From contig OY969695.1 of NCBI GenBank assembly GCA_963701965.1, positions 5,052,567-5,116,566 of the forward strand: 64,000 bases of DNA, read 5' to 3'. Origin of the DNA: an uncultured Gemmatimonadales bacterium (GTDB lineage Bacteria > Gemmatimonadota > Gemmatimonadetes > Gemmatimonadales > Gemmatimonadaceae). Each line of letters begins with the position of its first letter. The first letter of the stretch is position 1. Of the stretch, positions 1 to 64,000 are shown one piece after another. Made by a program: the position numbers and the translations under genes. The notes under the pieces were generated by a model. It searched no databases. It was given only the letters and a program-made list of their open reading frames with translations, and was not told the DNA's origin.

Positions 1-1034
1 TTCGGCGGGACCAGCAGTCCCGTGACCTCGTGCTCCACGATGTCCGTAATGCCCCCGAGCGCTGTGGTGACTACCGGCACGTGGTAGCTCATGGCCTCGA
101 GGAGCACCATGCCCAGCCCCTCGGTATCCCCGCGCTCATCGACCACCGCCGGTAACGCGAACGCCGTCGCCGATGCATAAGCATCGTGCAGCTCCCCGGG
201 CGTGACCCAGCCCCGGAAGGCGATGGCCGGCGCCCGCGCGCTGGCGCGGGCGCGCGCCTCGAGCGCCGGCCGGTCCGGCCCATCGCCGATGATGACCAGC
301 CGCGCGTTGATCGTCTCCGGCAGGAGCCCCATGGCATCGATGAGATATCCCACGCCTTTGCGCTCGACGAGGCGCCCGACGAAGAGAATCGTTGCTGCCG
401 CCGGCAAAGCCGGCGTATCCGCGGCCGGCGTCTCCGCCGGCATCTCCACGGCGTACGGGATGATCTCCACCGGGACACCGGGCGCCAGACGCTCCACCTC
501 GCGCGCCGTGCTCGTCGAGATCGCGATCACGCGGTCCGCCGTCATGATCGCCCGGCGCAGAAATCCCCGCAGCGCCGGCAACCGCCGGTTGACCCATCGG
601 AGCTCGATCGAGTAGAACTGCATGATGAGCCGAGTGCGGCGCCGGGCCAGTCGCGCCACCCAGCCGAAGAGCGCGTGGGGCAGGGGCCAGTGCACGTGCA
701 CGATGTCGTATCGCTCACGCCGCTGCAGGCGCCACATCGCGATCGAACCGAACAGCAGGTAGAACGCCGGCAACATCGTATAGAAGAGGGACCGCCGCAT
801 ACGGTCCGGCGCCGACTCCTCGTGCGTCAGGTTCTCCCACCGCGCGAAGAAGTAGCGGAAGCGATGGATCGGGATGCCATCGAGCGTCGCGTTGCCGCCG
901 CCGCGGTAGGCCGACGTGAAGACGTCGATATCGTATCCCACCGCGCGGAGCCGGCGTATAGTCTCGGCCAGCCATTTGACGGTCGGGTCGTCGGCGTCCC
1001 GGGGAAAGGCCGTCGAAACCACGAGGATGCGCAC
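1..1034 (-). CDS. Glycosyltransferase family 4 protein (3' end outside window)
   Basis: Manual translation from GTG at 1034 gives MRILVVSTAFPR..., and near 1-150 the GT4 motif EGLGMVLLEAMSYHVPVVTT...GGITDIVEHEVTGLLVPP. Not in the ORF track because it runs off the window. Confidence 0.88.
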   Translation of the reverse strand, partial: MRILVVSTAFPRDADDPTVKWLAETIRRLRAVGYDIDVFTSAYRGGGNATLDGIPIHRFRYFFARWENLTHEESAPDRMRRSLFYTMLPAFYLLFGSIAMWRLQRRERYDIVHVHWPLPHALFGWVARLARRRTRLIMQFYSIELRWVNRRLPALRGFLRRAIMTADRVIAISTSTAREVERLAPGVPVEIIPYAVEMPAETPAADTPALPAAATILFVGRLVERKGVGYLIDAMGLLPETINARLVIIGDGPDRPALEARARASARAPAIAFRGWVTPGELHDAYASATAFALPAVVDERGDTEGLGMVLLEAMSYHVPVVTTALGGITDIVEHEVTGLLVPP

Positions 1035-1116
1035 GCGGCAAAGTTGGGGGACCGGCTCACACGCCGCAACGCGATTGGACGATAGCGCGTTACGGGAATT
1101 ATACTTCCCGACCATC

Positions 1117-2100
1117 ATGGACAGTGCCGTGCGCCCGGGAGGGCGAGCAGGTCGGTCGCGGATGCTCCTGCCCGTGCTCCAGGCGGTCGCGCTGGCGGCA
1201 GCCGTGGTGTTTCTTGCACGGATGACGCGCTCCTATTGGGGCACCGTCACCAGCGTCCCCATCACGCTGGCGTGGGGACCGCTGGCGCTGGCCTCCCTTG
1301 TGTGGTACGTGAGCTTCGTCCAGCTCGTGCAGTCCTGGTCGTCGAGCCTCACGTGGTGGGGATGGCACGTGCAATGGTATGAAGGGCTCCGGATGTTCTT
1401 CTTCTCCAACCTCGCGCGCTACATCCCCGGCGGTATCTGGCAGTTCGCCGGTCTCGCCGCGCTGGCCGCCAATGTCGGCGCGTCGCCCGTTGCGGCGTCG
1501 GCTGCGGTGTTGCTGCTCCAGCTCGTGTTGCTGATTACCGGGTTCCTGCTCACCCTCGGCGCGACGCCCGATGCCCTCGGGCCCTGGGCCTCGGCTCTCG
1601 GCACCCATGCCCGGGCCATCGTCGGCGGTGTCGCCGCGATCGTGCTCGTCTTCGGTTTCCCGCGCGCACTCCCGTGGGTCCGCACGCGCGCCGAGCGGTT
1701 GCTCAAGCGCGCGGTACCACTGCCGATCCCGCCGCTCGGGCCGTGGATCGTCTACTGCGCCCGCTGCGCGGTCGCGTGGGCAGGGTACGGGATCTCATTC
1801 TGGATGTTTTGCCACAGTATCCTCGGGCCCTCCGTCCCCGGCGTCTGGTTCACCTCCAGCGCCTATGTCGCGAGCTACCTGATCGGACTCTTGGCGGTGT
1901 TCGCGCCCGGCGGGATCATCGTGCGGGAAGCCGCCCTCGTCATCGCGTTGCGCGGCGAGCTCGGGCCGGAGCGCGCCCTCCTCGTCGCCGTCGGATCGCG
2001 CCTCTGGTTGATCGCCCTGGAGGTGCTCGGCGCGTTGGTGCTGATGGGCATCGACCGCGTCGCCGCGAGTCGGCGGCGGACACTCTCACCGCGTACATGA
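1117..2100 (+). CDS. Lysylphosphatidylglycerol synthase TM / flippase-like (UPF0104) membrane protein
   Basis: Multi-TM protein with motifs SNLARYIPGGIW and FAPGGIIVREAALV; ATG at 1117. Confidence 0.8.
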   Translation: MDSAVRPGGRAGRSRMLLPVLQAVALAAAVVFLARMTRSYWGTVTSVPITLAWGPLALASLVWYVSFVQLVQSWSSSLTWWGWHVQWYEGLRMFFFSNLARYIPGGIWQFAGLAALAANVGASPVAASAAVLLLQLVLLITGFLLTLGATPDALGPWASALGTHARAIVGGVAAIVLVFGFPRALPWVRTRAERLLKRAVPLPIPPLGPWIVYCARCAVAWAGYGISFWMFCHSILGPSVPGVWFTSSAYVASYLIGLLAVFAPGGIIVREAALVIALRGELGPERALLVAVGSRLWLIALEVLGALVLMGIDRVAASRRRTLSPRT

Positions 2101-4544
2101 CCACTTCCAAGACCGCGAACGCGACCGTACGGGCGCCCGTCGCCACGCCTCCGTATCCCGCGGCCGTGGCCGCCGCGGTGTACGCGTTGGCGACACTGGC
2201 CCTCATGTATCCCGCCCTCACCGGGCGCTTTCTGGTCAATCCGATGAGCGACATGCTCGTCGGTGCCACCTATCGCACCTTCGGTGGGGAGTGGCTGCGG
2301 CAGACCGGACATTTCGCGCAGTGGGACACCTATCTCCTGGGCGGCATCCCGTTCATGAACGGGCAGCACGGCGACATGTTCTATCCCGTCCTGCTCTTCC
2401 GCACGCTCTTTCCGATCAATGTCGCGATCAACCTGTCGTTCGCGTCGCACATCTTTCTGGCCGGGCTCTTCGCGTATTGCTTCCTGAGGGCCTATGGCCT
2501 CTCGTTCTACCCGGCCCTGACCGGCGGCGCCGGCTACATGTTGTGCGGACAGATCGCGTCCCTGGTATCGCCGGGACACGACGGCAAGCTGTACGTGAGC
2601 GCGCTCGCCCCGTTGCTCCTCTGGATGCTCGTGCGCGGCATGCGCGATGGACGAAACTGGGCGTGGGGCGTCATCGCCATCACCACCGCACTCTGCATCC
2701 TGTCGCCGCACGTGCAAATGACGTACTACCTCGGCGTGCTGGCGATCGGGTTCACGTTCTATCTGGCATTTCAGAAAGGGGAGGGGGCCCTCGAGCCCGC
2801 GACCCGCTGGCGCCGGCTGATCGCGGCCGGTCTCGCGGCCGGGCTGGGGCTGGCGTTGGCCGCGGTCGCACTCTTTCCGCTGTTCGGCTATCTCCCCGTG
2901 TCGCCGCGCGGCGGCCAGGGGCGGGGATACGAGTACGCCACATCGTGGGCCATGGCGCCGGAGGAGCTCCTCAACGGGTACCTCCCGCAGTTCTCCGGCG
3001 TGCTGGAGAAGTATTGGGGGCAGAACCCCTTCAAGCTGCACAGCGACTATCTCGGCGCCGCGCTCCTCATGCTGAGCGGGGCCGCCGTGGGGACGAAGCG
3101 GCGGTCGTTCGCGTGGTTCTGGGTCGCCTCCATCGTCCTGGCGCTCTTGGTCAGCTTCGGCGGTCACACGCCGTTCTACCATCTCTGGTATCTCCTCCCG
3201 ATGATGAAGCAGGTGCGCGCTCCCGCGCAGATGTTCTTCATCGTGTGCCTGGCCGTGTCGGTCCTCGCGGCCTTGGGCGTGGAGCGTCTGCTCGACCAGG
3301 CCGTGCCCCGCCGCTACTGGATCTGGTGGGGCGCGGCGGCCGGGCTCGTGGCCCTCATTGCCACGGCAGGCGGATTCGAGGCCCTGGGGCAAGCCCTGGC
3401 CATGCCGGGGCGCAGCGAGGCCGTCGCCGAGAATGCGTCGGCCGTGTTGTTGGGCGCATGGCGGTCGTTCGCCGTCATCGCCCTGGCCGTGCTCTTGGTG
3501 CTCGCCTGGTACGCCGGCCGTGTTCCGGCCGCCGCGATGGCGTGGGGCCTCGTGGCCATCGTCCTCGTCGACGAGTGGAGCGCGGCGCGTCCCTTCTTCA
3601 AGTTCTCGGCGCCGGCGTCGGAGCTGTACCGGGTCGACCCCGCGACCGACTACTTGATGCATCTCAAGGAGCCCGGGCGCACGGTCGCATTGCCGCTCAG
3701 CGACTCCACGATCGCGGGCGATCCGCTGTTCGACGGCGATGCCCTGATGTTGCACCGCGTGCGGACAGTGACCGGGCACGAAGCCGACGAGCCCCAATCG
3801 TGGGTCGACCTGGCCGGTGGCAAATCTCCGGCGCCGCCGCGGCGGATCACCGATCCCAACTTCCGGCGCCTGGCCAACGTGAAGTACTGGCTCACGAACG
3901 TCGACTTGCCCGCCGTCGTGCCCCAACTCGGCGACCTCAAAGTCACCAAGCTGGTCGGCCCGGTGCCGGACGCGGTGGGGAATGCCCTGCGCCTGTACGC
4001 GATCGATGAGAGCAACCCGCCCGCCTGGCTCGCGCCGGTCGTCGTGAAGGCCGAGCCGCCGCAGATCCTGGCGACGGTGCTCGACGGGCGGTTCGATCCC
4101 CGGACTGCGGCGCTGTTCGACACGACGTTGCATGCCAATGGCGTGGCACTCACGACGCCTCCGGCGCCGCTCGACATCCCGGTGACCGTGCCGCGCTACG
4201 ACAACGGTCACATCACCGTGCAGCTCGGCGCGCCGGCGCCGGCCGGATCCGCGCTCGTGGTCTCCGAGAACTACTATCACGGGTGGGAGGCGACCGTCGA
4301 CGGGAAACCCGCCGCAACTGCCCGCGCCGACTACACGTTCATCGGCGTGCCGCTGCCCGCGGGCGCCCGGACCGTGGATCTCACGTTCCACGACCTCGAT
4401 TTCGCCAAGGGCGTGAAGGTGACGTTGCTGGCCATCCTCGTAACGGCGGGGTGGATGGTCGGCGGGATAGTGGTCGATCGGCGACGGGCGCGGACGGCCG
4501 GATCGAACGCGGCGGGACCAAGCCCGGCGAGTCCGCGTGGCTGA
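2097..4544 (+). CDS. YfhO-family membrane protein (GT-C-like)
   Basis: About 815 aa with many TM helices, N-terminal W-D-x-Y-L-L-G-G-x-P...FYP and C-terminal LVVSENYYHGWEATVDG...GVPLPAG. ATGA overlap with the upstream gene. Confidence 0.82.
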   Translation: MTTSKTANATVRAPVATPPYPAAVAAAVYALATLALMYPALTGRFLVNPMSDMLVGATYRTFGGEWLRQTGHFAQWDTYLLGGIPFMNGQHGDMFYPVLLFRTLFPINVAINLSFASHIFLAGLFAYCFLRAYGLSFYPALTGGAGYMLCGQIASLVSPGHDGKLYVSALAPLLLWMLVRGMRDGRNWAWGVIAITTALCILSPHVQMTYYLGVLAIGFTFYLAFQKGEGALEPATRWRRLIAAGLAAGLGLALAAVALFPLFGYLPVSPRGGQGRGYEYATSWAMAPEELLNGYLPQFSGVLEKYWGQNPFKLHSDYLGAALLMLSGAAVGTKRRSFAWFWVASIVLALLVSFGGHTPFYHLWYLLPMMKQVRAPAQMFFIVCLAVSVLAALGVERLLDQAVPRRYWIWWGAAAGLVALIATAGGFEALGQALAMPGRSEAVAENASAVLLGAWRSFAVIALAVLLVLAWYAGRVPAAAMAWGLVAIVLVDEWSAARPFFKFSAPASELYRVDPATDYLMHLKEPGRTVALPLSDSTIAGDPLFDGDALMLHRVRTVTGHEADEPQSWVDLAGGKSPAPPRRITDPNFRRLANVKYWLTNVDLPAVVPQLGDLKVTKLVGPVPDAVGNALRLYAIDESNPPAWLAPVVVKAEPPQILATVLDGRFDPRTAALFDTTLHANGVALTTPPAPLDIPVTVPRYDNGHITVQLGAPAPAGSALVVSENYYHGWEATVDGKPAATARADYTFIGVPLPAGARTVDLTFHDLDFAKGVKVTLLAILVTAGWMVGGIVVDRRRARTAGSNAAGPSPASPRG

Positions 4545-5259
4545 ACGGTCACTCATCATCCTTCCGACCTACAACGAGCGCGAGAACCTGCAGCGTCTCG
4601 TGCCCTGTGTTCTGGGGCAGGACCCCACGTTCGACATTCTGGTGGTCGACGACGGGTCGCCCGACGGGACGGGCGAAGTCGCCGACGCCATCGCGGCGGA
4701 AGAGCCCCGGGTGCACGTGCTGCATCGGGCCGGGAAGATGGGACTGGGGACCGCCTACATCGCCGGGTTTCGGTGGGCGTTGGCGCGGGACTACGCCTAC
4801 GTGTTCGAGATGGACGCTGATTTCTCGCACGATCCGGCGCACCTGGCTGACTTTCGCCGGCGGATCACCGAGGCGGACATCGTCCTCGGCTCGCGCTACA
4901 ACCGGGGGCGGGTCACCGTCGTCAACTGGCCGATGTCGCGGCTCCTCTTGAGCTATGCGGCCAATCTGTACGTGCGCTGGGTGACGCGACTGCCGTTGGA
5001 CGATGCCACCGGCGGCTTCAAGTGCTTTCGGCGGGAGTTGCTGGAGCGGATGGACCTCGACGCCGTGCGGTCCAACGGCTACGCCTTCCAAATCGAGATG
5101 AGTTATCGGGCGTGGAAGCGCGGGTGTCGCATCGTGGAGATCCCTATCGTGTTCGTGGACCGGGCTGACGGCGTCAGCAAAATGTCGCCGCGGATCGTGC
5201 GGGAAGCGATCTGGATGGTCTGGCGGCTCCGCTGGTGGTCGCTGACGCGTCGGCTGTGA
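4537..5259 (+). CDS. Polyprenol monophosphomannose synthase-like GT2
   Basis: Motifs PTYNEREN, VDDGSPDGT, EMDADFSH, SNGYAFQIEM. Confidence 0.92.
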   Translation: MAERSLIILPTYNERENLQRLVPCVLGQDPTFDILVVDDGSPDGTGEVADAIAAEEPRVHVLHRAGKMGLGTAYIAGFRWALARDYAYVFEMDADFSHDPAHLADFRRRITEADIVLGSRYNRGRVTVVNWPMSRLLLSYAANLYVRWVTRLPLDDATGGFKCFRRELLERMDLDAVRSNGYAFQIEMSYRAWKRGCRIVEIPIVFVDRADGVSKMSPRIVREAIWMVWRLRWWSLTRRL

Positions 5260-6107
5260 TGAGCGGGACCAATGGCGCCGGGACCGTCGCGGTGGGTCAG
5301 CCGTTCTACAAACTGACGGGGTCGGGGAACGACTTCGTCTTTTTCGACGAGCGGACGGAGCCGGCGGGCGGGCGCTGGACTGCGAGCGCGGTCCGGGCGT
5401 TGTGCGCCCGGGGCACTGGGGTCGGCGCGGACGGCGTGGTGTGGCTGGAGCCGGGCGAGGGGGCGGCGGATCTCCGGATCCGGTACGTCAACGCCGACGG
5501 GTCGCCAGCGGCCCTCTGTGGCAACGCCACCTTGTGCACGGTACGGCTCTCGGCCCTGCTCGGCGGGCCGGCCGAGATCGCCATTGGGACCGACGCGGGT
5601 ATCGTGGCCGGCCGCCTTCGGGAGGACGACCCCGAGATCGATCTCGATCGGGTGACCGGGCTGGTGCCCGACATCGCCGTGTCGCGGCCGCCGGTGGCCC
5701 ACCGGATCGGCTATGCCGTCGTAGGGGTGCCGCACCTCGTCGTGCTGGTGGATGACGTCGCGGCGGTAGACGTGATGCGGGTTGGCGGGGCGTTGCGGCG
5801 CGATCCGGCCGTGGGACCGGCGGGGGCCAATGTGAATTTTGTCGGGCCAGCGGACGGCGGCGGCCTCCGGATGCGGACGTTCGAGCGCGGGGTGGAGGGG
5901 GAGACTCTGGCCTGCGGGACCGGAGCGGTGGCGACGGCCGCGCTTTTGGTGCAGTGGGGATTGGCGCTGAGTCCGGTGCCGTTGCTGACCCCATCGGGGT
6001 CAGTGCTAACGGTGCGGTTGGCGCAGCGTGGGGGGACCTTGGCGCCATCCCTGAGCGGCGAGGGGCGATTGGTGTACCGGGGGTTTTTGTCGGGTCAGCT
6101 CCCCTAA
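5259..6107 (+). CDS. dapF: Diaminopimelate epimerase
   Basis: Motifs GSGNDF, NADGSxAALCGNA, GVPH, GANVNF, RTFERGVEGETLACGTG (both catalytic Cys present). Confidence 0.95.
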   Translation: MSGTNGAGTVAVGQPFYKLTGSGNDFVFFDERTEPAGGRWTASAVRALCARGTGVGADGVVWLEPGEGAADLRIRYVNADGSPAALCGNATLCTVRLSALLGGPAEIAIGTDAGIVAGRLREDDPEIDLDRVTGLVPDIAVSRPPVAHRIGYAVVGVPHLVVLVDDVAAVDVMRVGGALRRDPAVGPAGANVNFVGPADGGGLRMRTFERGVEGETLACGTGAVATAALLVQWGLALSPVPLLTPSGSVLTVRLAQRGGTLAPSLSGEGRLVYRGFLSGQLP

Positions 6108-6150
6108 GGAAAGCTACTTACGCAAAGGAAAGTTACCACGCCCATGATTC

Positions 6151-6349
6151 TTTTCCACATCGAGGCACTGTGGCTAACATCTTATAGAACTGCCAGTTAC
6201 GGCCTTGATCTCCCGCGACATCTGACTTAGTTTTCCACGCGTATCCACACGGGGCAGTGGAGCGTGGACCTCGCGGGTCAACCAGCGCAAACAGGGCATT
6301 CCACCCACCGGACGCTCGACGATCCCATCGTCAAAGCGGCTGTGGAAAA
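6151..6349. promoter_or_regulatory. Cluster of DnaA-box-like 9-mers
   Basis: TTTTCCACA 6151-6159; TTAGCCACA (minus) 6169-6177; TTTTCCACG 6231-6239; GTATCCACA 6241-6249; TTTTCCACA (minus) 6341-6349. Consensus is TTWTNCACA. The first four lie in an AT-rich intergenic gap, the last just inside the next ORF. Confidence 0.5.
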
Positions 6350-6977
6350 CGTCCGCCGACACGTGGCGTCCCTCTCGGCCAGCGAGATCGTCCAGCTGGT
6401 CCTTTATCCCGAGTCACTCGCCGCCTGGTCGGCCCGCGCCCGGGTCGACGAGTCCCAGGTCGCCAATCTCTTTCGGCGCCACCGCACGTACACGCGCCTC
6501 CGCCAGCTCCTGGCCGAGCGACTCGGCGTCCCGTTCCTCGTGCTCGCCCACCTGATCGACGCCGCTCCCACCGTCCCCGCGGCGCGGCGCCCGGCCGCCC
6601 ACGCCGCGATCCTGGCCGCCGCCGGCCTGCCGTCGATCGAGGACCGTCCGCCCATCGACTGGCGCACGCCGCCCTATCCCTCCTATCGGGAAGGGCACAA
6701 CCCCCTCGAGCTCCTGGCCGCGGCCCATTTCGCGGTCACGGCACCGACAATGCCGGCCTCCCGCATCGTCGGCCTCGCCCTCTGGCCCGAGTCCCTGGCC
6801 GGCTTCGCGACCCGCTCACGCCGGTTCTCCCTCGGCGCGCTCCTGACGGCCTTGAGCGGGCTCCGTGGGTCGGACGTGATCGAGGCCGCCTTGGCGCAGC
6901 GCTTGGGCGTGCGCCGATCCGCCTTGGACCAGTTCATCGGCGCCGAGAAAGCGCCGAACGCCGCGACGCCAGCATAA
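6264..6977 (+). CDS. Hypothetical protein with two tandem Ner/Nlp-like HTH repeats
   Basis: 237-aa ORF with internal duplication ASEIVQLVLYPESLAAWSAR...LAERLGV / ASRIVGLALWPESLAGFATR...LAQRLGV. The fold call is by eye. Confidence 0.7.
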   Translation: MDLAGQPAQTGHSTHRTLDDPIVKAAVENVRRHVASLSASEIVQLVLYPESLAAWSARARVDESQVANLFRRHRTYTRLRQLLAERLGVPFLVLAHLIDAAPTVPAARRPAAHAAILAAAGLPSIEDRPPIDWRTPPYPSYREGHNPLELLAAAHFAVTAPTMPASRIVGLALWPESLAGFATRSRRFSLGALLTALSGLRGSDVIEAALAQRLGVRRSALDQFIGAEKAPNAATPA

Positions 6978-7061
6978 GAGCAGTGGAGAGATGGTCATGC
7001 GGCAGTGCTCAGATCCGTCAGAGCAGCTCATGTGGTTTCTCCACAATCCACATCGCCCTGT

Positions 7062-7089
7062 AGTTTACATAATGCCTATTATACGGAGT
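7062..7089 (-). other. dif: dif site (XerC/XerD chromosome dimer resolution site)
   Basis: Minus strand ACTCCGTATAA-TAGGCA-TTATGTAAACT has the 11-6-11 layout with inner ATAA/TTAT. The XerD arm matches the Bacillus subtilis dif XerD arm as I recall it. It is intergenic and close to the skew switch. Confidence 0.88.
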
Positions 7090-7316
7090 TATACTTAGCC
7101 CTAGATGCCCCCGCACAACGAGACCCCAGAGCCTGGCGATCATTCGTCGCAGGCGGCCTGCTGTACCGAGACGCCGGAGACGAATGATCGCCAGGCGACG
7201 CCGGCCGCACCCCGCCGCCAATGCCCCGTACTCACTAAGTCCCATTCGCCGCGCCATCGGCCGGTGGTAACTTGCCGGGTCCGCTACCGTCCTGTTGTCT
7301 CCCAGGAGCCGCCTAG

Positions 7317-8171
7317 ATGCGCCCGTCCCTCCGCGCCGTGCTCGCCGCACTCAGCCTCCTCGCGTGCCGCCCGCACGACGCCGAACGCGCGGCGGCCAAC
7401 CCACCGGCCGGTGCCACCACCGTCCCGGTGTTCACCGTCGTCGCCAAGGACTTCAGCTTCGACGCGCCCGCCGACGTACCCGCCGGGATCACCACGATCC
7501 GCCTGATCAACCAAGGCCTGGCCATGCACCACGTGGTGCTCATGCGCCTCGCCAACGGCAAGACCGTCGCCGACCTCGCCGCCAGCATGAAGCACCCGGG
7601 CCCCCTACCGACCTGGGCAGTCTCGGTCGGCGGTCCAAACGCCCCAGTCCCCGGCGGCACCTCGGAGGCCACACTCCTGCTGGAGCCGGGCAGCTACGTC
7701 CTGCTCTGCGTCATCCCCAGCGCCGACCAAATCCCGCACTTCGCCAAGGGCATGGTGAGCCCGCTGACGGTCACCGCCAGCGCGACCTCGGCGCCCGCCC
7801 CCGCCACGGAACCACCCGCCGACCTGACGCTCACCCTGACCGACTACGCGTTCGCATTCTCGACGCCGGTCACGGGAGGCGCGCACACAGTCCGCGTCGA
7901 AAACCGCGCCACGCAGGACCACGAGGCATTCCTCGTCCGGCTGGCGCCGGGCAAGACGGCCGCCGACCTCGTCGCCTGGATCGACAAGCAGGCCGGCCCC
8001 CCGCCCGCCGAGCCGCTGGGCGGCCTCACCGCCCTCGCCGCCGGCTCCCACGTCTACTTCACGCAGAATTTCACCCCAGGCCACTACGCCCTGCTGTGCT
8101 TCGTCCCCAATGCCAAGGACGGGAAAGCCCACGTCGCCCACGGCATGACGTCGGAGTTCACGATCAGCTGA
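7317..8171 (+). CDS. Lipoprotein with two cupredoxin-like (type-1 copper motif) domains
   Basis: Lipobox LLAC; two repeats H...LLCVIP-x6-H-x3-GM and H...LLCFVP-x7-H-x3-GM. Confidence 0.72.
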   Translation: MRPSLRAVLAALSLLACRPHDAERAAANPPAGATTVPVFTVVAKDFSFDAPADVPAGITTIRLINQGLAMHHVVLMRLANGKTVADLAASMKHPGPLPTWAVSVGGPNAPVPGGTSEATLLLEPGSYVLLCVIPSADQIPHFAKGMVSPLTVTASATSAPAPATEPPADLTLTLTDYAFAFSTPVTGGAHTVRVENRATQDHEAFLVRLAPGKTAADLVAWIDKQAGPPPAEPLGGLTALAAGSHVYFTQNFTPGHYALLCFVPNAKDGKAHVAHGMTSEFTIS

Positions 8172-8193
8172 GCGCCCCGCTGAGGCCGCGGCG

Positions 8194-8595
8194 CTATTTG
8201 ATCGTCTCCCAACTCCCGGTGATGTCCACCGGCCAGTCGTCGGGTCGCTCCTCTTCCGGCGTATGCGGCCGGTACATGATGACCTTGGCCCGCTCCAGCG
8301 TGATCAACCCGCCGTCGATCATCTGATCGAGCTCCGGGAGAATGGCCATGATCTTCTCCTCGGTCTCCACACACTCGACGATGATGGGAAGATCGAACGA
8401 CAGGTATTCCATCCGATCCGTGTGCAGCACCGCGCTGGCCCCGAATCCCGTCACCCCACGAAACGCCGTCGCCCCCGCGTAGCGGCGCTCCCGGAGCAGC
8501 TCGACGATCGCCTGGTAGAGCGGCTTGCCCTGATACTTGTCGCGCTCCCCAATGTGCACGCGCAGCAGCACCCGCTCGCCTTTCAGCCCGTGCAT
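8194..8595 (-). CDS. DUF190 (PII-like) protein
   Basis: Motifs LLRVHIGERD, GATAFRGVTGFG, LSFDLPIIVECV, GGLITLE. Confidence 0.88.
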   Translation of the reverse strand: MHGLKGERVLLRVHIGERDKYQGKPLYQAIVELLRERRYAGATAFRGVTGFGASAVLHTDRMEYLSFDLPIIVECVETEEKIMAILPELDQMIDGGLITLERAKVIMYRPHTPEEERPDDWPVDITGSWETIK

Positions 8596-8635
8596 GTCCC
8601 CCTCCGCGGTCAGACGGTCGTGCTCCTTGCACCTT

Positions 8636-8688
8636 AACCAGAAGGTTGCGGCGACACCAGCAGCGGCTATACTAAACCGTATGGTTTA
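8636..8688 (+). promoter_or_regulatory. Promoter and two AACC-N4-GGTT operators for the ArsR gene
   Basis: AACC-AGAA-GGTT at 8636-8647; TAAACC-GTAT-GGTTTA at 8673-8688 overlapping the ATG; -10 TATACT at 8668-8673. Confidence 0.6.
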
Positions 8689-9127
8689 CTCCCAGACGGC
8701 GCTCGACCGCACCTTCGCCGCCCTCGCCGACCCCACCCGGCGCGCGATTCTGGCCCGCCTCGCCACCGGCAACATCACGATCAGTGACGTCGCCCGACCG
8801 TTCCGGATGTCGCTCCCCGCGGTCTCCAAGCACCTCCGCGTCCTGGAGCGCGCCGGCCTGGCGACGATCCATCGCGACGGGCGCGTCCGGCGATGCCGGT
8901 TCGTCGCCGACCCGCTCCGCAACGCCGCCGAGTGGGTGGAGCAATACCGCGCGTTTTGGGACCAGCACCTCGATCAGCTCGCCCACTTCCTGGCCGCACC
9001 CACCACACCGGAGGACGCCTCATGGCCACCACCACCGACACCCCCACGATCCAGCTCGAAGTCCGGCGCGTCTTCGCCGCGCCGCCCGAGCAAGTCTTCG
9101 ACGCGTGGACGACGCCGGAAGAGTTGA
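8681..9127 (+). CDS. ArsR/SmtB family transcriptional regulator
   Basis: LDRTFAALADPTRRAIL...MSLPAVSKHLRVLERAGL. The C-terminal tail overlaps the next gene. Confidence 0.9.
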   Translation: MVYSQTALDRTFAALADPTRRAILARLATGNITISDVARPFRMSLPAVSKHLRVLERAGLATIHRDGRVRRCRFVADPLRNAAEWVEQYRAFWDQHLDQLAHFLAAPTTPEDASWPPPPTPPRSSSKSGASSPRRPSKSSTRGRRRKS

Positions 9128-9459
9128 AGCGCTTTCACGCCCCGGGATCTCTGACCTGCACCGTCGCCGAGGTCGACGCGCGCGTCGGCGGACGGTTGCG
9201 CATCGTCATGCAAAAGGCGGACGGCACCGAGCATCGCGCCACTGGGATCTACCGCACCGTCGACCGGCCGCGCACCCTGTCGCTCACGTGGCGGTGGGAC
9301 CACGATCCGCTGGAGACCCTGATCACGATCGAGTTTCGGCCCAAGGGGACGGGCACGGAGCTCGTCTTCACGCACGTCGGATTCGACACGGTGGAGAGCC
9401 GGGACTCCCACCGGAGTGGCTGGACGGGGATCCTCGACAAGCTCTCCAGCGTGACGTGA
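9022..9459 (+). CDS. SRPBCC/AHSA1 domain protein
   Basis: [15 protein letters not shown]...DARVGG...[20 protein letters not shown] upstream. Confidence 0.9.
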
Positions 9460-9484
9460 CCCGGACGCTGGCGGGCACATGCCA

Positions 9485-9511
9485 GGTGGTATATACTGGG
9501 TATATACCACC
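9485..9511. promoter_or_regulatory. Perfect inverted repeat, probable VapBC autorepression operator
   Basis: GGTGGTATATAC-TGG-GTATATACCACC, 12 bp before the antitoxin ATG. Confidence 0.7.
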
Positions 9512-9523
9512 GACCAGCGCCCA

Positions 9524-9859
9524 ATGACTCGCCACCGTCCGAAGACCACGATCCGCACGAGTTCCGCACCCGCTCGTCCGGCCGCGTCGCCGCCAATCGC
9601 CTCCGGACCGACCCGCGCGCGGTTGTTCACGAACGGCCGCTCCCAAGCGGTGCGTCTCCCTAAGGCGTTCCGATTCCCTGGCTCGGAGGTCCTGATCCGG
9701 CGCGGTGACGGAGACACGGTCGTCCTCGAGCCGGTCCCTCAGAGCACCTGGCCGGACCACTATTGGGAGACGATCGACGAGCTCGCAGACGATCTCGCCC
9801 TCGGCCGTGTACCGCCGATCGGCGGGCGTCTGCTCGACGTCGACCTCGAAGAGGACTGA
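9524..9859 (+). CDS. vapB: AbrB/MazE/SpoVT-family antitoxin
   Basis: [20 protein letters not shown] motif; lies directly upstream of a PIN toxin. Confidence 0.88.
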
Positions 9860-10261
9860 GTGGGAGCGACTTGGCTGCTGGACACGAACGCCATCATTTA
9901 CTCGGTCAGCGGGCGGCCGCCTCGCGTGCGGGCCGAGCTTCGGCGCCGGAGCCCAACCGACGTGGCCGTCTCCAGCATCACCGTGGCCGAGCTCTGGTAC
10001 GGCGCTGCCAAACACGCCGACCCTGACCGAAAGCGCGGCGCGTGGATCCGCGTACTCGCGCCGTACGAGATCCTCCCGTTCGACCGGGCGGCGGCCGAGG
10101 AGCACGCCGACATCCGATTTGCGCTCCGCCATAACCCGATCGGCGAACGGGATCTTTTCATCGCCGCGATCGCACGCGCCAACGGTCTCACGTTGGTGAC
10201 GCACAACACGCGCGAATTCAAGCGCGTTCCCCACCTCGCCGTCGCAGACTGGGCCGAGTAG
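9860..10261 (+). CDS. vapC: PIN-domain toxin
   Basis: Motifs LLDTNAII, SSITVAELWYG, DLFIAAIA, LVTHNTREF. Confidence 0.93.
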   Translation: MGATWLLDTNAIIYSVSGRPPRVRAELRRRSPTDVAVSSITVAELWYGAAKHADPDRKRGAWIRVLAPYEILPFDRAAAEEHADIRFALRHNPIGERDLFIAAIARANGLTLVTHNTREFKRVPHLAVADWAE

Positions 10262-11359
10262 CTAGCGCACGACGTCGAGCGTCCCGCGGCGAATGCGCGC
10301 CACCAGAAACGCGCGCCCCGCGGGATCGCCCGTCGGCAGGAAGTAGTGCGGCCCCGTGACACCGGCATAGGCGTGGGTCGCATCGAGCCCCGCGAGATAG
10401 CGCCGGACCCCGGCGCGGGTGGGCGCCGCCGCCACCGCGGCCGCCAGGAGCCGCATCGCGTCGTAGGCCAACGCCGCGTCCTCCTCGGGCGCGATGTGAT
10501 AGCGCGCGGTATACGCCTCGCTGAACCGCCGCACCTCGGGCCGCGCATCGCTGTGCGTGAACGGCACGGCAATGTAGGCCCCGTCGCTCCCCGCCGTATC
10601 CGCGTTGATGCCCGACCACCCGTCGCCGCCGATGAACGCCGCCGCCATGCGCTGCCGCCGCGCCTCGCGGAGAATCGCCAATCCCGACGGCGAGAGACCG
10701 GCGACGAACACGACATTGGGCGAGAGCCCGCGGAGATACGTGACGTACGCTTCGTACGAGCGCGCCTCGGGATCGATGGGGAGACTGGCGATGATCGTGC
10801 CGCCCGACGTCCCGCCGAAATGCTGCCGGAACGTGCCGCTCACTCCGCGCCCGTAGGCATCGTTCTCGTACAACACCGCCGCGCGCTTGGCGCCCAGCAC
10901 GGTGCGCGCGAACTGGGCGATGGTCACGCCATTCACCGAATCGCTGCTGATGTTCCGAAACACCCAGGGCGACAGCCCCGTGAGATCGGCCGTGGTCGCC
11001 CACGGTGAGACCACCGGCAACCGGCCATCGTAGATGCGCGCCGCGGCCACCATGGCGTTGGAGTTCATGTGCCCCACGACGCCCAGCACCGCAGGGTCGG
11101 CGATCAGCGATTCGGCCGCGGCGACCGCGCCGGCACCGCTGGCACTGTCATCGAGCCATCGAATGGTGAGTGGCCGCCCGGCGATCCCGCCCGCCGCGTT
11201 GATCTCGGCCGCCGCCATCTCGATGCCGCGGCGACCGTTGATCACATAGTCGAGATGCCAGGGCGCGGCGGCGGCGAGCACCACCGGCGTGGTGTCGCGC
11301 TGGCAACCAGCCGCGACACCGACGAGCGCGAGCGCCAATCCCGACGTCGCAATGCGCAC
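10262..11359 (-). CDS. Branched-chain amino acid (LivJ-type) ABC substrate-binding lipoprotein
   Basis: Lipobox AAGC; AAAEINAAGGIAGR, VVGHMNS, YENDAYG, AALAYDA. Confidence 0.88.
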   Translation of the reverse strand: MRIATSGLALALVGVAAGCQRDTTPVVLAAAAPWHLDYVINGRRGIEMAAAEINAAGGIAGRPLTIRWLDDSASGAGAVAAAESLIADPAVLGVVGHMNSNAMVAAARIYDGRLPVVSPWATTADLTGLSPWVFRNISSDSVNGVTIAQFARTVLGAKRAAVLYENDAYGRGVSGTFRQHFGGTSGGTIIASLPIDPEARSYEAYVTYLRGLSPNVVFVAGLSPSGLAILREARRQRMAAAFIGGDGWSGINADTAGSDGAYIAVPFTHSDARPEVRRFSEAYTARYHIAPEEDAALAYDAMRLLAAAVAAAPTRAGVRRYLAGLDATHAYAGVTGPHYFLPTGDPAGRAFLVARIRRGTLDVVR

Positions 11360-11383
11360 GCCAGATGACGCACGAAACCTATG

Positions 11384-11851
11384 TCATGCAACGGCGCGAC
11401 CGGTCTCCATCCGCTCAGTCAACACGCGGTCGATCGAGAAGGCGCCGCCGCCATAGATCATGACGATGAGCGCCAGGCCCAGGGCCAACAGATGGAACTC
11501 GAAGCCCTCCCCTTTCTGGTTGCCGGCCCAGTTCATGAAAAAGCCGTTGGCGAAGTTCAGCATGTACGCGGCCACGATCATGTTGCACGCGACGCCAAAC
11601 GCGGCCACGCGGCCAAAGAGACCCAGGAGCAGGCCGAGAGAGCCCAAGCCCTCGGCGAGGATCGCCAGCACGGCGAACAACGTCGGGATATGCATCACGT
11701 CCGTGAAGAAATGCATCGTGCCGCCGAATCCGGGCCCGCCGAACCAGCCAAACAACTTTTGCATCCCGTGCGGAAAGATCATGATGCCGAGCGCCAACCG
11801 GGCGATCGTCGGGGAAAAGCTATCGTCCGTCGCGATCAGGGATTGCAGCAT
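11384..11851 (-). CDS. DoxX family membrane protein
   Basis: Motifs PHGMQKLFGWFGGPG, NGFFMNW, GEGFEFHLL, GGGAFSID. Confidence 0.9.
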   Translation of the reverse strand: MLQSLIATDDSFSPTIARLALGIMIFPHGMQKLFGWFGGPGFGGTMHFFTDVMHIPTLFAVLAILAEGLGSLGLLLGLFGRVAAFGVACNMIVAAYMLNFANGFFMNWAGNQKGEGFEFHLLALGLALIVMIYGGGAFSIDRVLTERMETGRAVA

Positions 11852-11860
11852 GACACACTC

Positions 11861-12436
11861 CTAGCGGGAAGGCGTGAGATAGCGCGCGGGAATCTCCAGA
11901 CCGGGACGCTCGGCCTCCCAATAGATCGTCACGACGTACCAGCGCGTCCCATCGTTGAAGAGCTGAAAGCTGTTGATGCCGCGCGCGAATGGCGTGGCAT
12001 CTCCCGGCGCATGACGCGACGCGTAGGCGCTGAAGACCTGCGTCACCGAGCCAAAGGTCTCCGCGGTCCGCCCGATCTCGGTCTCGTAGAATGGCATCTT
12101 GTCGAACGCGGGGCTGACGCGCGCCACGTACTGCTGCGGGGTCATGGCGTTGACGTGCGGCGCGCTTCCGTCCTTGGGGTGCGCCGTCGGGATGAGCCGC
12201 GCACCCGGCGCGAACAGCGAGTAGAACCGGGGCCAATCGCGCGGACCAGCCGGTCCCGAGATCGAGGCGTAGATGGCGTGCATGATGGCGTCCATAGACG
12301 CCACATCTTCGGGCTTGGCCGCGGGCGTGGTCGTGTCGGACGGCGCCGCGGTCTGGGCCCGGCCCGGCGCGGCAAGGGCGGCCAACGAGCCGGCCAACGC
12401 GCCGAGCGTCACGAACGATCTGAGAAGTCGAGTCAT
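11861..12436 (-). CDS. Exported hypothetical protein (NTF2/SnoaL-like)
   Basis: Signal peptide; DVASMDAIMHAIYASISGP...RGINSFQLFNDGTRW. Confidence 0.75.
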   Translation of the reverse strand: MTRLLRSFVTLGALAGSLAALAAPGRAQTAAPSDTTTPAAKPEDVASMDAIMHAIYASISGPAGPRDWPRFYSLFAPGARLIPTAHPKDGSAPHVNAMTPQQYVARVSPAFDKMPFYETEIGRTAETFGSVTQVFSAYASRHAPGDATPFARGINSFQLFNDGTRWYVVTIYWEAERPGLEIPARYLTPSR

Positions 12437-12481
12437 GCGGCAACAATGGGCGCACCCATCGATCTCCGCAAGGCAACCGTG

Positions 12482-12847
12482 CTACTGCGGCGCGGGAACG
12501 TCTGCTTCGAACTCGGCGCCGCTCAGCGCGGGATTGGTGGCGACGGCGCGATAGCCGTTGCCCTCGCCCGGCATGATCACGATGACGGTACCGCGCGACG
12601 GCTTGAACGGCGCGAGATCGGCGACCGCGTACGCGTACGCATGGTGGGCCGTGTAATACGTCGCCTCGGCCTTCTTGAGCTGCACGAGATCCTGCGCCAT
12701 CGCCGCGGCGATCGCCTTCGACGTCGAATCGTTGAGCCCGAGATCCAGCGCACCGCGCGGGAGCGGCGTCCCCTGTTGCGCGGCGAGTGGGCGCGCGCCG
12801 CCCACGACGAGCACGACCGGCACGACCGCGACGAGCGCGGCGCGCAC
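12482..12847 (-). CDS. Exported hypothetical protein with pilin-like globular segment
   Basis: GTG at 12847, Sec-type signal ending LAAQQ; MAQDLVQLKKAEATYYTAHHAYA...GYRAVATN. Confidence 0.55.
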   Translation of the reverse strand: MRAALVAVVPVVLVVGGARPLAAQQGTPLPRGALDLGLNDSTSKAIAAAMAQDLVQLKKAEATYYTAHHAYAYAVADLAPFKPSRGTVIVIMPGEGNGYRAVATNPALSGAEFEADVPAPQ

Positions 12848-12852
12848 GGCGG

Positions 12853-13521
12853 CTACTTCGCTGGGCGAGCCGTCAACTCGCCGATGCGCAAGTGGGCCTC
12901 CCCCGCTTCGGGGCGGGTATCGTCCTTCGCCAGATCGCGCCACAACGTCAGCGCGTTCGCCGTATCGGCGCCCGTTGTGTAGGCACGCGCGGCCATCGCC
13001 TTATAGCGCGCCTTGTCTCCCGTGTACGGCGACAAGTCGGCCGCCTGCCGGTAGTGGGCAGCCGCATCGCGGTACTTGCCCTGTTCCGCGTAGCCGTCCC
13101 CCTGCAGCGCCTCGACGCCCGGCGCGAACGGCGCCGATCCTCCCGCACGCGGCGCCTTGACCAACACCGCGACGCCTTCAGCGAACTTCTGCTGCTGGTA
13201 ATACGTCTCGGCCAGCAGCATCGCCGCCTGCGTCGCCGCCGGGGTCCCGGCGTAGCGGGTGAGCAGGCGCTTGAGATCGGTCTGGGCGAGCGGGATGTTG
13301 CCCGCCGCCAATGACCGCTGCGGTGCCAACAATTGTTCGTCGGCGTGCCGGAGCTGTTGCGCGGACGAGTAGCGATAGAGCCAGAGCAATCCGATAATGG
13401 CGACGAGCACGAGGCCGCCGATACTGACCTCGCGCGTATGAACGCGGGCCCACTCGGTGAGGGACTCGGTCCGATCTTCCAGGCTCGGCCGGCTAGCGGA
13501 CATGGCCGCGGCGGGAGTCAT
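12853..13521 (-). CDS. YfgM-like membrane-anchored TPR protein
   Basis: N-terminal TM helix followed by TPR-like helices (RYAGTPAATQAAMLLAETYY). Confidence 0.75.
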   Translation of the reverse strand: MTPAAAMSASRPSLEDRTESLTEWARVHTREVSIGGLVLVAIIGLLWLYRYSSAQQLRHADEQLLAPQRSLAAGNIPLAQTDLKRLLTRYAGTPAATQAAMLLAETYYQQQKFAEGVAVLVKAPRAGGSAPFAPGVEALQGDGYAEQGKYRDAAAHYRQAADLSPYTGDKARYKAMAARAYTTGADTANALTLWRDLAKDDTRPEAGEAHLRIGELTARPAK

Positions 13522-13591
13522 TCGATGACGGGAAGCGTGGGGTGAACATCAGGGTGGAACTGTGCAAAATACGGGTCACCCGCCGGCGGGG

Positions 13592-14176
13592 CTAGTCGCG
13601 CGCGGGAGTCGTCTCCCGGACTTCATCCCAGGAGACCTCATAGCGGCACACCGCGCCGCCGCGGGCCCGGCACTCTGTCTCCGCCATCTTGACCCCGGTC
13701 GCGCCGCACATCTCCAGCGCGCGCCGATGCCACCCGACGATCGTGAGACAGTCCGGGCGGCTGTACGCTTGGGCGTCGTACGTCGTCAACACGGCCGAGC
13801 GGGCCCCGGTACTCTCGTACTCGCGGCGACCGGTTTCGTAGTAGATGCGATAGATCGCGGGGGCGTTTCGGAGAAAAGCGTGCGGATCGCCGTAGCGTAG
13901 AAATCCCTTGTGCACCGTCATGAGATTCCGCTCCGCCGAGGCGGCGCCGAGCTTCTCGAAGAACTGCGTGTTGCCGCGGGCCAGGACCGCGACGATGGCC
14001 GCGTCGAGACGCTCGCCGAGGTCGAACGGGTACCACGTGATCGGGAGGATGACGCGGAGCGCGGCCTGGTCCTCCACGCTCAAACTGGCGACCACCTTCG
14101 CGGCGGATCCGGCGCCGAAGTTCTCGTCGAGAAACGCCATCCGCGACCTGAGAACGGTCCCCTTGACCTGCTGCAC
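13592..14176 (-). CDS. TIGR02265/DUF2378-like protein with C-terminal V4R motif
   Basis: VKGTVL...ILPITWYP...GWHRRALEMCG...ETECRARGGAVCRYEVSW. Confidence 0.65.
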   Translation of the reverse strand: MQQVKGTVLRSRMAFLDENFGAGSAAKVVASLSVEDQAALRVILPITWYPFDLGERLDAAIVAVLARGNTQFFEKLGAASAERNLMTVHKGFLRYGDPHAFLRNAPAIYRIYYETGRREYESTGARSAVLTTYDAQAYSRPDCLTIVGWHRRALEMCGATGVKMAETECRARGGAVCRYEVSWDEVRETTPARD

Positions 14177-14186
14177 CGATCGTCTC

Positions 14187-14654
14187 CTATGCCTGCTCGT
14201 GGGCTCGCTGAAAGACCGCGTACAGGTGATGCGCCTCGTGCACGAGAAAGAACTCGAACCAGAGCGCGAGGGACAGTGACCCGAACGCCGTGTGTATCGC
14301 TGGACGAGCGAGCTGGCTTGGAGACAACCCCATGGCCACGATGATCAGTTCCTCCCGGCGCTCGCGCATCCGGCTCACGATCTTTAGCACCGGCAGTTGG
14401 CACCACCCGTCGAACTCGGGGTCGTCATCGGCCCGGTAGCGCTCGAGCACCGGCGCCTCTTCCCGCAAAATGCGCTCGAGCCGATACAGAAAGAGCTCGT
14501 GGTAGCGCCCCAGGTGGGCCAGGTTCTGCCGCGCCGACCATTTGCCGGACGGCCGGTGGTCGAGCTGCGCCGCGTTCACGCCGTCCAGTATCGCGTCCAG
14601 GCTGTCGAGCTGCGTCGCCAGCCGCCGAATCCAAGAGGGCTGTTCGTCGATCAT
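14187..14654 (-). CDS. DinB family protein
   Basis: GKWSARQNLAHL and HEAHHL metal-binding motifs; ATG at 14654. Confidence 0.85.
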   Translation of the reverse strand: MIDEQPSWIRRLATQLDSLDAILDGVNAAQLDHRPSGKWSARQNLAHLGRYHELFLYRLERILREEAPVLERYRADDDPEFDGWCQLPVLKIVSRMRERREELIIVAMGLSPSQLARPAIHTAFGSLSLALWFEFFLVHEAHHLYAVFQRAHEQA

Positions 14655-14787
14655 CGCTCCCAATCGCGTGAGGGGTGATCCCTGATCCCGCCCGTACGCC
14701 CGGGACCTAGGGTACACGAGCGCCTGACGGCCGACAACTCCATTAGTTTATCAGCCAGCCGTTGGGCTCGCTATAGCCTGGGCGCGC

Positions 14788-14831
14788 AGTGCCCCCGGGG
14801 TGACTCGAACACCCGGCCAACGGTTTAGGAA
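14788..14831 (-). repeat. att site: duplicated 3' part of tRNA-Arg
   Basis: 44 bp identical to 18317-18360 (AGTGCCCCCGGGG...GGTTTAGGAA). Confidence 0.95.
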
Positions 14832-15054
14832 CGAGATGCCCTAGGGTACAGGAGCGCCCAGGAGCGGACAATCTTCCGTCGGAATGTCCACTCTTGGGCG
14901 CCTATGTCTTCTCGTGTCCTTTCGCGTTCGACGCGACAGGAGACGCGACAAATCATCGTTCCTCGGCGCTGCCTTCCCAGATCCTCCACTTTCCCAATTC
15001 AGCCAGACGGTCTCTCAACTCGGCGTAGCCCGTACGACCTAGGTAGCGCGAGTA

Positions 15055-15297
15055 AACGTCGCGGTCAGGGCCCATCCGTCGACGAGCAGGTCGACGTGCT
15101 GCAGCAGCGTCTCCAGCCACGCGGTGAGCGCCTGATGCTCAGCCGTGTCGGCGGAGACGACCAATCGAAACGCTCCAGGCGTCGAGGCCTATCGACGCCT
15201 GGGGTTCGCACTGGGTGGCTTTGACCTCACGCTCTACGCGGGCACACCGGCGCGCGACGAGTTCGCGCTCAAACTGTCGCGCGCAGGCCGGACGTAA
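15055..15297 (+). pseudogene. GNAT acetyltransferase C-terminal remnant (Sat-like)
   Basis: 15151-15297 translates AETTNRNAPGVEAYRRLGFALGGFDLTLYAGTPARDEFALKLS...*; an RRGQG motif lies upstream in another frame. Confidence 0.55.
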
Positions 15298-15303
15298 CCG
15301 TGT

Positions 15304-16371
15304 CTAGTTGGCCGGGAGATACGAGTCGATGAACTTCCCCAGCGAATCGGCCGCCGGCGGATCGAGGTTCGCCAGGACGACAACGACGTAGCCACTCGCT
15401 GGGTAGATGGAAAGACGGCCGTTCTGTCCCGGCGCGCCGCCGCTGTGACCGATCCGGTGCGCGCCGCTCGGCAGCGTCAGATCGCCCAGGCCAAAGGCCC
15501 ACTTCACTCCCGGGAGCGTCGTCTCGACTTTGCCGGTCATGGCTATGGTGGTATAGTGCGCATTGAGCAGGCGATTGGCAGTGAGCGCGGTCGCAAATCG
15601 GAAGAAGTCGCCGACGGTCGAATAACCGCCGCCGGCCGACGTGCCGCGATCGGGGAGCATGCCGGCGGCCGAGCTCAGCGGGCCGGTGGGCTGGGTTCCG
15701 GGGCCGCCTCGCGTGTACGGGACCGAGAGGCCCGGGACGTTCACTTCGTAATCGCCGGTCGCGTGCATGCCGGCGGGCGCAAAGATGTGATCCTGGACGT
15801 AGGCGTCGTAGCTTTGGCCGCTCACGACTTCGATGACGCGGCCGAGGAGCATGTAACCGTAATTGCTGTACGCCCATTTGCTGCCGGGCGGGAAGTCGAG
15901 TCCGCGAGAGCCCAAGAGTGCGATGTAGTCGCGGATATAGTGCAGGTCTTGCTGGTGGGCATCGAACTCTGGGCCGAAGATGTCGCCGGTGCCGCCAGTG
16001 TGGGTGAGGAGTTGGTAGATTGTGACCTTGGCGACGTCGTGGTTCGGGTAGTCGGTCAGGTATTTCCCGAGCGGGTCGTCGAGGTTGATCTTGCCGGCTT
16101 GGACGAGTTGGGTGATGGCGATACCGGTGAACATTTTCGCCATCGAGCCGAAGCGGAATTTCGTGTCGAGCGTGTTGGGTATTTCCTTTTCGCGATCAGC
16201 ATAGCCGCACGCGGCTTGGAAGAGGGGTTTGCCGTCTTTGGCGATGAGGACGGCGCCCGAAAAGCTGCTGTCGGCGGCTCGGCGCGCGAGCTCCGTCTTG
16301 ATCGCGGCGATCGGCGGCTGCCCGTTGGCGATGGTCGTCGCACAGGCGAAGAACAGGAGGAGCTGTCTCAT
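15304..16371 (-). CDS. Serine hydrolase, beta-lactamase (class C-like) family
   Basis: Signal peptide; SxxK (SMAK), YSN, GHSGG and LLTHTGG motifs. Confidence 0.9.
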   Translation of the reverse strand: MRQLLLFFACATTIANGQPPIAAIKTELARRAADSSFSGAVLIAKDGKPLFQAACGYADREKEIPNTLDTKFRFGSMAKMFTGIAITQLVQAGKINLDDPLGKYLTDYPNHDVAKVTIYQLLTHTGGTGDIFGPEFDAHQQDLHYIRDYIALLGSRGLDFPPGSKWAYSNYGYMLLGRVIEVVSGQSYDAYVQDHIFAPAGMHATGDYEVNVPGLSVPYTRGGPGTQPTGPLSSAAGMLPDRGTSAGGGYSTVGDFFRFATALTANRLLNAHYTTIAMTGKVETTLPGVKWAFGLGDLTLPSGAHRIGHSGGAPGQNGRLSIYPASGYVVVVLANLDPPAADSLGKFIDSYLPAN

Positions 16372-16547
16372 GCTTGATTGGAGGCGCGTGTGGCGCAGAG
16401 GGTTGTCGTCCTGAATGATCGAGCGCAGGACGGAAGACCTCTGGCAAACCATGCGCCAGGGCTCGCGACTTGTACAAGTGCTTGTCGTGTCACGGGTTGC
16501 CACTGCACCGCACCGACGTATGAGTTCAGTTCCGAGACAGGGAGTGC

Positions 16548-16919
16548 GATAACGGACAGTTAGCGGACATTCGCATAGCACTGCGCAGCCTCCGCGCGGC
16601 GCCGGTGCTCGCAGCGACGATCGTGGCGACGCTGGCGATCGCCATCGGTGGCAATACGCGCATCTTCTCCGTCGTCGACGGCGTGCTGCTAAAGCAGCTC
16701 CCTTTCGGCAATGCCGATCGGCTGGTGACGATCACCGCTCGCCAGCCGGGCGGCGACCGGAGTGTGTCAGCGATGGATTTCACGGATTACCGCCGGCACA
16801 TCTCGCTGCTCGACGGGTGGGCGGTGTGGCGGCGCCGGGACGTCGCGCTCACCGGATCGGGCGAGCCCGAGCGGATCGTGGAGGCGGAGGCTGGCCGGCG
16901 CGATCGTGCGGGTTGGTGA
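16548..16919 (+). pseudogene. N-terminal fragment of ADOP/MacB-type ABC permease
   Basis: LADIRIALRSLRAAP...ATLAIAIGGNTRIFSVVDGVLLKQLPFGNADRLV; truncated after ~120 aa and lacks a proper start. Confidence 0.8.
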
Positions 16920-17280
16920 CTGAAACAATTCCGCTGTTCTCGGTCGCCACACTGAAGACCGATCCGACTCCGGTCTCGAACATTCTCATCGGCGAGCGTG
17001 GCCAAGAACCGCTCGGCCTCAGGATGCAAGCATACTTGTCTTGCCGGCGCGAGCGTTCCGATGCTTGCCGCTTCGAGCGCTCCTTCATGTCCTGCGAGTT
17101 GATGCGTGGCATTATCGTACCCTCAGTGTTGAATTGTGCTTCAGGTGTGATGACAACGTACGGGGTGCAAGGCCGACGTCGACGTATTGTTTTGAGTGGC
17201 GTTTGACGACTCAATGCCACGCGCGGCAGCACCGTGTCGTAGACCTGCAACAAAGGCCTGTGGTGGTGGTGCGCGACTAG

Positions 17281-18287
17281 CGAAAGCCTGGCAACGCGAC
17301 GATCACGTCGTTCCTGCCCGAGTTCATGAAGCGGTGGACCAACGAGGGCGGCCGCGACGGTCGGCCGCGCTCTGAGCGCGAGATCGCCGAGCTTCAGGAC
17401 GTGAAGTTGTACCGCGCCGAGCAGTTCTTCGAAGACACGCCGCTCTCTAAGATCACGCGGGCACTCGTGATCGACTGGTCACACCGCCTGCTGTCGGATC
17501 CGGGGCCAACGCGTCGCGCAGTCGAGGCAGAAGAGACGGACCGACCCAAGGGCTTGTCGAAGCGCTCGGCCAAGCACCACGTCGCCGCGCTGCACAACCT
17601 GTTCGAGCACGCGATCGAAGCCGGCCTACTGCCCGAGGGGCACAACCCTGTCACCGGATCACGAAGCGCTTGCGGGTCGAGAAGCAGAAGCCGAAGTGGC
17701 TCACTCCAGCGGACGCGATTCGCTTCGTCAAGGCAGCGAAGGCCGAGGGCGCGGACTTCTACGCCCAGGTCATGACGATGTTCTTCACCGGCGCTCGGCT
17801 CGGCGAGGTGCTTGGGCTGCGCGTCGAAGACGTTCGCCTCGAGGAGAACGAGGTCCACGTGTACGCGAACGAGCACCGTCGCGTGAAGAACGCGTCGAGC
17901 GACCGCGCGACGCCACTGTGGCCGAGGTTGAAGGACGTACTCGTGGAGTGGATCGGTGACCGCGACGACGGCTTGCTGTTCGCAGACGCCGAAGGTCACA
18001 AGCGGAAGTACATCCACCGGCAAGCGTGGGCGCGGGTGTGCAAGAAGACCGGCTTGAAGTTGAATCCGCACGGTGCACGGCACACGTACATCTCGCAGCG
18101 GCGGCAGTGCCTCGACGGCGGAAAGCCTGTGAGCGACAGCACTGTCGCCGAAGAGGTCGGGCACACGACGACCGACCAGATCGAGAAGACCTACGGTCAC
18201 GTCGCGAAGGTGCGTGTGCGCGTCGAGGGGTTCGATTATGAGACTACTTTGCGACAAGTCAGCACCGCCGGCGAGGCTGCTGACTGA
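17281..18287 (+). pseudogene. Tyrosine recombinase/integrase, 5'-truncated, one frameshift near 17655
   Basis: Catalytic R (TGARLGE), K (VKN), HxxR (HGAR), H (GHT) and Y (KTYGH). The SAM-like domain is in the preceding frame. In-frame TAG at 17278-17280. Confidence 0.85.
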
Positions 18288-18318
18288 TCTAAGCCGTTAC
18301 TTCTCATCTGCTTAGAAG

Positions 18319-18392
18319 TGCCCCCGGGGTGACTCGAACACCCGGCCAACGGTTTAGGAAACCGCTGCTCTATCCACCTGAGCTACGGGGGC
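18319..18392 (-). tRNA. tRNA-Arg (anticodon CCT)
   Basis: GCCCCCGTAGCTCAGGTGGATAGAGCAGCGGTTTCCTAAACCGTTGGCCGGGTGTTCGAGTCACCCCGGGGGCA folds as a cloverleaf; CCA is not encoded. Confidence 0.97.
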
Positions 18393-18438
18393 AAGATTCC
18401 GTGCAGTCGCAATTTACAGCCGTCCAACTACGGTTGCA

Positions 18439-19164
18439 TCACTGGACGCAGTCGCGCATGCCGGTGGTGTTGTCGTCGTAGCAGAGGCGACGCAGGGCGA
18501 ATTGGTTGTCCCCGACGCGCGGGAGTTGCGCGTCGAAGGTGATGGTGAGACGCGTGCCGCCACGGAAGAAGGAGAAGCGTCCGCGCGCTTCGCAGCCGCC
18601 GTCACCGCAGTTCATGGTGTCGATGTGCGCGCTGCCCGGGTGATATTGATCCATAGCCCAGCCTTCGGACCACTGGATGAATTTGTCGTTGATGCGGGCT
18701 TCCGTGTCCGTCTGATCCGGGCCTGATTGGGCCGACGGGCCCTGCGGCGTCGAGGCGACGTCACCGTCGTATACGAGCCCCACCCCCCGACATTGGTCGA
18801 TCGTCTCGCGGACGTACTGCGGATCGTGCACCATCTTCTTCAGTTCCAGCGTATCGGTGGGGCCGTGAGTCGGCACGATCAATCCGAGCTGCTCGGCCGT
18901 GCGGCGAGCGAACAGATAGGATTTCTCGGAGCCCAGTACGCGAAAGTGCTCCCGGCGCTCGTCGCCGGCATTTTTCGCGAAAATCTCCTCCACCTCGTTC
19001 GCGGCAGTGCAGACCATTGCGAGGCGATAGCCTTCCAACGTTTGAGGGGGCAGCAGCGAGTCCCACCTGAAGAACTCGCGTTCGGATGCGTTGGCGGCAT
19101 CTTGAGCCCGCGCGACGCCGGCGAGTACGCACAACGAGAGCAATGCAATGGCGGGTATTCTCAC
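18439..19164 (-). CDS. Exported hypothetical protein with paired cysteines
   Basis: Signal peptide ending ARA-QD; six Cys in the mature part. Confidence 0.7.
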   Translation of the reverse strand: MRIPAIALLSLCVLAGVARAQDAANASEREFFRWDSLLPPQTLEGYRLAMVCTAANEVEEIFAKNAGDERREHFRVLGSEKSYLFARRTAEQLGLIVPTHGPTDTLELKKMVHDPQYVRETIDQCRGVGLVYDGDVASTPQGPSAQSGPDQTDTEARINDKFIQWSEGWAMDQYHPGSAHIDTMNCGDGGCEARGRFSFFRGGTRLTITFDAQLPRVGDNQFALRRLCYDDNTTGMRDCVQ

Positions 19165-19604
19165 GTGCCAAGGCTAGCCGTTTGGGCTCAACTAGACCGG
19201 CAGAGCTACGCGCACAACGTTGTCCCGCCGCCACTTACGTGACGCCGTTGAACCAGTACAGCGCCTCAGGCCTGGCCACCGTCCACCCCGATGTTACGCC
19301 TTCCCAACTGGCGCGTCTCCCGGCTTGTTGAAAGCCTGTTGATAACTTGTGGACTTCGAGCGGGGTGGCCTATGTGGTACGCGCCAGTGGGACGGTTCAC
19401 GATGATGCACGACGACGCGACGATGATCATCCGGACGAGCGACGGGACGGAATATGCGTTCGGCCGCGAGCCCGGCGAAACGGCGCCCGAATGGGAACAT
19501 TCGGGCGCTGGCCACCGTCGAACGGTCCGTGCGCCGGCCGGCGGCGATCCCGATGCCCTGCCTCTGCGTGTCCTGGGGATAGCTGGGAACGGCACCGCGA
19601 GCGG

Positions 19605-19994
19605 TCAGCGCCGCTCGAACGTCCTGTCCTGCGACAGCCCAGGGATCGCTAGCGTACCGTCGATCCGGGCGGCCGTGACGAATCGGCCGCTGAAGCCCGA
19701 GTCGACGGTGATGGTGTTGAAGAGGAGGAGGACCGTGCCGCCGGAGACAGTGCCGCGCACGGGGAACGTCGTGACGGCGCCGGCCGCGGAGTCGACACCG
19801 CTGCCGGTGACCGACTGATCGGGATGCGAGACCAGCATCAGCGTCATCCGGTCGGCGCCCATCGTGCTCGTCCACATGCCCGACAATGGATGCGTCGGCT
19901 CCGTCGGATTGGCACAGGCACCGGCGGCCGCAACCGCGCCCATTGCCAGCACCGCCAACCCCAACCGCGCCGATCGTCCGAGGCGTCTCCGCAT
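19605..19994 (-). CDS. Hypothetical lipoprotein
   Basis: Lipobox AGAC, followed by a beta-strand-rich body (LSGMWT...VRGTVSGGTV). Confidence 0.65.
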   Translation of the reverse strand: MRRRLGRSARLGLAVLAMGAVAAAGACANPTEPTHPLSGMWTSTMGADRMTLMLVSHPDQSVTGSGVDSAAGAVTTFPVRGTVSGGTVLLLFNTITVDSGFSGRFVTAARIDGTLAIPGLSQDRTFERR

Positions 19995-20030
19995 ACTAGT
20001 ACGTACGCCGCGAAGCTCACCTCCGTTCCA

Positions 20031-21840
20031 TTACCAGTCCGGTTCGTGCGACGGCCGGGGCGGATTGCGTGTTTGCGGACCTTGCAGTTCCTGCCCGCTG
20101 ACTTGAGCCCGTTCGATGGCGTCCAGCAATTGTCGCGCGTGCGTTTCGGTAATCTCGGGAACGGCGTCGCCACCGCCGCGCGGACCGAGCCCGCCGCCGG
20201 GCGTGGCCCCCGCCCCGGTCTGGGGCGTGCCCGCATACCCGGACTTGGTGAGATTCCCCCCGCCCCAGTCGGCCGCATTGCGGTGCCGCGACATTGACGA
20301 GTGGTCGGTCGCGTCGTCCAGCCGCCGCAGCGCGACTTCGAGATTCCACTTGGCGTCGATGTCGCCCGGGTCGCGCACCAGCGCCTCCTCGTACGACTCC
20401 ACCGCGGCGCGCAGCGCCATCCGCTTGCTCGTGTGATCGATCGAGGCCCGCGCCTGCCAGATATACGTATTCCCGAGATTGTAGTACGCGCGCGCGGCCA
20501 GCCGCGCATCGGCGCCCAGCGCGGCGTGCAACGACTGCGCGGCGGCGTCGAACCGGCCCAGCCGATATTGTGTGGTCCCCAGATCGTAACTCAGGAGCGG
20601 CACCGCGTTGCCCGTATGACGCACCACCGGTTGGCGGAGCAGCCCTTGAAACGCGTCGGCCGCCTCATGCCATTGCCGCACCGCGTACAACCGGGCCGCG
20701 CGCTGGCGCCCGATGACGAGCCCGATGCGCCCGGCGCCCGCGCGCGCGGCGACACCGGCGGCGAGCACGATCGCCGCGACGAGCACGAAGAACGCATCGC
20801 ATCGCGCGGCGCACCACCCGTGCCGAGTCCGCGGGCGCCCCACGCCCGGCAGCGACGGCAGCAACCACGCGAGGAGCGCGGCGCCGAGCGGCCACTGATA
20901 GCGATCCGGCGCGACCGCGCGGGCGTGGCCGGCGATCGCACGCGGCGGGAGTTGCGCGATCGACGCCACCACCGGCGCGACGCTCGCCGAGCCCGACCAC
21001 CGCACCGCGACCCCGCCGGTGCGCCGGGCGATGTCCGACAGATTCGTCTCCATGAGCCGCGTGATGACCACGCGCCCCGCCCAATCGGTATGCGGTCGCA
21101 CCTGCCCTGACGCATCGCGCTCGTCGATCGTGGTGCCCGCCGCCGTGCCCACGCCCACCGCGAACGTGCGGAGCCCGGCCGCCTGCAGCGTTCGGATCGA
21201 ACCCTCGAGCTTCCCTTCGTTGTCCTCGCCGTCGGACAGGATCACCAGCGCCGTCGACGCCGGCGTCCCATCCTCGCGCGCGACCCGCGCCGCGACGCCC
21301 ACCGCCGCCTCGATGTCCGTCGCCAAATCCGGCACATTGCTCGGCGACGCCGCGTCCAGGAACTGCTCCCACGTCGCGCGGTCGGCGGTGGCCGGCAGTT
21401 GGCGGAATCCGCTGCCCGCGAACACGAGCAGGCCCACGCGGTCGTTGGGCAACGCCCGGGCGATCGCGCGCGCGGCGTCCTTGGCCGCCGCCAGAGCGCG
21501 ACGGCGCGACATTGCCGGCCAGCATCGAGCGCGAGAGGTCGAGCAGGAAGAGGACGTCCGCCCCCTCGCGCGCCACGGCCCGCGGCGTGGCGCCGCGCGC
21601 ATCCTGCGGCCGCGCCAGCGCCACGACGCCGAACACGAGGCCCGCGATACCGAGCGCCGAGCGCGTGAGGCGCTGGCGCCGGGTCGGCAGCGCCGAGATC
21701 GGCGCCAAGAGCCGCGACTCGCCAAACGTCGCCAACGTCGTCCGCCACTGCCGCTCGCGCCGCACCGCGGCGGCCAGCGCCAGTGGCACTAGCGGCACCA
21801 GCAGCGCGAGCACCCATGGCGCGCCGAAGGAAAGGGTCAC
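20031..21840 (-). CDS. BatB-like VWA protein fused to BatC-like TPR domain (1-bp frameshift near 21495)
   Basis: N-part: LARPQ...LLDLSRSMLA. C-part: DRVGLLVFAG, ILSDGED, AYYNLGN, DAKWNLE. Removing one base at ~21495 restores APSRLAAAK. Confidence 0.78.
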
Positions 21841-22835
21841 GGCACCCCCTTGAGCAGCGTGGCCCGCAGCGCCCACGCGCCAATGAACAGCACGCAGGCC
21901 GTGACGACGGGCACCCAGAACCATTCGTGGTACGTCAGAACCTGGCGCAGATGCAGATCGGTACGCTCCAGCCGGTCGATGTCCTCGATGGCGCCGCGCA
22001 GGCCGGCGTCATCCGTGGCCCGGTAGTAGCGCCCGCCGCTCGTCGTCGCGATGCGCTTGAGCAGCAACTCTTCGACACTGGTCAGCGACGATGGCGCTTC
22101 GCCCATGCTGGCCGGCGCGCCCATGGAGTCGACCGCCGCTTCGGTACCGTGCAACGTGTTGGCGCTGACCCCTACGGCATACACGCGGATGCCGAGCGCG
22201 CGGGCGATAGCGGCGGCGGTCAACGGATCGGGCATGCCCGCGTTGTTGCCGCCGTCCGTCACCAGCACGATCACCCCCGCCCCGCGCGGCAGATCCTTGA
22301 GGTGCCGCTCGGCCATCGCCAGCGCCGTCCCGATCGCCGTCCCGTCCGGCAAAAGCCCAATGTCGGCGCGCTCCAGCAGGGCGAGGATGACCGCGTCGTC
22401 CGGCGTCAACGGCGCCTGTGTGAAGGCCCGCCCGGCGAACAGCACGAGCCCCTGAAAGTCGTCCGGCCGCCGGCGCACGAAGTCGGCGAGCACGCGCTTG
22501 GCCGCGTCGAGCCGGTTGCCGGCGCGGGAACCGAGATCGCGGGCCTTCATGCTGCTCGAGATGTCGAGCGCGAACATCACGTTCCGGCCGTGCAACGTCG
22601 TCGTGCGCACGTCGCCATTGGTGCGGGGGCGCGCCAATCCGAGGACGAGGAGCGCCAGCGCCACCGTGCGCAGCCAGGACGGGAGCTGCGCCCAACGCGC
22701 GCGCCCGGTGGCACCGCGGCGTGCATCCACGGCCAAGAGCGGGAGCGCGAGCCAACCCGAGGGATGGCGGGCGCCGATCGCGTCCCCGAGGACGAGGAGG
22801 AGCAGCAGCAGGGCGATCGGGTCAGCGAGATGCAT
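21837..22835 (-). CDS. BatA-like VWA domain protein
   Basis: LARPR, MIDAS DISSSM, GTAIG, LVTDGGNNAG, GIRVYAVGV. Confidence 0.88.
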   Translation of the reverse strand: MHLADPIALLLLLLVLGDAIGARHPSGWLALPLLAVDARRGATGRARWAQLPSWLRTVALALLVLGLARPRTNGDVRTTTLHGRNVMFALDISSSMKARDLGSRAGNRLDAAKRVLADFVRRRPDDFQGLVLFAGRAFTQAPLTPDDAVILALLERADIGLLPDGTAIGTALAMAERHLKDLPRGAGVIVLVTDGGNNAGMPDPLTAAAIARALGIRVYAVGVSANTLHGTEAAVDSMGAPASMGEAPSSLTSVEELLLKRIATTSGGRYYRATDDAGLRGAIEDIDRLERTDLHLRQVLTYHEWFWVPVVTACVLFIGAWALRATLLKGVP

Positions 22836-23772
22836 GGAAGTCCCGCCAGGCCGCCAGGACGGCGCGCGCCTGCCCCGTGTAGGCGCCGGCCGCCTCGGCA
22901 CTGGGACGTACTCCGGCAAATTTCACGCGATCGGCGTCGCCGAGGAACGACCGGAGGGCCGCGCCGCCGCCGTTGTTCGCTATGGCGTCGGGCATCGCCC
23001 GCAGAATCTCCGGCGTCGTGCGCTCGAGCGCCGGAATGGCATGGGCCGACTCCAGATACCCGCGGACCACGTCGGCCACCTGGGCGTAGAGGCGATCGAT
23101 GGATCCTCGCGACCATCCCGCGCGCTCGATGTCGGCGAGCCGGTCCAGCGCCACGTCGTACGCCGAGAGCGGCCGGGTGGCGGCCTCCACGGCGGCGGCC
23201 GCTATCAACGCGCGCCGGCGCGCCGCCCGCCCCAGACGCCAGACGAGCGCGCTGCCCGCGAGCACGACGACCGCAACGGCGAACACGGCCACGGTGGCCG
23301 GCGTCAGCCACGGCCGGTCGACGTCGCGCACGTCGCGCAGCGTGGCGTTCCCGACCGGCAGCACCGGATGAATCAGGAGCGGGAGCGGCGCGCTGGTCGC
23401 GGTGTCGGCCCCGGCCGCCGTCCGATAGGCGATAGCGAACGCGGGCACGGTCTGCGAGTCCGGCCGAAAGAACGCGACCCGCACCCGTCCCACGACGACG
23501 CCACCGTCGATGCGCAGGCTGTCCACCGACAGGACGCGGACGCCGTCCGGAAGGGTGTCCCGCATGCGGGGGACCCGATCGATCAGGACGGCGCCGCGCG
23601 GCAGCGCGCCGGTGATTCGCACGTCTATGGGATCGCCGACCGTGCGCGGCGCGGCGGTCACCTGCGCGCGGAGCGTGACCGGGCCGCCGCTCACGTCTAT
23701 CGGATCGCCGACCGTGCGCGGCGCAGCGGTGACCTGGGCGCGGAGCGTGACCCCGCCGCCGGTCTGGATCAC
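22822..23772 (-). CDS. Bat-operon-associated membrane protein
   Basis: TVGDPI motif, one TM helix, then ALERTTPE...FLGDADRVKFA; lies between DUF58 and BatA. Confidence 0.72.
   Translation of the reverse strand: MIQTGGGVTLRAQVTAAPRTVGDPIDVSGGPVTLRAQVTAAPRTVGDPIDVRITGALPRGAVLIDRVPRMRDTLPDGVRVLSVDSLRIDGGVVVGRVRVAFFRPDSQTVPAFAIAYRTAAGADTATSAPLPLLIHPVLPVGNATLRDVRDVDRPWLTPATVAVFAVAVVVLAGSALVWRLGRAARRRALIAAAAVEAATRPLSAYDVALDRLADIERAGWSRGSIDRLYAQVADVVRGYLESAHAIPALERTTPEILRAMPDAIANNGGGAALRSFLGDADRVKFAGVRPSAEAAGAYTGQARAVLAAWRDFHASR
23620..23763. repeat. 72-bp in-frame tandem duplication (2 copies)
   Basis: Encodes VTLRAQVTAAPRTVGDPIDV twice; the copies differ at several third-codon positions. Confidence 0.9.
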
Positions 23773-23773
23773 G

Positions 23774-24655
23774 TCAGTGCAACTGCCGCCGCTCGCGGCG
23801 CCGAAAGAACGCCACGAGCGGCCCGACGTAGCCGCGCCCGGTCTCCAGCCGGATGAGATCGACGCCGCGGCGTTGGAGTGTCTGCCGCACCTGGGCGTCG
23901 AACCGCGCGCCGCGGGCGGCGTACTCGGCGCGCACGGCAGCGCTCCCCGTGTCCAGCGTCTGCCACCGCCCCGACTCCGGATCGCGCACGGTCACCAATC
24001 CCACCGCGGGCAACTCGCGCTCCCGCGGATCGACGAGCTGCACGGCGATTGTGTCGTGGCGCCGCGCCGCGATGGCCAGCTCCCGGCGCACACCGTCCGC
24101 GGGCGCCATCCAGTCGGAGACGAGGAACAGCACGGCGCGGCGATGCAGCACGCGATTGACGTAGGCCAGCGCGGCGGCCAGATCGGTGCCGCGCCCCGTG
24201 GGCCGGAACGCGACCAGCTCGCGTAACACGCGGCGCACGTGGCGCCGCCCTTTGGCCGGCGCCACGTACTGTTCCACGCGGTCGGTGAAGAACGCCGCGC
24301 CCACGCGGTCGTTGTTCCGCGCCGCGGCCAGGGCCAGCACGGCGCACACCTCGGCGCCGAGCCGGTCCTTGGGGCGAAGACGACTGCCGAACGCCGCCGA
24401 CGCGCTGCGGTCGATGAGCAGCAGCACCGTGAGCTCGCGCTCTTCGACGTACCGCCGCACGTAGGCCGACGATGAGCGCGCCGTCACCGTCCAGTCGATG
24501 GTGCGGACATCGTCCCCGAATTGGTATTCGCGGACATCGGCGAACTCGACGCCCCGCCCTTTGAAGACACTGCCGTACTGACCGGCCAGGACATTGCGCA
24601 CGAGCCGGCGACTGCCCAGCTCCAATCGGCGCACGTCCTCGCCCACGTCGGTCAT
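23774..24655 (-). CDS. DUF58 domain protein
   Basis: GQYGSVFKGRGVEFADVREYQFGDDVRTIDWTVTAR and EERE motifs. Confidence 0.92.
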   Translation of the reverse strand: MTDVGEDVRRLELGSRRLVRNVLAGQYGSVFKGRGVEFADVREYQFGDDVRTIDWTVTARSSSAYVRRYVEERELTVLLLIDRSASAAFGSRLRPKDRLGAEVCAVLALAAARNNDRVGAAFFTDRVEQYVAPAKGRRHVRRVLRELVAFRPTGRGTDLAAALAYVNRVLHRRAVLFLVSDWMAPADGVRRELAIAARRHDTIAVQLVDPRERELPAVGLVTVRDPESGRWQTLDTGSAAVRAEYAARGARFDAQVRQTLQRRGVDLIRLETGRGYVGPLVAFFRRRERRQLH

Positions 24656-25671
24656 GGCACCGGCAGGATGTCGAGCACGCGTTGCACCACCTCGTCGGTC
24701 GTCACCCGCTCGGCGTCGGCCTCGTACGTCAACCCGATGCGATGCCGCAGGACGTCGGGCGCGACGAACTTGATGTCCGCGGGGGCCACCCACCCGCGTC
24801 CCTCCAGAAATGCGCGCGCCTTGGCCGCGCGCACCAGCGCGATCGACGCGCGCGGACTCGCGCCGTACTCGACCAGGGGTTCGAGCGCCGCCAGTCCGGC
24901 GGGCGCCGGCGCGCGCGTGGTGCGGACAATGTCGAGGGCGTAATCGCGGGCCCGCGGGTCGAGATAGATGCGGTCGACGACGCGCCGCGCCCGCAGCACG
25001 CGGGCCGCATCGATCACCGGCCGGATGACGGGCGGCGCGCCGCTGGTCATGCGGTCCAGCATGGTGCTCTCGTCATCGCGCGCGGGATAGCGGACCACGA
25101 GCTTCATCATGAACCGGTCGACCTGCGCTTCGGGGAGCGGATAGGTCCCTTCGTGCTCGATGGGGTTCTGCGTGGCCAGCACCAGAAAGGGCTCATCGAG
25201 CGGGAACGTCTGCCCACCGATCGTCACCTGCTTTTCCTGCATCGCTTCCAGGAGCGCGCTCTGCACCTTGGCCGGCGCCCGATTGATCTCGTCGGCCAGC
25301 ACGATGTGGGCGAAGATCGGGCCGCGTTGCACGGAGAACTCGCCCGTGCGCTGATTGTAGATCATCGTGCCGACGACGTCCGCCGGCAGCAGGTCCGGCG
25401 TGAACTGGACGCGGCGAAAGGTGCAGTCGACTGCCGCCGCCAGGGCGCGCACGGCCAACGTCTTGGCCAGGCCGGGCAACCCCTCGAGCAAGAGGTGCCC
25501 GTCCGCCAGGAGTCCGAGCAACAAACCATCGAGCAGGTGCTGTTGCCCTATGACCGCACGCCCGAGCTCGGCCTCCACCTCGGCGACGAACGCGTTCTCG
25601 GCGCGTACCACCGCATCGAGGGCATCGAGCTCAGCCGGATCGCGCGGATGAGTGACGATGACATTGGTCAT
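24652..25671 (-). CDS. moxR: MoxR family AAA+ ATPase
   Basis: GLPGLAKT, QFTPDLLPAD, LADEINRAPAKVQSALLEAM, ATQNPIE. Confidence 0.95.
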   Translation of the reverse strand: MTNVIVTHPRDPAELDALDAVVRAENAFVAEVEAELGRAVIGQQHLLDGLLLGLLADGHLLLEGLPGLAKTLAVRALAAAVDCTFRRVQFTPDLLPADVVGTMIYNQRTGEFSVQRGPIFAHIVLADEINRAPAKVQSALLEAMQEKQVTIGGQTFPLDEPFLVLATQNPIEHEGTYPLPEAQVDRFMMKLVVRYPARDDESTMLDRMTSGAPPVIRPVIDAARVLRARRVVDRIYLDPRARDYALDIVRTTRAPAPAGLAALEPLVEYGASPRASIALVRAAKARAFLEGRGWVAPADIKFVAPDVLRHRIGLTYEADAERVTTDEVVQRVLDILPVP

Positions 25672-25687
25672 CGTCGGAGTATAGCCG

Positions 25688-26215
25688 TCAGTACGTGAGG
25701 AGCGCGCTGGCCTTTCGTGCGCCCAAAGCCGCGCGCCCGTTGAGGAACGACAGGGCGATGAGGAAGCTCAGGCCGACGATGTGGACGCCGAGACGCTCCA
25801 GAAGCTGGCACGTGGCGGCGGCCGTGCCGCCGGTGGCCAACACGTCATCGACGATCAGGACGCGCGGGGGCGGCTCGTAGGTCTCGCGATGGATCTCCAG
25901 CACGCCGCTGCCGTACTCCAGGGCGTACTCGATCCGCTCCGTCGCGAAGGGGAGTTTCCCGGCCTTGCGCACGGGGATGAAGCCGGCGTTGAGGGCCTGG
26001 GCGACAGGCGCGCCAAAGATGAAACCGCGCGCTTCCACGGCGACCACGTGGGTGACGTGGGCCTCGGCGAACGGCGCCGCCAGCGCGTCGGTCGCCCGGC
26101 GAAACGCCGCGGCGTCGGCGAGGAGCGGCGTGATGTCCTTGAACACGATCCCCGGTGTGGGGAAATCGGGGATGTCGCGCACGTACGCGCGCAGATCGGT
26201 GTCAATGGCGGTCAC
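25688..26215 (-). CDS. apt: Adenine phosphoribosyltransferase
   Basis: PDFPTPGIVFKDITPLL, EARGF, RKAGKLP, VDDVLATGGT. Confidence 0.96.
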   Translation of the reverse strand: MTAIDTDLRAYVRDIPDFPTPGIVFKDITPLLADAAAFRRATDALAAPFAEAHVTHVVAVEARGFIFGAPVAQALNAGFIPVRKAGKLPFATERIEYALEYGSGVLEIHRETYEPPPRVLIVDDVLATGGTAAATCQLLERLGVHIVGLSFLIALSFLNGRAALGARKASALLTY

Positions 26216-26514
26216 TCGTGCACCACGGCAAAGGGACGTGGAAGGGATGGACTGACGGATGCTATCGCCTCGGTGGCCTCTGTGCCCTCGACGGGCTCCA
26301 CGGCATCAACGCGGGCGTGCTTTGGCCCGCGGCGCACCGCGGCGAGAAACTGGTCCGTGGCGGCGGCGTCGCCGGACACCAGGAGCTCGACGCTGCCGTC
26401 CGACCGGTTGCGAACCCAGCCGGCGAGACCTAGGGCGTCGGCGCGTTCCCGAACGAACCAGCGGAACCCGACGCCCTGCACGCGGCCGACGACGCGGACG
26501 TGGTGCACGGGCAC
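26212..26514 (-). CDS. acyP: Acylphosphatase
   Basis: GRVQGVGFR and GWVRNRSDGSVE motifs. Confidence 0.93.
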   Translation of the reverse strand: MPVHHVRVVGRVQGVGFRWFVRERADALGLAGWVRNRSDGSVELLVSGDAAATDQFLAAVRRGPKHARVDAVEPVEGTEATEAIASVSPSLPRPFAVVHE

Positions 26515-26523
26515 ACCGGCAAT

Positions 26524-27531
26524 CTAGCCTCGGACGCCGAGGAGTGCCGACAACGCGGCGGCGAGAGCGGCGGCGAGCGCCGGATCGTCATCGACGTGCG
26601 GGACCGCGCCCGGGACCACGAGCTCGCCGCGACGGATCCGCCCGGCCACCGTCTCGAGCGCCGCGGCGACCAGACGATTGCCCGCTTCGGGCTGCGTCGG
26701 GAGCAACACGGGCGTCGTCGTCGGCCGCACAGCCGCGACGCGGAGGGGAGGCTCGGCACTCACCCACGGCGGGGTGATGCGGCGATTGATGACCGGCGTC
26801 GGGTCGGACGGGCCAACCATCGCGGGCGGAGGCGGCGTGCGGCGCGGCGGGGCGTACACGGGGAGTGGCGTCTCAGCAACCGCGTCCCCAAACAACGCCT
26901 CCTCGGCACTCACCCCGGGGACGCTCGACCACGTGTTGTAGGTCGGCGTCTCGTGCACCGCGTAGGTCTCGAGCTCCGGCTCCGTCGCCAGCGGCTCGGC
27001 CGCCAACGGCTCGGCTGCCAACGGCTCGGCTGCCAACGGCTCGGCAACCAGCGGCCCGGGCTCGGGTTCAACTACGGGCTCGGGTTCGACCACGGGTTCG
27101 GGTGCGACAGCGACGGGTTCGGGCTCGAACGTCTCGGGAGCGGCCGACGCCGCGACCGACGCCCAACTCGGGGCTTCGTCATCCTCTGGGACCGCATAGG
27201 GCACGTCGGTCACCGCCTCGGCAACCGCCTCATACGCCGCGATCGCGTCGTGCTGAGGGATCGTCTCCTGCTCCACTGGCGGCGGCGCCACCTCCTCCTC
27301 GTGGACATCGGCGACAGCCGTCGGCAGCGCCACGGGTGCGCCGTACGCCGCGCGCACGCTACCGGGCTTCGGTCCACCGTAGCGGATCGGCCCAAACGGC
27401 GGCAGCGTCACCCGCCCACTCATGAGGTCACCGCGGAGCGCGGGTCGCGCGCCAGCGACCACCGGCTTCACAAACGGCTTGAGAGCCGGCCGCGCAACCT
27501 GTTGAAAGGACGGACTTTCTGTTCCCGACAT
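26524..27531 (-). CDS. Pro/Glu-rich intrinsically disordered protein with C-terminal helices
   Basis: 335 aa; EPEPVV and EPLAA repeats; amphipathic C-terminus LVAAALETVAGRIRRGEL...ALAAALAAALSALL. Confidence 0.75.
   Translation of the reverse strand: MSGTESPSFQQVARPALKPFVKPVVAGARPALRGDLMSGRVTLPPFGPIRYGGPKPGSVRAAYGAPVALPTAVADVHEEEVAPPPVEQETIPQHDAIAAYEAVAEAVTDVPYAVPEDDEAPSWASVAASAAPETFEPEPVAVAPEPVVEPEPVVEPEPGPLVAEPLAAEPLAAEPLAAEPLATEPELETYAVHETPTYNTWSSVPGVSAEEALFGDAVAETPLPVYAPPRRTPPPPAMVGPSDPTPVINRRITPPWVSAEPPLRVAAVRPTTTPVLLPTQPEAGNRLVAAALETVAGRIRRGELVVPGAVPHVDDDPALAAALAAALSALLGVRG
26987..27046. repeat. 15-bp tandem repeat x4 (encodes AEPLA)
   Basis: Unit GCCARCGGCTCGGCH repeated four times; two 18-bp EPEPVV units follow at 27058-27093. 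Confidence 0.88.
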
Positions 27532-27553
27532 CGCGCATTCCCCTTAGGTCTCG

Positions 27554-28207
27554 TCACCCGGGCCAACCGTACTTGCCTAGGAGCGGGACGAACCGCACGG
27601 GCGCAATGTCACGGCGGTCGAGGGCGTCACCCCGCCGCGTGCCTACAATGAGGGTCTGCTCTTCCCGGCCTCCGACCGGCGCCAGGATGCGCCCGCCCTC
27701 GGCCAGCTGCTCGAACAACGGCCGCGGCACGTCCGGCGCGGCCGCGCTCACGAGGATGGCGTCATACGGGGAGTACTCGCGCCACCCGAACGTGCCGTCG
27801 CCCAAGAGCAGCGAGATATTCCGCGCGCCGACCAGCCGGATGACCTCGCGCGCCCGATCGAGAAGCGCCGGCACGCGCTCGACGGAAAAGACCTGCGCGG
27901 CGAGATGCGAGAGGAGCACAGTCTGATAGCCCGAGCCCGTGCCGATCTCCAGGACCCGCTCGTGCCCCGTGAGCCGCAGCTCACTCAGATAGCGGGCATG
28001 CACGGACGGCTGCGACACGGTCTGCGCGTTCCCGATCGGCAGCGCCGAGTCTTCGTAGGCCCGGTGCTGCACGCCGGTGGGGACGAACAAGTGCCGCGGC
28101 GTCAGATCGAACGCCCGCAGCACGGCCAGATCCGTGATCCCTTTTTCACGGAGCGCCTCGACCAGGCGCCGCCGCGGTCCCCGAAACGGCGCCTCGGCGC
28201 CGCTCAC
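27554..28207 (-). CDS. pcm: Protein-L-isoaspartate O-methyltransferase
   Basis: PRHLFV, AYEDSALPIG, VLEIGTGSGYQ, PVRFVPL; GTGA overlap with surE. Confidence 0.95.
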   Translation of the reverse strand: MSGAEAPFRGPRRRLVEALREKGITDLAVLRAFDLTPRHLFVPTGVQHRAYEDSALPIGNAQTVSQPSVHARYLSELRLTGHERVLEIGTGSGYQTVLLSHLAAQVFSVERVPALLDRAREVIRLVGARNISLLLGDGTFGWREYSPYDAILVSAAAPDVPRPLFEQLAEGGRILAPVGGREEQTLIVGTRRGDALDRRDIAPVRFVPLLGKYGWPG

Positions 28208-28962
28208 GGCTCCCGCCACCACGTGGGCGCCGACGCCAGCATGTCGAAATGCGTGAGGTCGAGATGCAGCGGCGTGACCGAGATAAACCCATCGCGCACC
28301 GCCTGGTAGTCGGAATCCGCCCCGCCCGTCCAGGCCATGGTGCCCCCGCCAATCCAGAAGACCTCTTTCCCCCAGGGGTCCTTCATGCGCCGGATCGAAT
28401 CCCGGAACACCCGGCGCCCGAGGCGCGTGAGCCGCGCGCCTTTGATCTCGCCGCTGGGCAGCGGCGGCAAGTTGATGTTGAGCAGCGTGTCTTTCGGCAG
28501 GTCCAGCGACAGCACGTGCCCCAGGAGCCCGCGCACGGCGTCGATCTGCGACGCGATCAGCGTGGCGTCAGTCCCGTGATCGCCGCCGGCGAACGACAGC
28601 GCGATCGACGGGAGGCCCAGCGCCAGCCCTTCCATCGCCGCGGCCACCGTGCCGGAATACAGCACGTCCTCGCCCATGTTCTGCCCGTGATTCACACCGC
28701 TCAGCACGAAATCCGGCGGCTCCGGCATCAGCGCTTCCAGCGCCAGCATGACGCAGTCGGTCGGCGTCCCGTCGACCTGGTAGCGCCGCTCGCCGCGGGG
28801 TTTGACGCGCAGCGGGTGGTGCATGGTCAGCGCGTGGCTGGTCGCGCTCTGCTCCCGATCGGGCGCCACCACGGTGACTTCGCCCAACGGCTCGGCCGCC
28901 CGTACGAGGCAGTCGAGTCCCAGCGCCAGGAAGCCATCGTCGTTCGTGCATAGCAGTCGCAC
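28204..28962 (-). CDS. surE: 5'/3'-nucleotidase SurE
   Basis: TNDDG, APDREQS, GTPTDCV, SGVNHGQN, YSGTVAAA. Confidence 0.96.
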   Translation of the reverse strand: MRLLCTNDDGFLALGLDCLVRAAEPLGEVTVVAPDREQSATSHALTMHHPLRVKPRGERRYQVDGTPTDCVMLALEALMPEPPDFVLSGVNHGQNMGEDVLYSGTVAAAMEGLALGLPSIALSFAGGDHGTDATLIASQIDAVRGLLGHVLSLDLPKDTLLNINLPPLPSGEIKGARLTRLGRRVFRDSIRRMKDPWGKEVFWIGGGTMAWTGGADSDYQAVRDGFISVTPLHLDLTHFDMLASAPTWWREP

Positions 28963-29330
28963 TAGGGGCCGTGGGCTGATTCGTCGGCCAGCAACCCGAC
29001 AATGGCCTCGAGCTCGTGCTCCATCGTCTCCAGCGTCTCATGGTCGAGCGCGGCCCGCGCCGCGGTCCGGAGCTCGCCCGACTTCCGGTGCTCGTCGACT
29101 TTCCGGCGGGCGCCGTCGATCGTGTACTTCTCGGTATAGAGGAGATGCTTGACGAGCAGAATCAGCTCGACTTCGCGCCGCTGGTACACGCGGTTCCCCG
29201 ACCGGTTCTTGGCCGGGCTCAGGAATCGAAACTGGCTTTCCCAGTACCGCAGCACGTGCGGCTTGAGGTCCGTCAGCGCGCACACGTCCCCAATCGAGAA
29301 GAACTGTCGGACCGGCTCGGACGGCATCAA
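28962..29330 (-). CDS. MerR family transcriptional regulator
   Basis: FSIGDV...KPHVLRYWESQF...KNRSGNRVY...YTIDGAR. Confidence 0.9.
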   Translation of the reverse strand: MMPSEPVRQFFSIGDVCALTDLKPHVLRYWESQFRFLSPAKNRSGNRVYQRREVELILLVKHLLYTEKYTIDGARRKVDEHRKSGELRTAARAALDHETLETMEHELEAIVGLLADESAHGP

Positions 29331-30337
29331 TCCGCCTCGGCGCGCAACTCGCGCTCCATGAGAGTTGAGATGGCTTCCCGCGCCGGTCGCCCATCGAACA
29401 GGACGCCGTGCACGGCCCGCACGATTGGCATATCGACTCCGGCCCGCCGGGCCAACGCGTGGGCGCTCCGCGCCGTCACCACGCCCTCGGCCACCGTGTC
29501 ACGGCCCGCCTGCGCTTCGGCCAAGGTCGCGCCCTGCCCGATGGCCACGCCCAGCGCGCGGTTGCGGCTCAACGCACCCGTGCACGTCAGCACCAGGTCC
29601 CCCAGCCCCGCGAGCCCCGCGAACGTGGCCGGCTGCGCGCCCAGCGCCACGCCGAGGCGCGTCATCTCGGCGAGTCCGCGCGTGATCAACGCCGCGCGGG
29701 AATTGAACCCGAGTCCCAGCCCCTCGCAGATCCCTGTCGCCACCGCCATCACGTTCTTGAGCGCGCCCCCCAGCTCGACGCCGGGCACGTCGTCGTGGGT
29801 GTACACCCGGAACTCCGCCGAGGAGAGCGCGCGCTGCACCGCGGCGGCGATGCCCGAATCCGTGGCCGCGGCGACGATAGCCGTCGGCTGCCGCGCCGCG
29901 ACCTCGGCGGCGAAGCTGGGCCCCGAGAGCGCCACGACCGGCCGGCCGCTCAACTCCGCCGACACCACGGACGTCATGAGCTCCAGAGTCTCCGCCTCGA
30001 TCCCTTTGCTGGCCACCGCGATCGCGGCGTCCCGCCCGACGGCCGACGCCGACGCGCGCACGATCGTGCGGAGGTACTCCGAGGGGACCGCGTACAGCAC
30101 CAGCTTGGCGCCGCGCACGGCTTCGGGCACGTCGCCCGTCGCCCGGACCGGCGTCGCCAGCCGCACGCCGGCGAGAAAGCGGCGGTTCTCCTGCGTTTCC
30201 CGGATGGAGGCCACGACATCGGGCTCACGGGCCCAAAGCTGCACACAGTGGCCGTTCCGCGCGAGCAGATCCGCCAGCGCCGTGCCCCAGGCGCCGGCGC
30301 CAATCACGGCGCAGGCCCCAGCCTGGGCGTCCGTCAC
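29327..30337 (-). CDS. gpsA: NAD(P)H-dependent glycerol-3-phosphate dehydrogenase
   Basis: GAGAWGTALA, SKGIE, SGPSFA, GGALKNV, GDLVLTC, SRN. Confidence 0.96.
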   Translation of the reverse strand: MTDAQAGACAVIGAGAWGTALADLLARNGHCVQLWAREPDVVASIRETQENRRFLAGVRLATPVRATGDVPEAVRGAKLVLYAVPSEYLRTIVRASASAVGRDAAIAVASKGIEAETLELMTSVVSAELSGRPVVALSGPSFAAEVAARQPTAIVAAATDSGIAAAVQRALSSAEFRVYTHDDVPGVELGGALKNVMAVATGICEGLGLGFNSRAALITRGLAEMTRLGVALGAQPATFAGLAGLGDLVLTCTGALSRNRALGVAIGQGATLAEAQAGRDTVAEGVVTARSAHALARRAGVDMPIVRAVHGVLFDGRPAREAISTLMERELRAEAD

Positions 30338-30966
30338 ACCCCGCCCGCCCCCGCGTCCGGCGGGTCGTGGTCGACCTTGTCGGGTGGTTTGCGGTCAATG
30401 CGCGGCTCGTTCCCCCGTCGCAAGCGCCGGATGTTGCCCCGGTGCGTGAACAGGATGAACAACGCCACGGCCAGCGAAAACCAAAACACCGGGGTCGCGC
30501 CCCGCCCGATCAACACCATGATCGGCAGCAGGCCCGAGGCCATGAGCGACCCCAGGGACACGTACTTCGTGATCAAGACGACGAGGAGGAAAACGGCCAG
30601 CACGTCGGTCGTCTGGTGGGGCAACAGTCCGAGAAAGACGCCGGCCGCCGTGGCGACGCCTTTGCCGCCGCCCTGTCCCAACAGGAAGATCGGCCGCGTG
30701 TGCCCCACGATCGCCGCCAACCCGAACGCGATCTGCCAGATCTGGTGCTGGTTGGGATCTGCCGGCGTCGAGAACAGAATGACGGGGAGGGCGCCCTTTG
30801 CCGCGTCGAGCGCGAAGACCAAAAAGAAGAACGGCCATCCCATCACGCGCGCCAGATTCGTCGCGCCGAGGTTCCCCGACCCGTGCTGTCGGAGATCGAT
30901 CCCGCCGAACACGCGTCCCACGAGATACGCGAACGGCACCGAGCCAATGAGATAGGCGATCGCCAC
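30334..30966 (-). CDS. plsY: Glycerol-3-phosphate acyltransferase PlsY
   Basis: YLIGSVP, GSGNLGATN, GGKGVAT, HRGNIRRL. The true start may be GTG 31001 with a 1-bp deletion. Confidence 0.94.
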   Translation of the reverse strand: MAIAYLIGSVPFAYLVGRVFGGIDLRQHGSGNLGATNLARVMGWPFFFLVFALDAAKGALPVILFSTPADPNQHQIWQIAFGLAAIVGHTRPIFLLGQGGGKGVATAAGVFLGLLPHQTTDVLAVFLLVVLITKYVSLGSLMASGLLPIMVLIGRGATPVFWFSLAVALFILFTHRGNIRRLRRGNEPRIDRKPPDKVDHDPPDAGAGGV

Positions 30967-30997
30967 ACCGACCGCCGGCGGAAATGGAACGGCAGGC

Positions 30998-32305
30998 TCA
31001 CGCCGCCTTCCCCCGCATGATCACCCGCAACGGGCTACCCGTGAACCCCCACGCGGCGCGGAAACCGTTGTGGAGATACCGGACGTAATGCTCCTGCACG
31101 AGCTCGGGATGGTTGCCGAACACCGCGATGGTCGGAGGCGCGACCTCGACTTGCGTCGCGTAATTGAGGCGCACGTCCCGACCCGCCGCTTGCGGCGGCT
31201 GTCGCCGGGCGAGCAGCTCTTTCAGCGTCTCGTTCACTTGCAATGTGGGAATCCGCTTGTGCCACTGCTCATCGACTTGCAGCGCCGTGTCGAGAATCCG
31301 CGTCACGCGCTGGCCAGTAGTCGCCGACGTGAAGATGAAGGGCACGAACCCCAGGTAGGGGGCCTTCTCGGCACACTCCTTCTCGAAATGCGCCGCGGTC
31401 TTGTCGCCCTTTTCCTTGAGATCCCATTTGTTCACGACGATCATCAGGCCGCGCCCGGCTTCCCAGGCCAGCGCCGCGATCTTGAGATCCTGGACGTGCA
31501 GGCCTTCCGTCGCATCGAGGACCAGTACGCAGACCTGGGCGCGCTCAATGGCGCGGCGCGTCCGCAGCGCCGAGTAGAACTCGATCCCATCGTCGACCCT
31601 CGATTGCCGGCGGAGACCCGCCGTATCGACGAACACCATCGGGTGACCATGATAGGTGAGCGGCGCATCGATCGCGTCGCGCGTCGTGCCAGCCTCTTCC
31701 GATACGACGAGACGATCTTCCCCCAGCAACCTATTGACGATCGAAGACTTCCCGACGTTGGGCCGCCCGATCACCGCGACCCGCAGGGCCGTGGTCTCCT
31801 CGACGGCGCTCTCGGGAATGCGAGCCACCACGGCGTCCAACAGGTCGCCCGACCCCTTGCCGTTGTTCGCCGAAACGGGCAACGGGTCGCCGGCGCCGAG
31901 ATCGTAGAGCTCGTAGAACTCGGTCGATGCCGGATCGTCGACTTTGTTGGCGACGAGGAGCCAGGGCCGGCGCGATGACCGCAGGACATCGGCGATCCGG
32001 CGGTCGCTCGGCGTCGGGCCGGTCTTGGCGTCCACGACAAAGAGCAGGAGGTCGGCCTCCTCGATCGCCTGCGATACCTGGCGCCGGATCTCGACATCCA
32101 TCGGCAAATTCGGATCATCGACCAGCCCGCCCGTGTCGACGAGCCAAAACGCATGTCCCGCCCACTCGGCCCGCGCGAAATGGCGATCCCGCGTGGTACC
32201 CGGCTCGTCGCTCACGATCGCGGAGTGGCCGCCGACGATGCGGTTGAACAACGCCGACTTGCCGACGTTCGGCCGCCCGATCAAGGCCACCGTGGGCGTG
32301 CTCAT
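30998..32305 (-). CDS. der: Ribosome biogenesis GTPase Der
   Basis: Two GRPNVGKS P-loops, DTGG/DTAG and NKVD/NKWD motifs, KH-like tail. Confidence 0.97.
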   Translation of the reverse strand: MSTPTVALIGRPNVGKSALFNRIVGGHSAIVSDEPGTTRDRHFARAEWAGHAFWLVDTGGLVDDPNLPMDVEIRRQVSQAIEEADLLLFVVDAKTGPTPSDRRIADVLRSSRRPWLLVANKVDDPASTEFYELYDLGAGDPLPVSANNGKGSGDLLDAVVARIPESAVEETTALRVAVIGRPNVGKSSIVNRLLGEDRLVVSEEAGTTRDAIDAPLTYHGHPMVFVDTAGLRRQSRVDDGIEFYSALRTRRAIERAQVCVLVLDATEGLHVQDLKIAALAWEAGRGLMIVVNKWDLKEKGDKTAAHFEKECAEKAPYLGFVPFIFTSATTGQRVTRILDTALQVDEQWHKRIPTLQVNETLKELLARRQPPQAAGRDVRLNYATQVEVAPPTIAVFGNHPELVQEHYVRYLHNGFRAAWGFTGSPLRVIMRGKAA

Positions 32306-33570
32306 GCGGCGGCTCCGAGGACATCAATGAAGTCGTACGAGGGCTCGACGGGCATCGGCAGCGACGCGCGCACATCCTCGAACACCGCGTCATCGAGAAA
32401 GACGCCCCGGTCGTTGATCGTCTCGGCCGGGATCAGGGCCAGGTCGAGGTCGACCCGCGCCGACAACGCGCGCGTGATATCCGCGCCGACCAGGAGCCCC
32501 GCCGTCGTCGTCGTAGGACCGAACAGGCTGTTCTCGACCGGAATGAGCTCGAACGTTGCCCCGGTGGCCGAGCGCAGGCGATCCAGAAGCTCGGGCATCA
32601 GCGGCGCCATCGACGTGCCGGTCACGACGCCAATGCGCCGGCCATCGAGTCGGGGCAGCTCCGCCGCGCCCCGACGCACCCGTTGGCGCAACAGCGCCAC
32701 GGAGCCGACGCCGTTCTCGACTTGTTCGAACTCCCCATAGTGGCTCGCGGCCGGCAAAGGGACGTCGGCCAGAAGATACAACTCATCGGAGCCGAAGACC
32801 CACGGAGTCTCGCGCTCGTGACGCCCCCGCTTCACCCACGGCGCGATCTGCGCCAAGAGGTCGCGCGCCATGGTCCGGTCCATCGATCGCCCCGTGTAGA
32901 GATGCGAGAACTGCGTCAGGCCCACGGGCACAATGGCGACCGACAGGACGGCCTCGCCGAGGGACCACAAGTCGGTGAGGGATGCCTCGAGCACCGCGCC
33001 GTCGTTGAGCCCCGGCACGATGACCATCTGGCTGTGAAACGCGATCCCGCCCGCGGCCAGCGTCCGCAGCTGGGCGACGATGTCGGGGACTTTCGGGTTG
33101 TTCAACAACACCTTGCGGGCCTCGTGCGGCGTCGCGTGCACCGAGACGTAGAGCGGCGACAGCCGGTACTCGAGGATGCGCCGCACATCCCGCTCGCGCA
33201 CGTTCGACAACGTGGCGAAATTCCCGTACGCAAACGACAGCCGATAGTCGTCATCGCGCAGGTACAGCGGCCGCCGCAGGCCTTCCGGCAATCCCTCGAT
33301 GAAGCAGAACTCGCACCGGTTGGCGCACTGCCGCACGGTCGGCGGTTCCAGCTCGACCCCCAGGGATTCCCCATCGGGCCGCTCGATTTCGTAGACGATG
33401 GTCTCGTCGCCGGAACGCGCCTCGATCTCCAACGCGTCCTCGGCCGTCAAGAACTCCCAGTCCAGAAAGTCCGCGAGCGCGCGCCCGTTGACCGACACCA
33501 ACTCGGTCCCCGGCCCGAGTCCAACCGACTCGGCGATACTGCCCGGCGCGACGCGCGCCACGCGAACCAT
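32302..33570 (-). CDS. DUF512 / PDZ-radical-SAM-like FeS protein
   Basis: N-terminal PDZ-like segment; CANRCEFCF (Cx3Cx2C), RDDDYRLSF, SPLYVSVH, QVENGVG. Confidence 0.88.
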   Translation of the reverse strand: MVRVARVAPGSIAESVGLGPGTELVSVNGRALADFLDWEFLTAEDALEIEARSGDETIVYEIERPDGESLGVELEPPTVRQCANRCEFCFIEGLPEGLRRPLYLRDDDYRLSFAYGNFATLSNVRERDVRRILEYRLSPLYVSVHATPHEARKVLLNNPKVPDIVAQLRTLAAGGIAFHSQMVIVPGLNDGAVLEASLTDLWSLGEAVLSVAIVPVGLTQFSHLYTGRSMDRTMARDLLAQIAPWVKRGRHERETPWVFGSDELYLLADVPLPAASHYGEFEQVENGVGSVALLRQRVRRGAAELPRLDGRRIGVVTGTSMAPLMPELLDRLRSATGATFELIPVENSLFGPTTTTAGLLVGADITRALSARVDLDLALIPAETINDRGVFLDDAVFEDVRASLPMPVEPSYDFIDVLGAAA

Positions 33571-33578
33571 GACCGCCC

Positions 33579-35108
33579 CTAGTCCAGGGGAGCGTACTTG
33601 TACGCCGCGATGCCGGGAGCCGACACCGTGAAGTCGAACGGCTGCGACGCGCCCGCCGGCACCTGGACGGGCACATCCTGACTCGCCACGACCTGCCCCG
33701 TCTTGTCGAGCATCTGGAATTTGATCGTTTCCGACTTGGGCGCCGTCCCGTTGTTCTGCACCGTGCCGGAGACATTCACCTTGTCCCCATCCTTCGCAAA
33801 CTTCGTGACCTTGAGGACGACCGGCAGGCTCTTGCCCTTGTTGAAGTAGAGCATCGTCGAGTCGGAATCGGCTTTCCGCGCCGGCAGCAATTTCTCGCCC
33901 TTCTCGCCATTGGCCCGCACTTGGTACGCGCCGGCCAGCAGCTTCCAGTTGTCGCCGTTGTTCGGATCGATGTCCACGAGCCGGCGCGCCAGCGGGAAGA
34001 GCTTGTCTGTCTGCTTGCTGTTGAAGTACCCCGCCGCGACATAGTAGAGCGCGTCGCGGTAGTACGGGTTCAGGGTCAATCCGGCATTGAACAACTTGGT
34101 CGCGTCCGAGTCCCGATTGGCACGCGAGGCCGCCACGCCTGCCTGGAACAGCTGGAGATCGGTGTACTTGGACGGATTGGTGATCATGTCATTGAAGGCC
34201 GCCACGACCGCGGCGGTATCTCCCGACGCCTGCTGGGCCCGCGTCAGCGCGCCCTTGGCGTCGGTATCGTTCGGATTCATGGCCAGGTACTGCGTCCACG
34301 CGTCCGCGGCCTGCTTCCCAAAGTCCTTCTTCTGGTCACCCGTCGCCTGATCGGCCTGCAGCTGCAGCACGATGCCCAGGTTGTAGAGCGCGCTCTGTTT
34401 CGGCTTCGTATAGAGCGTGTCCGTACCGGCGACTTCGACCGCTTTGCGGAAGTTGGCGACGGTGGCGGCGTTGTCCTTCTGCTTGAGCGCGATCGAAGCC
34501 AGAAGATTGTAGGCTTCGGGGCGCACGGGGTCGATCTGGGCCGCCCGCTCGGCGAATCCCTTGGCCGAATCCAGCGCATTCGCCTGAAGGGCCCGCGCGC
34601 TGCTGTTGTAGAGCGGGACGAATCCTTGCTCCCGAATGCTATTGGCCACCGCCACGCACGCCGGCTTTTGGGTCGCCAGCAACGTCAGCAGCGTATCCGC
34701 GGCCGCCAGCGGGTCGACGGCCACGGACGGGTTGTCCTTGAACCCGTACGTATCGCGCGGCGCCGACGTGGGCGCGCCCGGCCGCGTGCCCAGGTTGATC
34801 AGCCCCTGGGAGATGACGTAGGCCCGTCCGGTCGGATTGGGGTTCTTGAAGCCGGGGGCCGAGAGCGCGCCAATGGCCTGTTTCCAGTCCTTGCCCTGCT
34901 CCGCCGTGTCCGTCTTGGCGTCAGTGGCCTTCTTCATGTACAGCTGCGCCGAGAACATCTCGGCGGGGCTGTTCACATCGATCTCGCACCCCGGCTTGTC
35001 CCCACTTTTTTTGTCTTTGTCTTTCTGGGCGAGGGCAAGAGACGGGATCGCGATCAAGCACGCAACTCCGCACGCGATTACACAGCGCATCGAGTGGCTC
35101 CTGGGCAT
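33579..35108 (-). CDS. Exported TPR protein with C-terminal FxLYD-like Ig domain
   Basis: Signal peptide, multiple TPR units, C-terminal VSGTVQN...FQMLDKTGQVV. Confidence 0.75.
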   Translation of the reverse strand: MPRSHSMRCVIACGVACLIAIPSLALAQKDKDKKSGDKPGCEIDVNSPAEMFSAQLYMKKATDAKTDTAEQGKDWKQAIGALSAPGFKNPNPTGRAYVISQGLINLGTRPGAPTSAPRDTYGFKDNPSVAVDPLAAADTLLTLLATQKPACVAVANSIREQGFVPLYNSSARALQANALDSAKGFAERAAQIDPVRPEAYNLLASIALKQKDNAATVANFRKAVEVAGTDTLYTKPKQSALYNLGIVLQLQADQATGDQKKDFGKQAADAWTQYLAMNPNDTDAKGALTRAQQASGDTAAVVAAFNDMITNPSKYTDLQLFQAGVAASRANRDSDATKLFNAGLTLNPYYRDALYYVAAGYFNSKQTDKLFPLARRLVDIDPNNGDNWKLLAGAYQVRANGEKGEKLLPARKADSDSTMLYFNKGKSLPVVLKVTKFAKDGDKVNVSGTVQNNGTAPKSETIKFQMLDKTGQVVASQDVPVQVPAGASQPFDFTVSAPGIAAYKYAPLD

Positions 35109-36292
35109 TAGGATGGGTCGGCGGCGGCGCGCCGAGCGGCCTCCGCCGCGAGGGAAAATATATCGCGCACCGGTCGGCCTGTCGCCTCCGCGACACGGTG
35201 CACGTCACTATGCTCCGGCTTGGCGCGGGTCGCGCCATCGGGCAATGTGGCGATCTTGACGGCGATCCGGTGTCCATCGACATCCACGGACACCGTGTGG
35301 CGCGGGAGGGCGCTCCGTTCCACGGCGGTACGGCGACAACCGAGTGTGGTACTCTCCGCGAGCAAGAGTGTTTCCAGCCGGTCGGCCACGGGGGGATGCG
35401 CGAGAATCTCGATACGCGTCCCGGGCCGGCCTTTCTTCATGATCGTCGGGATCAACACCACATCGGCCGCGCCGGCGGCACGCAACGCATCGGCGAGCTC
35501 CGCAATGTATTCACCCGTCATGTCATCGAGATCGGCCGTCAACGTGATCAACGATTCGCGCGACAGACCGGACGAGACTGGTTCAGCAATAATGATGCGC
35601 AGAGCGTTCGCCCGGCCCGAAAATTCCTTGGTGCCGGCGCCGAATCCGCTCCGCAACGGCGTATAGGTCGGTGGCGGCGCGCCCAGCGACAGCACATGAA
35701 CAAGCGCCGCGCCCGTCGGGGTCACCAACTCGCCGGAATCGGCCGGCCCTGGACGCACGGTGTGGCCTTCCAGGAGCTTGAGCGTCGCCGGAGCTGGCAC
35801 GGGCAACTCTCCGTGCGCGGCATGCACGGTCCCGTCGCCCAGGGAGATCGGGCCGTTGTAGACCGCGGTCACGCCGAGGAGATGCATCCCCCAGATCGAC
35901 CCCAGGACGTCGAGAATCGCATCCACCGCGCCGACTTCGTGCAAGTGCACGCGCTCAATGGTGACGCCGTGCATCTCCGCCTCGACCGTGGCAATCCCGA
36001 GAAACGCGGCGTCCGCCCTGACCCGCACCGCCTCGGGCGCGCCCGATTCGGCGAGGACCCGACGGATCTGGCTGACGTGGCGCCCGTGCGGTTGCGCGGG
36101 GATGTCGAAGTCGACCTTGATGCACGACAGATCGCCCCGCCGCACGGCGCGGATGTCGACCCCGACGCCATCGAGTCCCACGCGCGCCGGGAGCGCGCGT
36201 AGCCAATCGGGGTCGAGGCCACAGGCGATGAGCGCGCCCAAGGTCATGTCGCCGGAAATACCGCTGAAGGGATCCAGGATCGCGATGGGCAT
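35108..36292 (-). CDS. larC: Nickel insertion protein LarC
   Basis: SGISGDMTLGAL, VHLHEVGAVDAI, PVPAPAT, GELVTPTG, DLDDMTGE, MKKGRPG, KPEHSD. Confidence 0.93.
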   Translation of the reverse strand: MPIAILDPFSGISGDMTLGALIACGLDPDWLRALPARVGLDGVGVDIRAVRRGDLSCIKVDFDIPAQPHGRHVSQIRRVLAESGAPEAVRVRADAAFLGIATVEAEMHGVTIERVHLHEVGAVDAILDVLGSIWGMHLLGVTAVYNGPISLGDGTVHAAHGELPVPAPATLKLLEGHTVRPGPADSGELVTPTGAALVHVLSLGAPPPTYTPLRSGFGAGTKEFSGRANALRIIIAEPVSSGLSRESLITLTADLDDMTGEYIAELADALRAAGAADVVLIPTIMKKGRPGTRIEILAHPPVADRLETLLLAESTTLGCRRTAVERSALPRHTVSVDVDGHRIAVKIATLPDGATRAKPEHSDVHRVAEATGRPVRDIFSLAAEAARRAAADPS

Positions 36293-36295
36293 GAT

Positions 36296-38116
36296 CTACG
36301 GGCTGGGGACCGGTGCCAGGGCATCGAGCAGTTTGCGCGCCGAGGCGGCCGTGAACCCGGGCACCGCCGCAATCTGTTCGACATTGGCCTCGCGAACACC
36401 CTGCAGGCTCCCAAACACCTTGAGGAGCGCGCGGCGCTTGACCGGTCCGATGCCGGGGATGGTGAGGAGCGCCGATGTGACCGTGCGCGTCGTCCGGCGC
36501 TTCCGCTGAAACGTCAGCGCGAACCGGTGGGCCTCATCGCGCGCCTGCTGCAGGAGCCGGAGACCCGGGGACCGGCGCGACAGCCGAATGGGCTCGCCGC
36601 GCCCGGGCATGAAGATCTCCTCCTCCCGTTTGGCGAGACTGACGGTGGTCAGGGCGCCGAGCCCCAACGACGCCAGCGCGTCGACCGCCGCGTGGAGTTG
36701 GCCTTTTCCGCCGTCGATGACCACGAGATCAGGCAACGGCCGGTTCTCGGCGAGCCGCCGGGTGAAGTAGCGCTGGACGACTTCCCCCATCGACGCGAAG
36801 TCGTCGATCCCCTCCACCGTGGCGATCTTGTACTTGCGATACTCGGCGCGCCGGGGGCGGCCGTTCTCGAACCACACGAGCGACGCCACCGTGTCGGTGC
36901 CCTGCGCGTGCGAGATGTCGAAGCACACGATCGCCCGCGGGAGATGCACCAGTCCGAGCTCGCGCTGGAGATCATACACCGGCTCGCCGGCCCGCACGTC
37001 GGATTCCTCCGCCGCCAGCTTGAACTCCTCCAGCAAATGGCGCGCGTTCTGCTCGGCCAGCGCCACCAGCTCGCGCTTGGGCCCACGCTGCGGGACGAGC
37101 ACCCGCGTCCCCGTCAGGGACTGCTCCAGCGCATCCCGATCCTCGAAGTCGAACGGCACGAGCAATTCGCCGGCGCGCTCGGGACTGACGGCATAGCTCC
37201 GCGCCAGATACGCGGACAGCACCGCGGTGTCCGGCTCGTCTTCGATGTTCGACAGCAGGCGATGATCGCGGGCCAGGAGCTTGCCGCTCCGAATGCGCAT
37301 CACCGCCACGCTGGCGTCCTCGCCGTCGCGCGCGTAGCCCACGACGTCGCGGTCCCCGCCCTCGACCTCCATCACGACGGTCGGCTCCTCCAGACGCTCG
37401 AGCTTCGCCAGCATGTCGCGCAGCTCGGCGGCGCGCTCGTAGTCGAGCGCCCCCGCCGCCTGGTCCATCCGCGCCCGCACGCGCCGCACGACTTCGCGCG
37501 CGTTGCCGTCGAGGAAGATCAAGACCTCGTCGATCATGGCCCGGTACTCGTCCTGGGACTGGGCCATGATGCAGGGGGCCTTGCAGCGCTTGATGTAGTA
37601 GTCGAGACACGGCCGTTCGGGCATCTCGCGCGGCATGTCGTACCGGCACGAACGCACCGTGAAGATCTGCTTCACGACGTTGAGGGCCCGCCGCATCTTC
37701 CCCACGTCCGTGTACGGTCCAAAGTACCGCCCGCCGTCGTTTTCCAGCCGGCGGATCACGAAGACGCGCGGAAACGCCTCTTGGACGGTGACCTTGATGT
37801 ACGGGTACGACTTGTCGTCGCGGAGCGCGATGTTGAACCGCGGGCGGTACTCCTTGATGAGATTCGCCTCGAGGATGAGCGCGTGCGCTTCCGTCGGCAC
37901 GACGATCGTGTCGAGGTCACTCACCTGGCGCACCAGGTGGAGCGTTTTGACGCTCGCCGCGTGGTCCGCGGTGAAATAGCTCCGCACGCGCGACCGCAGG
38001 CGCTTGGCCTTTCCCACGTACAGGACGCCCCCTTCCGCATCGCGGAAGAGGTAGACGCCCGGAGACTCGGGGAGATGGGGCACCTTGCCGGCGATCGCGG
38101 CTGGCATTCCGTCCAT
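36296..38116 (-). CDS. uvrC: Excinuclease ABC subunit C
   Basis: PESPGVY, YVGKAKRLRSRVRSYF, DDKSYPY, CFDISH, IDGGKGQL, RDEAHRFA, HhH tail. Confidence 0.97.
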   Translation of the reverse strand: MDGMPAAIAGKVPHLPESPGVYLFRDAEGGVLYVGKAKRLRSRVRSYFTADHAASVKTLHLVRQVSDLDTIVVPTEAHALILEANLIKEYRPRFNIALRDDKSYPYIKVTVQEAFPRVFVIRRLENDGGRYFGPYTDVGKMRRALNVVKQIFTVRSCRYDMPREMPERPCLDYYIKRCKAPCIMAQSQDEYRAMIDEVLIFLDGNAREVVRRVRARMDQAAGALDYERAAELRDMLAKLERLEEPTVVMEVEGGDRDVVGYARDGEDASVAVMRIRSGKLLARDHRLLSNIEDEPDTAVLSAYLARSYAVSPERAGELLVPFDFEDRDALEQSLTGTRVLVPQRGPKRELVALAEQNARHLLEEFKLAAEESDVRAGEPVYDLQRELGLVHLPRAIVCFDISHAQGTDTVASLVWFENGRPRRAEYRKYKIATVEGIDDFASMGEVVQRYFTRRLAENRPLPDLVVIDGGKGQLHAAVDALASLGLGALTTVSLAKREEEIFMPGRGEPIRLSRRSPGLRLLQQARDEAHRFALTFQRKRRTTRTVTSALLTIPGIGPVKRRALLKVFGSLQGVREANVEQIAAVPGFTAASARKLLDALAPVPSP

Positions 38117-38178
38117 AACCCCTAAATCTACATACGGTTGACCTCAGAAGGAGCCGCGGGACCCCTTCGGCGCGACCC

Positions 38179-38637
38179 TTAGAGGGCCGCGATGGCCGCC
38201 AGGCAGATCTTCCCCGCGGCCTGCGTCCAATCGGGGACCGCGAACCCGTCAGCCGGGAGTACGTTGATCACTTCGCAGAAGTGGGGTCCTTTCAGGACGT
38301 CGATCCACTCCATGCTGCCGTTGTGCACGCGGGCGCGGTCCCCGACGCCGGCCAGTGGCGCGTACCCCTTGGCCGACGCGTCGGTGAAGCGCTTCTCGGG
38401 AGCATCCGACGTGATGACGGTCAGTTGGTACGGGGCACTGGCAAACACACACGCGAAGTACCCGGGCTCCCCGGTGTGCATGACGTCGGTCGAGGGATCG
38501 TCCGCAGACTTGACCGTCAGCCGGCTTTTCACCAGGGCCTGAACAGCCGGAAGGAGCGCGGCACAGTATTGCGCCGCGGGCTTGGGCGGGGTGACGACAC
38601 CGCCGAGGATGAGAACAGCCGAAGCAATGAGAGACAT
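38179..38637 (-). CDS. Hypothetical exported protein (4 Cys)
   Basis: 152-aa ORF filling the gap between murJ and uvrC; hydrophobic N-terminus. Confidence 0.6.
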   Translation of the reverse strand: MSLIASAVLILGGVVTPPKPAAQYCAALLPAVQALVKSRLTVKSADDPSTDVMHTGEPGYFACVFASAPYQLTVITSDAPEKRFTDASAKGYAPLAGVGDRARVHNGSMEWIDVLKGPHFCEVINVLPADGFAVPDWTQAAGKICLAAIAAL

Positions 38638-38676
38638 GCCGCACAGTGCGGCCGGTCGCGTCTTCGCGACGTCTCT

Positions 38677-40263
38677 TTATCGTCGCTTCGTCAGGATGCG
38701 CAGGAGTTGCGCCGATTCGGGCACGCCGGCGGCCCGGGTGACGCCGAGGTAGGTCAGGCCGTAGAGCGGGAGGATGATCGTGGCGCGGAGGAAAGCGTGC
38801 GCCTCCGGCATCAGCGTCGCGGCGCCGTAGGCGCCAGCGGCGCAGACCAGTGCCGCGGCCCAAAGGCCGATCACCCGGCGGGCAACCAGGCCCGTGTGGC
38901 CGATGCGCGGGGTGATACCGCGGCGCAGAAGAAAGAACTCCACCCATCCCGCGATCCCCGCCGATGCCGTGAGGCCCGCCATGCCCCACCGGTGGTCGAC
39001 CCCGAGCCAACGCGGCAGCGCGAAGGCGAAGAGCGCGCCGAGCGCGGTCGTGAGCACCACGCGTACGATGGCGTAGCGCAGCGGCGTGCGCGTGTCGCGG
39101 AGCGCGTAGTAGGTCGAGGAATAGAGTCGCCCCAAGGTCGAGGCCAACAACCCCACCGCCGAACCCGCGAGCGCGCGCCAGACCCAGAGCGTGTCGCCCG
39201 CCGTGAATCGCCCGGACCGAAAGATGCCGCCCAAGACGTCGCCCAGGACGAGAAACGCGACGGCCGATGGGATCACGAAGAACGCGATCCGGGCCAGACC
39301 CGCGTTGAGTCGCGCGCGTAAAGCGGCGCCGATGGCGTCCGCGTCGCCCGTGGTACGCGACATTGCGGGCAGCTCGGCCGCCGACACCGACATCCCGAAG
39401 AGACTCACGGGGAGCGTGTACAGCATCTGCGAGTATGTCAGCAGTGCCACGGAACCTATGGGCAGCCAGCTGGCCAAGAACTGATCGATGTAGGCGCTCA
39501 GCTGCACGATGCCGCGGGCCAGGAACGTGGGGCCGAAATTGCGGACGACCGTCTGGACGTCGGCGTTCTTCCGGTCGAACCGCACGCGCACGTGGGGCGC
39601 GACGCGAAAGACCGTGGGGAGCTGCACCACGAACTGCGCGGCGCTGGCGACGACCGAGCCCCAGGCGAACAGCACGGCCAGATGCTCGACCGGCACGCGT
39701 CCGCCGGCCGCGATCAACGTCGCGACGATGATCGCGTTGTACAGCGCGGGCGACGCATACGACAGCAGAAACTTGTGATGGCTGTTGAGCACTCCCAGGC
39801 ACCATGCCGAGAGCACGAGGAAGCCGGCGCCGGGGAAGAAAATGCGCACGAGGACGATCGTGAGTGCCCGGCGCTCGCCCTCGAATCCGGGCGCGATCGC
39901 CGCGATGATGAGGGGCGTAGCCAGGACACCGAGCAGCACCAGGATCGCCACGACGAGCGCCAACAGCGCGGCGATCGCGCCGGCGACGCGGTCCGCCTCG
40001 CGCCGGTCGCCGCGGGCCAGGAGGTTCGCGTACACCGGGATGAACGACGCGGACATCGCGCCTTCCCCGAACAGATTCTGCAGCAGGTTGGGGATGCGAA
40101 ACGCGGCCTGGACGGCGTCGGCGGCGGGGAGACTTCCGAAGAAGTGCGCGAAGACCTGGCTGCGCACGAGTCCGGTGAGCCGGCTCAGGAGGATGCCGAG
40201 CGCGACCAGCGAGGCCGCGCGTCCAGTGCTCGGGGTGTCTGGGGTCGCGGCCTCAGCCGACAA
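38677..40263 (-). CDS. murJ: Lipid II flippase MurJ
   Basis: LSRLTGLVR, AFRIPNLLQNLFGEGAMSASFIPV, LYTLPVSLFG, DTRTP; probable TTG start. Confidence 0.94.
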   Translation of the reverse strand: MSAEAATPDTPSTGRAASLVALGILLSRLTGLVRSQVFAHFFGSLPAADAVQAAFRIPNLLQNLFGEGAMSASFIPVYANLLARGDRREADRVAGAIAALLALVVAILVLLGVLATPLIIAAIAPGFEGERRALTIVLVRIFFPGAGFLVLSAWCLGVLNSHHKFLLSYASPALYNAIIVATLIAAGGRVPVEHLAVLFAWGSVVASAAQFVVQLPTVFRVAPHVRVRFDRKNADVQTVVRNFGPTFLARGIVQLSAYIDQFLASWLPIGSVALLTYSQMLYTLPVSLFGMSVSAAELPAMSRTTGDADAIGAALRARLNAGLARIAFFVIPSAVAFLVLGDVLGGIFRSGRFTAGDTLWVWRALAGSAVGLLASTLGRLYSSTYYALRDTRTPLRYAIVRVVLTTALGALFAFALPRWLGVDHRWGMAGLTASAGIAGWVEFFLLRRGITPRIGHTGLVARRVIGLWAAALVCAAGAYGAATLMPEAHAFLRATIILPLYGLTYLGVTRAAGVPESAQLLRILTKRR

Positions 40264-41803
40264 GGGAATCCGCGTGCTGCCGGGCCGCCAGGCGCATCGC
40301 GTCGAGCAGCGCCGGCCCATAGCGCGCGAGAAGCGGCGTGAAGTTGAGCGCGCGTTCCTGGGGCACGCCGTTCGGATACAGGGCGCCGCGGACGGTAGCC
40401 AGCTCGGCCATAGCCTCGTGCTCCACGCGCTTGGCCCGGGCCCCGAGGCGGCGCTCCAAACGGTCCAGCTTGAACGCCATCGAGCGGAGCGCCCCCTGAA
40501 AGGGTGGCGGCGGCATGTCCAGCGGACGCGCCGCGCCCTCAACGCGCTCCATACCGGCCGCCAGGGCGGCGCGCAGGTCACCAAACGCCGCCGGTAGGCC
40601 TTGCGGCAGGGCCGCGCGCGCCAGGCGCCGCTCGGGCTCGTGCGGGTCTCGGAAGTCGTCGGCCTGGGCGTTCCGGCGCCGGAGCAGCCGGCCGACGTGT
40701 GGCTCGATGAGGGTCCCTGACCACCGCGGCACGGCGAGCGGCACTGGGAGCCCCAACGCCTCGGCGACCGGGCCCACCTGGGCGAAATACGCCATCTCTC
40801 CCGGACCCGCCATGTAAGCGACGGTTGGCAGAATGGCGGACTCGACTATGGGCCGCAACAGCACGTTCGGTCCGAGTGCGTCGGCGGTCGCCGTGCCCGC
40901 GCTCGCGCGGGCCTGCACCAGCGGGACGCGCCGCTTCGTGGATCCCTCGTAGGCAAAGACCAGCGAGAGACCTTTCACATCGGCGACCTGCGGCGAGAAG
41001 CCGGCGTCCGTGATCGCCGCCGATCGCGCGGCCAGCGCGCCCGCAATCTCCGGCGCGCGCTCCAGCGCGGCGCGCAGCGTGGGAAACGCCGCGCGGCGCA
41101 CGGCCGCGTGCGAGGCGTCGAGCACCGCGATACCCAGCGGCTCCAGCACACGCCGCAGAAGTGCGAGATAGGCGCCGCCCGAGGTCGCGCCCTGACGATA
41201 GGCATCGGTGACCGCGGCGAGCGCCTCGGGATACACCGCCGCCCCGGTCGCCGCCGTCAGGCGCGCCAACGCATCGCTCAGATCGCCGAGCGGCACCGCA
41301 CCCAGGATCGTGCCGTCGGGCGCCGTGCCGGGCGCCGAGAGCTCCGTGGCGCCCCCTGGGACGGAGATCCACGTCGCGCGCGCTTCGCGCTGGTCGCTGT
41401 CGTCCGTCGCCGCCCAGAAGACCGGCGCGACCGGAATCCCGCAGCACGCCTGGAGCGCGTCGGCGAGCGCCAGCGCGCTCACCGCCTTGGACCACGTGTA
41501 GATCGGGCCGCCGAAGAGCCCGGGCTGCTGGCCCGTGGTGACCAGCACACCGGCCGCCGCGGCGCGGCGCAGGCGCGCGGCGGCTTCGCCGTGCGCGTCG
41601 AATGCCGGCCACAGGGCGTCCAGCCATTCGTCCTGGCGCGACACCCGGTTGACGCGGGCCAGCCAGGCCGCGGGCGTCGTGGGCGTCTCCGGGTACCAGG
41701 CCCGCACCGCGCCGACGCCCGCGAGGAGATCGCGCACGAGCGGCGAGCCGCCGAGCGCATTGGTACGAACGTCAACGGCTTCGGGTGGTGCGGCCACGCT
41801 CAT
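40253..41803 (-). CDS. bshC: Bacillithiol biosynthesis protein BshC
   Basis: VTTGQQPGLFGGPIYTWSK, PVFWAATDD, PNVLLRP, GPGEMAY, PQER. Confidence 0.92.
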   Translation of the reverse strand: MSVAAPPEAVDVRTNALGGSPLVRDLLAGVGAVRAWYPETPTTPAAWLARVNRVSRQDEWLDALWPAFDAHGEAAARLRRAAAAGVLVTTGQQPGLFGGPIYTWSKAVSALALADALQACCGIPVAPVFWAATDDSDQREARATWISVPGGATELSAPGTAPDGTILGAVPLGDLSDALARLTAATGAAVYPEALAAVTDAYRQGATSGGAYLALLRRVLEPLGIAVLDASHAAVRRAAFPTLRAALERAPEIAGALAARSAAITDAGFSPQVADVKGLSLVFAYEGSTKRRVPLVQARASAGTATADALGPNVLLRPIVESAILPTVAYMAGPGEMAYFAQVGPVAEALGLPVPLAVPRWSGTLIEPHVGRLLRRRNAQADDFRDPHEPERRLARAALPQGLPAAFGDLRAALAAGMERVEGAARPLDMPPPPFQGALRSMAFKLDRLERRLGARAKRVEHEAMAELATVRGALYPNGVPQERALNFTPLLARYGPALLDAMRLAARQHADSLVG

Positions 41804-42264
41804 TTGTGATAGGGCTCGCCGCGCACGATCGTCCCGGCGCGGTACAGTTGCTCGGCCAACACGACGCGCGCTAATTCGTGCGGCAAGGTCCACGAGGCCA
41901 GCGACAGCCGGGTGCGCGCCCCGGACACGATCGACTCGGCCAACCCGAACGCACCGCCGATGACGAACGCCAAGTCGCGCGCCCGCTCGCGCGCGCCCTG
42001 CAGCCACCGCGCGAACTGCGCGGAAGACATCCGCTCGCCGTCCTCGGCGCAGGCGACGACGTCGACACCATCGCCCACCGCGGCCGCCAGCCGCTCGCCT
42101 TCGCGGGCGATGACGGCGGCCGGCGCGATCCCCCGCGCCGGCTCCTCGCGGACCTCCCGCACTTCGAGCGGCCAATACCGCGCCGCTCGAACTTCATAGT
42201 CAGCGATCGCCCCCGCCAGCGCCCGGTTGCGAGGCGCACCGACCGCGGCGATCAGGATACGCAT
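41800..42264 (-). CDS. rlmH: 23S rRNA (pseudouridine-1915-N3)-methyltransferase
   Basis: FVIGGAFG and TLPHELARVVLAEQLYRA...GEPYHK. Confidence 0.95.
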   Translation of the reverse strand: MRILIAAVGAPRNRALAGAIADYEVRAARYWPLEVREVREEPARGIAPAAVIAREGERLAAAVGDGVDVVACAEDGERMSSAQFARWLQGARERARDLAFVIGGAFGLAESIVSGARTRLSLASWTLPHELARVVLAEQLYRAGTIVRGEPYHK

Positions 42265-42330
42265 AAGGGTTATTGGCGCTCGGCCAAGCCGAGCGCTGTC
42301 CAACCGATAGGCATTTATGCCGTAGCGAAG

Positions 42331-43638
42331 CTACGCATAAATGCCACGGAGCTTGTGCACCGTCGAGACCCGGCTGATCGCCAGCATGTAGGCGGCCGTG
42401 CGCATGTTGACCTTGTGCTGCTTCGACAGCCCGAGAACGTCCTTGAAGCTCCGCGTCATGATGTCGCGCAGCCGGTCGTTCACGGACTCTTCGGACCAGA
42501 AATACCCGCCGCGGTCCTGGACCCACTCGAAGTAGGAGACGGTGACCCCGCCCGCGTTGGCCAGGATGTCAGGGACGACGAACACGCCCTTGTCGTCCAG
42601 GATGGCATCGGCGCCGGCGGTGGTCGGGCCGTTCGCGCCTTCGCAGATGATCTTGGCGCGAATCTTCGACGCGTTCTTGCTGGTGATCACGTTCTCCAGG
42701 GCCGCCGGCACGAGCACGTCCACGTCCAGCGTCAGCAGCTCCTCGCTCGTGATGCTCTCGCCCTTGGTGTAGCCTTCGAGCGTCTTGTGCTCCTTCACGT
42801 AGCGAATGGCGTCCGCGACATCGATGCCCTTGGCGTTGTGGATGCAGCCCGTGCGGTCGCCGATCGCCGTGATGCTACACCCTTCGCGCTGCAGCATGTC
42901 GGCGGCGACGGAGCCGACGTTCCCAAAGCCTTGGATGGCGACGGTCGTGCCGGCCACCGGCATGCCGAGATGCTTGAGCGCTTCCTTCGTCACGATCATG
43001 CACCCGCGCCCCGTGGCTTCGCGGCGACCCAGCGACCCGCCCATCTCGATCGGCTTGCCGGTGACGACGGCGGTCACCGTGTGACCCATGCGCATCGAGT
43101 ACGTGTCCATGACCCAGGCCATCACGCGCTCGTTGGTGTTGACATCGGGCGCCGGCACGTCGGAGTCGGGACCGAGCGTCTGAATGATCCCGGCGGTATA
43201 GCGCCGCGTGACGCGCTCCAGCTCGCCGACGCTCATCTTGAGCGGGTCGCACACCACACCGCCTTTCGAGCCGCCGAACGGGATACTCACGACCGCGCAC
43301 TTCCACGTCATCCAGGCCGCCAGGGCCTTCACTTCCTCCAACGTCACCTGCATGTCGAAGCGGATCCCGCCTTTGGCGGGGCCGCGCGCGGTGTTGTACA
43401 GCACGCGGAAACCGGTGAATACCTCCACCTCGCCCGAGTCCATCATCACCGGGATCGAGACAATGATCTGCTTTTCGGGATTGCGGAGCACCTTGTAGAG
43501 GCCAGGCTCCAGGTCGAGCAACTCGGCGGCGCGGTCGAAGCGGGACATCATCGCCTCGAACGGATTCTCCTCGTTGAGGAAGCGATCCTTGTCCGGCCGG
43601 ACGATTTTGTGGGTGGGCAGTCGAAGGTCGGTGGCCAT
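42331..43638 (-). CDS. gdhA: Glu/Leu/Phe/Val dehydrogenase (glutamate dehydrogenase)
   Basis: [51 protein letters not shown]. Confidence 0.94.
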
Positions 43639-43666
43639 TATCGTCGAAGTGGGGTGAAGTCTGGAG

Positions 43667-44659
43667 TTACGGGGCCGCAGCGAATATGGACGCGGACACA
43701 GCCTCTCGCCCGCGATCCAGCTCGACCCGCTGTGAAACATACCATATGGGCTCAGCGGCGCGAGGCCACAGCCATGCCAACTTGACAGCGTCCTTCAGCG
43801 TGCAGACGACCGGCGCACCGGCGGCGGCACGGACGAGTGATTCGGCGTCGGTGGCCGTGAACGCATGATGGTCGCGAAAGGGATGCGGGACGACGCGGAC
43901 GCCCGCCGCCGCGAGCTGCCCGAAGAACGCGCCCGGCGCGCCGATCCCCGCGACCGCGTGCACGGTCTCGCCCCGCAACGCGTCCAGTGGGCGCCGTCCA
44001 CCCTCGAGCGTCGACAACGCGCCGAGACTGAGCGTCGCGATCGCGATCGGTGCGCGGATCCCAATGCCGGCCAGCATCGCGCATATCCCCTCGGCTTCTT
44101 CGAGACCCACGGCCTTGCGGGTGACAAGGACCGCGGTCGCGCGTGATAGCGCGGCGAGGGGCTCGCGCCATGGGCCCGCTGGCAAGAGGCGCCGATGGGG
44201 CGACCAGGCATCGGCGCTGACCAACACCACGTCGGCGCGACGGGCGACCTGGCAATGTTGAAACGCGTCATCGAGGACCGCGACGTCGGCGCCGTCCCGC
44301 GCGGCGCGGGCAATGCCGCGCGCGCGGTCGGGATCGCCAATGACCGGAATGCCGGGCGTGAGCAGACGATGCACCGCAACTTCATCGCCGCCGGAATAGC
44401 CGCGGAGGACAATGGCGGGGTGCGCCCCGCGGGCGATGAGCTCCCGCGCGATCCATGAGGCGACCGGCGTCTTCCCCGTGCCGCCGACCGTGAGGTTGCC
44501 GACACTGATGGCGGGAATCGCGGGCGTGGTGACGGGAAGCACTCCCGACGCATAGAGCGCCTGACGGAGCGCGATCGCTCCCCGATACGCGCCCGCAGCC
44601 GGCGCCAATGCGGCGCGCCCGGCGCGCGCGAAGACATCATCGCTGTCCCAGAGGCGCAT
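43667..44659 (-). CDS. lpxK: Tetraacyldisaccharide 4'-kinase
   Basis: [46 protein letters not shown]. Confidence 0.93.
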
Positions 44660-45336
44660 CAGCCGAGTGCGACCTCGGCGCGGCGCGTCAGCGCCTCCAG
44701 TGCGACACCGATCGCCGGCGCCTGCTCCGCCGCCTCGCGGGCCGTCGGGCCGTCGATGGTAATCGACTGATAGGCAAGCGTCAGCCGGGCAAACGGCTTG
44801 GGGATCATGAACCGATCCCAGCTTCGGAGACGCCACGCCCGGTCCACGGCGACGGCGATCAAGATGACCGGGGCCCCGCCCTCGAACGCCATGATCGCCG
44901 CGCCGGGCGCGAAGCGGAATGCCGGGCCGCGCGGACCGTCGGGCGTGATGCCGAGATCGCCGCCGGCGCGCACGACGTCGATGAGCGCGCGGAGGGCGCC
45001 GGACGCGTGGCGCGACGTGGAGCCGCGGACGACGGGACACCCGAACGCGCGCACGACGCGCGCGATGATCTCGCCATCGCAATGCGAGCTGGCGAGGAGC
45101 GTCACGTTCTCGTTGCGATGGCAGTACAGGAGCGGGAGCATCGAGCCATGCCAGAACGCGAACACGATCGGCCGGCGCGCCGCCCGGCACTCGGCGACGA
45201 GGGCATCGTCGATCCGCCGCACGCGCCACGTGGGGCCCAGCAGCCGGATGGCGACGATGCCAATGGCGACGACGAGGCGATCGCGCCACCGCAGGCGCGT
45301 CCCGCGCGATGAGCGTTCGGACGACGGCGCGGTCAC
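44659..45336 (-). CDS. DUF374 lysophospholipid acyltransferase-family protein (LpxJ-like)
   Basis: FAFWH, SHCDGEI, VRGST, ITPDGPRGP, SWDRFMIPKPF. Confidence 0.88.
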   Translation of the reverse strand: MTAPSSERSSRGTRLRWRDRLVVAIGIVAIRLLGPTWRVRRIDDALVAECRAARRPIVFAFWHGSMLPLLYCHRNENVTLLASSHCDGEIIARVVRAFGCPVVRGSTSRHASGALRALIDVVRAGGDLGITPDGPRGPAFRFAPGAAIMAFEGGAPVILIAVAVDRAWRLRSWDRFMIPKPFARLTLAYQSITIDGPTAREAAEQAPAIGVALEALTRRAEVALG

Positions 45337-46436
45337 ACCAGCGCGCTGATCATATCGGCCACCCGGCCGGCGGCGCCCGGACTGCCCAGCGTCGATCGGA
45401 CGCGCGCCAGATCGGCCACGGCCCGTTGGTGCGCGGGCGATACCGGGTCGAGTAATGGCGCCAGCGCATCGGCCATCGCCACCGGTTGCACCGCGTCTTG
45501 CACGAACTCCCGGGCGACGACCTGCCCGGCCACCACGTTCACCAGCCCGATCGCGGGGATGGTGACCACGCGCCGCGCGATCTGGTAGGTGAGCGGACTG
45601 GTGCGATACGCCACGATGAGCGGGCATCCCGTGACCGCGGCCTCCAGCGTCGTCGTCCCGCTCTTGCACAGCGCCGCCGTCGCCGCGCGAAACAACGTCG
45701 TCGACGGCGCGCGGCTCAACGGGAAGGGGCAGCGCGCCGGATCGATCGCCACGTTGGGCGCATGGCTCACGATGACCGCGAGATCGGGGATGCGGTCGCG
45801 GAGCGCGAGGGCCGTGGCGGTGAACGCGCCGAGCAGACGGTCGACCTCCTGGGCCCGACTGCCGGGGAACATCGCCAGCACCGGACCGTCGCCGGCGATC
45901 CCCAACTCGGCGCGCGCGGCGGCCCGATCGGGGAGAGTGGCCGCGCGATCGAGCAACGGATGACCCACGAACGTCGCGTCGATGCCATGCGCGCGCAGCA
46001 GCGGCTCCTCGAACGGCAGGATCACGGCGGCTTTCGTGATGGTGCGCGCCATCGTCTTCAAGCGCCCGGCGCGGGACGCCCACACCTGCGGCGTGATGAA
46101 ATAGAGCACGGGAACCCGCGCGCGCTTCGCGCGCTCGGCGAGACGCAGGTTGAAACCGCCATAGTCGACGCAGACGAGCAGCGCCGCGTTCCGGAGGCGG
46201 GCCTCCAGCGTTCTCAAGAGCGCGAGATGCCGCGGGAGATGGCGCACGATCTCGGCGAATCCCATCACGGCCCGCGACGCGGTGTCCTCGAGGAGATCGA
46301 CGCCGGCGCTCCGCATCCGGGCGCCGCCGATGCCGGTCAGCCGGAGATCGGGGCGGCGTTGACCGAGGCAGGCCGCGACGGCCGCGGCGTTGGCGTCCCC
46401 GGACGGATCCCCGACCGAGAACAGGATCTCACGCAC
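45333..46436 (-). CDS. lpxB: Lipid-A-disaccharide synthase
   Basis: GDPSGD, VMGFAE, VDYGGFN, PQVWA, ILPFE, FVGHPL, PGSR, SGTTTLE. Confidence 0.95.
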   Translation of the reverse strand: MREILFSVGDPSGDANAAAVAACLGQRRPDLRLTGIGGARMRSAGVDLLEDTASRAVMGFAEIVRHLPRHLALLRTLEARLRNAALLVCVDYGGFNLRLAERAKRARVPVLYFITPQVWASRAGRLKTMARTITKAAVILPFEEPLLRAHGIDATFVGHPLLDRAATLPDRAAARAELGIAGDGPVLAMFPGSRAQEVDRLLGAFTATALALRDRIPDLAVIVSHAPNVAIDPARCPFPLSRAPSTTLFRAATAALCKSGTTTLEAAVTGCPLIVAYRTSPLTYQIARRVVTIPAIGLVNVVAGQVVAREFVQDAVQPVAMADALAPLLDPVSPAHQRAVADLARVRSTLGSPGAAGRVADMISALV

Positions 46437-47439
46437 CGCGACGACCTGGGCCCGCCGTCAATGTCGGAAGCGTGCGCTCGATCTCGCGCACGATGCGGAG
46501 CGCGATTGCCAGCGCGTCGCGTCCCTCCTCGCCGGTGACGGGCGCGGGATGCTCGCCGCGCACCGCCCCGGCGAAACTCTCCAGCTCGAGCTTGAGCGGT
46601 TCGGCCTCGGGCGCCGTCAGCGGGACGCGCTCGACGAACGCTTCGATCGCCAACGGGGCGGCGGCCAGCGTGGCCAGGTCGACGTCGCGCCGCAACCGAT
46701 AGAACTCCCCGGTGCCCTGCGCCAAGTCGAGCGAGAAGTATCCGCTCGGCTGAAAGATGCGCAGCTTGCGCAACCGCTCCCGCGACACGCGGCTCGCCGT
46801 GATGTTGGCGACGGCCCCGGTGGCGAACTCCAACCGCGCGTTCGCGATGTCGACCGACGGCGTCAGGAGGGGCACCCCCACAGCCTGCACGTCATCGACT
46901 TTGGCTTGCACCAGCGTGGCGATCAAGTCGATGTCGTGGATCATGAGATCGAGCACGACCGCGACCTCCGACCCGCGCGGATTGAACGGCGCCAACCGGT
47001 CGCTTTCGATGAAGCGCGGATCGTTCACGTACGGGAGCGCCGCGCGGATGGCGCGGTTGAATCGCTCGATGTGCCCCGTCTGAATGATGGCCCCGTTCGC
47101 CCGGGCCAGGGCCAGCAGCTCGTCGGCTTCCTCGACGGTCGCCGTCAGCGGCTTTTCCACGAGCAGGTGGCGGCCCCGCGCCAGCGCGGCGCGCGCCACT
47201 TCGAAGTGCGCCGGCGTGGGGACCACGATCGTGAGGGCGTCGACCACATCAATGAGCGCCGTCACGGACGAAAACGCCGTGACCCCGAGCTCGCGGGCCA
47301 CGATCGCCGACCGGTCGGCGTCAATGTCGTAGAATCCGACGAACTCGATGCCCTCGAGCTCGCGGAGCAACCGCACGTGATGGTAGCCCAGCGCGCCCGC
47401 CCCAATGACGCCCACGCGGGGCGCCGAGGGGGCCGTCAC
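46429..47439 (-). CDS. Gfo/Idh/MocA oxidoreductase (GnnA-like UDP-GlcNAc 3-dehydrogenase)
   Basis: GAGALGYHH, VEKP, GHIERFN, VVLDLMIHDID, ANITASRVS; located between lpxA and lpxB. Confidence 0.85.
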   Translation of the reverse strand: MTAPSAPRVGVIGAGALGYHHVRLLRELEGIEFVGFYDIDADRSAIVARELGVTAFSSVTALIDVVDALTIVVPTPAHFEVARAALARGRHLLVEKPLTATVEEADELLALARANGAIIQTGHIERFNRAIRAALPYVNDPRFIESDRLAPFNPRGSEVAVVLDLMIHDIDLIATLVQAKVDDVQAVGVPLLTPSVDIANARLEFATGAVANITASRVSRERLRKLRIFQPSGYFSLDLAQGTGEFYRLRRDVDLATLAAAPLAIEAFVERVPLTAPEAEPLKLELESFAGAVRGEHPAPVTGEEGRDALAIALRIVREIERTLPTLTAGPGRRGA

Positions 47440-48233
47440 GTCGTGATTCCGCGCTGACTGCTGGCGCGCATGAACGCCAGCAGCTCCCGCACCTCCGGCA
47501 GCGGCTCGAGCTCCGACTCGGCCCGTTCCAGCGCCTGCGACAGATTGAGATCGGACCGGAACAGCAACCGGTAGGCGCGCTTGAGCTCCCGCATTGCCTC
47601 GTCGGAGAACTTCGCCCGGCGCAGCCCCACCGAGTTGAGACCGGCGAGCTTCATCGGATTGCCGACGGCCAGTACGAACGGCGGCACGTCCTGCGGCACG
47701 CGCGAGGACCCGCCGATGTACGCGTGACGCCCGATGCGCGTGAACTGGTGCACGGTGCACAGCCCGGAGACCGCGGCCCGGTCCTCGACGGTCACGTGTC
47801 CGGCGAACTGCGTGCCGTTGGAGAGGATCACGCCATTCCCCACGTGACAGTCATGAGCCAGGTGCACGTAGGACATGATGAGACACCCCGCGCCGACCGT
47901 CGTCTTGCCCGACTGGGCGGTCCCGCGGTTGATCGTCGAGTACTCGCGGATGACGGTGCCCGCGCCGATCTCGACATACGTCTCTTCGCCGCCGTACTTG
48001 AGGTCCTGCGGATCGCCGCCCAGGATCGAGCCGATCCCCACTTTGACGTTGGCCGCCAATGTCACGTTCTTTTCCAGCACGGCCCGTGGCGCCAGTATCG
48101 CCCCATCGCCAATGACGCAGCGTTCGCCCACGATCGCGTACGGGCCGATCGTCACGGCATCGCCGATCCGCGCGTCGTCGTGTACGATCGCCGTCGGATG
48201 GATCACGGTGCGCTCTGAGCTAATAGCGGTCAT
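47436..48233 (-). CDS. lpxA: UDP-N-acetylglucosamine acyltransferase
   Basis: IHPTAIV, PQDLKY, IREYSTINRGT, HLAHDC, HQFTRIG, LNSVGLRR. Confidence 0.96.
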   Translation of the reverse strand: MTAISSERTVIHPTAIVHDDARIGDAVTIGPYAIVGERCVIGDGAILAPRAVLEKNVTLAANVKVGIGSILGGDPQDLKYGGEETYVEIGAGTVIREYSTINRGTAQSGKTTVGAGCLIMSYVHLAHDCHVGNGVILSNGTQFAGHVTVEDRAAVSGLCTVHQFTRIGRHAYIGGSSRVPQDVPPFVLAVGNPMKLAGLNSVGLRRAKFSDEAMRELKRAYRLLFRSDLNLSQALERAESELEPLPEVRELLAFMRASSQRGITT

Positions 48234-49534
48234 GCATCGCGCACCATCGCCGCCATGTCCGCCTCGGCGACTATATGGCCATCGACTTTCGCGATCCCCC
48301 GCATCTTGCACACCGGACCCCGAATTTGGACCATCTCCAGCTCCAGGCGTAGTTGATCGCCGGGCTTCACCGGCCGGCGCCACTTCACGTTGTCCAGGGA
48401 GATGAAATAGACCACCTTCCGATCGTACGGCTCGCCGACCATGCCCATCAACAACATGCCGCCGGTCTGCGCCATCGCCTCAATGATCAGCACCCCGGGC
48501 ATAATGGGATGCCCCGGGAAATGCCCCTGAAAAAAAGGCTCGTTGATGGTGACGTTCTTGATCCCCACAACGCGTTTTCCCGGTTCGATCTCGAGGATGC
48601 GATCCACGAGGAGAAACGGATAGCGGTGCGCCAGGACCTTCATGATCTCTTCGATCGGCATGCCGTGCTGCGTCACGCGTTCCCTCCCCTGGGCGGCTAC
48701 GGCGACTTTGACCAGTTCGCGGACGAGGGTGACGGTTCCCCGATGACTCGGCCGAATCGCCACCACGCGCGCGCGCACCCGCCGGCCGGCGAGCGCCAGA
48801 TCGCCTAAACAATCCATCGCCTTGTGCCGAACGAATTCGTCCGGCCATCGCAACCCGTCGCTGACGACGCCCGCGGCGTCGAGGACGACGGCATTCGCCA
48901 TTGAAGCGCCCTGGATCAAACCCTTGGCCCGGAGCGCCTCGACTTCGTGCATGAACCCGAACGTGCGGGCCGCCGCCAGTTCGCGGCCGAACGTGTCCGG
49001 CGTGATCGCGTACGTGCCCGACTGACGGCCGATGACCGGATGCGCGAAATCGATCGTGACCTCCAGCCGCAGGTCGCTCGACGGGTGCGCCTCATAGACC
49101 GAGTCCCCATCGATCACCCGCACGGACTCGGCCAGATCTAAATACTCGGGCGCCACCTCCGCCGCCGCCACCCCTGCCCCGGTGAGCGCCTCGAAGAACG
49201 GCGCCGCGCTCCCGTCCATGACGGGCGGCTCGGGTCCGTCGACGTCGATGAAGATGTCGTCGATCTCGGCGGCCGTCACGGCGGCCAGCACGTGCTCCAC
49301 CGTGTGCAGCTCCACGCCGTTCCGCCCGAGCTGGGTGCGGCGCTCGGTGAGCTCGGCGTGCTCGATCCGCGCGGGGATCGCCGGCGAACCGGGAAGATCG
49401 ACGCGCCGGAATACGACGCCGTTGAGCGGTGGCGCGGGACGGAACGTCAGACGGCTGGCGACGCCCAAATGCAGGCCGATGCCGGAAAGCGACGCGGGCC
49501 GGGCAATGGTGCGCCGGCGCGTGGTGACGGTCAC
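48230..49534 (-). CDS. lpxC/fabZ: Bifunctional LpxC/FabZ
   Basis: LpxC motifs GIGLHLG, TVEHVLAA, ARTFGF, HKAMD in one frame with FabZ motifs HRYPFLLVDR and NEPFFQGHFP. Confidence 0.95.
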   Translation of the reverse strand: MTVTTRRRTIARPASLSGIGLHLGVASRLTFRPAPPLNGVVFRRVDLPGSPAIPARIEHAELTERRTQLGRNGVELHTVEHVLAAVTAAEIDDIFIDVDGPEPPVMDGSAAPFFEALTGAGVAAAEVAPEYLDLAESVRVIDGDSVYEAHPSSDLRLEVTIDFAHPVIGRQSGTYAITPDTFGRELAAARTFGFMHEVEALRAKGLIQGASMANAVVLDAAGVVSDGLRWPDEFVRHKAMDCLGDLALAGRRVRARVVAIRPSHRGTVTLVRELVKVAVAAQGRERVTQHGMPIEEIMKVLAHRYPFLLVDRILEIEPGKRVVGIKNVTINEPFFQGHFPGHPIMPGVLIIEAMAQTGGMLLMGMVGEPYDRKVVYFISLDNVKWRRPVKPGDQLRLELEMVQIRGPVCKMRGIAKVDGHIVAEADMAAMVRDA

Positions 49535-50568
49535 GGACGCTTCTCCTCTTCCGCGAGCAGCCGCTCCAGGAGCTTCATGTACTTGGGCAGCTGGTGCATG
49601 GCGGCGTAGGCGCGCAACGACTCGAGATGGGGACGCGCCGGGTAACCCGAATAGGTCTGGCCTCCGGCGAGGCTTCCCATCGCACCCGCCTGACCGCCCA
49701 ACCGGGCGCCGGCGCCCATCGTCATGTGGCCGACGATCGCGGATTGGCCGGCCATGACGCAACCGTCTTCGAGTCGCGTGGAACCCCCAATGCCTGACTG
49801 GCCCAACAGCAGGCACAGTCGTCCCACGCGGACGTTATGCGAGATGTGCACCAGGTTGTCGATTTTGGTGCCGGCGCCAATGACGGTGTCGTCAATACTG
49901 CCGCGATCGATCGCCGTGTTGGCGCCAATCTCCACGTCGTCCTCGATCAAGCATCGCCCTACGTGAGGAATCTTCGCGTGCACGCCATCGCGGAACACGT
50001 AGCCGAACCCGTCGCTCCCGATCACGGTGCCGCTATGCACGGCCACCCGGCGGCCGAGTCGGGACCCGCTGTAGACCGTGACGCAGGGGAAGAGCCGCGA
50101 GTCGGCACCGATCTCGACCCCGGCGCCGACGACGCAGTGGGAGCCGATCCAGACGCCGGCGGCCAGGGTGACGCCCTCGCCAATGACGGCGTACGCGTCA
50201 ATGGTGACGTCAGGCGAAAGCTGGGCACCGCGGCCGATGCGCGCGGTGACGTCGATACCCGGCCGACGCTCCGGCGCGACGTAGAATCGCGGGATCAGCG
50301 TCAGCATCGCGTCGTGGGGACTCTTCACGATCACGCGGACCGGCGGACCCGGGGCCGGCGCCAGGTCCGGCGCCACGAGGGTCACGCCGGCCTCCGACCG
50401 GGCAAACTGCGCGCTGTATTTCGAGTTCGCGAAGAAGCTCAAGTCCGAGGGTCCGGCGCGCTCCAGCGGCGCGAGCCCAAGGACGGTGGTCTGCGGATCG
50501 CCGACGAGCGTGCCCCCGACGGCGGCGGCCACCTCCGCCGCCGTCATACCGGACACCGGGTGTGTCAA
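49531..50568 (-). CDS. lpxD: UDP-3-O-(3-hydroxyacyl)glucosamine N-acyltransferase
   Basis: Hexapeptide repeats, GSDGFGY, IEDDVEIGAN, KIDNLVHISHN. Confidence 0.95.
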   Translation of the reverse strand: MTHPVSGMTAAEVAAAVGGTLVGDPQTTVLGLAPLERAGPSDLSFFANSKYSAQFARSEAGVTLVAPDLAPAPGPPVRVIVKSPHDAMLTLIPRFYVAPERRPGIDVTARIGRGAQLSPDVTIDAYAVIGEGVTLAAGVWIGSHCVVGAGVEIGADSRLFPCVTVYSGSRLGRRVAVHSGTVIGSDGFGYVFRDGVHAKIPHVGRCLIEDDVEIGANTAIDRGSIDDTVIGAGTKIDNLVHISHNVRVGRLCLLLGQSGIGGSTRLEDGCVMAGQSAIVGHMTMGAGARLGGQAGAMGSLAGGQTYSGYPARPHLESLRAYAAMHQLPKYMKLLERLLAEEEKRP

Positions 50569-51200
50569 TTACCCGGAGGGCTCTTCGGGCGCGTCACGCC
50601 GGACGGCGACGGCGGCGCGCCGCGCGGCGTCGTCGTCGCGGGCGCCGGCGTGGCGGGAGTCGTCGTGCCCGACGCGACCGGCATCGCGCGCAGGCGCGAG
50701 ATCACTTGGTCGGTGACGTCGAGGTTCCGATCATAGGCCACGACGGCACCGCCCGCGTTCGGCGAGAAGTCCATCACCATCGTGTACTGGCCCTCGGCGC
50801 GCACCTGCTCGATGACCTTGTGGATGCGGTCGAGAATCGGCTGCACCAACTCGCTCTGCCGCTGCTGGGCGTGCTGCTCGAGCTGCTGCTGGCGCTGCTG
50901 GAACGCGGCCTGCTTGTCGCGGATCGTCTGCGTGCGGGTGGTCTTGTCCGCCTGACTCAAGGTCGGCTCCGCTTTGCTGAAATCCGAGATCAGCCCCGAA
51001 ATGGAGTCGCCCATCGCCTTTTCCTGGGCGCGCACGTCGTCCATTTCCTTGTTGAATTGCTGCTCGGCCTCGGCACGTCCGGGGACCGACCCGAAGATGC
51101 GTTGACCATCGACGAACGCGACTTTGGTTTGTGCCTGCGCCGTTGTGCTTCCGAGAACGAGCGCGGTGGCGAGCGCCAGGGCGCCGGTGAGAGTTCGCAT
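50565..51200 (-). CDS. skp: OmpH/Skp periplasmic chaperone
   Basis: Signal peptide, KVAFVD, coiled coil, LDVTDQVI; located between bamA and lpxD. Confidence 0.9.
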   Translation of the reverse strand: MRTLTGALALATALVLGSTTAQAQTKVAFVDGQRIFGSVPGRAEAEQQFNKEMDDVRAQEKAMGDSISGLISDFSKAEPTLSQADKTTRTQTIRDKQAAFQQRQQQLEQHAQQRQSELVQPILDRIHKVIEQVRAEGQYTMVMDFSPNAGGAVVAYDRNLDVTDQVISRLRAMPVASGTTTPATPAPATTTPRGAPPSPSGVTRPKSPPGN

Positions 51201-51215
51201 AATGACTCCGAGAGT

Positions 51216-53633
51216 TTAGAAAATGTTGCCCAGCCGGAAGTGCGTCTGCCAGCCTGGATTCGGACGGCCCAACGCGTCCAGCTTGTCGAATCCATAGGCC
51301 TCGTCGAGCCCGAGTGGTCCGAGAGGGGTGACAATGGAAATCCCGATCCCCGCGCCCTTGAAGAGTCGCGTAGGATCGAAATCCCGTGGGCCGGCCCACA
51401 GGTTGCCGGCATCTAAAAATACATCCAGATAGATCGACGAGTTCATCCGGAGACCCATCTCCGTGGTCGTCGTCATGAACGTGTTGCCGAAGGACGCCGC
51501 GGTGGCGTTGAAGGTGCTCGTACCAGTGAGGAAGCCCTGCGGCGTAATGGAGAACTCGGGGTAGCCCCGAAGCATCTCGCCGTACTGCACGCCGCCCATG
51601 GCAAACGCCTGGGAGTAGAAGAAGGGGCCGGTTGACCCGAAGACCGTACCCAACCGGATCTTCTCGCCGAACACGATCTTGATGGGCGCCGACCCGATTT
51701 CGTTGGCGCCGAACGTGGCCAGGGTGGCGTAGCCTCGGAGCTCTCCGATGGCTCGCTGGTAGTGCGCCGTCCCGCCCAGAATACCGCCGTCGAAATCGAC
51801 GGACAGGGTCTGCATGCCGCCGGACGACGGGAACGGCATATCGCCCCGGTTATCATGACTCACCGACAGGCTGACGACGGACCGGATACAGCCCCGACAC
51901 TCGTTGGCGATCGCGCCGAGCAGGGATGTGGTATCCCCCGTATATCGAATCGACTCCAGACCGTACGACGCGAACAACCGCGTGTAAAGGCTGTGGGGGA
52001 CCGGGAATCCCAACTGGACGTTGCCACCCGTGGTGATCGACTCGCCCAGCGCGCCGATCGTGTATTGCGACTGCGAGTGGTAGGCCGTGAACTGCCCGGA
52101 GATACGGGGGCCGAACAGGGTCGGGTCCGTGTACGTCGCCGTCAGGTTGTTGATGTAGCGGCCGAATTGCCACTGGATCGAGCCTTTCTTGCACTCGCCA
52201 AAGAGGTTCGGTTGATCGAGGCCAATGAACCCTCCAACCCCTGTGCCCTGCCCGGTCGACGCGCCGAAATTGACGTTACCGGTGCGCTTCTCCTTGACGT
52301 GAAAGATCAGGTCGACGTCGCCCTGGTCACCGGCCGGCCTGGTATCCGGCGGCGGGATCGGCGTGTCGAAGAAGCCGAGGTTGCCGAGGTTCTGGTAGCT
52401 CTGAATGAGCCGCTCCTGGCTGAACACGCCGCCCGGGATGATGACGAGGGCGTCCCGGATGCAGCTCTCGGTCGTATAGTCGTTGCCGATGATCTCGATG
52501 CGGTTGACGATGGCCGGGGACTTCTCCTCGATGAGCCATTGGAGGTTCACGATCGGCTGTGAGTCCTTGCTCACCGCGCGGTCGGCGACCGGGCGGATCG
52601 AGGCGTAGATGTACCCTTCGTTGCTGTAAGCCGTGCGCAACTTCGTGGTCGCGTCGTCCCAGCGGGCGCGGTTGAACACGTCGCTGGGCACGCTCTTCTT
52701 CCCGAGGAAGACGTGCCCCAAGCTCTGCGCGAACGTCGGGCCCTGGCGCCGGAAGGGATAAAATCGATCGATCTCGTCGGTCGAGAAGCGACGATTCCCG
52801 ATTACGTCGAAGGACCCGACTTTGTACTGGGGGCCTTCCTTCAGGGTCATGGACACCAGCGCCTTTCCGCGCTCGCGGTCGACGACCAATGTGTCCTTGA
52901 CGACCTGAAAGTCAATGTAGCCCTGGCTGGCGTAGAGGTCGGGAATGCGCTCGGCGAGATCGGAGGCGAAATCGTCTTCGTTGAACTCGCCCTTCCGGAA
53001 GAAGAGGAACCCTTCCGGCTTGGTCTTCATGGCGCCGACGACTTCGCCGGGCTTGAGATCTTTCGCGCCTTCGACCATCACGCCGGACACGGCGAGCCGG
53101 CGGCCCTCATCAATATGGAACGTGAGGTTGACCTTGTCCTTCTCGATCGCGGTGTCGACCGTCACCCTGGCCAGGTAGTAGCCGCTGGCCTCGTAGAGCG
53201 AGTCGATGCGCGAGAGCGCGCGGGAGACCAGACCCGGGTCGATCGGCTTGGTCGACGCGAGATCGATCTTGTCGCGCACGGCCTTGGCGCTGACGTGCAA
53301 TGCGCCGAGCACCGTAAAGGTCCCGAGCACCGGCCGCTCCTTCACCGACACCGTCAGCACCGAGCGGTTGGTCGAGCTCAGCGCGCACGCGATTTGCACG
53401 TCATCGAACTGACCGGTACCAAAGAGCGCCTTCACGCCCTCCTGCAGTTGCCGTGCGTTGAGCGGCGCCCCCGCGAGGATCCCCATCGACGAACGAATGG
53501 TCGCCTCGTCGACCCGGGTGTTGCCCGAGACGACGATCGAGTCCGGCTTCGCACATCGTCCGGAGATATCCTGCGCAAAGACGCGCCCGCCCGCCGCCAT
53601 TGCGGCGAGCACGACGCATAGCAAGTAACGCAT
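51216..53633 (-). CDS. bamA: Outer membrane protein assembly factor BamA
   Basis: POTRA repeats, NLFG, LRGY (VRGY-like), TPLGPLGLD, terminal aromatic residue (GNIF). Confidence 0.95.
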   Translation of the reverse strand: MRYLLCVVLAAMAAGGRVFAQDISGRCAKPDSIVVSGNTRVDEATIRSSMGILAGAPLNARQLQEGVKALFGTGQFDDVQIACALSSTNRSVLTVSVKERPVLGTFTVLGALHVSAKAVRDKIDLASTKPIDPGLVSRALSRIDSLYEASGYYLARVTVDTAIEKDKVNLTFHIDEGRRLAVSGVMVEGAKDLKPGEVVGAMKTKPEGFLFFRKGEFNEDDFASDLAERIPDLYASQGYIDFQVVKDTLVVDRERGKALVSMTLKEGPQYKVGSFDVIGNRRFSTDEIDRFYPFRRQGPTFAQSLGHVFLGKKSVPSDVFNRARWDDATTKLRTAYSNEGYIYASIRPVADRAVSKDSQPIVNLQWLIEEKSPAIVNRIEIIGNDYTTESCIRDALVIIPGGVFSQERLIQSYQNLGNLGFFDTPIPPPDTRPAGDQGDVDLIFHVKEKRTGNVNFGASTGQGTGVGGFIGLDQPNLFGECKKGSIQWQFGRYINNLTATYTDPTLFGPRISGQFTAYHSQSQYTIGALGESITTGGNVQLGFPVPHSLYTRLFASYGLESIRYTGDTTSLLGAIANECRGCIRSVVSLSVSHDNRGDMPFPSSGGMQTLSVDFDGGILGGTAHYQRAIGELRGYATLATFGANEIGSAPIKIVFGEKIRLGTVFGSTGPFFYSQAFAMGGVQYGEMLRGYPEFSITPQGFLTGTSTFNATAASFGNTFMTTTTEMGLRMNSSIYLDVFLDAGNLWAGPRDFDPTRLFKGAGIGISIVTPLGPLGLDEAYGFDKLDALGRPNPGWQTHFRLGNIF

Positions 53634-53743
53634 GGGCCAAAATATACACGGGAGGGGCCCAAAGGTACCGTCAAGATTCGACATCCCGTGGATGGCCCTC
53701 CGTGTATGTCTATTTGAAGCGATTGGGCCTTTGGCCCAATCGC

Positions 53744-53864
53744 ACCCGTGCGGCTCGCACCTAGAGCCAGCCTGAACCAACAGCCTTGGGGGTACCAACA
53801 GCCTTGGGGGTGAGGTTGTACGCAGAACCCCTGGGACTCCGAGGGACCGGCGCGTCGGCACGGT
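53744..53864 (+). ncRNA. Candidate structured RNA (6S-like closing stem)
   Basis: CCGTGC 53746-53751 pairs with GCACGG 53858-53863 and the stem extends imperfectly; contains TGAACCAACA. Shorter than a typical 6S RNA. Confidence 0.3.
53776..53811. repeat. Perfect 18-bp tandem duplication
   Basis: ACCAACAGCCTTGGGGGT repeated twice. Confidence 0.92.
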
Positions 53865-53875
53865 AGCATCGGAGC

Positions 53876-53911
53876 AAAAAAGAAGCGCCTTCCCCGAAGG
53901 GGAGGCGCTTC
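53876..53911 (-). terminator. Rho-independent terminator downstream of the Clp ATPase gene
   Basis: Minus strand GAAGCGCCTCCCC-TTCG-GGGAAGGCGCTTC followed by TTTTTT. Confidence 0.88.
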
Positions 53912-53933
53912 CCTGTCCTACTGAGACTTGGGG

Positions 53934-54152
53934 CTAGGCTTTGGCGGGCGTGGCGACGATGAACTGGAGCTTCGTGCCGTCCGGCGCGATGTCGACCTCG
54001 ATCTCATCGCCCTTCGCGAACTCGGCGAGGAGGATCTTCTCCGACAACGGGTCCTCGATGAACCGCTGGATCGCCCTCTTGAGCGGCCGCGCCCCAAAGC
54101 TCTCGTCATACCCATGCTTGACGAGAAACTCCGATCCCGCCGGCGTGAGGCG
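53934..54152 (-). pseudogene. 3' end of a ClpC/ClpB-type AAA+ ATPase (D2-small domain), truncated at the junction
   Basis: Manual translation RLTPAGSEFLVKHGYDESFGARPLKRAIQRFIEDPLSEKILLAEF...ATPAKA*; the sequence upstream is unrelated. Confidence 0.88.
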
Positions 54153-54203
54153 GACGAGCGCCTGGGCGAACCGCCGCAGCAGGAGCGGCCCATCGCGACG
54201 CTC

Positions 54204-55845
54204 TTACTTCGGCGCCCGGGAGACCGCAGCGAAAGTGCCGAACACGCCCTCGACGTCGTCGGTGAAATGCTGCGAGCCGCTTGTTGTAGACACTGGCGGG
54301 GCGAGCGGTTAATGATCGGGATGATCGGCAGGTCGGTCATCGCCACCGCCTGCACCTTGTTGAAGATCTCGCGCCGCTTGGCCGCATTGCCCTCGACCTG
54401 CGCCGCCTCGAGCAGTGCGTCCATCTCGGCGCTGGTGTAGCCCGAGCCGTTGGAATACGGCACGCCCTTCTTGATGTTCTTCGACCAGAAGACGCGCTGC
54501 ACGCCGATCGTCGGATCGGGCATGGTGAAGATGCCGTACGACGTGGTCTGGTAGGCGTTTGTCGGTCCAGATCCTGCGCTGGTAGGTCGCCGCGTCGCTG
54601 AGGCGGAGCTCGACGTCGATGCCGATCACCTTCATCGCCTGCTTGAAGTACTCCCCCGAAGCGCCGGTACTCCTCGGAGCCGTTCGCCGGGTCGTGGCTC
54701 ATCTTGAAGCGGATGCCGTTCTGCCTGGCGGGGGAAGCCCGGCCTGGGTTCGAGCAGCTCCTCGGCGCGGCTTCGTGTTGAACGCGTACTTGGGCACATT
54801 GTCGGTGTCGACTCGGGCTGCTTGACCGAGATCGGCCCGGTGGCCGCGGTGCGCATAGCCGAACCAGGTGTTCCTGGCGACGAAGTCGCGGGTCGATCGC
54901 GTGGGCGATCGCCTGGCGCACCCGCACGTCCTTGAACTGCGGGTCGCGATGTGAACTCGAGGTAGTACATCGCCCCGAACATCGAGTAGCCCTCGGTCGT
55001 GACAGTCGAGGCTCGGCAGCGCGTCGATGCGCTTCAGGTCGGCGAGGCGGCACCGGGTCGCCGCCGCTGACGTCGAGCTCACCCGTCTCGAGGGCGACGG
55101 CGCGCGCGCCGGCGTCGGATCAAGCGGACGATCAGGGCGTCGAAGTGCGGCTGGCCCTTGACCCAGTAGTCCGGGTTCTTGACGAGGCGGATAAACTTGC
55201 CGCGCTGCCACTCGGCGAACTTGAACGGGCCGGTGCCGACCGGCGCATTGAGCTGCGGGCTCGTGGTCGGGTCGCCCTTCTCGTAGAGGTGCTTGGGCAG
55301 GATCGGTGACTCCGATGCCGAGAGCGCCACCATCATGTACGCCGACGGCTTGGAGAGCTTGTAACACCGCGGTCAGCTTGTCGGGCGTCTCGACGCTTCT
55401 CGAGGTTGGCAAAGGTCGCACGGCCGCGCGGATGGTGCTTCTTGAGGACTTCCTCGAAGGTGTACTTCACGTCGGCCGAGGTGAACGGCGCGCCGTCGTG
55501 CCACTTCACGCTGTCGCGCAGCTTGAAGGTGACGGTGGCGCGCGTCGTCGGAGACCGTCCACGCGGTCGCGAGCGCCGGCGTCGGGATCGGAGCTTGCGG
55601 TCGTAGGCGACGAGGCCGTCCATGATCTTCGCGGAGATCTGCTGGACCATCTGCGCGCTGTTGAACGCGGTCACGAGCGACGGCGGCTCGGGCGTAAGCG
55701 CCCAGCGGAGCGTTCCGCCCGCGTCGCCCTGCGCCTCGGCCGCGCCGGCCCATCCCGCCAGGGCCGCCAGGCCGCTTGCCTGCAAACCCAGGCCGATGCT
55801 GGCGCCTCCAAGGAGCTTCACTCGATCCCGGTAGCTGAGCTTCAT
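54204..55845 (-). CDS. Family-5 (peptide/nickel) ABC substrate-binding protein, multiple frameshifts
   Basis: Segments in different frames: TFKLRDSVKWHDGAPFTSADVKYT, PVGTGPFKF, VRVRQAIAHAID, YTSAEMDALLEAA. Confidence 0.82.
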
Positions 55846-55894
55846 GTCTGGTCCTTGGTGCGCCGGATGCGCGGGTGCCGGAGGGAAGGGAAAG

Positions 55895-56274
55895 TCAGAT
55901 CGCGGCGACGACCTGGATCGAAACCTTGTACGCGCGGGTGCGAAGCTTGGCGACGACGTACTGGCAGCCCGGCGGTCGTGCCACGGCACCCAGGCGTCCC
56001 AACGCGTGTTGACCTCGTCGAAGTGGCGGCTGTCGCTGCAGTAGACCGTGGCGGTCAGGAGCTTGCGCTTGCTCGTGCCGCAGCGCGCAAGCACCGCGTC
56101 GAGCTTGTCGAGCACGCTCTGCGTCTGCTCGGCGACGGTGGCGAGGCCGTCGTCGGGCACCTGGGCGGCGATGTACGCGGTGCGGTCGTGGATCACCGCG
56201 TCGCTCGAGCTGCGGTCGAGCGGCTCGCGCTTCAGCGGCGCACGCGCGGCGGATGCCTTTCGGGTCGCTTCCAC
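55895..56274 (-). CDS. RidA/YjgF family protein (frameshift near 55965)
   Basis: AVIHDRTAYIAAQV...AEQTQSVLDKLD...GTSKRKLLTATVY...VSIQVVAAI. Confidence 0.8.
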
Positions 56275-56283
56275 GGCGCAGCC

Positions 56284-56632
56284 CTACAGCGCGGCGGTGA
56301 CCTGGATCGCCACCAGGTGCCGCTGGGTGATGAGCTTGGCCTCGATCGGCGTACGCGTCGGCAGGGCGTTCGGGTCGACCCGGCTGTCCCGGACCGTCGT
56401 TCACCGCGTCGAAGTCGCGCATGTCGGCGAAGACGATGGTCGCGGTGAGGAGCTTGCTCTTGTCGGTGCCGCAAAGCTTCAGCGTGTCGTCGATCTGGGC
56501 CAGGATCATCCGCGTCTGCTCGGCAGCGGTGGGGCCCGGATCCTTGGCGACGTTGCCGGCGAGGTAGGCGGTATTGCCGTGGATCACGGCCTTGCTGTAG
56601 CGGGTGCCCGATCCGACGTACTTCACTTCCAT
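56284..56632 (-). CDS. RidA/YjgF family protein (frameshift near 56400)
   Basis: RYSKAVIHGNTAYLAGNV...AEQTRMILAQID...GTDKSKLLTATI. Confidence 0.83.
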
Positions 56633-56716
56633 GGTGGCTGTTTCCTTGTATCAGAACTACGGAACGACGATTCTGAATGCTGGCACGACAACGAATTCTC
56701 TGTCAAGCTATCGACC

Positions 56717-57572
56717 ATGATCGCTGTCCTTCCCGGCGTCTTCCGCCGCCACGACCCCACCGCAGCGCCGGCGCCCGTCCTCGTCGACGTCTCTCGCAGC
56801 GGCCGCGAGTACCCGCCCGAGTTCCGCTCGCCGCTGCCGTTCAGCGAGGTGCACGACAACGTCTCGATGTACGTCGAGGACTTCTGCGCCGCCGCACCCG
56901 AGTTGGGCGCGACGCTGCTGTACGCGTGCTTCCCGAACACCTTCATCGACACTAACCGCAGCGCCGCCGACGTCGACGAGAGCCTGATCGAAGGCAAGTG
57001 GCCCGGCCCGATCGCTCAGAGCGACTTCACGCAGCGCGGCCTCGGCCTGATCAAGCGCCTCTCGCGCTATGGCACGCAGATGCAGGAGCGAAAGCTCACG
57101 GTCGCCGAGTTGCAGGATCGGCTCGCCACGTACCACGAGCCCTATCACCAGGAACTCGCTCGCATCCTCGCCGGCATGCGCGCGGCGTCGGGCGGCGATC
57201 CAGCTCAGCTTCCACTGCATGTCCGCGATCGGCGCGCCGACGCACGCCGACCCGGGCCAGCCGCGCGCCGACTTCAACATCGGCGACATCCGCGGAACGA
57301 CCTGCACTCCCGAGTTGTTCGAGCTCGTCGCGCGGACTCTGCAAGACCTCGGCCACACGGTGAGCCGGAACTTTCCCTACTACGGCGGCGAGCTGACGCG
57401 GCGCCATTCCAACCTCGCCAGCCGCACCGAGAGCGTGTTCATCGAGATCAACAAGCGTCAGTTCATCGACACGAAGAAGTTTAAGAAGACTGAGGGCTTT
57501 CCCGCGATCAAGGCGTCGGTCGAAGCCCTGATTCGACGCGTCGTCGAGCACGCGCGGGCGAGCACCGCTTGA
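56717..57572 (+). CDS. N-formylglutamate amidohydrolase family (frameshift near 57200)
   Basis: PVLVDVSRSGREYP, FIDTNR, GLGLI, YHEPYH, NFPYYGG, IEINK. Confidence 0.82.
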
Positions 57573-57634
57573 GCGCCACGCGCCACCCGAAATTCGAATT
57601 GCGGACAGCAGCGATTCCCGATAAAGTTAATTGC

Positions 57635-57651
57635 TTGGAACGTCGTTCCAA
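57635..57651. promoter_or_regulatory. Perfect palindrome upstream of the LVIVD gene (candidate operator)
   Basis: TTGGAACG-T-CGTTCCAA in an AT-rich gap, 45 bp before the ATG. Confidence 0.5.
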
Positions 57652-57696
57652 ATATTAGAACAACCAGCTCGGCTTAAACCAGGAGCAGATCCCGCC

Positions 57697-58810
57697 ATGC
57701 CTAAGGCCAAAGGTCTCAAGGAAGTCTCCTACTTCGACATCATCGGGGGAGGCCAGGTCACGATCCAGGGCAACTACTGCTACGTCGCCCACATGGACGC
57801 GCCGGCGGGCACGTCGATCCTCGACATTAGCGACCCGAAGCATCCAAGCAGGTCGCGCACATCCCGATCCCGCCGGGCGTGCACACGCACAAGGTGCGAG
57901 TCGAGAACGACCTGATGGTGGTGAACTGGGAATGCCCGCCTCCGTACATCTTCGACGACAGCTTCCAGGGCGGCATGCTCGTCTACGACGTGTCCAATCC
58001 CGCCAAGCCAAAGGAGCTGTGCTTCTGGAAGTCGGCCGGCGCGGGCGTGCACCGGTTCGACTTCGACGGCCGCTACGCCTACATCACGCCGACGGTAGAG
58101 GGTTACCATCTCAACATCGCGATGATCCTGGACCTCAAGGATCCGACGAAGCCCGAGGAAGTGGGCCGCTGGTGGATGCCCGGACAGTGGGTGGCTGGAG
58201 GCGAGACGCCCGACGAGGGCTATCGCCTGACCTGGTGCCACCACATCTTGCGCCGCGGCAACCGCCTCTACGTCGCGTATTGGCACGCCGGGATGGTGAT
58301 CCTCGACATCGAGGACATGTCCAAGCCCAAGCTCGTCTCGCGGCTTCAGTACAGCCCGGCGTTCAGCCATCCGACGCATACCGTGCTGCCGATGCCGTTC
58401 GATGTCGCGGGACGCAAGATCGCTATCGTCGCCGACGAGGACGTGCGAAGCTGCGCCCCTCGCCGCCCGCCTTCATGTGGATCGTCGACATCACTGACGA
58501 GAAGCAGCCGGTGCCGATCTCAACCTACCAGATCGAGGGCCTCGAGAACCGCAACATGCCCGAGTTCTCGGGCTGCCACGAGCCCGCCGAGCAGGTCTAC
58601 TCGACCGAGATCCCGGTCGCGTGGTTCGAATTCGGCCTGCGCCTTGTCGACGTGAAGAACCCGCACGCGCCCAAAGAGGTCGGCTACTTCGTCCCAGACA
58701 CTCCGTCGGGCTTCGACCGACCGCAGACGAACGATGTCTTTCTGACGAAGGAAGGGCTGATGTACGTGATCGATCGCAACCGCGGCCTGCACATCCTCGA
58801 GCGCGCGTAG
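57697..58810 (+). CDS. LVIVD-repeat beta-propeller protein (frameshifts near 57845 and 58448)
   Basis: Repeats SILDISDP, LVYDVSNP, MILDLKDP, VILDIEDM, IVDITDE, LVDVKNP; conserved HTHKV and HPTHT. Confidence 0.82.
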
Positions 58811-58814
58811 GGCG

Positions 58815-59875
58815 ATGGACCCGGCAGAGAAGCTTCCCGTAACCGTGCTCACCGGCTTCCTCGGCGCGGGCAAGACGACGCTGCTCAACCGCATCCTCAC
58901 CGGCATCACGGCAAGCGCTCGCGGTCATCGAGAACGAGTTCGGCGAGATCGGCATCGACAACAGCTCATCGTCGAGACCGACGAGGAGATCTTCGAGATG
59001 AACAACGGCTGCATCTGCTGCACCGTGCGCGGCGACCTGATCCGCATCTCGGCGAGCTCTAGCGCCAGCCGGCGCGCTTCGACGCGATCGTCATCGAGAC
59101 CACCGGCCTCGCCAACCCGGTGCCGGTGGCGCAGACCTTCTTGATCGACGAGGGGTCGCGCGAAGACGCGGCTCGACGCCATCGTCACCGTCGTCGATGC
59201 GAAGCACGTCGCCCTGCAGCTGAGGACAGCCGCGAGGCGAGCGAGCAGATCGCCTTCGCCGACGTCATGCTGCTCAACAAGACCGACCTTGTGTCGCCCG
59301 CCGAACTCGCCGAGGTCGAGGCGGTGATCCGCGCGGTGAATCCCTACGCGGAGATCCACCGGACCGAGCGCTCGGCGATAGCCTCGACCGCGTCCTCGAC
59401 CGCGGCGTGTTCGACCTGCAGCGGGCGCTGCGTCTCGAGCCCGACCTGCTCGAGCCGGAGGCGGCGCACGACCACGAGCATCACGAGTGCGACGAGGGCT
59501 GCAGTCACGAGCACCACCACCACCCTCACGCGGGGCACTACGACGGCAAGCCTTCGCCGGTGCACGATGTGACAGTCGGCTCGATCTCGCTGCGCACCGG
59601 CGAGCTCGATCCCGGCAAGTTCTTTCCCTGGATCCACGCGCTGACGCAGGCGCGCGGCCCGAGCATCCTGCGCATGAAGGGCATCCTCGCCTTTCGCGAC
59701 GAGCCTCGCCGATATGCGGGCAGGGGGTGCACATGATCGTCGAGGGCGATCACCAGCGCCGCTGGAAGGTGACGAGAAGCGCGAGAGCCGGCTCGTCTTC
59801 ATCGGCCGCGAGCTCGACCGCGACGCAATCGCGCAGGGTCTCGACGCTTGCCTCGCCGAGGAAACGCGGTGCTGA
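58815..59875 (+). CDS. CobW/COG0523 G3E GTPase metallochaperone (several frameshifts)
   Basis: LTGFLGAGKTTLLN, ENEFGE, NGCICC, NKTD, His-rich linker, ILRMKG. Confidence 0.88.
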
Positions 59876-60830
59876 GCGATTTCCGCAGCCACTGCCTCTT
59901 CGCGGCGTTCATCGGCGAGCTGCCGTTATTCGCCCTCGCCGACGGAACGGTGCGGCGGCCCGGCGCCGAGGTCGATTGCATCCAGGTCCATGCCGCGGCG
60001 TCGCTCGCCGCCGCGCGGGTCGCCGGCGAGGACGCGCTGCACACCAGTGGCGAGGACGGCCGGGTCTGCCGCACCGAGGCGAGCGGCGCTTGCCGCGAGG
60101 TCGGCGCAGTGCCGCGCAAATGGATCACGTCGCTCGGGCAGAGCAGGGGCCGGCTGGCGTATGCGTCGGGGAAGACGGTGTGGCTGCAGTCCTCCGCAGG
60201 CGATCGGCAGCTTCAGCACCAGCGCGGGGTTAAAGGCATCGCCTTCTCGCCCGACGGCAGCCGCCTCGCGGTCGCGCAGCAGGACTGCGTCAGCGTCCAC
60301 GACACGGAAGCCACGAGCGCGCCGCTCGAGCTGGCGTGGAACGACATTCACATCGCGTCGACGTTTTCGCCCGATGGCCGGTTTCTCGTGATCGCGTCGC
60401 AGAGCTCCTTCCTGCACGGCTGGCGCCTCGCCGATCGCAAGCACTTCCGCATGCTCGGCTACCGGGCGCGGGTCGCCGACTGGGCCTGGTCCTCGGACGC
60501 GCGCTCCTGGCCACCTCGGGTGCGTCGGCGGCGATTGTCTGGCCGTTCGACGGCGACGACGGGCCGATGACGCGCAACGCGGTCGAGGTCGCGCCGCGCC
60601 CCGGGCGAACGGTCACCGCCGTCGCCTGGAAGACCGGGACGCGGCGGCTCGCGATCGGCTGGGACGACGGCTGCGTGCAGGTCGCCGCGGCCGACGAGCC
60701 GATCTCGGTGCGGCCGCTGCGCGAAGGCGGGCGTGGAGCGATCACGTCGATTTCGTGGCACCCCGACGGCACCCGTCTCGCCTTCGGCAGCGCCGCCGGC
60801 GAGTGCGGCGCGACCCGGGCGGACGCATGA
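59869..60830 (+). CDS. WD40-repeat protein (frameshift near 60500)
   Basis: FSPDG twice, WHPDG, LHGWRL...RMLGY; a usual neighbour of cobW. Confidence 0.8.
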
Positions 60831-61627
60831 GCGCCGCGGTGCAAGAGGACGCTGGCGCCGACGAGCTGCCGGCAGGCATCGACAAGACGGTCGTGAAGAG
60901 CCTCGGCGTGCTCGAACGACTCATCGAGCACGGAAGCCCGACGAGAGTCACCGAGCTCGCCCTGTCGATGCGGCTGCAGAAAAGCAACGTGCACCGCATC
61001 CTATCGACGCTGCGCTTCATGGGCTACGTGCGGAGCAACCCCGACAGCAGTTACGAGCCGACGCTGCGGGTGTGGGAGCTCGGCCAGCGCATCCACGCCC
61101 AAATGGACCTGCCGGCCGCGGCGCGGCCGCACCTGAAGCGGCTGGTGCGGGAGACCGACGAGACCTCTCATCTCGCCGTCTTCGACGGCCGCGAGGTGGT
61201 CTACGTCGAGACGATCGAGACGGCGAACCCGGTGCGCGCGCACACGCCGCTCGGCGGTCGCGCGCCGGCATACTGCACCGCGTCGGGCAAGGCCCTGCTG
61301 TGCGGTCAGCCCCTGTCGGTCATCAGGGACGTCGCCAGGCAGAGCGTGCGTCACACGCCCTCGACGCTCAGGAAGCACGACGACCTGGTGCAAGCGCTGA
61401 AGCAGGCGCGCGAGCGCGGTTATGCGACCAACATCGGCGAGTTCCGCCCCAACGTCGCTGGCATCGCCGCGCCCGTGACGAACCGGCGCGGCGAGGTCGT
61501 TGCCGCGGTCGGCATCGCCGGCCCGCTCGACCGCCTTCGGCTGGCGCGCATCCGCCAACTCGCGCCGGCAGTAATCGCTGTCGCGAGGGACATCTCCGCC
61601 GCCCTCGGCGCGGAAATCAGTCACTAG
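60827..61627 (+). CDS. IclR family transcriptional regulator
   Basis: HTH KSNVHRILSTL; ETSHLAV, PAYCTASGKALL, RERGYA, IAAPV. Confidence 0.92.
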   Translation: MSAAVQEDAGADELPAGIDKTVVKSLGVLERLIEHGSPTRVTELALSMRLQKSNVHRILSTLRFMGYVRSNPDSSYEPTLRVWELGQRIHAQMDLPAAARPHLKRLVRETDETSHLAVFDGREVVYVETIETANPVRAHTPLGGRAPAYCTASGKALLCGQPLSVIRDVARQSVRHTPSTLRKHDDLVQALKQARERGYATNIGEFRPNVAGIAAPVTNRRGEVVAAVGIAGPLDRLRLARIRQLAPAVIAVARDISAALGAEISH

Positions 61628-61970
61628 GACCTGCGATGTGTGGCTTCAGCGTCATCGACAACATCTACCGCCCGTACGTCCCGCCCGCGGACGAAGTGGT
61701 GAGGCGAACGCGCGAGAACAAGGCGCCCGCGATGCCCGGCGAGCGCGTCCCCGAAGCGAGCTGGGCATTGTTCTTCGGTGCCTCGTGCGCGCCGATCTCG
61801 CCTGACCAGTTCCGCCGCATGTTCCACGGCGCGGCGCGCCGCCGTGACCTGGCTCGCCGTGCAGTCGTCGACCCGGCTGCGTCCGCCGCCGCCCAGCGCC
61901 TTCCGCTGCGTTCCCGATTGAACGTGGCATCCCTACCTGCAGCACTTCCTCCAGCAAGGACATCGTCACC

Positions 61971-62922
61971 ATGCAAGTCCGCAAGCTCCTGACGCGTTCC
62001 ATCGCGGCCGCCGGCGTCGCTCTGGTCGCGCTCGCCCCGGCGGCGGCGCAGACCGCCTTTCCGTCGAAGCCGGTCTCGATCGTCGTGGCCTTTCCGCCGG
62101 GAGGCGGTGCCGACCTGCTCGGGCGGCTGCTCGCGAAGAAGTACCAGGAAGCCTGGGGCCAGACCGTGATCGTGCTCAACCGTCCGGGCGCGGCGGGCCT
62201 GATCGGCGCCAAAGAAGTGGGCCGTGCGCCGCCCGACGGCCACACGCTGCTCGTCGGCGCGAGCGGCGCGGTCATGTCGGCCAACGAGGCAGAGCTCGCC
62301 CCGGTGGCGCTGCTGAGCACGCCGCCATACATCGTCGCGGTCAACGCGACGCTGCCCGTCAACACGCTGCGCGAGCTCGGGGTAGCCAAGGCGCGGCCCG
62401 ACGGATCGGTATCGTTCGCGTCGTCCGGCGCGGGGTCGGCGTCGCATCTCGCCGGCGAGCAGTTCCAGGCGCTGACGCAGACGAAGCTGACGCACGTGCC
62501 GTACAAGGGCCAGGGTCAGGCGGTGCAGGACCTCGTCGGCGGGCAGGTGACGGTGATGTTCGGGCCGCCGCCGGCGCTGCTGCCGCACATCAAGTCCGGG
62601 AAGCTCCGTGCGCTCGCGGTGACCGACACGCACCGCTCGCCACTCTTCAACGACATCCCTACCAGCGCCGAGGCGGGCGTACCGGGGCTCGAGGCGCGCG
62701 CCTGGTACGGCATCTTCGCGCCAGCAGGCCGCCGCGGTGATCGCCAAGATCAATACCGACACAATCAAGGCGCTCTCGGCGCCCGACGTGACCCAGACGC
62801 TCGCCCTGCAGGGCGCGACGCCGGCGGGCGGCGATCCGGCGACCTTCGCGGCCTTCCTGAAGACGGACATTGCCACCACCGAAGACCTGATGAAGAAGGC
62901 CGGCATTCCGCTGCAGCCGTGA
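61971..62922 (+). CDS. Bug/TctC tripartite tricarboxylate transporter substrate-binding protein (frameshift near 62730)
   Basis: FPSKPVSIVVAFPPGGGAD, NRPGAAG, APPDGHTL, HVPYKG, GKLRALAV. Confidence 0.9.
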
Positions 62923-62953
62923 CGAAGCTTCGAGCGAAAGAAGGAACGACGCG

Positions 62954-63639
62954 ATGATCTACGAGCTCAGGACCTACCAGGCCGGCGGCGGCCGCATGGC
63001 CGAGATGGCGAAGGTGATGGCGAGCGACTGCACGGCCATCCTCCAGCGCGCCAAGGTGCCGCGTCCGCTCGGCGCCTGGCACGCGGTCGTCGGACCGCGC
63101 CTGCCCGCGTTCGTCTGGATCCTCGCTTGGGGCCTCGCTCGACGAGCGCAACGCCGCCTGGGCCGCGTTCGGTGCCGACACCGAGTGGCAGCGAGTACGC
63201 GCCGCGAGGCATCGCCAAGACAGAGCTGACCGCTCGCGTCGATGTCCAGTTCATGGCCGCGTGGCCCGAGCCGGCGCTGGCGGAGGAGGCCGACCTCGCA
63301 CCGCCGGGCGGCGTCTGCCTGCTCGTGCTGCAGCGGGTGCACGCGGGGCAGGGCGGCGCGGCGCGGCAAGCGTTCCTCGCCACGGACCGCGCGGCGATCG
63401 AGGAGGCCGGGGGCAGGCTTCGAGGCCGCCTTCGACCTGCTGCCGACGACCTTCCCGTCATCGCAGCGATCGTGCGCTGGCCCGACGCGGCCGTGTGCGT
63501 CGCGGGCATGTCGACATACAACTCGCGTCTGAACGTGCACGCGGCGCGCGCCGCCGAGCGCGAGAGGCTCGGCTTCGACCTGTTCGGCGCGTCCGACCGC
63601 TTTCTGATGGTGAGCTCGTTGCCCTTCGGCACGATTTAG
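62954..63639 (+). CDS. NIPSNAP-family protein, two-domain (frameshifted)
   Basis: MIYELRTYQ...LGAW...GPRLPAFVWILAW; continues in the 63127-63639 frame. Confidence 0.68.
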
Positions 63640-63869
63640 CCGGTGCCCTAGGAGCCGCGGCGCCGTAGACAGCGCTTGCTCAATCTCGTGAGACCGCAAC
63701 GACCGCGCATCGAGAACCGGGCGGGTGTGCGCGGACTCTCGAACTCTTGCCAACGTAGCCAAAACGTAGCCAATCGAGTAACCCGAACGCTCTGCCAGAC
63801 ACCTCAACGCTCCTCATTTGCCACCGTGCGCACGTCCGTAGCCGGGTGGCCAGGGAGGGTAGGGAGCGC

Positions 63870-63914
63870 CTCTTAATCCGTAGGTCGAGTGTTCGAGTCA
63901 CTCAGGGCCCACCA
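63870..63914 (+). repeat. 3' fragment of tRNA-Lys(CTT): att core
   Basis: CTCTTAATCCGTAGGTCGAGTGTTCGAGTCACTCAGGGCCCACCA contains the anticodon loop, T-arm and CCA, but the D-arm and 5' acceptor strand are missing. Confidence 0.85.
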
Positions 63915-64000
63915 GTAATGACGACGGCTAGCCGGTTAGCACCTGCTAGCCGTTTGTCTTTACGTAGCCAAAACGTAGCTACGTTCGACTCCGTAACGCT

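Follow-up and report, generated by a model that had tools for sequence, protein, structure and literature searches.

In our judgment, the 237-aa protein encoded next to dif in a Gemmatimonadales chromosome is probably a lineage-specific DNA-binding protein with two HTH domains, likely regulating its own gene through phased 11-mers of its own. The gene lies in the window (the whole stretch of 64,000 nucleotides analyzed, from an uncultured Gemmatimonadales bacterium), which makes up the final 64 kb of one contig. The original prediction had joined the gene, the DnaA-box-like sites around it, and dif into one candidate system. Two things that looked like one could now be told apart, namely, the operator of the gene and a DnaA-box-like pair that belongs to an extended dif. 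The features are collected in Table 1.

TABLE 1 Features of the dapF-dif region, with positions in the window
Feature	Position	Strand	Remarks
dapF (diaminopimelate epimerase)	5235-6107	+	Pfam PF01678, E value of 7.1e-35; order-wide left neighbor of dif
Operator, three 11-mers phased at 19 bp	6108-6156	+	GGAAAGCTACT 6108-6118, GGAAAGTTACC 6127-6137, GATTCTTTTCC 6146-6156; direct repeat D11
Putative promoter TTGATC-17 nt-TAGTTT	6205-6233	+	Conserved in genus alignment
Tandem-HTH protein gene	6264-6977	+	237 aa; homologues, repeats, fold matches to XRE-type HTH domains
Box-like TTTTCCACA in coding sequence	6341-6349	-	Codons A-V-E-N; conserved as protein sequence
DnaA-box-like pair TTCTCCACA + ATCCACA	7037-7052	+	9 nt from XerD arm; candidate accessory element of dif
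dif (XerC arm, 6 nt, XerD arm)	7062-7089	-	28 bp, 11-6-11; XerD arm faces the gene
GC-rich hairpin repeat, REP-like	7131-7196		25-nt arms, 92% complementary; not part of the system
Operator-like 13-mer	7264-7276	-	Far side of dif; 12/13 identical to 6127-6139, inverted; inverted repeat I8

The tandem-HTH gene and its predicted fold

The ORF is a real gene, since its GC content at the three codon positions (0.74/0.55/0.87) is as expected in a genome of 68% GC. It had 68 homologues at an E value of ≤0.001, and a profile search against 1.84 billion protein representatives retrieved 90 cluster representatives at the same threshold, many of them fragmentary. The family was conserved and confined to Gemmatimonadales. 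By profile search, it was present in 12 of 61 relatives, as a single copy in each of the 12; here and in the tally for dif given below, the unpublished genome G012 is counted among the 61. The related loci came from MAGs of Gemmatimonadaceae or Gemmatimonadales, and the source of one homologue labels it a Gemmatimonadaceae bacterium. Within the protein, residues 20 to 121 aligned with residues 146 to 237 as internal repeats with 35% identity over 77 aa (E value of 2e-7); repeat 2 itself spans about residues 146 to 232. The codon-position GC, the homologues, and the repeat identity confirmed the stand-alone two-repeat ORF of the original prediction, and the AT-rich gaps described around it were borne out as well, with 50.6% GC at positions 6108 to 6263 and 48.8% at positions 6978 to 7104, versus 68.1% in the window.

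No curated family for the protein was found in Pfam, NCBIfam, or PHROGs (best PHROGs E value, 0.41), in line with the original prediction, in which no described family was recognized. An HTH_35 (Ner/Nlp/SfsB) row was obtained neither with the whole protein at an E value of ≤1 nor with 14 repeat-2 sequences at an E value of ≤10. A search of PDB sequences, among them 1NER and EnrR, with a profile of the family returned nothing at an E value of ≤10. The HTH_3 and HTH_31 profiles each matched only 1 of 14 members (E values of 0.062 and 0.003, respectively), and neither matched the repeat of the window's own protein.

An AlphaFold2 model of the whole protein, built with 23 sequences, was all-helical and consisted of two equivalent six-helix units (pLDDT, 90.5; pTM, 0.85). 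Foldseek against the PDB returned nothing at an E value of ≤0.001 for the whole model or for a single repeat. In VIA-align, where every fold Z score was below 8, the value that the tool treats as safe, and is to be read as middling, the whole model reached a best Z of 4.6, with both halves matched and nearly all rows being XRE/lambda-repressor-type HTH domains; repeat 2 modeled alone (pLDDT, 87.1) matched 43 chains at a Z of ≥5 (best Z, 6.9, with an rmsd of 3.8 over 79 aligned residues), and Mu Ner (1ner) aligned with it at a Z of 5.4 (rmsd, 4.2; 64 aligned residues). Of the top 50 structural rows for repeat 2, almost every one had the lambda-repressor-like fold, and its matches included HigA, P22 c2, 434, SinR, DdrO, and Mu Ner. 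The row with the top Foldseek probability for repeat 2 was EnrR with DNA (7f9h_B), with a probability of 0.90, TM scores of 0.53/0.67, and an rmsd of 2.5 over 64 columns at an E value of 0.94. EnrR is described as about 45% identical to Mu Ner (PMC9023278). In the ESM Atlas, the closest clusters were XRE/Cro-C1 HTH domains (score, 0.88 to 0.90).

Because XRE-type rows were obtained for the whole model as well as for repeat 2, the models support the assignment of both repeats to the lambda-repressor/XRE class of HTH domains at the level of the fold. AlphaFold and Foldseek had been suggested for each repeat, and the predicted HTH fold came out through superposition of the models. The name "Ner-like" seems a fair impression, with Ner and EnrR among the matches to an HTH fold, but sequence-profile membership in HTH_35 failed, and the models do not separate the Ner type of fold, with its five helices and short alpha3-alpha4 loop, from other XRE-type domains. 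Mu Ner and EnrR were among the structural matches of repeat 2, which has no HTH_35 sequence match. The Ner proteins have a single domain, are about 75 aa long, and form dimers.

The five-helix HTH domains of the lambda-repressor/XRE regulators (HigA, P22 c2, 434 repressor, SinR, and DdrO) superpose on each modeled repeat at Z scores of 5.3 to 6.9, again below the safe value, and a palindromic operator at the own gene is a further likeness. Unlike these regulators, the window protein has two predicted domains per chain and, in each of them, a long additional N-terminal helix; it has no partner gene and no oligomerization or sensor domain, and its repeat has no sequence-profile match. Two homologous HTH repeats in one chain make this a small, unannotated family with its own phased operator.

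The upstream operator and the boxes beside dif

The first of the three operator 11-mers begins directly after the dapF stop codon. In the whole genome of the window (G000), the pattern GGAAAnTT[TA]CC had one match, and a regulon search found no second operator there. GGAA(A/T)GTTTCC with a second copy ~19 bp on was present upstream of every homologue examined, both in the dif-linked clade, to which the window belongs, and in its sister clade. At homologues far from dif, the upstream element was a clean palindrome pair: paired GGAATGTTTCC/GGAAACATTCC palindromes lay 5' of the homologues in L019, L020, L021, L022, and L073, and looser ones lay in L023. In the dif-linked clade, GGAAAGTTTCC was found upstream, exact or with one mismatch, in 16/16 other loci. 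The exact 11-mer was paired only at the gene in G010, G024, and G030, with one extra single site in G024, and no paired operator sites away from the gene were found in five other-clade genomes. In relatives, the operator occurred once per 20-kb locus; single-mismatch extras were seen only in the window, L071, and L072.

A promoter-like block follows the operator, and in other genera its form is TTGACC...TAGGTT. A sigma-70 consensus scan called 0 promoters at this position, so the basis for the putative promoter is its conservation. The operator lies ~50 to 100 bp upstream of the putative -35 element in G000, a distance that would suit activation as well as repression.

We then considered the DnaA-box-like sites that had been described on both sides of the gene. 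The five sites within 1 kb all matched the box sequence (TTWTNCACA/TTATCCACA) within one mismatch. At ≤1 mismatch from TTATCCACA, they were the densest cluster in the genome, which has 195 such sites in total, and the Poisson probability of at least five sites in a given kilobase was 6.5e-10. The cluster is real, but it comprises two unrelated sets, one in the operator and promoter region and the other at dif. Upstream of the gene, the box-like TTTTCCACA at 6151 was the right half of the third 11-mer, the box-like TTTTCCACG at 6231 to 6239 overlapped the conserved -10-like TAGTTT, and the box-like GTATCCACA at 6241 was inside an insertion peculiar to G000. By sequence, these upstream "DnaA boxes" are look-alikes, better explained as the operator and the -10 sequence of the gene. 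For the box within the coding sequence, coding constraint seems the best explanation; this box was broken in one member of the genus by an E-to-D change.

The pair on the XerD side of dif behaved as a separate element. TTCTCCACAATCCACA, 9 nt from the XerD arm, was invariant in 6/6 genomes of the genus. We compared 42 dif loci (L025 to L056 and L063 to L072; where two dif-like sites were present, the one with a box was kept). Strict TGTGGAnAA was found in 31 of them, in the same orientation and ≤35 nt from the XerD arm, whereas it occurred on the XerC side in 0/42; the chance expectation is 0.003 per locus. Nearly all occurrences (30/32) started at +16/+17 from the XerD arm. A composite pattern (XerD arm, 17 to 18 nt, TGTGGA) matched 88 of 201 phylum genomes versus one reversed-control match. 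Broken down by family, the three that make up the order had matches in 19/38, 61/96, and 2/3 genomes, and the other families of the phylum had matches in 6/63. Among 43 distinct box sequences, which were picked by the composite pattern, the consensus was TGTGGA(G/C)AA, and the two unselected positions after TGTGGAn were each A in 41.

TGTGGAnAA-type boxes also adjoined dif in genomes where the gene was elsewhere or was not found. Since the gene is present in 12/61 relatives and dif in 54/61, the boxes belong to dif and not to the gene. On these sequence comparisons, the DnaA-box-like pair belongs to an extended dif throughout the order, with its distance and orientation conserved. A KOPS-type role for the dif box was rejected, as TTCTCCACA is rare and its strand unskewed. 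The portions of the literature available to us on DnaA boxes with dif, and on dif, Xer, and the terminus in Gemmatimonas, contained no description of such a dif-side module. If DnaA binds the dif-side boxes, dif could be a place where termination is coupled to initiation. The plasmid Xer sites cer and psi have accessory sequences with ArgR, PepA, and ArcA. The dif boxes resemble these in being a candidate site for a nonrecombinase protein at a fixed distance from an Xer core; they differ in being placed beside the XerD arm of a chromosomal dif, in covering only ~20 bp, and in being DnaA-box-like.

Genomic neighborhood of the family and its possible roles

The junction into which the gene is set is older than the gene's presence there. 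Among 26 dif loci lacking the HTH gene, 25 had GT2-dapF directly followed by the boxes and dif; the exception was a locus ended by the contig end. In the dif-linked clade, YfhO-GT2-dapF was upstream in 16/16 loci, with the gene between dapF and the boxes. One contig of this clade stops before dif; in all 15 assessable loci, the gene had a constant orientation to dif, at 62 to 74% identity, and its stop codon was 35 to 137 bp from dif in 14 loci and 670 bp in one. A 34%-identical homologue had no dif within 10 kb. In a tree of 22 rows (the partial G033 hit was omitted, as was L059, which hardly differs from L057), 16 dif-linked proteins formed one clade against 6 others, with 100/100 support and a branch of 1.8 changes/site. 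Because the dif-linked proteins are monophyletic, the linkage arose once, and the sequence comparison indicates that the gene entered the older, order-wide dapF-dif junction by one ancestral insertion. Adjacency of homologues to dif, which the original prediction had offered as a check, was thus seen throughout the window's own clade (15/15), but the linkage has a single origin and the sister clade lies away from dif.

Members of the sister clade occupied other loci. The order recA-recX-gene-alaS was found in G036, G024, and G030; in G036, the gene was 324 kb from dif. In G053, the gene adjoined recQ, 12.5 kb from dif, and other members were on contigs other than that of dif. In G000, recX and alaS are 100 bp apart with nothing between them. 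The sister-clade proteins ended in QLSLGL, QLSLGF, QLTLGF, QLGLGF, QITLGF, or QLSLEL after a Pro/Ala-rich linker. A hexameric clamp-binding motif, QLxLxL, has been described, for example, as the C-terminal QLVLGL of Pol IV (PMC4564189). The sister-clade tail fits this motif and, judged by sequence, appears clamp-binding-like. In the window's clade, the QLxLxL tail was found in no member, and the window protein ends in ...EKAPNAATPA.

In the explanation that we favor, the tandem-HTH protein would bind the three GGAAAnTT(T/A)CC sites that immediately precede the promoter of its gene, and this binding would control transcription of that gene. One chain would read one near-palindromic 11-mer with both HTH domains, as a pseudo-dimer. 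The original job of the family may have been tied to replication or recombination, as suggested by the recA-recX-X-alaS locus of the sister clade and its clamp-like QLxLxL tail. The gene was relocated once, from a recombination locus to the dapF-dif junction, and the window's clade would have lost the tail after relocation. The observations can be accounted for without any direct action at dif. Since a single-target regulator is unusual, the protein may have further targets that are weaker or structure specific.

The original prediction had seen in this protein an organizer of the terminus or a link from termination to DnaA. The predicted DNA-binding fold and the adjacency to dif in its own clade agree with that view; a single operator, a sister clade off dif, and boxes that are otherwise explained argue against it. 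MatP/matS, Tus/Ter, and RTP are lineage-specific terminus-region DNA-binding proteins and act through several sites across ter. Unlike these, the tandem-HTH gene has one recognizable site, at its own promoter, with the operator motif occurring once in the genome instead of at several sites across ter, and its sister clade is not terminus linked.

A role in cis at dif, in which the protein of the dif-linked clade would be an accessory or timing factor of XerCD or a local organizer, perhaps together with a box binder, is rather unlikely, though it has the most to recommend it among the alternatives. The short, constantly oriented interval between gene and dif in 15/15 loci speaks for it. In several genomes, 0.4 to 3.4 kb of unrelated genes lay between dapF and the gene, so insertions gathered there, and the gap between gene and dif stayed short despite them; the far side of dif in the clade loci had nothing in common with the window and was not syntenic. 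The genes inserted between dapF and the tandem-HTH gene included a HAD hydrolase/ATPase fusion, a serpin fragment, and a Kelch protein. The strongest case for a functional tie comes from this retained short gap, and selection could explain it, yet it represents one evolutionary event, and the left flank of dif is in any case stable throughout the order. The operator of the dif-linked clade starts with TGTGGAAAG and so comes close to the dif box, TGTGGAGAA. However, the boxes exist without the gene, the sister clade is away from dif, and neither the interval from the gene to dif nor the far side of dif had a conserved operator in the clade loci.

The operator-like 13-mer beyond dif in G000 would also suit action at dif. 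Its counterpart was absent from 14 of 15 other clade loci with dif, the remaining one being a single-mismatch site (L071, +823), and the 13-mer in the window may be due to chance. Operator copies bracketing dif were rejected as a general feature, being limited to G000 and the one weak site in L071. A precedent for a cis-acting factor is XafT, described as a small, mobile-element-borne factor that is encoded beside an Xer site and acts by contacting XerD (PMC9226527). By analogy, a gene adjacent to dif could modulate XerD; unlike XafT, the tandem-HTH gene is chromosomal and vertically inherited. A more elaborate form, which we regard as improbable, would make the dif-linked clade a dedicated dif accessory factor derived from a clamp-tethered recA-recX protein, with DnaA or a paralogue at the boxes gating XerCD or signaling the end of replication.

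Equally hard to credit is a family working with the replisome or the RecA pathway whose role the window protein would keep without the tail. The recA-recX-X-alaS order in three genomes and the recQ neighbor in a fourth point in this direction, as do the QLxLxL-like tails, which match the clamp-binding motif as in Pol IV (PMC4564189) and occur only in the clade not linked to dif. The tail is, however, absent from the window protein and its whole clade, and searches for the operator did not place it at recA or at other genes of repair. Replacement of LexA was considered and rejected: LexA was present in 60/61 relatives with or without the gene, so the tandem-HTH family is not a LexA substitute. 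Least probable is that the protein is a repressor left behind by a mobile element, an IMEX or a prophage, that had integrated at dif, since the commonness of lambda-repressor-fold repressors in phages and a second, degenerate dif-like site beside dif in three genomes of the genus are set against the lack of a PHROGs family, flanks free of integrase and phage genes, vertical single-copy inheritance with upstream synteny in 16/16 loci, and sister-clade members in the core recA-recX-alaS locus.

The two genomic homes of the family, recA-recX-alaS and dapF-dif, are both recombination loci, which makes the family a concrete candidate for a link from replication or recombination to the control of genes in Gemmatimonadota, for which hardly any chromosome biology exists.

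The dif site and chromosome layout

The arms, single copy number, terminus location, and Xer genes identify the 28-bp site as the chromosomal dif. Its distance from the stop codon of the ORF is 84 bp, as had been stated, and it was the sole match to a loose dif pattern on both strands of the 5,116,566-bp genome. Its 21-nt core was found once per genome in 54/61 relatives, with two reversed-control matches. The XerD gene (genome positions 5,035,100 to 5,035,963) scored above the TIGR02225 cutoff and is 24 kb from dif; a second Xer-like gene lies elsewhere in the genome.

GC skew was +0.106 at 4 to 6 kb of the window and -0.154 at 6 to 8 kb. The reported flip at the start of the gene is therefore true locally, but the cumulative skew had its maximum near 0.3 Mb, ~0.3 to 0.35 Mb beyond dif, and only a local peak at 5.05 Mb. 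The most skewed octamers were the KOPS-like GGGGAAGG and GGGAAGGG. All 25 copies in the 183 kb left of dif pointed toward dif, the last of them falling within the tandem-HTH gene, and the polarity right of dif was mixed. With this mixed polarity and a global maximum further on, the flip is local, and DNA on the right flank of dif has probably been rearranged or acquired. The origin probably lies at ~2.7235 Mb, where four DnaA boxes, one of them perfect, occur in 100 bp; they follow a DnaA-type gene of 349 aa in which domain IV is strong and are followed by a dnaN-sized ORF. Two DnaA-type proteins with domain IV are encoded in this organism. The cumulative GC-skew minimum is at ~2.68 Mb, and dif is ~222 kb from the antipode of this origin. 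An Rfam search of positions 5900 to 7400 gave only a subthreshold hairpin match at 7133 to 7194 and one chance row. Copies of the REP-like hairpin beyond dif were found at six other places in the genome.

A conserved box beside dif

Comparison of window positions 7037-7089 with the dif loci L025-L056, L063-L072 and L078-L089 showed that dif, the XerCD dimer-resolution site, is part of a longer arrangement found throughout the order. A TGTGGAnAA(C/G) box lay 16 to 17 nt past the XerD arm order-wide and was never present on the XerC side of dif in the window or the compared loci. In the compared loci, the box was often preceded by a weaker copy of itself 10 nt nearer dif or else by an inverted CCACA, and the gene reading into the extended dif was almost always dapF.

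Three genomes of the genus had another dif-like site, a degenerate one, 30 nt from dif. It was inverted in two of the three, where it was accompanied by a further box pair, and direct in the third. These sites may have been left behind by Xer-mediated integration or by duplication of the module made up of dif and its boxes.

Features near dif and DnaA-family gene regions
Feature	Position	Remark
Extended dif	window 7037-7089	dif + TGTGGAnAA(C/G) box; order-wide
Second, degenerate dif-like site	locus 1501-1571	L046 (G005), L048 (G003)
Second, degenerate dif-like site	locus 1451-1521	L044 (G002)
GC-rich palindromic repeat	window 7131-7196	~75-88 nt; REP- or MITE-like; multi-locus
Inverted operator 13-mer copy	window 7264-7276	12/13 identical; far side of dif
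Tyrosine-recombinase-like match	window ~17643-18092	weak; in 15000-19000
tRNA-Arg(CCT)	window 18318-18392	in 15000-19000
DnaA-family gene region (L009)	genome 2,641,375-2,644,857	
DnaA-family gene region (L010)	genome 592,624-596,100	
DnaA-family gene region (L011)	genome 2,720,898-2,724,374	

The far side of dif

The next gene begins 40 nt after the inverted copy of the operator 13-mer, and no counterpart of this copy was found elsewhere in the genus. About 10 kb to the right of dif, the stretch from 15000 to 19000 had a GC content of 0.63 to 0.65, versus 0.68, and is possibly an integrated element. For about 0.3 Mb past dif, from genome position 5.06 Mb across the contig end to 0.3 Mb, both the GC skew and the polarity of KOPS-like motifs still resembled those of the left replichore, which points to a recent inversion, to an insertion or to replication ending elsewhere than at dif.

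DnaA-family genes and dispersed repeats

Three DnaA-family genes were found in the genome. One product (510 aa) carries DnaA_N, the ATPase domain and a partial, weak domain IV; another (349 aa), whose gene adjoins a DnaA-box cluster, has a strong domain IV without the N-terminal domains; and the last (626 aa) has two DnaA-type ATPase domains without domain IV.

Copies of the palindromic repeat were located at genome positions 3,418,750, 2,617,956, 2,613,048, 2,612,901, 2,612,439 and 1,967,050, with a cluster of three near 2.61 Mb. In P0140, a protein of 1,155 aa matched in the profile search, seven stretches match positions 54 to 87 of the tandem-HTH family profile; this may be a repeat protein in which one helix pair of the family recurs.
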